This document shows positions 1-40,603 of a stretch of 40,603 bases of DNA, piece by piece. The notes under the pieces were generated by a model that was given only the letters and a program-made list of their open reading frames with translations, did no database searches and was not told the DNA's origin. Origin of the DNA: Deltaproteobacteria bacterium (GTDB taxonomy: Bacteria > Myxococcota_A > UBA796 > UBA2385); contig CANHON010000002.1 of assembly GCA_947462115.1 (NCBI GenBank), positions 1-40,603 of the forward strand. The letters are read 5' to 3'. The position numbers and the translations under genes are program-made. Position 1 is the stretch's first letter. Every line of letters starts with the position of its first letter.

Positions 1-162
1 CATGCGGGCTCCTGCAGAGAGGTCGGCGGGCGCCTCGGCTAACGCGCTCCTGACCGCGAAGATCGGCGCCCCCGATCCGGCCCCGGGCTCGAAGGGCATC
101 CGGGGCTGCCCGTAGGCCCCGGGCCGCGGCCGCCCCACCCCGCCGCGCGCCCCGGAGGCCCC

Positions 163-876
163 ATGTCCCGCCCGCGCTCGGTCGCCCCCTCGCTGGAGCT
201 CATCGCCTTTACCCTCGCCTGCGCTGTTTTGACCGCAGCAGGGTCCGCCGAGGCCGCACCGCCCGCCGCGCTGCTCCGGGCCGGCGTGGACGTGCGCGGC
301 GCCATGCTCAGCGAGGGCGACGACCAGCGGCGCGGGGCCGACCCCACCGAGCTCTGGGCCGCCTTCGGGGCGCCGGTCGGGGGCGCCCTGTTCATCGGCG
401 CGCCGGTGAACGTGCAGGGAGAAGGCCGACATTACCTCGGATTGGACCTGGGCCTGCGGAGCGGCGCCCTGCGCGGCCGGGCCGACAACCTGCCAGGCGG
501 CCCCTTCACCTACCAGCAGCGCACGCTGAGCCCGGCGCTGGGCTTCGTGAACCGCAGCAAAAACAGCGAGCTGTCCGCGCGGATCGGCCCGAGCTGGACC
601 CGCCAGACCACCACTGCCTCCGAGGGCGGGCCGACGGCGACGGGCGACGCCTTCGGCCTCTCTTGGGGGGCCGAGCTCGCGTGGTCAGCGCCCCACAAGG
701 GCCCGCAGCGCGTCAACCTCGGCGTGTTCTTCGAGTCCGACCTCATGGCCGTCGGCGGCAGCAGACAGGGAGACCTGCTGCCCTATGACGACGGCGACGC
801 CGCCTTCTACGCGGCGCTGGGCCTCCGGCTCAGCACCTCACGGGCCCTGCGGCCCCGCGGCGCGCGCGCCGACTGA
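163..876 (+). CDS. secreted hypothetical protein, possible outer-membrane beta-barrel
   Basis: ATG at 163 is preceded by GGAGG (154-158). N-terminal signal peptide LELIAFTLACAVLTAAGSAEA. The remainder is Gly/Ser/aromatic-rich with short alternating strand-like segments. Overlapping ORFs 39..395(-) and 510..746(-) look like antisense artefacts. Confidence 0.6.
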   Translation: MSRPRSVAPSLELIAFTLACAVLTAAGSAEAAPPAALLRAGVDVRGAMLSEGDDQRRGADPTELWAAFGAPVGGALFIGAPVNVQGEGRHYLGLDLGLRSGALRGRADNLPGGPFTYQQRTLSPALGFVNRSKNSELSARIGPSWTRQTTTASEGGPTATGDAFGLSWGAELAWSAPHKGPQRVNLGVFFESDLMAVGGSRQGDLLPYDDGDAAFYAALGLRLSTSRALRPRGARAD

Positions 877-889
877 AGGGGAGGGGCGC

Positions 890-3814
890 TCAAGCCACGG
901 GGATCACCGAGAGCAGGGCGCCCGCGTGCAGGTCGATGACCAGCACCCGGCTGTGGGCGTCGCCGACGAGCAGGCGATCGGGGCGGTCGCCGGGGCGCAC
1001 GAAGCGGGGCGCGCCCGCGATCCGCAGCCAGCCGGTGGGGCGGTGACCGGCGAGGGGCCCGGCGGGGCGCAGCACCAGCGCGGCGAGTCCGTCGTCGTCC
1101 TTCTCGGCGTGGGCGCGCAGGCCGGCGACGAGGCCAAGCTGCTCACGCCAGCGCGCCGGGCCCAAGGGGAAGGGCTCGGGGATCCGCTCGACGCCCTGCA
1201 GGAACAGGCGCTCGCCCGCCTCGCCGAGCTCCCAGAGGGCCTCGCCCTCGACCGACACCACGGGGCCGCGGCCCAGGCGCGGCTCGGGCAGCAGGGGTCG
1301 GCGCTCGCGCAGGGCCGGGCCGGCGCCGCGCTCCCAGCGCCAGAGCTCACGCTCGCCGCTGGCCGTGCGCACGACGGCGCGCAGAACATCGCCCTGCAGG
1401 TCAATCGCGAGGATGGCACCGGCGCCCCTGCCCTCGGGAAGGGACCCGCTGCGCCACAGGCGCCGCAGCCCCTGGGCCTCGGGCTGGTAGCTGCAGAGCT
1501 CGGCGCCCTCGACCACGAAGAGCTGCCCGTCCGGGCTGCTCAGGGCCAGGGGTGCCCGGCGGTCGCCCACCGGCAGGGCGCCGAGCGAGACCGGCGGCGC
1601 GCCCTCGCGGCAGCGCATGACCCGCAGGAGGCCCGGCCCGCCGGCGCTCAGGGCCAGCCAACCCCCGGGCGCCGGCAGCAGGCGCTCGGCGGGGGCCGAG
1701 ATCAAGGCCGGGGGCGCGCCGGGCCGCAGCAGGCGCTGGCCCAAGCCGCCGAGCGCCACCACCAGACCGCCGTGCGGCAGGCTCAAGGCGTCGAGCGGGC
1801 GCACGGCCTCGGGGCCGCCGAGCGGCAGGGGGATGAGGCGCGGGCCCGACCAGTCGAGCGGCCGACCCGGGGCGCTCGGCAGGGGGCCCAAGGCCGGGAG
1901 ATCGGCGTCCAAGGCTCGAAAACTGCGGCTGGGCTCGACGGTGGCCTGGCGGAGGCCGGCGAGCAGGGCCCGGGCGTCGGGCTCGGCCTCGGCGGCCGGG
2001 AGCAGGGCGCGGATCAGCGGCTCGGCCACCGCCGGGCGCAGGGGCGGCAGGCGCAGGGCGGCCTCGGCGAGGCGCAGGCGGTGCAGGGGGCCGCGGTCGA
2101 GGGCGGCGCGCAACGCGGGATCGACGCCGGGCGCGGCGCTCGGGTCGAGGGCCAAGGAGGCCACCACGCACCAAGCGGCCTCGAGATCGGCGTCGGCGCG
2201 GATCGGGGCGAGCAGGCCGCGCAGGGTCTCGGCCACCCGCGGCTCGGCCCGCAGCGGCCAGAGGGTCTGGGTGGCCCCCATCACATCATCGGCTTCGAGC
2301 TGTGCTTCGGCCCAGCGGGCCCGAAGCAGGGCCGCCACCTGCGGGTGCGCGCCCTCCAAGGCCAGGATCGCCGCGCCCAGCGCGCCCCGGCCGAGGCCGA
2401 GCTCCAGGGCCCGCCGCGGCTGGCCCGCCTGCACCCACAGGCGCAGCAGCTCGGGCGTGGGCTGGCCGGTGGCCTCGGCGAAGCGCGCGGCCTCGTCGAG
2501 CAGGCCCTTCTCTTCGAGGTAGACCACCGCCCCGCGCCCGTCGCGCAGCAGCTCGGCGAGCACCCAGGCGGCGCGCGCGTGGTCACCCTCGGCGTCGAGG
2601 CGCCGGTGGGCGTCGAGGTAGAAGCGGCGGAGCATGCCCACCACCTCGGCGCTGACCGCCGCCGCCGCGCCCCGCTGGCCGTGGGTGAGCGTGCCGAGCT
2701 CGCGCTGGCCAAAGCGACCGAAGAACCAGCCTTCGGGCGGGGCGCTGCCGTCACCGCCCAAGGGGATGGCGTGGCGCAGGGCCTCGAGCAGCTCCGAGGT
2801 GCTGAGCGCCCGATCGAAGCGCTCGACCAGGCCCCGCAGGTACTCGGATTGGGCGGACGCCAACCACCGCATCGCCCGCCACAGGGGCAGGCGCGCCGAG
2901 AGGCTGGCCCAGAGGCGCGACCAGGCCGACGGGCCCGCGGGCGGCCGCGGTGGCGGCGCGGGCGGGGCCCCCCTGCTGAGCGCCCCCTTCAAGGCCCGAA
3001 CAGCCCGGCCGACGGTGGACTGGAGCAGCCACCCCACCGCGCCCACCGCCGCGCCGAGGGCCGCGCCGAGGCCAGCCCCGAGCGCCCGCAGCCACCGCGC
3101 GCCCCGGGTCGCGCCCAAGGCCGGCCCCGGGGCGGGCGCCGTCGGCGCGGGCTCGGGCCCGCGGATCGCCTTCAGAATGGCCTGCAGTACGCCACCCCCG
3201 ACCTGGGAGAGCCAGTCGCCGAGGCGGCTGCGGGCCGCCGCCGCGCCCACCGGCGGCGCCGCCGCCTGGGCCACCGCCGCCGCCCCCTCGGCGCTCCACA
3301 GGCCGAGCTCGCGCTGAAGGCCGCCCATCGCCGCCGGGGGCGCCGCTTCGGGCACCGGCGGGGGCGCGCCCAAGGGCCGGGCGCTGCGGCGCGCAAGGGC
3401 CCCGGTGTCGATGAGGGCGCCGGGGGCCAGGGCCGCGGCCGGCCGGGGCAGGCAGCGCCGCGCGCCGCCGAGCGCCAGCTCCAGCTCACCGGGGCCGGGG
3501 CTGCCGGCGGGCCAGAGGGTCGAGGCGCCCACCCCAGCCGGCAGCAGCCGGTCGAGCGCGCCCTGGGGCCCCAAGCGACGGGGCACGGAAAACTCGAGCA
3601 GCAGGCCGATCGGGCCGCCCCCGGGCTCGGTCAAGGCGCAGAGCCGGTCGCCGGGGGCCCAGGCGGCGAGCAGCTGGCCCAGCGCCTGCTGCTCCTCCAA
3701 AATAGCGTCGGGCGAGCCATCTTGAGGGCCACGCCTCTGGATGCCGCCGGCCGGCAGGTAGACGAGGCCCATGCAGCGCAGGCTGCCGCGCGCGCGGAGG
3801 GGCGGGCCGCTCAT
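890..3814 (-). CDS. 974-aa protein, last gene of the MoxR cassette: N-terminal domain, Pro-rich linkers flanking a Gly-zipper hydrophobic helix, alpha-helical middle, beta-propeller-like C-terminus
   Basis: The track ORF 890..4600 has an Arg/Gly/Pro junk N-terminus that overlaps the upstream gene. The in-frame ATG at 3814 (MSGPPLRARGSLRCMGLVYLP...) overlaps the upstream stop as ATGA (3811-3814). The C-terminal third shows repeated strand-turn blades (DGQLFVVEGAELCSY, AILAIDLQGDVLRAVV, SRVLVIDLHAGALL). I recognised no enzymatic motif. Confidence 0.75.
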   Translation of the reverse strand: MSGPPLRARGSLRCMGLVYLPAGGIQRRGPQDGSPDAILEEQQALGQLLAAWAPGDRLCALTEPGGGPIGLLLEFSVPRRLGPQGALDRLLPAGVGASTLWPAGSPGPGELELALGGARRCLPRPAAALAPGALIDTGALARRSARPLGAPPPVPEAAPPAAMGGLQRELGLWSAEGAAAVAQAAAPPVGAAAARSRLGDWLSQVGGGVLQAILKAIRGPEPAPTAPAPGPALGATRGARWLRALGAGLGAALGAAVGAVGWLLQSTVGRAVRALKGALSRGAPPAPPPRPPAGPSAWSRLWASLSARLPLWRAMRWLASAQSEYLRGLVERFDRALSTSELLEALRHAIPLGGDGSAPPEGWFFGRFGQRELGTLTHGQRGAAAAVSAEVVGMLRRFYLDAHRRLDAEGDHARAAWVLAELLRDGRGAVVYLEEKGLLDEAARFAEATGQPTPELLRLWVQAGQPRRALELGLGRGALGAAILALEGAHPQVAALLRARWAEAQLEADDVMGATQTLWPLRAEPRVAETLRGLLAPIRADADLEAAWCVVASLALDPSAAPGVDPALRAALDRGPLHRLRLAEAALRLPPLRPAVAEPLIRALLPAAEAEPDARALLAGLRQATVEPSRSFRALDADLPALGPLPSAPGRPLDWSGPRLIPLPLGGPEAVRPLDALSLPHGGLVVALGGLGQRLLRPGAPPALISAPAERLLPAPGGWLALSAGGPGLLRVMRCREGAPPVSLGALPVGDRRAPLALSSPDGQLFVVEGAELCSYQPEAQGLRRLWRSGSLPEGRGAGAILAIDLQGDVLRAVVRTASGERELWRWERGAGPALRERRPLLPEPRLGRGPVVSVEGEALWELGEAGERLFLQGVERIPEPFPLGPARWREQLGLVAGLRAHAEKDDDGLAALVLRPAGPLAGHRPTGWLRIAGAPRFVRPGDRPDRLLVGDAHSRVLVIDLHAGALLSVIPVA

Positions 3815-5616
3815 TGGGGCCGCGCCGTGGCGATGGCCGAGGCGCTCGGCAGGTGCCAGACCACCAGCACCCCGGCGGCGTCCAGCCAGGCCACCGCGTC
3901 GCCCCGCGGCGAGGCGGCCGCCCAGGCGACGGGGTGGGCCGACACCGGCAAGGTGCGGGGCGCGCCCCAGCCCCGGAGCTCCAAGGCCCCGCCGGTGCTG
4001 ACCAGCAAGCAGGGGGCTTCGTTCTGCGGCACCAGCACGCCAAAGAGCTCGATGTCGGCCGGCACCGCGGGGCCTCCGTGAAACTGCCAGTCGAGGCTGC
4101 CGCCCCGCGACGAGCGCAGCAGGTGGTGGCGCGGCCGCCGGCCAGCGCAGCTCACCCACAAGCGCAGCGCGCGCTCCAGGCCTTGACCGCCGCCGGCCAC
4201 GGTCATCGACCCGATCTCCGGCCCGAGCAGCTCGGCTTGGCGCTCCCGCTGCCGCAGGCTGTAGGCCGCCCGGCCTTCGCCCACCGCCACCGGCAGGCCG
4301 CCGCTGCCCGGGATCAGCGGGGCCAGCTCGCCCGCCTCGTTGATCAGCAGGGCTTTTTGCGCGCCGTCGGGCAGGCGCAGGTGCGCCGGCAGGCCCGCCC
4401 GCACCATCGGGCCCTCGGCGGCGCAGCGCAGGGGGGCGCCCGGCTGGGGCAGCAGCGCCACACCCGCCGCGCCGTCCAGGCCGGTGAGCAGGCCCGGGCG
4501 CGGACCCTGCCCGGCCGCGGCCTCGGGCAGCACGAGCGTGAGGGGCGGCACGGGGCGGGCGGCGCGCACCTCGGCCCAACGCTGACCCACCCCGGCCCAC
4601 AGCTCGCCTTGGGCGTCGAGGCTGAGGGTGGCCAAGCGCTGCCCCACCCAGCCGAGCCCGAGCACCTGGCCGTGGACCTCGCGCAGGTGCGGGCGCCGGC
4701 TGGCCTCGGCGTCGGCCTCGACCGGCAGGGCCACCGCCCGACCGTAGGCGGTCTCGCCGAGCAGGCGCGCGCCCGAGGGCGAGAAGAAGAAGCCCGGCCG
4801 CAGCGACATGCCCCAGGTGCGGGCGGCGATCGCCTTGGGGCTCGCGCTGCGCGGCGGAGACACCGGCCGAAGGGTGGCCGTGCCGCCGAAGCCCGCCGCC
4901 CAGACCATGCCCGGCCGATCGTCGAGACCGATGTGCAGCACGTCGCCTTCGGCCAGAAAGCTCAGGTGCAGCCCGCCCGGCGGCGCGCCCAAGGGCCGAC
5001 CCGGCGGGCCCAGGGTCACGAGGCGCTCCTCGGGCTCGAGCGCGGCCGAGGCCCGCTGCCAGTCGTCCACCTCGGCGGGCTGCGCGCGGCGGGCGGCCCG
5101 TAGGCGATCCAGCCAGCCCTCGCCGAGGCCCTCCATCAGGCCCCCGCCGTCGGCCGACAGCCCACCCCAGCGCAGGGGCAGGCCCTCGGAGGCCGCCCAG
5201 GCCGCCAAGGCCAATAGGGCCGCAGCCTGACCTTGGCGCGGCAGGCCGAGCTGGTTCGGGCCGCCGTCGAGCAGGGCCCGCAGGGCGGTCGGCGGGCGGG
5301 GCGCCTCGGTGTGCAGGGCCAGAAACATCAGCTCGGCGTCGGCCGCCCGCTGCAAAAAGGCCTCAGGGACGACGTCGAGCAGGGCCCACTCGCTGTGCAT
5401 CAGCCGGTCGAAGGGCCCGCGGCGGTCGATGCCAGCCAGGCCATCCGGCGCGCCCGGCCCCCGGCGCGGCGCGGGCCCCTGCAGGCGCAGGCGGGCGAGG
5501 AGGGCCCAGGCCAGCGGGCCGAGCTCCTCTGCCACCGCCTCGGGCTGGGCGGCGAGCAGCGACCGCAGGGCCACCTCGGGCCGGGGCAGCGCCGGCTTCG
5601 GGCGGGTCGGGCTCAT
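3811..5616 (-). CDS. 601-aa protein of the MoxR cassette: N-terminal alpha/beta region (possible degenerate vWA-like, no clear MIDAS) plus C-terminal beta-propeller-like repeats
   Basis: The ATG at 5616 overlaps the upstream stop (ATGA, 5613-5616), and the stop overlaps the next start (3811-3814). The C-terminal half has WD/PQQ-like blade endings (ELWAGVGQRW, AVAWLDAAGVLVVWHL). The N-terminal segment LRALLDGGPNQ...AALLALAAWAASEG resembles a Rossmannoid strand-helix, but DxSxS is absent. Confidence 0.75.
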   Translation of the reverse strand: MSPTRPKPALPRPEVALRSLLAAQPEAVAEELGPLAWALLARLRLQGPAPRRGPGAPDGLAGIDRRGPFDRLMHSEWALLDVVPEAFLQRAADAELMFLALHTEAPRPPTALRALLDGGPNQLGLPRQGQAAALLALAAWAASEGLPLRWGGLSADGGGLMEGLGEGWLDRLRAARRAQPAEVDDWQRASAALEPEERLVTLGPPGRPLGAPPGGLHLSFLAEGDVLHIGLDDRPGMVWAAGFGGTATLRPVSPPRSASPKAIAARTWGMSLRPGFFFSPSGARLLGETAYGRAVALPVEADAEASRRPHLREVHGQVLGLGWVGQRLATLSLDAQGELWAGVGQRWAEVRAARPVPPLTLVLPEAAAGQGPRPGLLTGLDGAAGVALLPQPGAPLRCAAEGPMVRAGLPAHLRLPDGAQKALLINEAGELAPLIPGSGGLPVAVGEGRAAYSLRQRERQAELLGPEIGSMTVAGGGQGLERALRLWVSCAGRRPRHHLLRSSRGGSLDWQFHGGPAVPADIELFGVLVPQNEAPCLLVSTGGALELRGWGAPRTLPVSAHPVAWAAASPRGDAVAWLDAAGVLVVWHLPSASAIATARPQ

Positions 5617-6125
5617 GCCGCGGGCCCCGCGACCGAGGGGACGAGCAAGCCCGGAAAGGCTCCGAGCAGGTCATCTTCGCTGATCAGGTAGGGCGGCCCG
5701 AGGCCCAAGACCAGGCCCGACCCCGGCAGCACCGCCAAGGGCGCCTCGCCGGCCGGCCCCGCGCTGAGCAGGGCCCCCGCCAGCAGCCCCATCGGAACAC
5801 TCGGCGCGCGCGCCGTGGGCACCAGCAGGGCCTCGACCCCCGCCTCGACCCCCAAGAACACGGCCCCGTCGCACCAGGGCGGCGGCCCATCGTCCAAGAC
5901 CCGCAGCACCAGGGCGTCTTCGGCAAGGTCGGCGGCGAAGCGGCGGCCCTCGCGCAGCCCCCGCAGGGCGTCTTCGGCGAGGGCGCGCGCCGCAGGCCCG
6001 ACCGCCGCCACCGCCGAGGCCCGCAGGGGCGGGTGGCGGGCCGACCAAGTGGGCGCCACGGTCGGCAGCGGGGGGCGGCGCGCGCGGCTGGGCGCCGGCG
6101 CCTCGCCAGGCCGGACGATCTTCAC
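5613..6125 (-). CDS. 170-aa hypothetical protein of the MoxR cassette
   Basis: The GTG start at 6125 overlaps the MoxR stop (GTGA, 6122-6125), and the stop overlaps the next ATG. Codon bias is consistent with its neighbours. No motif recognised. The competing ORFs 5671..6213(-) and 5684..5926(-) are low-complexity. Confidence 0.65.
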   Translation of the reverse strand: MKIVRPGEAPAPSRARRPPLPTVAPTWSARHPPLRASAVAAVGPAARALAEDALRGLREGRRFAADLAEDALVLRVLDDGPPPWCDGAVFLGVEAGVEALLVPTARAPSVPMGLLAGALLSAGPAGEAPLAVLPGSGLVLGLGPPYLISEDDLLGAFPGLLVPSVAGPAA

Positions 6126-7246
6126 GGCTGGGTCGCCGGCTGCAAGGCGCCGAGGGCGGCGGCCCGGGCGGCGCGGAGGGCCTCGGGCAGGTCAGCTTCG
6201 GCGAAGGCCACATCGACGTCGCGCAGCCAGCCCCGCAGCCGGGCCCGCCCCGGCTCGCCCCCGAGGGCCCCGGCCAGCAGCGGCGGCAGCTCGGCCACGA
6301 GGCGCCCGGCCTGGGCGGCGGGCCCGTCAGCGGCGGCGGCCACGGCGAAGGGCAGCCGGGGATGGGCGGCCTCGGCCAACAAGCGGGGCAGGGCGGCGCG
6401 GGCCACGGCCTGCTCGGCCTCGGTGGGCACCACCGACAGCAAGGGCCAAAGGTCGGCCTCGGAGGCGGCCCCGCGCCCGGCCAAGGCGGCGGCGGCGGCG
6501 ATGAGGCGCTGGGCCCGCACCATGCGCCGGTCGCTGAGCGCCACCCCGGCGGCCCGCAGCGCGCGCAGGGCCTCGGCCAAGGCCGGCCGGGCGGGCCCGA
6601 GATCGACCTGCTTGGCCATGGCCGAAACAGCGTCGAGATCGCTGATCTCAGCCAGGGCGACCAAGCGCCCCTCGCCCGCGGCCCCGGCCTCGAGCAGCTC
6701 TTCGAGGCGGGCGTCGGGCATGGGGTGCACGAAGGCGCGCAGCAAGAAGCGGTCGGCCAAGGCGGCCAGCGCCGGGTCGTCGGGCAGGTGGTTGCAGGCC
6801 GCCACGCAGGCCCGCAGCGGCACCCGCAGCTCGGTGCGCCCGCGGCGGAACCTCCGGTCGTTCAGCACGCCGAGCAGCGTGTTGAGGATGGCCGTCGAGC
6901 CCAAGAACAGCTCGTCGAGGAAGGCGAACTCGGCCTCGGGCAGCATGCCGGCCGTCTCGACCACCAGCTCGCCCTCGCGCAGCCGCCGCAGGTCGATGGG
7001 GCCGAAAAGCTCGGCGGGCTCGGTGAAGCGGCCGAGCAGGTACTCAAAAGTGCGCGCGCCCAGGGCCTCGCCCACCCGGCGCACGGCGGCGCTTTTGGCG
7101 GTGCCCGGCGGCCCCACCACCAGCAGGTGCTCGCCAGCAACAGCGGCCAGCAGCACCAGCTCGACGAGGGCCTCGCGACCCACCAAGCCCGAGGCCGCGG
7201 CCCGCACGGCGGCGCTGAGGCGCGAGAGCGCCGGGTCGATCGACAT
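6122..7246 (-). CDS. MoxR-family AAA+ ATPase, RavA-like
   Basis: Walker A GPPGTAKS and Walker B FAFLDELF. RavA-like conserved blocks FEYLLGRFTEPAELFGP, AILNTLLGVLNDRRFRRG, VAACNHLP and ALADRFLLR. GGAGG lies 4 nt upstream of the ATG at 7246. Confidence 0.9.
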   Translation of the reverse strand: MSIDPALSRLSAAVRAAASGLVGREALVELVLLAAVAGEHLLVVGPPGTAKSAAVRRVGEALGARTFEYLLGRFTEPAELFGPIDLRRLREGELVVETAGMLPEAEFAFLDELFLGSTAILNTLLGVLNDRRFRRGRTELRVPLRACVAACNHLPDDPALAALADRFLLRAFVHPMPDARLEELLEAGAAGEGRLVALAEISDLDAVSAMAKQVDLGPARPALAEALRALRAAGVALSDRRMVRAQRLIAAAAALAGRGAASEADLWPLLSVVPTEAEQAVARAALPRLLAEAAHPRLPFAVAAAADGPAAQAGRLVAELPPLLAGALGGEPGRARLRGWLRDVDVAFAEADLPEALRAARAAALGALQPATQP

Positions 7247-7499
7247 GGGGGCCTCCAGCCAAGCGGAGCGGCCGCTTATCTGGGCGCCCCGCCGGCTGCG
7301 CCGTCGGCGGCCCTCCGGCCCGGCTCGGCCCTCCGGCCTCGGCCGCGTGCGCGGCGGCCGCTGCGCGGCCCCGGCCGGCCGGCCTGGCGCGCGCGAAGCG
7401 GAGCCCCCCGCTCAAGGAGCTGTCGGATGATCGGCGCCCAGATGGCCGCCCCAAGGCCGGGCTGAGCGGGGCAGCCCGGGAGCGCCTTGACGGGGTCGC

Positions 7500-7660
7500 G
7501 AATCGACGCCGCGGGGGGCGGGCAGCATTATCCTGCGACTTTTCCTGCGAGACCACGACCGAATCTGGGTACTACTTCCACAAGAATGTTGTATTATTTG
7601 ATACTTGCCGCTGGCGATCCAGGGCCTCATTCCGCAATATATCCTGCGCGGATTCCTCCT
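7500..7660. promoter_or_regulatory. AT-rich island in the 469-bp divergent intergenic region (MoxR cassette <-> HipA-like gene); candidate promoter/operator region
   Basis: A sharp local GC drop (ttccacaagaatgttgtattatttgatacttg) includes the -10-like TATTAT (7592-7597). The 9-mer TATCCTGCG occurs at 7529-7537 and 7640-7648, with TTTCCTGCG at 7541-7549. Strand and exact promoter elements cannot be fixed by eye. Confidence 0.35.
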
Positions 7661-7715
7661 CGGTTCCTGGTCCCTGCCTCTACCCGCCCTTCGACCTCCC
7701 CGAGCAGAGCTCGAC

Positions 7716-9041
7716 ATGCCCCCGCCCGACCTCGACCGCCTCGCCCGCCAGCTCCGGCAGGGGCCCCGCCCGGGGCGGGAGCTCCAGGCCCTGCTGGGCA
7801 TCAGCGAGCACGCGCTCGGCCGGCTGCTGCGGGGCCACCCCGAGCGCTTTGTGCGGCTGGGCGCTCGCAAAACATCGACCTATGCGCTGGTTCGGACGAT
7901 CCAAGGGGTCGCGAGCCCCGTGCCGGTCTTCGCTTGGGGGCCGACGGCGGCGGCGCCCGTGGCGCCCCTGCTGCAGCTCGTGCCGATCGAGCCCGGGGGC
8001 TTCGCGGTGCTCCCAGCCGGGGGCGGGCCGGCCACGCGCACCGCCGACCTGCCGTGGTTCCTCCAAGACCTGCGCCCTCAGGGATTTTTGGGGCGAAAGG
8101 TCCCTCGGGTCCTTGGCGGCGATCGCTTCCCCGCAGACATCCGAGCGTGGGGCGCTGACGACGTGCTGCGCTACCTGTGCATCGCTGGCCGGAGCACAGC
8201 TGGGGCCTTGGTCGTCGGTGAGGCCATGTGCATCGCGGCTGCAGCGCATGCTCACCAAGTGCCGCGCGCAACCAGCGAAGGGTCGCTGATCGACATCCTC
8301 GCTGAGCAGGTCGCGGCGGGCGTCGATGATCCGCCGCCGGGGAGCTCCGCGGCTGGGGAGCAGCCCAAGGCCCTGGCGGCGCTCGTTGACGAAAATGGCG
8401 TACACGAGCTGATCGTGAAGTACTCGCCGCCCGTGCTCGACCCCATTGGCCGGCGGGTGGCCGACTTGCTCGTCGCCGAGCACCTCGCCAGCGAGGTCAT
8501 CCACGACCACTGGCCGGGCTGGGCGGCGCGCTCGACGGTGCAGCTCGCGCAGGGGCGGGCCTGGCTGCTGTCGCGCCGCTTCGACCGCAGCCCCGCGGGC
8601 GGGCGCCGCGGCTGCGTGTCCTTGGCCGCGGTCGACGCGGAGCTCTGCGATCACCCGCCGGGCGCGCCGGCGCGCTGGTCGAGCACCGCGCGGGCGCTCG
8701 GCGCGGCGGGGCGGCTCGACGACGCGGCGGTCGCGCGCGTGTGCCGGCTCGAGGCCTTCGGGCACGGCATCGGCAACACCGACATGCACCTCGGCAACCT
8801 CTGCCTGGGCCTCTCTGGCGTTGAGATGGACGGCGTGATGCCCATCTACGACATGCTGCCGATGGCGTGGATGCCCCAGAACGAGCTGCGGCCCATCGGG
8901 CGCCTGCGGCCCGCGCCCGACGACCTCGCGGCCGAGGTGGCGGCGGTGGCGCCGGCGGTGGCCGACTTCTGGGCGCGGCTCGAGGCGGACCCGAGGGCCT
9001 CGCCGGGCTTTCGCGCGGCGCTGGCGGAGCGGGCGCGTTGA
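7716..9041 (+). CDS. HipA-family serine/threonine kinase toxin homologue with fused N-terminal HTH-like domain (YjjJ/HipH-like architecture)
   Basis: HipA motifs are present in order: P-loop-like SSAAGEQPK, catalytic GNTDMHLGN and Mg-binding PIYDMLP. The N-terminal ~60 aa (RELQALLGISEHALGRLLRGHPERFVRLGARKTSTYAL) looks like a winged HTH. I chose the ATG at 7716 rather than the track start at 7605, because the first 37 aa lie in the AT-rich island and look non-coding. Confidence 0.85.
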   Translation: MPPPDLDRLARQLRQGPRPGRELQALLGISEHALGRLLRGHPERFVRLGARKTSTYALVRTIQGVASPVPVFAWGPTAAAPVAPLLQLVPIEPGGFAVLPAGGGPATRTADLPWFLQDLRPQGFLGRKVPRVLGGDRFPADIRAWGADDVLRYLCIAGRSTAGALVVGEAMCIAAAAHAHQVPRATSEGSLIDILAEQVAAGVDDPPPGSSAAGEQPKALAALVDENGVHELIVKYSPPVLDPIGRRVADLLVAEHLASEVIHDHWPGWAARSTVQLAQGRAWLLSRRFDRSPAGGRRGCVSLAAVDAELCDHPPGAPARWSSTARALGAAGRLDDAAVARVCRLEAFGHGIGNTDMHLGNLCLGLSGVEMDGVMPIYDMLPMAWMPQNELRPIGRLRPAPDDLAAEVAAVAPAVADFWARLEADPRASPGFRAALAERAR

Positions 9042-9200
9042 ACATCGTGGTGGAGGGCTTGTTCGCATGGCGCGCGCCAGGCCGACCGGCGCGCGGCCGC
9101 AGGCCGGTCGCGGCCGCGACCGAGCGCGGAGCGCGAGCGCGGAGGGGGGCCGCCGCCGGCCGGAGGGCGGCGGGGCGCCCGGTGGTGGATCGGTCCCGGT

Positions 9201-10136
9201 TCAGACGGAGGGCGCCGCCCAACCCTGCGTCAGGGCCGCCGCCCGCAGCACCGCCGCGACCGGGGCGCCGGCCTGGCCCGTGAGCGCGCCAAGGTGGGGC
9301 GAGGCGCTGGCGAGCAGGCCCCGCTCGGCCGCCATGTCGAAGGCGGCGAGCAGCTCGGCGAGGGGCCGCGGCAGACCGGCCTGCTGCACGAGGCCCTCGA
9401 CGAGCGCCTCGGCCGGCACCGCCACGTGCTGGACCGGCCGACCGCTGAGCTGGGCGATGAGGGCCGCGAGCGAAGCGTCGGAGATGGCCTCCGGGCCGGT
9501 GATGTCGAGCACGCGGGCGCCGGAGAAGCCGTCCACCAAGGCCGCCGCCGCCGCCCGGGCGCAGTCCTCGCGGGAGACCCACGCGACCCGGCCGGCCCCG
9601 CGCGCGGTCACGAGCTGGCCCGAGGCGGCGGCGCCGGCGGCGGCGCCCACCAAAAGTTCGGCATAGAGGCTGTTTCGGAGAATGGTGTGGCTGGGGAAGG
9701 CCGCGCGGATGGCCGCCTCCGTGACGAGGTGATCGGGCCCCACCGGCATCTCCGGCGCCGCCACCGAGACCACCGAGGTGTAGACGAGGTGCGCGAGGCC
9801 CGCCTCGGCGGCGGCCAGCACGGCGGCGCGCTGGGCCTCGGCGCGGGCGCCCACGGCGTCGGTGCTGATGAAGATGGCCCGCTCGACGCCATGGACAGCG
9901 TCGGCGACGCTCCGAGGGTCGTCGAAGTCGATGCGCCGCAGCGCCGCCCCGCGGGCGCCCAGCGCGGCGAGGCGCTCGGGGTGGCGGCTGGCGGCGATGA
10001 CCGCGTGGCCTTGATCGCGCAGCAGCTCGACGACGCGGCGGCCGAGCTGACCGCCGGCCCCCGACACGAGGACCGGGGCAGCGGCGACTGAGGCGTGGGG
10101 ATCGGCGTGGGGATCGGCGTGGGGATGCGGGGACAT
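9201..10136 (-). CDS. NmrA-like / SDR-family NAD(P)H-binding oxidoreductase (YtfG/QorB-like)
   Basis: Rossmann motif VLVSGAGGQLGRRVVELL and NmrA-like overall layout. I chose the ATG at 10136 (MSPHPHADPH...), which has GGAG upstream, over the track start at 10190. Confidence 0.75.
   Translation of the reverse strand: MSPHPHADPHADPHASVAAAPVLVSGAGGQLGRRVVELLRDQGHAVIAASRHPERLAALGARGAALRRIDFDDPRSVADAVHGVERAIFISTDAVGARAEAQRAAVLAAAEAGLAHLVYTSVVSVAAPEMPVGPDHLVTEAAIRAAFPSHTILRNSLYAELLVGAAAGAAASGQLVTARGAGRVAWVSREDCARAAAAALVDGFSGARVLDITGPEAISDASLAALIAQLSGRPVQHVAVPAEALVEGLVQQAGLPRPLAELLAAFDMAAERGLLASASPHLGALTGQAGAPVAAVLRAAALTQGWAAPSV
10092..10127 (-). repeat. in-frame 12-nt tandem repeat x3 (encodes HADP-HADP-HA at the N-terminus of the NmrA-like protein)
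   Basis: ggcgtggggatc occurs at 10092-10103 and 10104-10115, with a near copy at 10116-10127. Confidence 0.9.
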
Positions 10137-10240
10137 GGAGGCTCCGGGGGACCGAGGCGGGATCGCCGCTCCCTCTGTAGCGCCGCCCATCTCAGGTACA
10201 ATGAAGCACGAGCGGCCGACACTGTTCTATGGATGGAACA

Positions 10241-11077
10241 ATGAACCTGGATGACCTCCGCCTGTTCGCCGCGGTGGCCGAGCTCTGCAGCTTCTCGGCC
10301 GCGGCCGAGCGCACCGGGGTGCCGCGCTCCACGCTCACCCGCGTGGTGCAGCGCCTCGAGGTCGACGCCGGGGCGCCTCTTTTGCACCGGAGCACCCGCC
10401 GGGTGAGCCCCACCGCCGCCGGCGCCGCCCTGCTCGCCGAGGTGCAGGCGCCCCTGGCCGCGCTGCGCGAAGCGGCCGTGTCCATGCGGGAGCGCTCGGG
10501 CGAGCCGGCGGGCCTGCTGCGCTTCACCACCACCACCGACATCGCCACGACGCTGCTGGCGCCGGTGCTCACGGCGCTCACGGCGCGCCACCCGCGGCTG
10601 CGGGTCGAGGCGCTCCTCACCCTGCGGCCCGTCGACTTGATCGGCGAGCAGGTCGATGTGGCGCTGCGGGTCTACACCGCGCCGCCCACCGACGCCGCGC
10701 TCGTGGGCCGCCGCCTGCGGGACCTCAACTTCGGCTGGTATGCCGCGCCCGACTACCTCCGCCGCCGCAGGGCGCCGGCCTCGATCGAGGAGCTCGCCGA
10801 GCACACCCTCGTATCAACGCCCGCTTTAGACCGCGGGGCGCGCCTCGTCGTCGACGATCCGGGCTTCGTGGGCGCGCTGGTGCGGGCGGGCGCCGGGGTC
10901 GGCCTGCTCCCCTGCGAGGCCTGCGCGGCCGAGGAGCGGAGCGGCGCGCTGGTGCGGTTGATGCCCGAGCGCTCGGTGCTGCGGGGCCAGCTCTGGCTGG
11001 TGTACCCAACGGGCGGCCTGTCCCCCAAGGTGGCGGCTTTTCGGGAGCTGGTGGTGGAGCAGCTCTGCGCCGACTGA
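10241..11077 (+). CDS. LysR-family transcriptional regulator
   Basis: N-terminal LysR HTH (MNLDDLRLFAAVAELCSFSAAAERTGVPRSTLTRVVQRLE) followed by a substrate-binding domain. Divergent from the NmrA-like gene, which is the classic LysR arrangement. An alternative start lies at 10229. Confidence 0.9.
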   Translation: MNLDDLRLFAAVAELCSFSAAAERTGVPRSTLTRVVQRLEVDAGAPLLHRSTRRVSPTAAGAALLAEVQAPLAALREAAVSMRERSGEPAGLLRFTTTTDIATTLLAPVLTALTARHPRLRVEALLTLRPVDLIGEQVDVALRVYTAPPTDAALVGRRLRDLNFGWYAAPDYLRRRRAPASIEELAEHTLVSTPALDRGARLVVDDPGFVGALVRAGAGVGLLPCEACAAEERSGALVRLMPERSVLRGQLWLVYPTGGLSPKVAAFRELVVEQLCAD

Positions 11078-11141
11078 GCCGGCGCACCGCGGCCCGAGCC
11101 CTGGGATAGCTGGGGCGGCCCCTCGCCCGCCGGAGCCGCCC

Positions 11142-12077
11142 GTGATCCTTCAGATCGTCGCAGTCATCGCTGGCGTCGCCATGCTCGTCTTCGGCGGCGA
11201 CCTGCTGGTGCGCGGCGCGGTCGGCATCGCCGCCCGGCTGCGCATGCCGCCCTCGCTGATCGGCCTGACCATCGTGGCCATGGGCACCTCGATGCCCGAG
11301 CTGGTGGTGAGCCTCGGGGCCGCGGTCCAGGGTCAGCCGGACCTCAGCATCGGAAACGTCGTCGGCTCCAACATCTACAACGTGGGCCTCATCCTCGGCC
11401 TCACCGCGCTCATCCGCCGGCTGACCTGCGACCTCGCCGAGGTGCGGCACGACGGCGCGTGGATGATCGGCGCCTCGGCGCTGTTCACCGGCCTCGCCTG
11501 GGACGGTCAGCTCGGCCGCCTCGATGGGCTGCTGATGCTCGGGGCGATGGCGGCCTTCCTCGGGTCGGCCATCCGGCGCAGCTACCGCGCCAAAACGGCC
11601 GCGGCCGAGCCCGCGCCCGACGCCCCGGCCTTGATGGGCTGGCCCTCCGCGGTGGGCTTCGTGATCGGCGGCCTGCTGCTGCTGATGGGCGGCGCGCAGG
11701 CGCTGATCTTCGGGGCGACGGCCCTGGCCACGGCCCTCGGCGTGCCCGAGATGATCATCGGGCTCACGGTGGTCGCCATCGGCACCTCGCTGCCGGAGCT
11801 GTTCGCCAGCGTGATGGCGGCGGTGCGCGGCGAGTCCGGCATCGCCATCAGCAACATCGTCGGCAGCAACGTCTTCAACATCTTGTTCATCCTGGGCACC
11901 ACCAGCGCCATCAGCCCGATCCGAGTCAACCCGCAGGTCATGGGCAGCGATGTCTGGTGGATGCTCGGCTTCGCGGTCCTGCTGGTGCTCTGGGCCGGGC
12001 GCGCCCTGCCGCTCGGCCGGCCCTTCGCCGCGGTGATGTTGGCCTTGGCGGCGGCTTACACGGCGACCTTGGTCTGA
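11142..12077 (+). CDS. CaCA-family cation/calcium antiporter (YrbG-like)
   Basis: Two alpha-repeats are present (GTSMPELVVS...GNVVGSNIYNV and GTSLPELFAS...SNIVGSNVFNI), with about 10 hydrophobic helices. The GTG start at 11142 has GGAG 6 nt upstream. Confidence 0.85.
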   Translation: MILQIVAVIAGVAMLVFGGDLLVRGAVGIAARLRMPPSLIGLTIVAMGTSMPELVVSLGAAVQGQPDLSIGNVVGSNIYNVGLILGLTALIRRLTCDLAEVRHDGAWMIGASALFTGLAWDGQLGRLDGLLMLGAMAAFLGSAIRRSYRAKTAAAEPAPDAPALMGWPSAVGFVIGGLLLLMGGAQALIFGATALATALGVPEMIIGLTVVAIGTSLPELFASVMAAVRGESGIAISNIVGSNVFNILFILGTTSAISPIRVNPQVMGSDVWWMLGFAVLLVLWAGRALPLGRPFAAVMLALAAAYTATLV

Positions 12078-12220
12078 GGCGCCGCTTGAGGGGCCCGGGC
12101 CCCCCCCTCGCCGGCCGCGGGCGCCGGTCTCGGCCCCTTGTGCGAGGATGAACGCGCGGTGACGCTGCGCCGCACCGCCGGTGTTGAGCCGGCGCGAATG
12201 CACCCCCGCCGGGAGCGCCG

Positions 12221-13744
12221 ATGCCCCCCTTGGTCCAGCTCCAGCCCCTCGGGGAGCCGCGGTCGCGGCTCGGCGCCGCGCTCGTCGAGGCGGTCCTGAT
12301 CGTCGTGATTGGCCTGCTCGGCGTGCTCCTCGGCGCGCCCGCGGCCCACGCACAGCCGCCCGGGCCCGAGACCTTCTGCGGGGTCTACCCAGACGCCCCG
12401 GCCTGCGCGGGCGGGGCGCCCCCCTGTGAGACCTGCCACGAGACCCCGCCGGCCCTCAACCGCTACGGCGAGCAGGTCGGTGAGGCGCTCCTGCCCGGCA
12501 TGGCCCGCCCCCTGTCGGCCGCGGACTTCACCACCGGCCTGCCCCTCGCGCTCGCGGCGGTCGAGGGCCTCGACGCCGATGACGACGGCTGGGCCAACCT
12601 CGAAGAGCTGCTCGCCGGCAGCAGCCCCGCGGACGCCGGCGACCAGCCCGCCGACGAGGCCTGCGTGGACGAGGACGAGGACGGCTGGGACCTCTGCGGC
12701 TACGACCTCGACTATGCCTACAAGAAGGTCATGCTCGACTTCTGCGGCCGCTCGCCGAGCTGGGTGGAGCGGGCCGAGTTCAACCTGCGCGGAGGCGCCC
12801 GCCCCGCCGCGCTGCACCGGGCCCTGGACGCCTGCCTGGACAGCGAGCACTGGCTGGGCATCGAGGGGCGGGTGTGGAACCTCGCCAACAGCAAGATCGG
12901 GCCCCAGCTCGCGGTCAAGTCCGGCAACCCCGTGGGGCCCATCCCGCTCGCCGACTATGACGACGACTACGCTTATTTCGTGTGGACCCAGACCGACGGC
13001 CGAGACGCCCGCCTCGTGCTCACCGGCCAGACCTTCGCCCGGGCGCGGGTGGTGGACGGCCACACGGTCTACGAGGAGTGGGACCGAGCGCCGCGCGAAG
13101 ATCTGGAGCTGCGCGGCGGGGACCGCTACCAGGCGGTGGAGAAGGAGCGCCGGGCCGGGCTGCTCACCCACCGGTGGTTCATCATGTCCAACACGATGTT
13201 CACGTCGATCCCGCGGACGACGGCCGCCCAGGCCTACCGGGCCTTCCTCGGCTACGACATCGCCAAGCTCGAGGGCCTGTGGCCAGTGGCCGGCGAGCCC
13301 GCCGACTTCGACAGCAAGGGCGTCGCGGCCGAGGCCTGCGCGGGCTGCCACGCCACCCTCGACCCGCTGACCTACCCCTTCACCCGCTACGAGGGCATCG
13401 GCGGGGGCGGCGCCTTCTCCACGCCCTACAGCTACGCGCCCAACCGCCTCAACGCCTTCGCGGACGAGGACGGCGAGCGGGTCAAGGAGGCGCCCGAGGC
13501 CGGGGTGCTGTTTGGGCAGCCGGTCGCCGACCTGCTGGAGTGGGCGCAGGTGGCGGCCAACAGCGAGGCCTTCCGCCGCGCGACGGTGCGCGACTACTGG
13601 CGCCTGCTGCTCGGAGAGGCCCCCCGGCCGAGCGAAGAGGCGGAGTTTAGCGCGCTGGTCAACGACTTCGGCGGGGTCCACGGCTACAGCGTCGAGCGCA
13701 TGCTCCACGACCTCATCGACACGGAGGCCTACGGTGCGCCCTGA
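12221..13744 (+). CDS. secreted DUF1588/PSD-like protein with two CxxCH motifs (cytochrome-c-type) and an EF-hand-like DxDxDG loop
   Basis: Signal/anchor segment LVEAVLIVVIGLLGVLLGAPAAHA. CETCH near the N-terminus and CAGCHATLDP later, which is the C..CH...DP pattern typical of the planctomycete-type DUF1588 family. Also a DADDDGWANLEE loop. Confidence 0.65.
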   Translation: MPPLVQLQPLGEPRSRLGAALVEAVLIVVIGLLGVLLGAPAAHAQPPGPETFCGVYPDAPACAGGAPPCETCHETPPALNRYGEQVGEALLPGMARPLSAADFTTGLPLALAAVEGLDADDDGWANLEELLAGSSPADAGDQPADEACVDEDEDGWDLCGYDLDYAYKKVMLDFCGRSPSWVERAEFNLRGGARPAALHRALDACLDSEHWLGIEGRVWNLANSKIGPQLAVKSGNPVGPIPLADYDDDYAYFVWTQTDGRDARLVLTGQTFARARVVDGHTVYEEWDRAPREDLELRGGDRYQAVEKERRAGLLTHRWFIMSNTMFTSIPRTTAAQAYRAFLGYDIAKLEGLWPVAGEPADFDSKGVAAEACAGCHATLDPLTYPFTRYEGIGGGGAFSTPYSYAPNRLNAFADEDGERVKEAPEAGVLFGQPVADLLEWAQVAANSEAFRRATVRDYWRLLLGEAPRPSEEAEFSALVNDFGGVHGYSVERMLHDLIDTEAYGAP

Positions 13745-14363
13745 ACCCCTGCGTCCCTCCCGGCCCGCGCCCCTCGGCCCCCGCGCGCCCCGCCTCCGCC
13801 GCGCCGCGTGGGCGGGCCTCTGCCTGCTCGCCGCGGGCTGCGCGGCGGGTCCGCGCACCACCAGCCGGATCAACCGGGTGCAGGCTCGCTCTGGCGAGGT
13901 GTGGGCCCGCGACCTCGGCAACGCCTTGGGCCTGCAGCCCTGGGAGCTCTGCGCCGAGCTCGGCACCCGGGACTGCGTGGAGGAGGCCCACCGCGTCACC
14001 CTGGGCGGCGTGGAGCCCGCCGAGCTCGGCATCGACGCGCCCCTGCCCGAGCCGAGCGTCAGCGCGCCGATGGCGGCCGACCGCGTGGCCATCTCGGCCT
14101 GCGGCGAGCGCTTCGCCCGCGACAAGGCCGGCCCTGCGCTGCTGTTCGGGCCGGTGCTAGAGCGCGACAGCCGCCGCCGCCGCGCGGAGGTCAGCGAGGC
14201 GCTGGTGCTACGGGTGCTCGGCAGACCGGCCCAGCCGGCCGAGCTCGACGCGCTCGAGGCCCTGTACGACGACATCAAGGACAAGGTCGACGACCCGGTG
14301 CGCTCCTGGGCGGTCGGCGCTTGTGTGGTGGTCACGACCTCGACCGAGGCGCTGTTCTACTGA
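13734..14363 (+). CDS. hypothetical lipoprotein (DUF1592/1595-like flavour)
   Basis: The GTG at 13734 is preceded by GGAGG (13724-13728) and overlaps the upstream stop by 11 nt. Lipobox LLAAGC. The track ORF start at 13512 overlaps the upstream gene. Confidence 0.6.
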   Translation: MRPEPLRPSRPAPLGPRAPRLRRAAWAGLCLLAAGCAAGPRTTSRINRVQARSGEVWARDLGNALGLQPWELCAELGTRDCVEEAHRVTLGGVEPAELGIDAPLPEPSVSAPMAADRVAISACGERFARDKAGPALLFGPVLERDSRRRRAEVSEALVLRVLGRPAQPAELDALEALYDDIKDKVDDPVRSWAVGACVVVTTSTEALFY

Positions 14364-14396
14364 GCCGCCGCCGCAGCGCTGTCCCCCTCTCGCCCT

Positions 14397-14442
14397 CGCC
14401 TTCACCGTCTTCTTCACGCCCACGCCTTCACCGTCTTCTTCA
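14397..14442 (+). repeat. perfect 20-nt direct repeat (cgccttcaccgtcttcttca) x2 separated by 6 nt, immediately upstream of the DUF1501-like gene
   Basis: Copies lie at 14397-14416 and 14423-14442 and are locally GC-poor. The repeat sits in the 80-100 nt gap between the lipoprotein gene and the Tat-signal gene. Confidence 0.9.
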
Positions 14443-14462
14443 AGATGGTCCGGAGCCCGCCG

Positions 14463-15959
14463 ATGCGAAGCCGCCGCGCCCTGCTCCAGCAGCTCTCCGC
14501 CTTCGCTGGCGTGGGCCTGGCTTCGAGCCTGCTCAACCCCAAGGCCCTCGCCAAGGGCGCCCAAGACCCGCGCTTCCTCATCGTGCTCTGCGCCACCGGC
14601 GGCGGGTCGATCATCGACGGGCCGCTGGCGGTCAAGCGCAGCGAGTCCGCCACGCCAGACGTGCTGAACACCTTCCCTGACGATGTTGTCAAGGAGTGGC
14701 AAGGCAGCCCCTTCCGGGCGGCAGACCTGTCGATGGACAGCATCGGGGCCATCCCGGCGCCCTTCTCGACGCGGCCCTCGGCGGTGCTGGAGCGCCACCG
14801 GGCCGAGCTGATGGTGGCCACCCTGACCGGGACCAGCGTCAACCACCAGATCGCCGAGCGCCGGTCGATCACCGGCAACGAGGCCTTCCGGGGCCGCACC
14901 CTCCAGGAGCTCGTGGCTTGGCAGTATGGCGCCGAGGTGCCCATCCCCAACGTGCACCTGCTCACCGGCACCGGCTTCAACGACAGCGGCACCGACGCCA
15001 CGGTGCCGGCCTGGGCCCGCCGGCAAGTGGTGGCGGACCCGGCCATCTGGCCGCTGTCGCTGCACGGCACGAAGGGGCTGGAGCGCGGGCTCCCGGCCGA
15101 TGTGCTCCACAGCGTTCGGAAGATCCGCGAGCAGCAGTTTGAGCCGGCCACCCGCTTCGCCCAGATCTATGGAGAGTCGCCGCGGCTGGCCGAGTGGGCG
15201 CGGCTGCGCGGGGCGCCCCAGGACCGCATCGAGGCCATGGGCCTCATCGAGAAGCTGATGGTGTCGGAGGAGAGCCCGGAGCTCCCCCTCTCCAAGTTCG
15301 GCCTCCGAAGCAGCGGTTCGGCCGCCGCCGCCCGTGCCGCCTTCCCCAACACCGCCACCGACCGCCTGCACGCCCAGGCCGCCCTGGCCTTCTTGCTGCT
15401 CAAGCACGGCGTCTCGGTCTCGGTCACCCTGGGCCCCGACTTCGGCTTCAGCTACGCGCCGGGGGTCAGCGAGGGCGCCGGCTTGCCGCCCGACAGCGTG
15501 CTCAACCCGCCGCTCGGCTTTGACTTCTCGCACCAAGCCCACCGCGCCGGCCAGGCGGTGGTCTGGTCGCGCATCTACGCCGTGGTGGACGGCCTCATCG
15601 GCTTGCTCAAGGCCGAGCCCTTCGCCGGCGGCGGCAGCATGTGGGACCGCACCCTCATCTACGTGGCCACCGAGTTCGGCCGGACCAAAACCCGCCCCGC
15701 GGGGGCCGAGGACTGGGGCACCGGCCACGACCTCAACAACGGCGTGGCGGTCTTCTCCCCCTTGGTGCCCGGCGACACGCTGCGCGGCGGCGTCGATCCC
15801 GACACCTGCCTCACCTACGGCTTCGACCCCGAGACCGGGGACCCGGACCCGAGCCGCAGCACGGCCGAGGCCGAGGTGTTCAGCGGCCTGCTCGGGGCGC
15901 TCGGCGTCGATCGCGAGGACAGCGGCCTGCCCGACGTCCCCGCCCTGCGGAGGGCCTGA
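14463..15959 (+). CDS. Tat-exported DUF1501-like (sulfatase-fold-like) protein
   Basis: Twin-arginine motif MRSRRALLQQLSAFAGVGLA. The C-terminal GTGHDLNNG block resembles DUF1501. GGAG lies 7 nt before the ATG at 14463; an alternative ATG lies at 14445. Confidence 0.65.
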   Translation: MRSRRALLQQLSAFAGVGLASSLLNPKALAKGAQDPRFLIVLCATGGGSIIDGPLAVKRSESATPDVLNTFPDDVVKEWQGSPFRAADLSMDSIGAIPAPFSTRPSAVLERHRAELMVATLTGTSVNHQIAERRSITGNEAFRGRTLQELVAWQYGAEVPIPNVHLLTGTGFNDSGTDATVPAWARRQVVADPAIWPLSLHGTKGLERGLPADVLHSVRKIREQQFEPATRFAQIYGESPRLAEWARLRGAPQDRIEAMGLIEKLMVSEESPELPLSKFGLRSSGSAAAARAAFPNTATDRLHAQAALAFLLLKHGVSVSVTLGPDFGFSYAPGVSEGAGLPPDSVLNPPLGFDFSHQAHRAGQAVVWSRIYAVVDGLIGLLKAEPFAGGGSMWDRTLIYVATEFGRTKTRPAGAEDWGTGHDLNNGVAVFSPLVPGDTLRGGVDPDTCLTYGFDPETGDPDPSRSTAEAEVFSGLLGALGVDREDSGLPDVPALRRA

Positions 15960-15962
15960 GCC

Positions 15963-16589
15963 ATGCGCAAAGCCCCCGACGCGCGCCCCGCCCTGCGCCT
16001 CCCCCTCGCCTGCGCCGCCGCGCTCGGCCTCGTGGCCTGCGGCGCGCCCATCGACCGCGACCAAGACGGCGTGCCGGCCGATGAAGACTGCGATGACCGC
16101 GACCCCTGGATCTACCCTGGCGCGCCCGACACCCCCGGCGACGGCCTCGACGCCGACTGTGACGGCGAGGACGCCGCTTTCACCTTCTTGGGCGACTGGA
16201 CGCTGCGCCTGCTCTCGGCCGGCTACTCCGGCGTCCAGGTGCTGCAGGCCGAGACCGCGAGCGGATCGCTCTCCCTGGGCGAGGACCTCAGCGCCGTCGC
16301 GGACTTCGGCGTGACCCTGAGCGCCGCCGTGACCGGCGATCCGCTGCCGGTGCGCTTTCTGATGGAGGGGGAGCTGAGCGCGCTGCCTGGGCCCGCGCGC
16401 TTCCACCTCACCGCCGAGGGCGACAATTACGGCGAGCTCATGCACATCGACTGGGACTGCGCGGTCGAAGGCGAGGGCGACGGCGAGGGCGACGGCGAGG
16501 GCGAGGGCGAGGCCATGCGCTGCGCCGGGGAGTTCAAGGGCTTCGACAGCAGCCTGGACGCGGCGGCGGAGCTGGTCGCGGCGGACTAA
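15963..16589 (+). CDS. lipoprotein with one Cys/Asp-rich 'putative metal-binding' (MopE-like) motif and a GEGD low-complexity tract
   Basis: Lipobox LGLVAC. Motif DEDCDDRDPWIYPGAPDTPGDGLDADCDG. The ATG lies 3 nt after the upstream stop. Confidence 0.7.
   Translation: MRKAPDARPALRLPLACAAALGLVACGAPIDRDQDGVPADEDCDDRDPWIYPGAPDTPGDGLDADCDGEDAAFTFLGDWTLRLLSAGYSGVQVLQAETASGSLSLGEDLSAVADFGVTLSAAVTGDPLPVRFLMEGELSALPGPARFHLTAEGDNYGELMHIDWDCAVEGEGDGEGDGEGEGEAMRCAGEFKGFDSSLDAAAELVAAD
16467..16511 (+). repeat. in-frame GGC-GAG/GAC microsatellite-like tract (encodes EGEGDGEGDGEGEGE)
   Basis: Direct reading of 16467-16511. Confidence 0.85.
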
Positions 16590-17437
16590 GACCGAGGCGG
16601 TTGAAAACGCAGCAGATAGTGCGCGGGGCTCAGCGCTTCGACCTCGACCTTGCGGCTGCCCGGCGGCAGGCTGCCGAGCGGGGGCGCTTGGGGCTGGCTG
16701 CGGGCCCGACCCAGGGCGGCGGCGGTGAGCCGAGCGAGCGGCGAGACCGAGCGCTCGGGCGTGACGTGCTTGTCGACCAGCACCACGGCGCCATCTTCGC
16801 GGCAGACGCGTCCGAGCTCGCGCAGGGCCACCGCCGGCTCGCGCAGGCAATCGACGGCGCCCACCATCAGCACGCGGTCGAAAACACCGTCAGCGAAAGG
16901 CAAGTGGTGGGCGTCGGCCAGCAGGAGCGACACCCGCTCCGGCCAGCCTCGGTTGCGGGCCACCCGGGCCTCGGCGGCGCGCAGGGCGCTGATCGACAAG
17001 GAGCAGCCCCACCACTGCACATCGGCCCCCGGCGCTTGATCGAAGCCCGGCTCGATGTGGCTGCCGGTGCCGACGTTGAGCTCGAGCACCCGCACCGGCC
17101 GCTCGACCCGCGAGAGCGGCCCGAGGCGCAGCCCTTTGGCCACCTTGTCGCGCAGGCCCGCCACCCGGCCGGCCCCAAGCAGCAGGCTGCTGACCGCCGC
17201 GATGGGGTCGAGCAGGGCGGGCACGGTGTCTTGCATCGCCGCCGCCGCCGCGTCGCTGCCGACATGCCAGGCGAGGCGGGTGAGGTTGGGGACGCCGCGC
17301 TCCACCGCCCAGGCCTCGCCCGTCTGATCGCAGACCAGCACGCCATCTTGGAGCTGGCCCTCGAGGTTGGTGCCGTGAAAACGGAGGGGGGCGCGGGCGT
17401 CAGGGCAGCGGAGCAAAGGCACATCGTGGACGTTCAT
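16586..17437 (-). CDS. class I SAM-dependent methyltransferase with N-terminal Trm112-like segment
   Basis: Motif I VLELNVGTG and post-I/II acidic residues (LLADAHHLPFADGVFDRV). The N-terminus LLRCP...VLVCDQTGEAWAVERGVPNL resembles a degenerate Trm112p-like ribbon. The stop overlaps the convergent upstream gene stop (16586-16589). Confidence 0.75.
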   Translation of the reverse strand: MNVHDVPLLRCPDARAPLRFHGTNLEGQLQDGVLVCDQTGEAWAVERGVPNLTRLAWHVGSDAAAAAMQDTVPALLDPIAAVSSLLLGAGRVAGLRDKVAKGLRLGPLSRVERPVRVLELNVGTGSHIEPGFDQAPGADVQWWGCSLSISALRAAEARVARNRGWPERVSLLLADAHHLPFADGVFDRVLMVGAVDCLREPAVALRELGRVCREDGAVVLVDKHVTPERSVSPLARLTAAALGRARSQPQAPPLGSLPPGSRKVEVEALSPAHYLLRFQPPRS

Positions 17438-17471
17438 CGGCCCTCCGAGCCGGCGCCCTATCCGGCTGCGA

Positions 17472-19340
17472 TCACCGGCGGCACAGATCTCCGCCCGCGT
17501 TGTCCGCGAAGCTCAGCCGGGCTGGCTCCACCCCGCTGTTGATGAGCTGCAGCCCGCACTCATCGGCCCGGGTGCTGCGGATGAGGCCGTCTTCGATGAG
17601 CAGCGCGTCGGTGTCCCGCACCTCCACAGCGCCCGTGACGCCTGGCCCGCCGGCGAAGGCCACCTCAAAGTGCCGCAGCGCGCTGCCCTCGAGGGTGGCG
17701 GCCTGAAAACGGATGCCCGACCAGGCCCCGGGCTCCTCGGCCGACAGGGGCAAGAAGCGCACCGGGCGCTCGCGGGTGCCCTCGGCCACGAGCCCCGCGG
17801 CCCCGCCCCGCTCGCCGAGGTACAGGCCTTTTCCGGTCTGGAACAGCAGGGTAGCGCCGGTGCCCAGGGTCAGGACCGCCGGCGCCTCGGCCGTGCCGTC
17901 CACCTTCACGCTGGTGAGCAGGGCGTAGGGCAGCCCGAGGTCGAGCCAGCGGGCCGAGCGGATCAGGGCGTCGTCGCCATCGACCTCGATCCACTGGCGC
18001 GCGTTGTCCTCCGCCACGAGCTCCAGCGGCAGCAGGTCACCCACCGCCGAGGGCGCGAGGCGCACCGGCACCTCACAGCGCACAACGCTGAGCTGCAGGC
18101 TGTCTTCGTCGAGGCGGCCGGCGTCGCGCAGCCAAAGGCCCGGCCCCGCGCAGTCCTCGATCCGCAGGCGCTCCAGGTGAACCTCGGCGCCGTCGATGTC
18201 GAGCGCGCCGTCGCCCCCCTGGCCGGCCGCGCGGATGATGACGTCCTGGAGCACCACCCCGCCGACCGAGGCCCCAGGCCGGACCGAGAGCCCCGCCCAG
18301 CTCCCCGCGGCGCTGGCGGCTTGCCCGCTGAGGACCACCGGGGAGTCGGCGCTGCCCACCGCCACGAGGCCGGCGGCGCCCCCGCCCGGGCTCACCTGGA
18401 TGGCCTTGCCGCGGCCGAGCTGCACCTCGACGCCCGGCTCCAGCGTGAGCACAACGGCCTCCAGCGCGCTGCCCTCGAGCTTGAGGTGCTCGGCGGGGGC
18501 GTAGGGCACGCCGAGGTCGGGCCAGGTGGCCGAGCGGGACAGGCGATCGCCCACCAAGGCGATGCGGTCGAGGTCATTGCCGTCGTAGCGCGAACCCTCG
18601 ACCGGGAGGCTGGCCACGGCGTCCAGGGGCAGGCAGGCCGGCTGGCCGCTCTCGCGGAGGACCAGCCCAGCGCTGCCCTCGGCGAAGCCGCCCTCGCCGT
18701 TGATCTCCACCGCGCAGCGCTCGGCGCCCACCACCTCCAGACCATCGACCAGCGGGGCGCTGTCGTCGATCCACAGGGCGCCGTGGCTGCGGCCCGCCTG
18801 CGCCAGCACCAGGTGGCGGAGCGCGCTGCCGGCGCTGCGGGGCCCGAGCTTGAGGCCGTCCCAGACGCCGCGCCGAGGGTCGCCCTCCGCCGGCCCCATG
18901 CGCACCGGCGCCTCGGGCCGCCCGTCGATGAGCAGGCGGGCGGCGGCCTCGTCGTCGCCCACCCGCAAGATCACGCCGGGATCGACCTCGACCACCACCC
19001 CCGCCATGATCGTGAGGGTGCCCTGCAGCACGTCCATGTCGCAGGTGATCCGGTGCAGGCTGCCCTCGGGGCCCCAGGTCTCGTCGGCGCGCAGGTCGCC
19101 GCAGTGCTCGACCGGCTCGCCGGAGGCCCCGTCCCCTTGGCCGTCGGCCCCGCCGTCGAGGCCGCCGAGGCCGCTGGGCGTGTCGGCCTCGACCTCCGCC
19201 GCGGTGTCCTGGGCCGCCAGCAGGCCCTCGCAGCCCGGGAGCACCACCGCGGCGCCGCCCACCGCGCAGAGCAGCGCGGAGCACGACAAACCGCGTAAAG
19301 CCCGGGAGGGCACCGGCCGAGGACCGTGGTTAGGGCGCAT
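17472..19340 (-). CDS. parallel beta-helix-like repeat lipoprotein (paralogue A)
   Basis: The ATG at 19340 gives MRPNHGPRPVPSRALRGLSCSALLCAVGGAAVVLPGC (lipobox). Three internal modules of about 170-190 aa are present. The track ORF extension to 20063 is antisense to the Cys-rich gene and is Ser/Pro junk. Clear paralogue of 24690..26471. Confidence 0.75.
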   Translation of the reverse strand: MRPNHGPRPVPSRALRGLSCSALLCAVGGAAVVLPGCEGLLAAQDTAAEVEADTPSGLGGLDGGADGQGDGASGEPVEHCGDLRADETWGPEGSLHRITCDMDVLQGTLTIMAGVVVEVDPGVILRVGDDEAAARLLIDGRPEAPVRMGPAEGDPRRGVWDGLKLGPRSAGSALRHLVLAQAGRSHGALWIDDSAPLVDGLEVVGAERCAVEINGEGGFAEGSAGLVLRESGQPACLPLDAVASLPVEGSRYDGNDLDRIALVGDRLSRSATWPDLGVPYAPAEHLKLEGSALEAVVLTLEPGVEVQLGRGKAIQVSPGGGAAGLVAVGSADSPVVLSGQAASAAGSWAGLSVRPGASVGGVVLQDVIIRAAGQGGDGALDIDGAEVHLERLRIEDCAGPGLWLRDAGRLDEDSLQLSVVRCEVPVRLAPSAVGDLLPLELVAEDNARQWIEVDGDDALIRSARWLDLGLPYALLTSVKVDGTAEAPAVLTLGTGATLLFQTGKGLYLGERGGAAGLVAEGTRERPVRFLPLSAEEPGAWSGIRFQAATLEGSALRHFEVAFAGGPGVTGAVEVRDTDALLIEDGLIRSTRADECGLQLINSGVEPARLSFADNAGGDLCRR

Positions 19341-19440
19341 CAGGGACAACCTCGCGAGCCGGGGGCGGCCCTCAGTGTAGCGTGGCCCTTCTTGCGCTCG
19401 GGCGAGAAATCGCCCCACGCGCTGCCCGCGAGGAGATCCC

Positions 19441-20910
<1,470 letters not shown>

Positions 20911-20987
20911 TCGGCGGCGCCCGCCCGCGCCGTGGCCATGCCCCGTCGAGGATGGCCTACCTCACGCCAATGCCGAGGCCGGTGGCT

Positions 20988-22658
20988 TCAGGGGCTCGGC
21001 TCGCCATCGGGGAAGAGCTCCGCGCGCAGGACCGCCGGGCGGTCGCGCATGAAATTGCCCGCGTAGTTGAGCGTGGCCCGCCAATCGGCCGGGCTGGCGG
21101 CGAAGGGCGCCCGGGCGATGAGGTCGCCGATGAGGTCGTTGCACCGCGCCCGCTCGTCGGCGTAGGGGTACTCGGACATGACCTGCGCCATCTCCCACAG
21201 GGCGAGGTCGTAGCGGGCCCGGAGGCTCGGCACGGCCAGCATCCACCGGGCCAAAGCGCCGTTGGGCGCGTAGGAGTCGCCCCACCAGTCGAGGGTCTGG
21301 TCGGTGCCCCAGACCAGCAAGGTGAGCTGGTCGGCGCTGGGGTCGTGGTAGACCCGGTAGTTGTTCGGGTAGTAGAAGTAGCCGTCCCAGTGGCCGATCA
21401 CGACCTCCGACGCCATGGCCTTCATCCAGGCATCGACGTCCACGATGGCCTCCAGCTGCGGCACCAGGGCCTCGCTGGGCGCCTGGTCGAGCAGGGCGGC
21501 GAGCCGGGCGAGCTCCGCGCGGTCGGTGCTGTCGGAGGCCCCCTCCTCGTCCTGGTCGAGCCCGGGGTAGCTGTCGGACGTGAGGTCTTGCCCGTACTCG
21601 CCCTCGTAGAGGTTGCCGCTGGGGTCGTCGAACCAGCGCTGCAAGAACTGGTCGTCCGGCGACTCGATGAGCAGGTAGATGCCCTTGTATTCGCCGTTGA
21701 TGCGGACCTGGGCCCAGGCCGTGCGCGGCGCCGGCACCCCGGCCCTCCGCATCATCCCGTACACGATGGTCTCGTGCAGGTAGCTGGCGTCCTGGACCAT
21801 GTTGTTGAGCGTGATGGTCTCCATGCCGGCGAAGCGCTGCCCCTCCACGTAGCGGTCGATGTTCAGCCGCAAGGCCGGCTTATCGGAGAGCTCGCGGGCG
21901 CTGCCCCACTGGCCCTTGATGCGGACGCTCACGCGGGGGTGGCCGCGGCCGTCGATGTCGAGGCCCGCCGGCACATCGACGGTGGGCTCGGCGGTCAGCC
22001 CCTCGACGCTGGCGGGCGGCAAGCTGACATTGACCTGCAGCACACGATCCTGAGGGAACAGCCAGTCGGTTGGATCGAGGCTGATGCCGGGATCGTGGGG
22101 GTTGGGCGCGCCGGGCGTCGCCTGGATGGTCCCGCTGATGTACGGCCCGCCGTCGGGGAAGCGCCCCCAGGACACGTCGGCGCGCAGGGCATCGGGCTCC
22201 ATGCGATCGGCGAGCACGAGGCCGCCCGCGGTGGGGGCCAGCAGCTGGAGCACCTCGCCGTCGCGGCTCAGGCCCATCGGCAGGGCGCCACCGGCGCCGT
22301 CGGCGTCCAAGTACAGCAGCAGCAGCCCGCCGCCCTCGATCTGAAGGCCGTCAGGCAGGGTGACCTCGCCGCCTCCGTCCCGCAGCACCCAGCCGTCCAA
22401 GGCGACCGGGTCCTCGCCCTGGTTGTAGAGCTCGACCCAGTCCGGGTGGCCGCCGGCCTCGTCGCGCAGGGTGCTCTCGTTCGAGGCCATCAGCTCGTTG
22501 ATCACCACCGGGGGCGCCGCCTCGGGCTCGGGCGCCGCGCTGTCCTGCGCGCCGCTGTCCCCGCCGATGGGCCGCTCGTCTTCGACCTTTAGCGGGCCGT
22601 CTTGGGAGACGGTGGGCGCGCAAGCCGCGAGCAACAGCAGCCAAAATGACGATCGCAT
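20988..22658 (-). CDS. lipoprotein with lamin-tail domain (LTD) plus CotH-family kinase domain
   Basis: Lipobox LLLAAC. LTD signature VVINELMASN...HPDWVELYNQGEDPVALDGWVL. CotH blocks are NNMVQDASYLHETIVYGMMRRAGVPAPR, VRINGEYKGIYLLIESPDDQFLQRWF and GNLYEG. Confidence 0.85.
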   Translation of the reverse strand: MRSSFWLLLLAACAPTVSQDGPLKVEDERPIGGDSGAQDSAAPEPEAAPPVVINELMASNESTLRDEAGGHPDWVELYNQGEDPVALDGWVLRDGGGEVTLPDGLQIEGGGLLLLYLDADGAGGALPMGLSRDGEVLQLLAPTAGGLVLADRMEPDALRADVSWGRFPDGGPYISGTIQATPGAPNPHDPGISLDPTDWLFPQDRVLQVNVSLPPASVEGLTAEPTVDVPAGLDIDGRGHPRVSVRIKGQWGSARELSDKPALRLNIDRYVEGQRFAGMETITLNNMVQDASYLHETIVYGMMRRAGVPAPRTAWAQVRINGEYKGIYLLIESPDDQFLQRWFDDPSGNLYEGEYGQDLTSDSYPGLDQDEEGASDSTDRAELARLAALLDQAPSEALVPQLEAIVDVDAWMKAMASEVVIGHWDGYFYYPNNYRVYHDPSADQLTLLVWGTDQTLDWWGDSYAPNGALARWMLAVPSLRARYDLALWEMAQVMSEYPYADERARCNDLIGDLIARAPFAASPADWRATLNYAGNFMRDRPAVLRAELFPDGEPSP

Positions 22659-22850
22659 GGGTCTTCTCGCGAGCGGTGGGTAGAAGCGGTTGGACGGCGA
22701 GCAGCGGGGGCGCGCCGACCGCGACGGGGGATCGGCGCGAAGCGGGACAGCCTGTGCCCAAACTTACCGCAGCCACAGCGCCGTGGGGCGATCCCGTGGC
22801 GGACCTTCAGCGGCAGACGCAGCAGCCCGTCGCGCGGCTAGGGAGGGGCC

Positions 22851-23783
22851 ATGCGCCCACCCGCCTCGCCCGCCGCCGCGCCCGCGGCCCCGCCCGCGCC
22901 GACCGACCTGCCGCCCTTCGCGGCCCGGGCCGTGCTGTGGATGCTGGCGAGCTGCGTCTTTTTCGCCTTTATGGCGCTGACGGTGGGCGCCGCCAACGAC
23001 CGCGCGCCCGAGCTGCACGTAGCCACCGCCAGCCTGTTCCGCGCCGGCACCAACCTGCTCGCCGTGGCCCTCATCGGGCGCTTCGACCGGCGCGCCCTGC
23101 TCGGCGACGGCCGCCTCGCCCTGTGGACCCGCGGGATCTGGGGCTCGGCCTCGCTGCTCACCTTCTTCGGCGCGCTCAGCCTGCTCGACATCGGCCAGTC
23201 GGCCTTTTTGAACTACACCAGCGCGTTTTGGGTGGCGGCGCTCGGCCCCCTCGTGCTCAAAGAGCGCACCCCGCCGCTGGTCTGGCTGGCAGTGGCGGGC
23301 TCGGCCGTGGGCGTGCTGCTGCTGAGCGAGCCGCGGGCCGGCGACGGGCTCGGTCGGGCCTTGGGCCTCGCCTCGGGCCTCTTCGCCGCCTTCGCTTACC
23401 TCTCGGTGCGCCGGGCGGCGGCCACCAACGGGCCGGTGGCCATCGTCTTCTACTTCACGATGATCGCCACGGCGGTCTGCGCCGTGTGGACCTTCGCCCT
23501 CGACCTGCCCCTGCCCCGCGACGGCGAGGTCATCGCGCTGCTCATGGCCTCGGGCCTCTGCGCCACCGCCGGGCAGCTGTTGATGACCCGCGCCTACCAG
23601 CTCGGCCGGGCGGCGCCGGTGGCGGCGGCGGGCGCCTTTGGGCCCCTGCTCACCACCCTGCTCGGCGCCCTCGGCCTCGGGCAGCTGCCCGACCTGCGGC
23701 AGGGCCTCGGCATGCTGGTGCTGCTCGTGTCCGCCGTGCTGCTGCCCCTGCTGTCCGAGCGGCGGGCGAGCGCGCCAGAATAG
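22851..23783 (+). CDS. DMT-superfamily (EamA-like) transporter
   Basis: About 10 hydrophobic helices in two EamA-like halves. GGGAGGGG lies just upstream of the ATG at 22851. Confidence 0.8.
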   Translation: MRPPASPAAAPAAPPAPTDLPPFAARAVLWMLASCVFFAFMALTVGAANDRAPELHVATASLFRAGTNLLAVALIGRFDRRALLGDGRLALWTRGIWGSASLLTFFGALSLLDIGQSAFLNYTSAFWVAALGPLVLKERTPPLVWLAVAGSAVGVLLLSEPRAGDGLGRALGLASGLFAAFAYLSVRRAAATNGPVAIVFYFTMIATAVCAVWTFALDLPLPRDGEVIALLMASGLCATAGQLLMTRAYQLGRAAPVAAAGAFGPLLTTLLGALGLGQLPDLRQGLGMLVLLVSAVLLPLLSERRASAPE

Positions 23784-23798
23784 CGCGATTCAGGCCCT

Positions 23799-24587
23799 TC
23801 AGCCCTGCGAGAGCTTGTGGCGCAGGTGCAAGCGGGCCTGCCGGTGCCACCACGCCCACTCGTGCGCGACCTCGGGGCCCCAGAGGTCTTCGGTGTGGGG
23901 CACGCCGACCTCGCGCAGCCGGGCCGACATCTTGCGGGTCTCGGCGAGGCAATTGCGCTCGAAGGCGCCGCGCCCGCACACCAGCGTGAGGTGCCCGGCG
24001 CGCTTCACCCGCTCGAGCTGCGCCCCGCTCAGGCCCGGCGCGAAGGCCATGGGGTTGGCGTGGTAGATGTCGCTGTTCTCAAAGCCATCGGTGAAGGAGC
24101 GGGCGTCGTAGCGGCCGCTGAGGCAGAGCGCCCAGGGGAAGGTCTCGGGCTCCTTGAGGGCGAAGCTCGAGGCGTACATGGCGCCGACGCTGGCGCCGGC
24201 CACCCAGATCGGGATGCGCGGGCTGCGGCAGTCGACGCGCACATGGGGCACCAGCACGTCCATCACCCAGCGCTCGTAGGCTTGGTGGGCCTTGACCCGA
24301 ACGCTCGGGTGGTCGGTGCCGTGCATCCAGGCCTCGGCCACGTTGGTCTCGGGGCAGTAGAGCTTGATGTGCCCGGCCTCCAGCAGGGGCGCGAGGGCCT
24401 CCACCATGCCGTTCTGCTGCCACTCGTGGGCGTAGCCGCCAGCGGTGGGGAAGGCGATGACCGGCCGACCATAGTGGCCGTAGCTCCACAGGTGCACCGG
24501 CCGGCCGAGCGGGCCGCCGGGCAGCCGCTGGAGGTGGGCGCGGAGCAGATCGGGTCCGGCAGCAGAGGGGGCGGCTTCGGTGTTCAT
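23799..24587 (-). CDS. alpha/beta hydrolase, putative esterase family
   Basis: Nucleophile elbow GASVGAM. Overall resemblance to esterase-D/'putative esterase' proteins. I chose the ATG at 24587 (MNTEAAPSAAG...) over the track start at 24686. Confidence 0.7.
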   Translation of the reverse strand: MNTEAAPSAAGPDLLRAHLQRLPGGPLGRPVHLWSYGHYGRPVIAFPTAGGYAHEWQQNGMVEALAPLLEAGHIKLYCPETNVAEAWMHGTDHPSVRVKAHQAYERWVMDVLVPHVRVDCRSPRIPIWVAGASVGAMYASSFALKEPETFPWALCLSGRYDARSFTDGFENSDIYHANPMAFAPGLSGAQLERVKRAGHLTLVCGRGAFERNCLAETRKMSARLREVGVPHTEDLWGPEVAHEWAWWHRQARLHLRHKLSQG

Positions 24588-24689
24588 GGTCGCCTCGGGT
24601 GAACGCCGGGCAGGATGGGGCCAGCGGGCGGCGGCGTCAAGCACAGGACCCGCGGGCCCGCCCGGAGCGCGCCCGACGCGGGGCATCGA

Positions 24690-26471
24690 TCAGCGGGTGG
24701 GTACGCAGATGTCCCCACCGGGGGTGTCCTCGAAGGTCATGGCGGTGGGCGTCAGATCGGCGTCGCGCAGGAAGATCCCGCAGGCGTCTTCGGCGATGTG
24801 GCGAATCGTCCCGTTGGAGATGCTGGGGCGCGACTCTTTGACGGAGATGGCCCCGTCGGCGCCGCGCCCGCCGGCGCTCTCGAGCACAAAGTGCGCCAAA
24901 CGGGTCTCCCCGGCGATGAGGTCGGCGTAGAGCTCGACCCCGCGCCAGGAGCCCGGGGCGGTGCCGGCGTAGGGCACGAGCAGGACCGGGTCGCGGGCGG
25001 TGCCGGAGAGCAACAGGCCCGCCGCGCCGCCGGCCTTGGAGACCGCGATGCCCCGGTGCTCGTCGAAGCGCAGCGCGACGCCCGCCTCCAGCTCGATCAG
25101 GGCCGGATCGCGGTTGGTGCCCTCGAGCTGGATGTCGGTGCGCACCCGGTAGCCGTCGCCCAGGGCCGGCCAGAGGGCCGAGCGGGTCACGAGGCCAGGC
25201 GAGACGAGGTAGATGAGGTTCTCCACGTTATTTTCGAGCAGGACCTCGCCCGGCGGGAGCTCGCCGAGCAGCTCCGGGGGCAGCTCCAGGGGGCGGGCGT
25301 TGTCGCGCAGGCGCAGATCGCTGACCGCCTCGCCGAGGCGCGCGGTGCCCTCCAACATCAGGCCGGCCTCTGCGCTGCCGGCGATCTCCAGCCCGGTGAA
25401 CCGCAGCTCGGCGTCGCGCACCCGCAGGCCCGCCTCGCCATTGCCGCCGCCGAACAGGATGTGGGTGTGGCTGAGGTCGAGATCACCGGCCAGCACGCCT
25501 TGCATGACCTCCACCCCGTCCCAGGCGCCGGGAGTCTCGCTGGAGGCCGGCCCGAAGATCACCGGCTCCTCCTCGGTGCCCTCGGTGATCAGGCCCGAGG
25601 CCCCGCCGTCCGACGACAGGCGCAGCCCCTTGCCGGCCGAGAACAGCAGCTCCACCCCCGACCGCAGGCGCAGCACCGCCGGCTCGGCCGCGGAGCCAGA
25701 GACCGTGACGGTGTCGAGCAGCACATAGGGCACGCCGGGCGCCTGCCACGTGGCCGAGACCTCGAGCTTGGCGCCGTCCACCTCGATGTGGTCGAGGGCG
25801 TTCCCGGTGAGATCGGTGCCGTTGAGCGGGAGGCTCGGCACGGCCTCGATCGGCAAGCACACCGGGGCGCCGCCGACCTCGTGCACCTGCAAGCCCCCGC
25901 TGCCCTCGGCGAACAGGGCCTCGCCCTGCAGCTCGATGCCGCAGCCGGCGGCCTCGCGCACCGTCAGGCCGTCGATCAGCGGCGAGGCGTCGGTGGCCAG
26001 CAGGGCCCCCCGGCGCTCGTTGCCACCCTTCTCCAGAATGACGTTGTGCAGCTCGCTCCCGCGGGCGGACGGGCCGAGCTCCACGCCCGTCCAGCTCCCG
26101 AGGGGATCGCCGGGCCGGGCGGTCTTGAAGGTCACGGGCCGCTCGGGCTCGCCCTGAACGAGCAGCCGGGCCGGATCCTCGCCCTTGCCGACCGTCAGGC
26201 TGCGCCCCTCGTCGACGTAGACCGTGACGCCCGGCGCGATCGACAGGGTGCCCTGCTTCACATTGATGTTGCAGGTGATCCGGTGGGTGCTGCCCGCCGG
26301 TCCCCAGGTCTCGTCGGCCTCGATGGCGCCGCAGTGGGGCTCGGCCTCGGCGAGCTCGGCCGCCGCCGACCCGGGATCGCCGGCGCCCCCTATCAGCGGC
26401 TCCACCAGGCTGCAGCCCGCCAATAGGGTTGAAAACAGCGTGGGACAGAGGCGACAGGAGAGGCGAGTCAT
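24690..26471 (-). CDS. parallel beta-helix-like repeat lipoprotein (paralogue B)
   Basis: The ATG at 26471 gives MTRLSCRLCPTLFSTLLAGC (lipobox). It shares HCG..ADETWGP.GS.HRITC near the N-terminus and GGD(L/I)C at the C-terminus with 17472..19340. Confidence 0.75.
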   Translation of the reverse strand: MTRLSCRLCPTLFSTLLAGCSLVEPLIGGAGDPGSAAAELAEAEPHCGAIEADETWGPAGSTHRITCNINVKQGTLSIAPGVTVYVDEGRSLTVGKGEDPARLLVQGEPERPVTFKTARPGDPLGSWTGVELGPSARGSELHNVILEKGGNERRGALLATDASPLIDGLTVREAAGCGIELQGEALFAEGSGGLQVHEVGGAPVCLPIEAVPSLPLNGTDLTGNALDHIEVDGAKLEVSATWQAPGVPYVLLDTVTVSGSAAEPAVLRLRSGVELLFSAGKGLRLSSDGGASGLITEGTEEEPVIFGPASSETPGAWDGVEVMQGVLAGDLDLSHTHILFGGGNGEAGLRVRDAELRFTGLEIAGSAEAGLMLEGTARLGEAVSDLRLRDNARPLELPPELLGELPPGEVLLENNVENLIYLVSPGLVTRSALWPALGDGYRVRTDIQLEGTNRDPALIELEAGVALRFDEHRGIAVSKAGGAAGLLLSGTARDPVLLVPYAGTAPGSWRGVELYADLIAGETRLAHFVLESAGGRGADGAISVKESRPSISNGTIRHIAEDACGIFLRDADLTPTAMTFEDTPGGDICVPTR

Positions 26472-26643
26472 CAACGATCCCGAGCGACGGAGGGGGCGCG
26501 AGGCGGCGGAGGTCCTCAGCGCGGGCATCGGAACGGGCGGCCCCGAAGTGCAGCCGAATTCGCGGCCGGGTCGATCGGGGCCCGCCCCGCAGACGCCCAC
26601 AAGGTCAGCGGCGCCGGGCCGATACCCGCCGAGAGGGGGCCCG

Positions 26644-28524
26644 ATGACCGCAGAGCGACGCGACCACCACCGCGGGCACCGACCCGCCGCGCCGGCCCTC
26701 GCCGCGGCGCTGTGGCTGCTCGCCTTGGCCCGCCCCGCCGTCGCTTTCTCCTACCTGACGACCGAGGACGGCCGGCCCCTGCGCTGGCGGGCCGACAACC
26801 CCTGGGTGGCCGCCCCCTACCTGCCCATCGCCGCCAACCCGCTGAACGCCAACGGGATCTACGCCGAGGAGCTGCGCGCCGCCGTCATCAAGGGCCTGGT
26901 GCGCTGGCAAGACGCGAGCGGGGGCCAGGTCTTGTGGGACTACTGGGCGGGGGACGACCCCGTGGACTTCCCGGCCGTCATCGCCCACGATGGCGTCTCC
27001 ACCATCTTTTTCATCTCGGCGAGCCCGGAGCCGCCCTTGTTGTCGATGTCCACCGCCGCCTACACGCAGCTGTGGTTCGACGACGAGACGGCGACCATCA
27101 CCGAGTTCGACATGGTGCTCAACGACGCTGGCTTCACCTTCGTCCCCACCGCCGCCCAGGCCCAGTACGGGGTCGGCCCGGGCGTCCGCGTCGCCTACCT
27201 CGACGACGTGATCACCCACGAGCTGGGCCACGCGCTCGGGGTGGGCCACAGCGGCGTGCTCACGAGCTCGATGTTCACCTGGGCCTGGGCCGAGCAGTCC
27301 ACCCTCGCCTGCGACGACGTGGCCGCCGTGCACGCCCTCTACAACCCCGAGGCCCCGCCCTCCGGCACCGGCGGCCTGCGGGGCGAGGTGCGCGACCGCG
27401 AGGGGCAGCCGGTCTTTGGCGCGGAGGTGCTCGCCATCTCCGCGGACAAGGCGCGGGTCGAGGCCGCGGTGATCACCGACATCAACGGCGCCTACACCTT
27501 TGAGGCGCTGCCGCCGGGGCCGGTGGCGCTGATGGTCGCGCCCTTCTTGGCCAGCGCCCTGGCCCTCGGCGACGGCTACCGCAGGGTCGACCCCTTCGTC
27601 TGCGACGGCGAAGCCTACGCCCGCGCCGTGGCCCTGCGACCCGACCGGGTGCACGTCGAGCCCGTGGAGATCTTCGTCGGCGAGCAGAGCCTCGCGCCCA
27701 CCCTCACCGCGGGCTGCAGCCTCGGGGGCGAGGCGGGCATGCCGGTCCGGGGCACCGGCGCCGGATCGACCTTGGAGACGGCCTTCCCGGTGATGCAGGG
27801 CGGCGCCGACTCCGAGCTGCTGTTCGAGCGCATGGACCTCGGCGGCGTGGAGCGGGTCTACCGCCTCGATGACTTCGAGGGCGACCTCGACATGAGCGTG
27901 CTGTCCTACTCGTTATTTTCGCCGGCCTACGCGCGGCCGGACCTCGTGGACGCCGCCGGGGCCGACGTGGCGGCGGCCGACGTCGACAGCCCCGTCTACG
28001 CCTACGCCTGCCCCGACGCGAACATCGGCGTGCAAGACGAGGAGCCGGCGCCCGAGGACCCCAACTGCACCGACTTCGCCCTGTGGGACACCCGCCTGCG
28101 CGCCCGGGACCTTCCGCGGGGCACCTACTACCTGCGGCTGCGCGGCTCGCGGCTGGTCGAGGAGGACTCCCCGCGCGGCGAGCTCTACGTCGATGACTCG
28201 GCCTTCGCCCTGGTCTTTTTGACGCGGCCCTCCCCCGAAGAGGCCGCGCTGAGCAGCGAGGAGGCCGAGGCCCTGGCCGCCCGAGAGGCCATGTGCACGC
28301 TCGACGAACGGCCGGTGGACTACACGAGCCCCGCCGGCCCGCCCCTGCGCCGCTTCACCCCCGAGCCCCTGCCCGAGCCCCTGTGCGGGGGCTGCAAGGA
28401 CAAGAACCCGTGGTCGCGCGGCCAAGACACCGCCGCCGGGGCCGCTCTGGTGCTTGGCTTCGTCGGCTGGAGGCGGAGGCGCGGGCCCGGCGCCCTTAGA
28501 AGCAGCGCGCCTCGACGAGGTTGA
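26644..28524 (+). CDS. secreted metzincin (matrixin-like) zinc metalloprotease with CarboxypepD_reg-like domain and MYXO-CTERM-like sorting tail
   Basis: HELGHALGVGHS (HExxHxxGxxH) with a downstream SSMF Met-turn candidate. GLRGEVRDREGQPVFGAEVLAI...NGAYTFEALPPG resembles a regulatory beta-sandwich. The tail CGGCKDKNP...AAGAALVLGFVGWRRRRG lies at 28384-28521. I chose the ATG at 26644; the track N-terminal extension is antisense junk. Confidence 0.8.
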   Translation: MTAERRDHHRGHRPAAPALAAALWLLALARPAVAFSYLTTEDGRPLRWRADNPWVAAPYLPIAANPLNANGIYAEELRAAVIKGLVRWQDASGGQVLWDYWAGDDPVDFPAVIAHDGVSTIFFISASPEPPLLSMSTAAYTQLWFDDETATITEFDMVLNDAGFTFVPTAAQAQYGVGPGVRVAYLDDVITHELGHALGVGHSGVLTSSMFTWAWAEQSTLACDDVAAVHALYNPEAPPSGTGGLRGEVRDREGQPVFGAEVLAISADKARVEAAVITDINGAYTFEALPPGPVALMVAPFLASALALGDGYRRVDPFVCDGEAYARAVALRPDRVHVEPVEIFVGEQSLAPTLTAGCSLGGEAGMPVRGTGAGSTLETAFPVMQGGADSELLFERMDLGGVERVYRLDDFEGDLDMSVLSYSLFSPAYARPDLVDAAGADVAAADVDSPVYAYACPDANIGVQDEEPAPEDPNCTDFALWDTRLRARDLPRGTYYLRLRGSRLVEEDSPRGELYVDDSAFALVFLTRPSPEEAALSSEEAEALAAREAMCTLDERPVDYTSPAGPPLRRFTPEPLPEPLCGGCKDKNPWSRGQDTAAGAALVLGFVGWRRRRGPGALRSSAPRRG

Positions 28525-29335
28525 GCCAGACCTCGCCGGTGCCCCGGTAGACGTTGAGGAAGCCCTCGCCGCCCGCCGCCGAGCCCAAGAAGCCCGCGGC
28601 CCGCTCGACCGAGAACTGCAGCTTGCCCACGCTCATCATCGCGAAGGGGCCGTCGATCTTGAGCTCCTCGTCTTGGAGCTGAACGCGCAGGATGCGGTCG
28701 AGCGGCACGGGGCTCGCGAGCATGGCCACGCCGTTGCCGCGCAGCACCGGCATGGAGATGCCCTCGCCGCCCTGGCTGGCCCCCTTCACGCCGAGCACGT
28801 GCGCGTCCAGCGTCAGGCTGGCGTCGCAGGCCACGAACATGCCGCGATCGCACATGAGCTGAGCGTCATCGACCTCGACGAGCATGAGGTGGTCGCGCCG
28901 GGGCTCGAGGAAGATCTCGCCGCTGCCGCTGTACTTGGGCCGCACCATCGACTCGCCGCTGGCGATGCTGGTGGCCGCCCGCCGCAGCAGCCCGCCCACG
29001 CCGCCGCCGCCCGCGCCCACGCCCACGTCGATCTGGATGCGGCCCTTCATGAACTGCAGGGCGCCGGGCTCCAGGTAGACCGCCGAATTGTCGAGGGTGA
29101 CCCGGGCGTGCTGGATGGGGTGCAGCGGGTGGACCGGCTCGTCGTGCGGGGTGGCGGCGGCCAAGGCGGCGGCCCGCAGGTCCTTGCCCGCCGCGAGGAT
29201 GCGACTGGCGTCCACCACGTCGTTCCCAAGCACGACGAAGCGCGGGTAGCCGAGCACCTGCCAGTGGGTGCCCTTGCCGCGGGCCTCGTCGATGAGCTTC
29301 CAGTGGGGGTATTGCACGCTCGGGCTGACAGGCAT
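28496..29335 (-). CDS. AIM24-family (DUF124) protein
   Basis: Repetitive beta-rich pattern with GESMVRPKYSGSGEIFLEP, DRGMFVACDASL and GEGFLNVYRGTGEVWL, which is typical of AIM24/DUF124. I chose the ATG at 29335. The 3' end overlaps the convergent metzincin gene by 29 nt. Confidence 0.6.
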   Translation of the reverse strand: MPVSPSVQYPHWKLIDEARGKGTHWQVLGYPRFVVLGNDVVDASRILAAGKDLRAAALAAATPHDEPVHPLHPIQHARVTLDNSAVYLEPGALQFMKGRIQIDVGVGAGGGGVGGLLRRAATSIASGESMVRPKYSGSGEIFLEPRRDHLMLVEVDDAQLMCDRGMFVACDASLTLDAHVLGVKGASQGGEGISMPVLRGNGVAMLASPVPLDRILRVQLQDEELKIDGPFAMMSVGKLQFSVERAAGFLGSAAGGEGFLNVYRGTGEVWLNLVEARCF

Positions 29336-29398
29336 GACGGAGGCCTCCGGGGATGGAGCCCTCCCGTAAGCGCCGCCGCCCAGCCCCGGCAAGCGGCC

Positions 29399-30421
29399 TT
29401 AGGCGCGCTCCTCGACCTTGCCGTCGGCGTGGCGGGCGAAGCGCCGGGCCGACCGCGGGTGGGTGGGGTCGTCTTTGGGCCAGGGCCAGCCGCCAAAACG
29501 GGTGCGGCGGAAGTCGGCGAAGGCCTGCTGAAGCTCCTGCTGGGTGTTCATCACGAAGGGGCCCTGCTGGGCCACCGGCTCGCGGATGGGGTTGCCCTGC
29601 AGCATCAGCAGCTCGACCGGCGCGCCGCCGGCCACCACCTCGACCGCCGCGTCGGCGCGGAGCTGAACGACGCGGGGCAGCTTCACCTCGACGCCCGCCA
29701 CCTGCGCGCTCTCGCCGGAGAACAGGTAGATCACCCGGTGGGCCTGGGCGGGCGCCGGGGGCAGCATGAACCGGGCGCCCGGCGCGAGGTTGAGGGTCCA
29801 GATCGCCACGTTGTTCTCGGGCTTGGCGGCCCAAGAATTGGGCGGCGGGGCCGGCGGCGCCATGCCCCCGTAGGCCCCAGCCATGGCCGTCAGCACCACC
29901 TCGCGCCCGGCCTCGTCGGTGAACACGTGCCGGGGCACCTCCTCCGACCACAGCATGCGAAAGCAGGGCTCGACCATCTTGTCGTGGGCCGGCAGGTTCA
30001 GCCAGAGCTGGAACAGCTCGGCGGGGTTGGGCGCGTCGGCCTGCACCAGGGGGAACATCTCGGCGTGCACCACGCCGCGGCCAGCGGTCATCCACTGCAC
30101 ATCACCTTGGCCGAAGCGGGCCTGGGCGCCCATCGAGTCGCTGTGGTCGATAAAGCCGTGGCGGGCCAAGGTCACCGTCTCAAAGCCGCGGTGCGGGTGC
30201 TGCGGAAAGCCCGGCGCCTCGCGCCCGTGGTACATGCTGAACCCATCTTTGCCCGAGAAGTCGCTGCCGATGTTGCGGCCCGAGAGCGACGCCACCGGCG
30301 CCATCTTCGCGTCACCCGCTGGGTAGTTGTCGCGGTGGTGGGCGCAGAACAAGAAGGGGTCGAGCGTCGGCCAGTGCATGCCCGAGAGGGGCGCTTGGGC
30401 GAGGATGGGGTCGGTGGACAT
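29399..30421 (-). CDS. pirin-family bicupin protein
   Basis: Cupin metal motif HPHRGFETVT, then VQWMTAGRGVVHAEM, then a C-terminal cupin with GPFVMNT. GGAG lies 5 nt upstream of the ATG at 30421. Confidence 0.85.
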   Translation of the reverse strand: MSTDPILAQAPLSGMHWPTLDPFLFCAHHRDNYPAGDAKMAPVASLSGRNIGSDFSGKDGFSMYHGREAPGFPQHPHRGFETVTLARHGFIDHSDSMGAQARFGQGDVQWMTAGRGVVHAEMFPLVQADAPNPAELFQLWLNLPAHDKMVEPCFRMLWSEEVPRHVFTDEAGREVVLTAMAGAYGGMAPPAPPPNSWAAKPENNVAIWTLNLAPGARFMLPPAPAQAHRVIYLFSGESAQVAGVEVKLPRVVQLRADAAVEVVAGGAPVELLMLQGNPIREPVAQQGPFVMNTQQELQQAFADFRRTRFGGWPWPKDDPTHPRSARRFARHADGKVEERA

Positions 30422-30569
30422 GGGCGCTCCGTGGCTGAAGGTGCGGTCGACATAGCGCCCGCGGAGGGGGCGAGAACCCCAAGGGCGGGCGCGTATTGTG
30501 TCCCACGGGGCGACAATGGGGGGGAGGCGGGGCGGCGGGCCGCGTGCCCAGCGAAGCCCGGGACGAGCA

Positions 30570-31154
30570 CTAAGTGCACCACCGGTTGACGCGGGCGGTC
30601 GCCTCGTTCAGGACCTTGAACTCGAACCGACGCTTCGGGAGCGAGACCGCCAAGCGCTGCACCCGAGGGTTCAGCCGATTGTAGAGCTGCTCGCAGGCTT
30701 CGGGATCGCGGAACCCCGAGACCACGAGCACAAGGCAGAGCTCAACGGCGTTCATCGGCGCAGCGTCGACGGTGAGCTTGGCGGGCAGCGGCACCCCCGG
30801 CCACCACCCGTGGGCAGCGCCGAGCCACAGGTGAAGGCTATGGAGGAGCTTGTCGCAGATCTCTTGGTCGAACCTCTCGACCGCCTCTGCTTTTGCGCGG
30901 CGGTCGTCAGGGCTGTCGCCCGGGCGCGGGCCCCACGGCGCCGATGACTTTGCTTCGAGGAACACGATCCGGGGATCCTTTCCCCGGAAGTGCCTGTACA
31001 CGACCGCCTCGACGGCCTTCGGCTGGCTGTTCCCAGCGAGCCCAACGTAGAGCGGGCTCGCCTCTAGCTCCCAGACCCGGTCGGGGTGAAAGGGCCCGAA
31101 CCGAAGACCAGACTCGAGGAGATACACTTGGCCGTCGTTCGGGTCGACTGGCAT
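30570..31154 (-). CDS. 194-aa hypothetical protein coupled to the ATPase; possible PD-(D/E)xK nuclease-like
   Basis: The ATG at 31154 shares one base with the ATPase stop (TGATG, 31152-31156). The segment HPDRVWELE...AVEAVVY...RIVFLEAKSS could be a D/E...ExK motif. No HNH, Toprim or other motif recognised. GC is lower than in the flanks. Confidence 0.6.
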   Translation of the reverse strand: MPVDPNDGQVYLLESGLRFGPFHPDRVWELEASPLYVGLAGNSQPKAVEAVVYRHFRGKDPRIVFLEAKSSAPWGPRPGDSPDDRRAKAEAVERFDQEICDKLLHSLHLWLGAAHGWWPGVPLPAKLTVDAAPMNAVELCLVLVVSGFRDPEACEQLYNRLNPRVQRLAVSLPKRRFEFKVLNEATARVNRWCT

Positions 31155-32179
31155 CACTCCTCCCAGCCGCCAATCTGCCGATTGTACAGGTCGATCGAGG
31201 CTTGAATGATCGGGTTCTCGGGGAGCCCCCCGCGCAGATCGCCCTGTGCGGTGCTGCCATTGTCGCCGAAGCTCAGCCAACCGACCTCGGCGCCCGTACC
31301 CTGCTCGCCAGCGAGCACCGCGAGCGCCTTGAGCACGAAGTAGCTGTGCGTGGCGAGGAAGATCTGCATCCCTGCCCCGGCCAACTTCAACAAGATGTCC
31401 ATCAGAAGCAAGATGGCATCCGGGTGCAGCGCGCTCTCCGGCTCGTCGAAGAGGAGCACGGAGCTGGTGGAGAGGTAGCGGTTACCGAGGAGCTGATCGA
31501 GGATGCCAATCTTCCGCACGCCCTCGGAGGTCACGCCGAGGGGCACCTTGCTGTTTCCCTGCTTGAAGATCCAGGTCGGCGGGGGCCCCGGCACCATCTC
31601 GACCCGCCCGCCGAAGTGCGCCTTGAGGCGGTCGCGCGCACCAGCGAACTCAGTGAAGTTGTTGCCCCGCGTGGTCGGCGCGAGCAGCGCCCGCGCGAGG
31701 TCGACGTAGGTGTCGTCAAAGCCGAAGGCGGCCAGCTCATCGCGCCCGCGCAAGATCGCCGCGTGCATCGACAGCACCTCCTTCGCCGGGAAGAAGAGCG
31801 TGTTGGCCTCGCGGGCGACGAGCCCGCGGCCCTTCACCTCCACCTGCCGGGTGGCGCCCTTCTCGATCTCGATGCGCAAGGGGCCCTCGGTGAGCGCGAG
31901 CTCAAGGCGCGCCTTGTCCGGGCCGCCCCGCCGCACGAGCTTTCCGAAGTCGCCGCACTGGTAGGTCCAGTGCAGCTTCTCGGCGGCCAGCTCCGTGAGC
32001 GTGCGGCGCTCCTCACCGCGCTGCTGCGCCTCGACCACCCGCTGACCGACGTAGAGCGCCTTGAGCAGCACCGTCTTGCCCGCGCCGTTCGTACCCACCA
32101 CCACGTTCAGCCCTGGGCGGGGCTGCCAATCCAGCGTGTGGATGGGCCCGAAGTCGTGAAGCTGTGCACGCGTGATCAT
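31154..32179 (-). CDS. ABC/SMC-type (AAA_21/AAA_15-like) ATPase, 341 aa
   Basis: Walker A GTNGAGKT, signature-like VTSEGVRK, Walker B VLLFDEPESALHP and H-loop FLATHS. I prefer the ATG at 32179 (GGAG 6 nt upstream); the alternative at 32185 gives MPM... The track N-terminal extension is Arg/Gly junk. Confidence 0.8.
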   Translation of the reverse strand: MITRAQLHDFGPIHTLDWQPRPGLNVVVGTNGAGKTVLLKALYVGQRVVEAQQRGEERRTLTELAAEKLHWTYQCGDFGKLVRRGGPDKARLELALTEGPLRIEIEKGATRQVEVKGRGLVAREANTLFFPAKEVLSMHAAILRGRDELAAFGFDDTYVDLARALLAPTTRGNNFTEFAGARDRLKAHFGGRVEMVPGPPPTWIFKQGNSKVPLGVTSEGVRKIGILDQLLGNRYLSTSSVLLFDEPESALHPDAILLLMDILLKLAGAGMQIFLATHSYFVLKALAVLAGEQGTGAEVGWLSFGDNGSTAQGDLRGGLPENPIIQASIDLYNRQIGGWEE

Positions 32180-32405
32180 GGGCATCTCCGGCCGGGCGCC
32201 TATCCGGAGGGCGCCCCGGGCGCCGCAGAACCAAAACGCGGCTTGAGCGCGAGCCGGTCCCACCCGCGCCCCCGCGCCAGGCCGACCGGACGGCGGGCCG
32301 CAGGCCCGGTGGCGCAAGCCACCAAGGCGCGCAGCGCCGCGCCGGGAGGGGGGCCGCCGCCGAAGGCGGGGCGCCCGAGGCTCCCAGCGCGAGAGGCCCC
32401 GCCGC

Positions 32406-34175
32406 TCAGAGCAGGCGGATGTCGAAGTCCATCATCGGGGCCTTGCCGACGCTGGCGCGCTTGGCGTAGAGAGCGGCCTCGGGCAGCACCATCTCGAAGA
32501 AGTAGCGGGCGGTCTGGAGCTTGCCGCGCTTGCGGTCGCTGTCGGGCTGGTCGGCCAAGAAGAGCAGCTGGCGCAGCCAGACGTAGCCCAGCGTGTTGAG
32601 CGCGAACTGGTTGAGGTAGTTGCTGGCGGCGGCGCCGACCTCCTCGGCGTCCTCCATCGCCCGGCCCATCAGGCCCATCGTGGTGTTGGTGAGGCGGCCG
32701 GCCTCCTTGCCCAGGGCCTCGGCGAAGGGCGCGAGCTCGGGGTTTTGGGCGGCCTTCTCGATGGTGGCCGTGACCTCGGCCGCGAAGCTCTGGAGCAGGC
32801 GGCCGCCGCCGAGGGGCAGCTTGCGGCCCACGAGGTCGAGGGCCTGGATGTGGTTGGTCCCCTCGTAGATCATGGCGATGCGCACGTCGCGCAGGTACTG
32901 CTCGACCGGCCAGTCGGTGGTGAAGCCCGAGCCGCCCATGACCTGCATGGCCTCGCTGACGTTGAGGAAGCCCCGCTCGCTGCCGAACGACTTGATGATG
33001 GGCGTCATCAGGGCGACGAGGTCTTCGGCCTCGGCGCGCACCGCGGCGTCGGGGTGGTGGAGCATGCGGTCGTAGGCCACGGCGATCATGGCGACGAGGC
33101 CGCGCAGGGGCTCGTTGGTGGACTTGATGTTCAACAACATGCGGCGCACGTCGGGGTGCACGAGGATGTTGTCGGCGGCCTGGCCGGCCTCGTTGCGGGC
33201 CGGGTTGAGCGAGCGGCTCTGGCGGCGGTCCTGGGCGAAGGCGAGGGCGGCCTGGTAGGCGGCGTCGGCCAGGGCCACGCCCTCGATGCCCACGTTGAGG
33301 CGCGCGGCGTTCATCATCACGAACATCGAGCGCATGCCCTTGTGGGCCTCGCCGAGCATCCAGCCCTGGGCGCCGTCGAGGTTGATGACGCAGGTGGGGC
33401 TGGCGTGGATGCCCATCTTGTGCTCGAGGCCGCCGCAGCTCACGTGGTTAAAGCTGCCGTCTTCGAGGAATTTGGGCACCAAGAAGGCGCTGATGCCCTT
33501 GATGCCCGGCGGCGCGTCGGGGAGGCGGGCGAGCACGAGGTGGATGATGTTGTCGGTGAGGTCGTGCTCGCCGAAGGTGATCCAGATCTTGGTGCCGCTG
33601 ACCGTGTAGCTGCCGTCGGCGCGGGGCTCGGCGCGGGTGCTGATGAGGCCGAGATCGGTGCCGCACTGGGGCTCGGTGAGGCACATCGTGCCCGACCACT
33701 CGCCGGTGATGAGCTTCTCCAAGAAGCGGTGCTTCTGCTCGTCGGTGCCGTGGGCCTCCAGCGCGTCAATGAGGCCGGTGGTGAGGCCGGGGCACATCGA
33801 GAATGACTTGTTGCACGCGATCAAGATCTCGGAGCCCAGCACCGCGAGGGTGAAGGGGGCGCCACCGCCGCCGTGGGCCGCGCTGTGGGCCATGCCGTTG
33901 AAGCCGGCCTCCACCCAGCCTTTGTAGGCCTCTTTGAAGCCGTCGGCGGTGGTGACGGCGCCGGTGGCCCCGTCGAACTTGAGGCCCTGCTGGTCGGCCT
34001 TTTGGTTGAGGGGGTACAGCACGTTGGCGCAGTACTCGCTGTAGCCCTCGAGCAAGGACATCGAGGTGTCGAGGTCGAAGTCGGCGAAGCCGGCGAGCTG
34101 GCTGATCAGCGCAGGGTAGCCGAAGACTTCGAGGTTGAACCGGATGTCGTCGAGGGGCGGCGTGTACTTGAGCAC
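32406..34175 (-). CDS. long-form acyl-CoA dehydrogenase (FadE-like, about 589 aa)
   Basis: ACAD blocks MCLTEPQCGTDLG, GTKIWITFGEHD, KGISAFLVPK and RIAMIYEGTNHIQALD, with a C-terminal extension. The GTG start at 34175 has GGAG 5 nt upstream (MLKYTPPLDD...). The track extension to 34439 is junk. Confidence 0.85.
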   Translation of the reverse strand: MLKYTPPLDDIRFNLEVFGYPALISQLAGFADFDLDTSMSLLEGYSEYCANVLYPLNQKADQQGLKFDGATGAVTTADGFKEAYKGWVEAGFNGMAHSAAHGGGGAPFTLAVLGSEILIACNKSFSMCPGLTTGLIDALEAHGTDEQKHRFLEKLITGEWSGTMCLTEPQCGTDLGLISTRAEPRADGSYTVSGTKIWITFGEHDLTDNIIHLVLARLPDAPPGIKGISAFLVPKFLEDGSFNHVSCGGLEHKMGIHASPTCVINLDGAQGWMLGEAHKGMRSMFVMMNAARLNVGIEGVALADAAYQAALAFAQDRRQSRSLNPARNEAGQAADNILVHPDVRRMLLNIKSTNEPLRGLVAMIAVAYDRMLHHPDAAVRAEAEDLVALMTPIIKSFGSERGFLNVSEAMQVMGGSGFTTDWPVEQYLRDVRIAMIYEGTNHIQALDLVGRKLPLGGGRLLQSFAAEVTATIEKAAQNPELAPFAEALGKEAGRLTNTTMGLMGRAMEDAEEVGAAASNYLNQFALNTLGYVWLRQLLFLADQPDSDRKRGKLQTARYFFEMVLPEAALYAKRASVGKAPMMDFDIRLL

Positions 34176-34272
34176 GGGGACTCCATCTGCGCGGGCGGCG
34201 GCGGGTCGGGGAGGGGCGCCGCCTATCGGATCGGGGGCGGCCGCGCCGTGCCAAGCTGCGCCCGAGGTGACC

Positions 34273-35568
34273 ATGAACGCCCCCGCGCTCCTGCTGCTGC
34301 TCACGCCCGGCCTCGGCTGGGCCAACGGCCAGACCACCCACATCTGGATCACCCGCGAGGCCCGCGCCTTGGTGCCGGCGGGTCCGCTGCAGGACATCGT
34401 GCAGGACGAGGCCAACCAGCCGATGTTGGTGCACGGCACGATGTTCCCAGACGGGGGCTACGCGGTGGGCCACCCCTACGGCGAGGCCGCCCACTGGGAG
34501 CCGTTTCAGACGGCGTACCTGGCGTGGATCCGCGCCACCTACGGCCCGCCCTACGAGGACCCGGAGGCCCGCCAGCACGTCGCTTTCCTCATGGGCTTGG
34601 CCTCGCACGGCATGGCCGACCAGACCTTCGACGCGCACTACCTCAACCGCAGCCAAAACTACGACGGGGCGCTGGGCTGGGCGGCCGGCGACAGCATGGA
34701 CGAGGCCACCGACTTTGAGTGGGGTTGGCTGACCGGCCCCCAAGACGTGCCCGACCGCTGGGTGCCCGGCGGGCCCTTCGTCGAGCTCTACGCAGAGCAG
34801 GGCATTGTCGTGGACGACGCCACGATGAACGAGGGCCAGGGCCTGCTGGAGCTGGCGGTGCGCCTCGTCGGCTTAGGTAGCCAGTCGGAGATCAGCCTAG
34901 AGCGCTACCGCGAGGGCTTCCCCTGGGCGACCAGCCACCTCCAAGACCCCGCCGTGCCCGGCATTCCGAGCTACGAGGCGGAGATCGTGGCCGGCTATTG
35001 GCAAGAAGTGTGGGACCGCCTGCACGAGATGAGCCCCGCCGACGCCATCCTCGGCACTGTGCCCTCCGAGGGCGGCTGGGTGCCAGGCCGCGCGCCCGAC
35101 GACCCCAACGCCCGCCTGAGCGTGCACTTCAAGCGGGGCCTCGTGGCCGAAGACATCGTCGCCGACGCGTTCTTGGTGACAGGCCCCGAAGGCCCGCTGG
35201 CGGTCGAGCCCTGGCTCTACTACGGCAACGACAGCCACATCGTGCACCTCGTGCCGGTCGCGCCCTGGCCCGAAGACGCCCTCCTCACGGTCACCGTCAA
35301 GGCCGGCCTGCCCGACCGCTTCGGTGGGGCCTTGGCCCAAGACTACGTGTTCACCGTCACCACCACCGAGCCGCCGCCCGAGGACACCGACTGCCGCTTC
35401 TGCGCGGATGAAGGCGACGACATCGCCGAGCCCTCCGGCCAAGACGAGCCCAAAAGCCGCTGCGGGGGCTGCAGCGCAGAGGGCGAGGGGCGGGCCGCCG
35501 GCCTCGGCCTGCTGGGCCTGGGCTTCGGCCTCAGCCTGCTCCGCGGGCGCCGACCGACCGCGCGCTGA
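34273..35568 (+). CDS. secreted zinc-dependent phospholipase C-like protein with Ig-like domain and MYXO-CTERM-like tail
   Basis: GAGGTGA lies upstream of the ATG at 34273. A signal peptide ending ...TPGLG sits immediately before WANGQTTH, so Trp would be mature residue 1. His/Asp ligand-like blocks are FPDGGY, AAHWEP and ASHGMADQTFDAHY. The tail CGGCSAEGEGRAAGLGLLGLGFGLSLLRGRRP lies at 35461-35565. Confidence 0.65.
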   Translation: MNAPALLLLLTPGLGWANGQTTHIWITREARALVPAGPLQDIVQDEANQPMLVHGTMFPDGGYAVGHPYGEAAHWEPFQTAYLAWIRATYGPPYEDPEARQHVAFLMGLASHGMADQTFDAHYLNRSQNYDGALGWAAGDSMDEATDFEWGWLTGPQDVPDRWVPGGPFVELYAEQGIVVDDATMNEGQGLLELAVRLVGLGSQSEISLERYREGFPWATSHLQDPAVPGIPSYEAEIVAGYWQEVWDRLHEMSPADAILGTVPSEGGWVPGRAPDDPNARLSVHFKRGLVAEDIVADAFLVTGPEGPLAVEPWLYYGNDSHIVHLVPVAPWPEDALLTVTVKAGLPDRFGGALAQDYVFTVTTTEPPPEDTDCRFCADEGDDIAEPSGQDEPKSRCGGCSAEGEGRAAGLGLLGLGFGLSLLRGRRPTAR

Positions 35569-35662
35569 GGGCCCTGGGCCTGTCACCCCTTCGCCCCTTG
35601 CCCGTCACGTTGTAGGCTGAGCGCCGGGCTGGCGCCCCTCCCCGCGCCGCCTGGGGAGCCGC

Positions 35663-36775
35663 ATGGGCCGCCAATACGCCGCGCTGATCACCACCCTCGC
35701 CTTGCTCTCTGCCTGCAGCGGCGCCGCAGACAAGGGCGCGGGGCGCGAGGGGGGCGGCCCCGGCGACAGCGGCGGCGCCGACACCGGCCCGATCGACCCT
35801 GGGCCCAGCCCCTACACCCTCGATGACCTGCTGCGGCTCAACCACGTGCAGGCCAAGGGCACGCACAACAGCTACCACCTGCGCAGCGAGCGGATCGTGG
35901 ACGAGAGCCACGACTACGACCACGCGCCCCTCGACGTGCAGCTCGAGGCGCAGGGCGTGCGCCAGTTCGAGCTCGACCTGCACCTGCACGAGACGCTCGG
36001 CTGGCAGGTCTTTCACCTGCCCGGCGGCATCGACGAGGGCACCACCTGCCTGCAGCTGCGCGACTGCCTCGGCTTGATGAAGGCTTGGTCCGACCAGAAC
36101 CCCTACCACCTGCCGATCGTCGTGTGGTTCGAGCCCAAGGACGAGGACCTCGACTGGGCCATCCCCGAGCTGCTGGAGTACATCGGGCGCGAGGCCGAGA
36201 TCGAAGACGCTGTGCTGGAGGTCATCCCCGAGCAGCGCATCCTCCGCCCCGACGAGGTGCGCGGCGCCCACCCCGACCTGCCCACCGCCCTGGCCGCGGA
36301 CGGCTGGCCGACCCTCGGGGCGCTGCGCGGGCGCTTCATCTTCGCGATGCTCGACAGCGGGCCGCACCGGGACGCCTACCTGGAGGGCCACCCGGCGCTG
36401 GAGGGCCGGCTGATGTTCGCGACCGCCGACTCGGTGACCGCGCCCTACGCCGCGATGCTCAAGATCAACGACGCGGTGGGCTCGGGTGACGTTGTGGCCG
36501 AGGCCCTGGCCGCCGGCATGGTCGTGACCTCAAACGTCGAGTCGGCGGGCCAGACCGACGCAGAGAACGCCGCCAAGCGCGAGGGCTCATTGGCGTCGGG
36601 CGCGCACTTCTTGAGCAGCGACTACCCGGCGCCGGTCGCGGGCCGCGAGGGCCACCTGGAGATCCCGGGCGGCTCGCCTGCCGGCTGCAACCCCGTCACG
36701 GCCCCGGCCGAGTGCGCGCCCGGGCAGGTCGAAGATCTCGAAGCGGCGCGGGCCCTGCGCGAGGCTGAAGAGTGA
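35663..36775 (+). CDS. lipoprotein, PI-PLC-like phosphodiesterase (Ca-dependent phosphoinositide phospholipase C-like)
   Basis: Lipobox LLSAC. X-box-like catalytic block VQAKGTHNSYHL. TIM-barrel-like strand/helix alternation. C-terminal SGAHFLSSDYP. Confidence 0.65.
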   Translation: MGRQYAALITTLALLSACSGAADKGAGREGGGPGDSGGADTGPIDPGPSPYTLDDLLRLNHVQAKGTHNSYHLRSERIVDESHDYDHAPLDVQLEAQGVRQFELDLHLHETLGWQVFHLPGGIDEGTTCLQLRDCLGLMKAWSDQNPYHLPIVVWFEPKDEDLDWAIPELLEYIGREAEIEDAVLEVIPEQRILRPDEVRGAHPDLPTALAADGWPTLGALRGRFIFAMLDSGPHRDAYLEGHPALEGRLMFATADSVTAPYAAMLKINDAVGSGDVVAEALAAGMVVTSNVESAGQTDAENAAKREGSLASGAHFLSSDYPAPVAGREGHLEIPGGSPAGCNPVTAPAECAPGQVEDLEAARALREAEE

Positions 36776-37677
36776 GCGGGCGGGTCTTCAGCCTCGGTCT
36801 TTGGCTGGGGCTCTGCACCGGCTGCGGGCCGGGCGCCAAGCCCGCCGGAAGCGAAAGCGGCCCCGGCCAAGACAGCGCCGCCGAGGCCCCTCTGACCCGC
36901 GCTTGCAACGGCCACCCGGCGCTGTGCGACCGGCCCCTGGACGCCGTGCGCTTCCCCGGCACCCACAACAGCATGTCGGCGGCCGACGAGGGCTGGCTGG
37001 GCCCCAACCAAGGCCACGGCATCGAGCGACAGCTCGAAGATGGCGTGCGGGCGATGATGTTCGACACCTACGAGGTCGATGGCGAGCTGCTGCTGTGCCA
37101 CGGCTACTGCAGCCTCGGCTCGCGCCCCCTGATCGACGCGCTGCAGGGCGTAGACGCCTTCTTGGCCGCCCACCCCGACGAGCTGCTGCTGCTCATCCTC
37201 CAGGACGGCACCAGCGTCGAGGCCACCACCGCCGCCCTCGACGCCGCCGGGCTCGGCGCCCGCACCTACGACGCCACCCCGCAGCTTCAGGGCGCGCCCT
37301 GGCCCACCCTGGGCGAGCTCACCGCGGACGGCCACCAGCTCATCGTCTCGGCCGAGTCCCAAGGCCCGCCGCCGGCTTGGTACCACCACGCTTGGGCGCT
37401 GTTCTCCGATACGCCCTATTCATTCCGCTCCATCGAGGAGCTGAGCTGTGCGGCCAACCGCGGCGAGGCGCAGAGCCCGCTGTTCTTGGTCAACCACTGG
37501 CTCGGGCCGCTGCCCAGCGAAGACGCCGCCGCCACCGTCAACCTCGCCGAGGTGCTGCGCGCGCGGGTCGAGGCCTGCGAGGCCGAGCGCGGGAAGGTCG
37601 CGAACTTCGTGGCGGTCGATCACTACCAAGTCGGCGACCTGTTTGGCGTCGTGGCCGCCCTCAACGGGCTGGACTGA
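36772..37677 (+). CDS. lipoprotein, PI-PLC X-domain-containing (PLC-like phosphodiesterase)
   Basis: The GTG start overlaps the upstream stop (GTGA, 36772-36775). Lipobox LCTGC. Catalytic block RFPGTHNSMS, followed by GIERQLEDGVRAMMFD. Confidence 0.65.
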   Translation: MSGRVFSLGLWLGLCTGCGPGAKPAGSESGPGQDSAAEAPLTRACNGHPALCDRPLDAVRFPGTHNSMSAADEGWLGPNQGHGIERQLEDGVRAMMFDTYEVDGELLLCHGYCSLGSRPLIDALQGVDAFLAAHPDELLLLILQDGTSVEATTAALDAAGLGARTYDATPQLQGAPWPTLGELTADGHQLIVSAESQGPPPAWYHHAWALFSDTPYSFRSIEELSCAANRGEAQSPLFLVNHWLGPLPSEDAAATVNLAEVLRARVEACEAERGKVANFVAVDHYQVGDLFGVVAALNGLD

Positions 37678-37689
37678 AGCGGGCGCCCC

Positions 37690-38118
37690 TCAGCGGGGCG
37701 TGCGCTCCAGCGCCCGGAGCGCACCCGCGCCGTCCCGCAGCAAAAGCCGCTCGGGCGGGGCGCTCAGCGCGAGCGGTCGCTCCTCCCCAGGGGCGAGCTC
37801 GAGGGTCTGGCCGTCGAGCTGCAGCGTGCAGGCCGGCCCGCGCTCGTGGGCGACGTAGGGGCCGTCGTCGTCCATGCCGATGACAATGCACACCACGTCA
37901 TCTTCGTAGGTCTGGGGGAAGGCGAGGCTGAGCCGGTCATCGGCGGCGAGCGCGATGGGCGCCAGGGTCCAGTCGTCGAGCTCGCCGAGCGCATCGGCCT
38001 CTTGGGCGGCGATGCCGAACAGGGCGCGCGCGCGGTGCGACCGGGCGAGCAAAGCGAAGGTGTTGAGCATCCCCGGCATCTCCTCAAACAGCGGCTTCAC
38101 GTCATCTTGATCAGACAT
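37690..38118 (-). CDS. 142-aa acidic hypothetical protein, coupled to the upstream sigma-like gene
   Basis: The ATG at 38118 overlaps the upstream gene by 8 nt (ATGTCTGA), with GGAGG 6 nt upstream. No motif recognised. Confidence 0.55.
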   Translation of the reverse strand: MSDQDDVKPLFEEMPGMLNTFALLARSHRARALFGIAAQEADALGELDDWTLAPIALAADDRLSLAFPQTYEDDVVCIVIGMDDDGPYVAHERGPACTLQLDGQTLELAPGEERPLALSAPPERLLLRDGAGALRALERTPR

Positions 38119-39145
38119 CCGACACCTCCGGCAGCACAGCGAGCAGCACCTCCAACACCAGCTCCAGCAGGGCCCGTGGCGCCGCGTCTGGCTGGGCCTC
38201 CCCGCCCATGGCCGCCACCACCGCGCCGAGGAAGCGCTGGTTGATCCGCGTGATCGCCCGAGTGACGGCCACCCGGCTGTTCAGGCTGGGCACCCGGGCC
38301 ATCAGGGCGTCGGCCTCGTCCCCTTCGGCCACGCCGCGGAGGAGGGCCCGCTCCTCGGGGCCGAGGTCGGACCAGGCCCGGAGCACCGCCGAGCGCACCG
38401 CGCGCCGGGTCAGGGGATCGCCCGCGCCCACGGACGGCTCCGGCACATCGTCGATGTCGGGCGGGGAAGCGGGCAGCGCGCCGAGCAGGGGCGAGAGGTG
38501 CTCCACCAGGGCGGCGACGGAGAGGGGCTGGCCCACCTCGCGCAAAAAGTGCAGCACCAAGGTGTCCACGTCGGCCGGTAGGCCCTGGGCCAGCATCCGG
38601 GCGCGCACGAGGGCCGGATCCCGCGCCACCCGAAGGCCCGCCTGCGGGGCCCGGAATTGCGGGGTCGTGTGCGCCGGCACCTCGACGGGCTCGGCCACCC
38701 GCCGCAGCGCCGCGGCCAAGGCGCGGTAGCGGTCGTCGGCGGCCCGGGCCACCGGGTCCCGCGCGAGGTTGAAGGCCCGGTCGGAGCGGAGCACCTCGCG
38801 CATCACCGACAGCCGGGCGCGAAAGGCGTGGTAGCGCACCGGCGCGTCGCCCCAGTCCTCCTCGGCGGTGGCGACGAACAGGGTGCGGCCGGAGAAGGGG
38901 AAGCGACCGAGCACGGAGCGCTCGCTGCGCACGAGCACGCGGTGGGCGAGGCTCTCGACCGACTCCGGGGCCCGGCGACCGAGCTCGAACCAGCAGTCCG
39001 GCAGGCGGCGGGTCGCGGCGTCCACCTCGCGCACAAAAGCGAGCCGCAGGGCATCATCGGCGGAGCCGCGGGCGAGGGCGCGCACGATCAAGGCGGCGAG
39101 GCCGAGGTCGAGCGGCAGGCCGGCGCCGCGCTGGGGCTTGGACAT
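38111..39145 (-). CDS. hypothetical protein with C-terminal sigma-70 region-4-like HTH
   Basis: The ATG at 39145 has GGAGG 8 nt upstream. The segment LGPEERALLRGVAEGDEADALMARVPSLNSRVAVTRAITRINQRF resembles sigma region 4.2. I could not recognise the region-2 motifs. Divergent from a FecR-domain gene. Confidence 0.5.
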   Translation of the reverse strand: MSKPQRGAGLPLDLGLAALIVRALARGSADDALRLAFVREVDAATRRLPDCWFELGRRAPESVESLAHRVLVRSERSVLGRFPFSGRTLFVATAEEDWGDAPVRYHAFRARLSVMREVLRSDRAFNLARDPVARAADDRYRALAAALRRVAEPVEVPAHTTPQFRAPQAGLRVARDPALVRARMLAQGLPADVDTLVLHFLREVGQPLSVAALVEHLSPLLGALPASPPDIDDVPEPSVGAGDPLTRRAVRSAVLRAWSDLGPEERALLRGVAEGDEADALMARVPSLNSRVAVTRAITRINQRFLGAVVAAMGGEAQPDAAPRALLELVLEVLLAVLPEVSDV

Positions 39146-39275
39146 CAAGGGGGCCTCCAGGGCGCAGCCGAAGCGCCCACGCGCCCCACCAAGGGGCAGG
39201 TCAGCGGCGGATTTCCGCGCAGCGGCGGCCCGAGGCGGCGGGCGCCTCTCCGCCCCGCCGAGATAGCCCGAGGCG

Positions 39276-40409
39276 ATGCTCCCAGCCTCCGGGGCCCGAC
39301 GGCCCGCCCCAGACCCCGTCCAGCACGCCGTCCAGCACGCCGTCCAGCGCGCTGTTCAGCCCGCCGCCCGCGGTGCGGCCGCCTCTCGCCTGCTCCGGCT
39401 GCTGATCGGCGTGCTCTGCGCCATCTTGAGCGGCCCGGCCCTCGGGGCGCGGGTGCTGCGGGTGGAGGCCCCCCGGCCCGACGGGCGCTTCGCCGAGGTC
39501 ACGCAGAGCGCCGAGGCGCGGCTGCTCCGCGCCGGCTCCACCTTGCCGCTGATCGTCGGGATGGACGTGCTGCAGGGCGACCTCATCGAGCTCGACCGCG
39601 CCCGGGTCGTCATCGAGCTCGAGCCGGGCGAGCGGGTGGCCCTGGGCGAGGGCAGCCGGGTCACCTGGGGCGAGCGCAGCTTTTTGGAGACGGCCGGCGA
39701 GGCCTACCTCCGCCTGCGCAGCGGCTTCTCGGTGGGCTTTGGCAGCGGCGAGGCCACCGTCGATGGCACCCGCTTCGCGGTGACCCACGACGAGAACGGC
39801 GTCACGGTGAGGGTTGACGAGGGCCGGGTTCGGGTGATCGCCGGCGGGCAGACGGTGGCCGTGGGCCGCGGTCAGGCGAGCGTGGTGCCCGCACGCGCCG
39901 CCGCGCCCAGCCCCGCCCAAAAGGCCGCCCCACGGCCGCCCACCGCCGCCGACATCTCCGACGCCGCGGGCCGCGCCGACCGCCTCGGCCTCACCGTCCT
40001 GATCGGAGCGCGCGCCATCGACGGCCTTCAAGGCGGACAAACGGGCCTGCTCCGCCTCGGGGGCTACGCCGCGCTGCCCGGCCCCCTCCAGGCCGGGGCC
40101 GAGCTCGGCGCGATCACCGGCGGCGGGCGCTGGCACCTCGAGCCCACCCTCACCGGCGGGCTCGACCTGGGCCGGCTCGTGATCCTCGGCGAGGCCGGCC
40201 TCGGCCTCGGCGCGCTCACGGTCGGGGGAGAGGACCAAGGCAACGCGCTGGTGCCGATCCTCGGCGGTCGGGCCCGCCTGTCCCTCCCCCGCGACGGTCG
40301 CCTCCGGGCCCTGGTCGAGGCCCGCGCGGGGCTCTCCGGCCGACCCGCCCTCGATCTGCCGGTGGCGGCGAGCGTCGAGCTGGCTGTCGGCGGCGCCTGG
40401 ACCCGCTGA
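39276..40409 (+). CDS. FecR-domain protein with signal/anchor and Gly-rich beta-strand C-terminal half
   Basis: Hydrophobic segment LLRLLIGVLCAILSGPALGA. FecR-like block GEAYLRLRSGFSVGFGSGEATVDGTRFAVTHDENGVTVRVDEGRVRVIAGGQTVAVGRGQ. The exact start is uncertain. Confidence 0.65.
   Translation: MLPASGARRPAPDPVQHAVQHAVQRAVQPAARGAAASRLLRLLIGVLCAILSGPALGARVLRVEAPRPDGRFAEVTQSAEARLLRAGSTLPLIVGMDVLQGDLIELDRARVVIELEPGERVALGEGSRVTWGERSFLETAGEAYLRLRSGFSVGFGSGEATVDGTRFAVTHDENGVTVRVDEGRVRVIAGGQTVAVGRGQASVVPARAAAPSPAQKAAPRPPTAADISDAAGRADRLGLTVLIGARAIDGLQGGQTGLLRLGGYAALPGPLQAGAELGAITGGGRWHLEPTLTGGLDLGRLVILGEAGLGLGALTVGGEDQGNALVPILGGRARLSLPRDGRLRALVEARAGLSGRPALDLPVAASVELAVGGAWTR
39317..39364 (+). repeat. 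in-frame 12-nt tandem repeat x3-4 (encodes VQHA-VQHA-VQRA-VQPA) at the N-terminus of the FecR-domain ORF
   Basis: cgtccagcacgc occurs at 39317-39328 and 39329-39340, with degenerate copies at 39341-39352 and 39353-39364. Confidence 0.85.
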
Positions 40410-40474
40410 GCCGCCGCGCTGCGAGGCTTGGGCACGACGGGGCGACCCCACTCAACGGGCGGGCGAGGCGCGGC

Positions 40475-40603
40475 TCAGGCGCTGAGCCGACGACCGAGCT
40501 GATCCAGCTCGTCCGGCGGGAAGAAGGCGATGAAGAACAACCACATGGTCACGGTGAAGGTGCCCACCGGCATCGTCCAGTAGATGAGGCCGTGGAAGGC
40601 GAG
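40475..40603 (-). CDS. partial CDS (C-terminal 42 codons) of a hydrophobic membrane protein continuing beyond the window
   Basis: The reverse-strand frame is open from the window edge and reads LAFHGLIYWTMPVGTFTVTMWLFFIAFFPPDELDQLGRRLSA before the stop (TGA = complement of 40475-40477). It is hydrophobic and GC3-biased. It is too short for the ORF track, and its function is unknown. Confidence 0.4.
   Translation of the reverse strand, partial: LAFHGLIYWTMPVGTFTVTMWLFFIAFFPPDELDQLGRRLSA

Follow-up and report, generated by a model that had tools for sequence, protein, structure and literature searches.

The window analysed here, a stretch of 40,603 nucleotides from a Deltaproteobacteria bacterium, carries a cassette of four minus-strand genes that is almost certainly a member of the bpX5/bpX6 subtype of the beta-propeller-containing MoxR-vWA ternary systems (subsystem 4 of Kaur et al. 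2020, eLife 9:e52696). We base this assignment on the point-by-point agreement of the cassette with the published description, namely a divergent vWA joined to a propeller, a GxxxTAKS P-loop and the lack of a conventional effector (PMC7159879, section 22), together with a third component combining a variable N-domain, a membrane segment, TPR and a propeller (PMC7159879). The sequence-only reading had already proposed the MoxR-vWA ternary class in its beta-propeller, bpX-defined version, and the matches to bpMoxR (E 2.3e-81), bpX5 (E 7e-11) and WD40 propellers (E 5.5e-23), along with bpX6 in 34 of 39 gene 4 family members, uphold it. That identification is correct, but the cassette is not a novel type, since the family has been catalogued; earlier work already describes the class, the Pfam models for it and the exact gene order. 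The family is suspected of invader sensing, although Kaur et al. call the systems enigmatic, and the beta-propeller subsystem has the weakest association statistic (P 0.0094) among the four MoxR-vWA ternary subsystems (PMC7159879). The literature searched yielded no experiment on the beta-propeller class.

Table 1. Features of the cassette (window positions)
Feature	Position	Strand	Description	Basis
Gene 1 ORF	6122-7246	-	374 aa, ATG start
Gene 1 product	6122-7246	-	bpMoxR-type AAA+ ATPase	Pfam PF20030 bpMoxR, E 2.3e-81
Walker A, residues 45-52	7091-7114	-	GPPGTAKS
Walker B	6911-6919	-	D111-E112
Gene 2 ORF	5613-6125	-	170 aa, GTG start overlapping gene 1 stop
Gene 2 product	5613-6125	-	bpX5-domain protein	Pfam PF19921 bpX5, E 7e-11, residues 26-142
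Gene 3 ORF	3811-5616	-	601 aa, ATG start
Gene 3 N-terminal domain, residues 1-250	4867-5616	-	putative degenerate vWA-like Rossmannoid	weak hhalign similarity, conserved motifs
Gene 3 family signature	5236-5268	-	hhhhD117-x-G-P-x-Q-L-G-x-P-R127 in place of DxSxS
Gene 3 C-terminal part, residues about 265-601	3814-4824	-	WD40-like beta-propeller	family profile against PDB
Gene 4 ORF	890-3814	-	974 aa, ATG start
Gene 4 N-terminal globular domain, residues 1 to ~160	3335-3814	-	highly diverged bpX6-type	iterative search
Gene 4 Gly/Ala-rich hydrophobic segment, residues 245-263	3026-3082	-	low-complexity linker	Kyte-Doolittle
Gene 4 helical-hairpin (TPR-like) solenoid, residues about 320-640	1895-2857	-	predicted	AlphaFold2, Foldseek
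Gene 4 C-terminal region, residues about 650-974	893-1867	-	beta-strand-rich	AlphaFold2, profile, Foldseek
Divergent intergenic region	7247-7604	.	358 bp, between gene 1 and HipA_C gene	ORF layout

A translationally coupled operon

The four genes form one translationally coupled operon. Read on the coding strand, the junctions CCGTGAAG, GCATGAGC and CAATGAGC contain in turn the GTGA, ATGA and ATGA overlaps that the earlier reading had placed there, and the peptide blocks it quoted are all present (FEYLLGRFTEPAELFGP, AILNTLLGVLNDRRFRRG, ACNHLP, AAGVLVVWHL and SRVLVIDLHAGALL). Across 51 related loci spread over many phyla, 4-nt overlaps account for 119 of the 153 junctions (78%; 63 GTGA, 51 ATGA and 5 TTGA), a count that is an upper estimate because the start-picking rule prefers the nearest start, and that stands against a chance expectation roughly estimated, not calculated, at no more than 0.2 per junction; the upstream stop is TGA at 151 of the 153 junctions. 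The overlaps are not due to chance. Despite a window GC of 70–81% and long shadow ORFs on both strands, the idea that these frames and overlaps are very-high-GC artefacts, long chance ORFs with no real operon, has a negligible probability, refuted as it is by the matches of two products to curated Pfam models and by same-order homologues of all four in dozens of genomes of very different GC, and at odds with a third-codon-position GC of 0.89–0.94 in the four minus-strand frames, where the opposite long ORF (785-4081, plus strand) shows the antisense pattern. The intergenic region upstream of gene 1 is presumed to be the operon promoter region; a sigma-70 consensus scan of this 75–80% GC DNA gave no match.

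Components of the cassette

The product of gene 1 is apparently an active MoxR-clade AAA+ ATPase. It also matches AAA_5 (3.4e-23) and AAA_lid_8 (2.3e-05), and the residues invariant across 49 homologues (G45, G48, T49, K51, S52, D111, E112, N152, D165, R166, R240 and R241) cover Walker A/B, sensor 1, the arginine finger and sensor 2. Its earlier description as RavA-like holds at the superfamily level only, the score being 157.6 bits against the 681-bit cut-off of the RavA model. Homologues of the bpX5 protein encoded by gene 2 are found at the equivalent place in over 50 loci, and no solved relative of it was found.

The family to which gene 3 belongs comprises about 1,100 clusters. The N-terminal domain of gene 3 contains a conserved pre-vWA motif (PDG..G..RRG..R L..SEW...P.EFL.RA...E) and the signature given in Table 1, in which D117, G124 and R127 are shared by all of 72 family members and G119 and P120 by nearly all; of the MIDAS aspartates only the first is retained. 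Similarity to the canonical MoxR-linked VWA_2/CoxE profile is weak (hhalign P 0.0032), with the signature aligned onto DTSGSMQGAPE. Gene 3 has no Pfam VWA match, ivWA was detected in 2 of 46 family members at E >= 0.03, and searches of the N-domain against PDB sequences gave no match. The signature and the weak profile similarity bear out the degenerate vWA-like segment without DxSxS that had been proposed for the 601-aa protein. As for the C-terminal part, the profile of 72 sequences matches the PDB WD40 protein 2ymu (E 5.5e-23), designed WRAP-T propellers (4e-14 to 3e-11) and PkwA (6.7e-10). Complete seven-blade propellers align across profile positions about 267-580, suggesting a propeller of about seven-bladed size, although the alignment does not fix the blade number. 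The AlphaFold2 model was unusable (pLDDT 32).

Gene 4 encodes a divergent member of the 'third component' family combining bpX6, TPR-like and beta-rich parts. Its N-domain gave no match to Pfam directly nor to a profile of 40+ bpX6-region sequences; an iterative search with residues 1-200 retrieved the Pfam-verified bpX6 members L016, L044, L046 and P0007 and no decoys, and in the family bpX6 lies at residues about 1-170. The Gly/Ala-rich segment that follows might be a membrane segment, a marginal possibility given a 19-residue Kyte-Doolittle mean of 1.64 against a threshold of 1.6; clear hydrophobic segments, between one and four per protein and with means up to 2.9, occur there in about half of the homologues, and the rest have none. 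The solenoid, modelled as about 20 short helices with pLDDT mostly 70–92 (lower at ~350-390), holds most of the invariant columns of the family and its most conserved motif, EALRHAIPLGG; top Foldseek matches include CTPR, OGT-TPR, LapB and gamma-SNAP (probability 0.91–0.97, E 6e-3 to 1.5e-2). The C-terminal region probably forms a beta-propeller, as suggested by marginal, weak but consistent signals: an all-beta AlphaFold2 model (pLDDT 22–66), family profile matches to WD-repeat proteins (E 0.018–0.085), Foldseek matches to BamB, Lis1, Tako8 and IFT-A (E 4e-3 to 2e-2), and the alignment of the last blades of gene 4 and gene 3 (hhalign P 0.0011).

Distribution and genomic context

The cassette is a self-contained module whose four genes stay together across many phyla. 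More than 50 loci, drawn from at least eight phyla (Myxococcota, Actinomycetota, Pseudomonadota, Abditibacteriota, Vulcanimicrobiota, Acidobacteriota, Armatimonadota and Planctomycetota), have the genes in this order. The distribution is sparse and patchy, and the copies in Myxococcota fall into five or more separate lineages. The cassette lies in conserved synteny within Lentzea, occurs in several Micromonospora and Kitasatospora genomes, and its actinobacterial MoxRs form one clade; inheritance looks more stable than for typical defence genes. No cassette was found in the phage collection or in E. coli, and the sole match in the plasmid collection is a 5.7-Mb replicon. Within genera, the MoxR is the most conserved part, and the gene 3 propeller and the gene 4 N-domain and linker diverge fastest.

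The defence-island context suggested earlier did not hold. A HipA_C gene (7605-9041) does adjoin the cassette, but on the plus strand and divergent from gene 1, and the HipA-like gene adjoins no other cassette among the loci compared. Similarly, an island of lower GC does exist, the sole such stretch in the window (GC 0.67–0.70, 30–34 kb) and containing a HEC-02 candidate defence pair, but about 23 kb separate it from the cassette, and the genes in between look ordinary. Flanking genes of the sampled cassettes are mostly ordinary and not conserved beyond genus level.

Relation to known systems

Like the published subsystem 4 (PF20030, bpX0-bpX6), the cassette combines a bpMoxR with the GxxxTAKS P-loop, a bpX5 accessory protein, a divergent vWA without MIDAS residues followed by a C-terminal propeller, and a third protein with variable N-domain, optional membrane segment, TPR and propeller, with no conventional effector. 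It differs in belonging to a diverged Myxococcota-type clade whose gene 4 N-domain in the window escapes both Pfam bpX6 and the family profile, in its marginal gene 4 membrane segment, in a gene 3 propeller of about seven-blade size versus the published 'about four', and in having neither bpX0, a long helical domain at the N-terminus, nor the bpX1 tail; a sister subtype in Singulisphaera (L073) shows weak, sub-threshold matches to both. Gene order and domain names, the likeness to which the comparison is confined, are identical in RGP_32 of Pseudomonas syringae clade 2b-a, a region of genomic plasticity in another phylum where the genes for ravA-like ATPase, bpX5, WD-like and bpX6 proteins have only been annotated, as clade-specific accessory genes (PMC9677677). 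The FtsH-containing subsystem 3 (ivWA, PF19997) shares the divergent vWA without MIDAS aspartates, the P-loop and the fusion of propellers to the vWA protein, and in the Singulisphaera homologue the pre-vWA motif overlaps the start of the ivWA model (weak, E 0.0035); the window has, however, no FtsH, ubiquitin-like conjugation genes, or radical-SAM or NEFF1 effector.

In common with RavA-ViaA of Escherichia coli, CbbQ-CbbO, NorQ-NorD and CoxD-CoxE, a MoxR-clade gene with AAA_5 core and lid lies just upstream of a partner that opens with a comparable arginine-rich motif and continues into a Rossmannoid strand-Asp-loop-helix. Unlike in that group, the partner has neither the DxSxS MIDAS motif nor a Pfam VWA match, gene 1 falls 124 residues short of the RavA model and lacks the C-terminal LARA-type part, and the cassette includes two extra obligatory proteins with no client gene nearby. 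The sole experimentally studied relative that we found is the Esr pathway of Schaalia odontolytica, a propeller-sensor MoxR-vWA pathway shown to sense epibionts and linked by its own authors to the systems of Kaur et al. (bioRxiv 10.64898/2026.09.08.750141). Compared by component descriptions only, it shares the pairing of MoxR with vWA and a WD40-type propeller sensor of diverse sequence; in Esr, by contrast, a secreted filament carrying Ig-like repeats does the sensing, and a kinase/phosphatase pair and an FHA protein relay the output to Esx secretion. The window cassette encodes none of these.

Possible mechanism and biological role

We lean slightly towards an ATP-gated sensor/effector complex. 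The repeat-rich products of genes 3 and 4 would assemble, by way of their propeller and TPR parts, into a scaffold that binds a protein or peptide ligand, while the vWA-like domain of gene 3, probably a structural adaptor because its metal-binding MIDAS site is lost, would dock the bpMoxR hexamer, possibly with the bpX5 protein as accessory. Only past a ligand threshold would ATP hydrolysis remodel the complex, freeing or turning on the fast-evolving gene 4 N-domain, near the membrane in homologues with membrane segments, and the output might be growth arrest or a signal limiting an invader. This particular order of events is speculative, and we rather doubt that it is right as drawn.

It is rather unlikely that the cassette is instead a threat- or stress-sensing signalling module and not a self-contained killer, whose propeller/TPR proteins would sense a ligand and whose MoxR-vWA pair would pass on a conformational signal, for instance to Ser/Thr phosphorylation as in Esr, with output through partners encoded elsewhere. 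Outside the ATPase, Pfam and other model searches revealed no recognisable effector or catalytic domain in the four proteins; a PP2C phosphatase is found inside gene 4 of two homologous loci (L014 and L033), a Ser/Thr kinase is fused to gene 3 family members P0065 and P0121, and Esr couples comparable components to phosphorylation. Pkinase and FHA genes also lie within a few kb of the cassette in the two closest loci (L001 and L002), a proximity that may be chance because kinases are very abundant in Myxococcota. The window cassette, however, has no kinase, phosphatase or FHA gene inside or adjoining, and in contrast to EsrA, which is secreted and lies at the surface, the window proteins show no clear signal peptide or membrane segment, the one marginal stretch excepted.

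We likewise attach a low probability to a housekeeping MoxR chaperone, in which ATPase and vWA-like adaptor would mature or assemble a client, with the propeller/TPR proteins as scaffolds and no conflict role. Client maturation is the characterised role of MoxR-vWA pairs such as those named above (PMC7159879), and the ordinary neighbours in the window and in two other loci (L085 and L086), the stable-looking inheritance in Lentzea, the single actinobacterial MoxR clade and the lack of a match between any PADLOC model and any of the four proteins agree with it. Against it, no conserved client adjoins the cassette in more than 50 loci and flanks differ outside the genus, the MIDAS site that binds clients in characterised systems is degenerate, the distribution is patchy, the P. 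syringae cassette sits in a strain-clade-specific plasticity region (PMC9677677), and evolution is fast in the parts proposed as sensor and effector.

The ATP-gated complex could serve in biological conflict or threat sensing, a role that we consider a little short of an even chance and to which the fast-diverging parts of genes 3 and 4, the extra PP2C and kinase domains of some homologues, the P. syringae plasticity region and the Esr precedent all point.

Results

Organization and coding content of the cassette

The four genes of the cassette are joined at junctions that read, on the coding strand, CCGTGAAG, GCATGAGC and CAATGAGC, corresponding to GTGA, ATGA and ATGA start/stop overlaps. These overlaps were correctly described by the sequence-only reading, and all the peptide motifs that it quoted were found in the translated proteins. 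The same arrangement is widely maintained, since across 51 clean related loci 4-nt overlaps occurred at 119 of 153 junctions and TGA was the upstream stop at 151 of them, indicating that translational coupling is a conserved trait of the module. The cassette is a coupled four-gene module. A larger spacing replaced the 4-nt overlap between genes 3 and 4 in an Abditibacteriota genome (∼1.07 kb, L044:13623-14690), as well as between genes 2 and 3 in Nannocystis and Kitasatospora (260-300 nt, loci L016 and L046).

The GC content of the window amounts to 70-81%, and promoter and terminator scans were uninformative at this high value; neither Rfam families nor tRNAs were found in the window. GC at the third codon position reached 0.89-0.94 in the four cassette frames, while a long opposite-strand ORF (785-4081) showed an antisense codon-position pattern. 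The possibility that the frames were chance ORFs was rejected on the basis of the codon-position GC pattern and the existence of homologues of all four genes in related loci. Overall GC was 0.78-0.81 across the cassette (window 1-7000) versus mostly 0.69-0.77 across the rest of the window, a difference that may reflect either proteins rich in Ala, Gly, Pro and Arg or a different origin.

Features of the cassette and of its neighbourhood discussed in the text
Feature	Position	Strand	Remarks
Gene 1	6122-7246	-	374 aa
Gene 2	5613-6125	-	170 aa, GTG start
Gene 3	3811-5616	-	601 aa
Gene 4	890-3814	-	974 aa
HipA_C kinase-like protein	7605-9041	+	E 5.3e-12, HipA_C only
HEC-02 candidate defence pair	30570-32317	-	PADLOC

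The MoxR ATPase and the bpX5 protein

Gene 1 was assigned by Pfam to PF20030 (bpMoxR) with an E value of 2.3e-81 and 272 bits against a cut-off of 27 bits, and it also matched AAA_5 and AAA_lid_8. PF20030 bears the title 'MoxR domain in the MoxR-vWA-beta-propeller ternary systems'. The P-loop GPPGTAKS (residues 45-52) is a GxxxTAKS variant in which residue 50 is alanine in 43 and glycine in 6 of 49 homologues. Walker A, the Walker B pair D111-E112, N152, D165-R166 and R240-R241 were invariant across those 49 proteins, and an active ATPase is therefore expected; judging from these residues, gene 1 apparently encodes an active MoxR ATPase. Orthology with RavA was discarded, since gene 1 scored 157.6 bits against the 681-bit cut-off of NCBIfam NF010054, in an alignment limited to residues 8-269 of the protein and positions 12-280 of the 498 in the model. 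Gene 2 matched PF19921 (bpX5, Pfam, E 7e-11), and over 50 loci have a bpX5 protein at the equivalent position; no relative of bpX5 was detected in the PDB by family-profile search.

A putative vWA-like domain followed by a propeller in gene 3

Pfam models gave no match for gene 3. Among 1.84 billion representative proteins, profile searching yielded 1,094 relatives (E <= 1e-3), almost all of them 540-640 aa long. The C-terminal half of the family, in a 72-member alignment anchored on the window gene 3 and not with the window sequence by itself, matched WD40 propellers of the PDB (best 2ymu, 5.5e-23), with further matches to designed WRAP-T propellers and to PkwA (6.7e-10), and seven-blade propellers aligned whole over profile positions ∼267-580. 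Self-comparison for blade repeats gave weak signals (P 0.002-0.02).

The invariant residues of the gene 3 family lie in the N-terminal 250 residues, in which the motif PDG..G..RRG..RL..SEW...P.EFLRRA...E precedes a hydrophobic strand and then D117-x-G-P-x-Q-L-G-x-P-R127. The profile of this N-domain gave a weak match (P 0.0032) to a profile built from five canonical MoxR-linked VWA_2/CoxE proteins from other loci; this alignment pairs D117 with the leading aspartate of DTSGS, and the register is maintained through helix 1 and strand 2. A profile search of the PDB with the N-domain found nothing, and scanning 46 N-domains against Pfam ivWA/VWA gave essentially no signal, ivWA appearing in 2 of the 46 at E >= 0.03. 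The family lacks the two serines and the strand-4 aspartate of the MIDAS and has DxGPxQLGxPR in place of DxSxS, so that the initial description of this segment as degenerate Rossmannoid/vWA-like without DxSxS was accurate. Two proteins of the family (P0065 and P0121, ∼910 aa) carry an N-terminal Ser/Thr kinase ahead of the vWA-like domain.

Architecture of gene 4

Window gene 4 likewise gave no match to Pfam models. PF19922 (bpX6) was present at residues ∼1-170 in 34 of 39 gene 4 homologues from related loci. A profile of more than 40 bpX6 domains did not recognise the N-domain of the window protein, and an iterative search started from this N-domain recovered Pfam-verified bpX6 members with zero decoys.

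Word-indexed homologue searches for structure prediction yielded 2, 5 and 1 matches, even with a concatenated gene 3 and gene 4 alignment from eight diverse loci, because they were swamped by low-complexity high-GC candidates, and the alignments for structure prediction were consequently shallow. The AlphaFold2 model of gene 3 (3 sequences) had a pLDDT of 32 and was discarded. That of gene 4 (6 sequences, overall pLDDT 53) was usable only at residues ∼320-640, where a pLDDT mostly of 70-92 delineated a predicted helical-hairpin solenoid of around twenty short helices, with a poorly modelled linker ahead of it and a low-confidence all-beta region after it. Foldseek matched the model only to TPR proteins (CTPR, OGT, LapB; probability up to 0.97, E ∼1e-2) and beta-propellers (BamB, Lis1, IFT-A; E 4e-3 to 2e-2), all at E 4e-3 or weaker and hence above 1e-3. 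The family profile gave weak WD-repeat and TPR matches in the PDB (E 0.018-0.09 overall, 0.018-0.085 for the WD-repeat proteins), and the last blade of gene 4 resembles the last blade of gene 3 (P 0.0011).

A Gly/Ala-rich segment at residues 245-263 of the window protein has a hydropathy of 1.64, barely past the 1.6 threshold. At the same place, around half of the gene 4 homologues contain one to four clear membrane-type segments, which are absent in the rest. In two Myxococcales the homologue bears a PP2C/SpoIIE domain at residues ∼620-850, after the helical region and before the beta-rich C-terminus (L014:13372-16926 and L033:13350-17033). Another homologue with bpX6, TPR-like and beta-rich regions (P0007, L003:601-3495) has an opposite-strand gene ∼150 bp upstream and may exist without MoxR, bpX5 and vWA genes, on a contig of only 6.6 kb.

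Distribution and inheritance

The gene 3 family alignments contain no conserved stretch of 7-10 residues, and the locus survey was for that reason a pattern scan with the MoxR alignment, taking one genome per species. It returned 80 loci, more than 50 of them in the order gene 1-gene 2-gene 3-gene 4, from at least eight phyla: Myxococcota, Actinomycetota (Lentzea, Micromonospora, Kribbella, Kitasatospora, Streptomyces and others), Pseudomonadota (Rhizobacter, Stenotrophomonas), Abditibacteriota, Vulcanimicrobiota, Acidobacteriota, Armatimonadota and Planctomycetota. Culturable carriers in the survey include Stenotrophomonas maltophilia, Nannocystis, Micromonospora, Streptomyces and Lentzea. 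The cassette was absent from the phage collection and from the E. coli genomes searched, and its single match in the plasmid collection lay on a chromosome-sized replicon of 5.7 Mb.

The actinobacterial copies cluster in a single clade of the MoxR tree; the Myxococcota copies are spread over at least five lineages that alternate with those of other phyla, and the window copy groups with Myxococcota and 'Deltaproteobacteria' MAGs. In comparisons within genera, conservation is highest in MoxR and lowest in the gene 3 propeller and in the N-domain and linker of gene 4. The genes flanking the cassette are shared only among members of a genus.

Several loci depart from the common composition. A sister subtype in Singulisphaera sp. 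PoT (L073:9995-17447) runs from bpMoxR through a bpX2 protein to a protein of 945 aa, which weakly matches ivWA and, below threshold, bpX0 and bpX1, and ends in a protein of 918 aa, which carries bpX3 and a weak match, also sub-threshold, to TPR_WDR35. The 945-aa protein was matched by the gene 3 N-domain profile at E 2e-22 in a one-sequence local test and by the full gene 3 profile at 2e-15 in a scan of all loci ORFs. In Lentzea and a relative (L015, L023, L025, L027, L043), two conserved same-strand ORFs stand directly upstream of bpMoxR, one of ∼210 aa at a distance of 10 nt and the other of ∼600 aa at 636 nt, and in two soil metagenome loci a TPR protein is directly upstream (L085:2912-3943 and L086:2-688). 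Such proteins may represent further components linked to the cassette in certain lineages.

Genomic context in the window

The immediate neighbours of the cassette encode the HipA_C kinase-like protein, an NmrA-like reductase, a LysR regulator and a Na/Ca exchanger; elsewhere the window contains MopE-repeat and lectin proteins, a CotH kinase, a transporter, peptidases, pirin, an acyl-CoA dehydrogenase and phospholipases. One protein (19441-22658) combines seven MopE metal-binding motifs with a C-type lectin domain and adjoins a CotH-kinase/lamin-tail-domain protein, and both look like secreted proteins. The HipA_C gene diverges from gene 1 across a 358-bp spacer, and the N-terminal region of its product appears helix-turn-helix-like by eye. 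No homologue was found beside any other cassette, a fact that led us to reject HipA as a cassette component.

PADLOC detected a HEC-02 pair, formed by a 387-aa AAA_21/AAA_15 ATPase (HEC-02A, 4.4e-109) and an adjacent 236-aa ORF (HEC-02B, 3.4e-22), within the one stretch of the window where GC is lower (0.67-0.70, 30-34 kb). This stretch is probably the 'AT-rich island' that, together with the HipA-type gene, had been taken as a sign of a defence island. Against the cassette itself, PADLOC-DB 2.0 models gave only noise for gene 1 (E 0.047) and nothing for genes 2-4. With a HipA_C neighbour unique to this locus, the HEC-02 pair 23 kb away and a negative PADLOC result for the cassette, the defence-island argument fails at this locus.

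Discussion

Our results place the cassette, almost certainly, in the beta-propeller MoxR-vWA ternary class of Kaur et al. (2020), as the sequence-only reading had proposed, on the combined evidence of bpMoxR (2.3e-81), bpX5 (7e-11), the WD40 propeller and the bpX6 family. According to that study (PMC7159879), the vWA domain of these systems is divergent, may miss one or both MIDAS aspartates and is followed by a propeller; their MoxR often, not always, has GxxxTAKS; extra linked proteins of unknown fold occur; and the third protein comprises a variable N-terminal globular domain, a membrane segment, a TPR region and a C-terminal propeller. The window cassette shares with them bpMoxR, GxxxTAKS, the propeller in the vWA-type protein and an accessory bpX protein, and gene 4 shares with the third protein the variable N-domain (bpX6 type) and the TPR region. 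The same four annotations, namely ATPase, bpX5, WD-like protein and bpX6, were reported in a clade-specific region of genomic plasticity of Pseudomonas syringae (PMC9677677). In contrast, the partner in the RavA-ViaA pair is a canonical vWA protein with a MIDAS, whereas gene 3 has no Pfam VWA match, DxSxS or strand-4 aspartate. The class has therefore already been described computationally and has Pfam models, the gene order is common, and this locus is a diverged example without special context.

Taken together, the cassette encodes an apparently active ATPase, a partner with a vWA-like domain devoid of the metal site and two repeat-rich proteins, and it is the putative binding surfaces of the latter, along with the gene 4 N-domain, that evolve fastest. 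Reasoning from the characterised MoxR-vWA pairs, and in line with Kaur et al., we speculate that the propeller and TPR parts would assemble and bind a ligand, that the vWA-like domain of gene 3 would dock the ATPase, and that remodelling by ATP could activate the N-domain of gene 4, close to the membrane in those proteins that possess membrane segments. The proposed order, from ligand binding through ATPase docking to the switching on of the gene 4 N-domain, is doubtful.

What such a mechanism would serve is less clear. The signs of a conflict or threat-sensing role are mixed, and we consider it a possibility with somewhat less than even chances. No effector domain was recognisable in the class, and according to Kaur et al. 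(PMC7159879) a conventional effector is likewise absent from beta-propeller ternary systems. Full-text literature searches found no experimental study of the class; the nearest experimental work concerns Esr, a threat-sensing pathway of the oral actinobacterium Schaalia odontolytica, in which epibionts are sensed by means of a propeller sensor together with MoxR, vWA and a kinase/phosphatase pair (bioRxiv 10.64898/2026.09.08.750141). This precedent, together with the kinase-fused gene 3 and PP2C-bearing gene 4 variants, also favours an alternative in which the cassette is a signalling module whose outputs are encoded elsewhere. A housekeeping chaperone would agree with the mostly ordinary genes in the sampled neighbourhoods of other cassettes, with the ordinary neighbours in the window and with stable inheritance in actinomycetes, but a conserved client gene is lacking and the distribution is patchy.

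The most far-reaching reading, improbable when taken as a whole, is that bpX5/bpX6 cassettes are effector-less, ATP-gated cytoplasmic receptors, whose fast-evolving propellers would recognise invaders and whose MoxR-vWA pair would switch the gene 4 N-domain to a signalling or membrane-perturbing state, the output being wired in some lineages to Ser/Thr phosphorylation via the fused kinase or PP2C. If true, these systems would correspond in bacteria to the innate immune receptors built on repeats, with a mechanism distinct from known defence systems, and a new output module would be present in the window clade, whose N-domain is unrecognisable.

The class is widespread, given that the vWA-propeller protein alone accounts for ∼1,100 clusters at 50% identity. 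The window cassette adds little beyond one more, rather diverged, example, and culturable carriers such as Stenotrophomonas, Nannocystis and Streptomyces, or Pseudomonas syringae (PMC9677677), offer a better experimental entry. A mechanism combining MoxR, a vWA-like domain without its metal site and two repeat proteins would widen the known roles of MoxR chaperones and, once shown, could reveal a new sensing logic.
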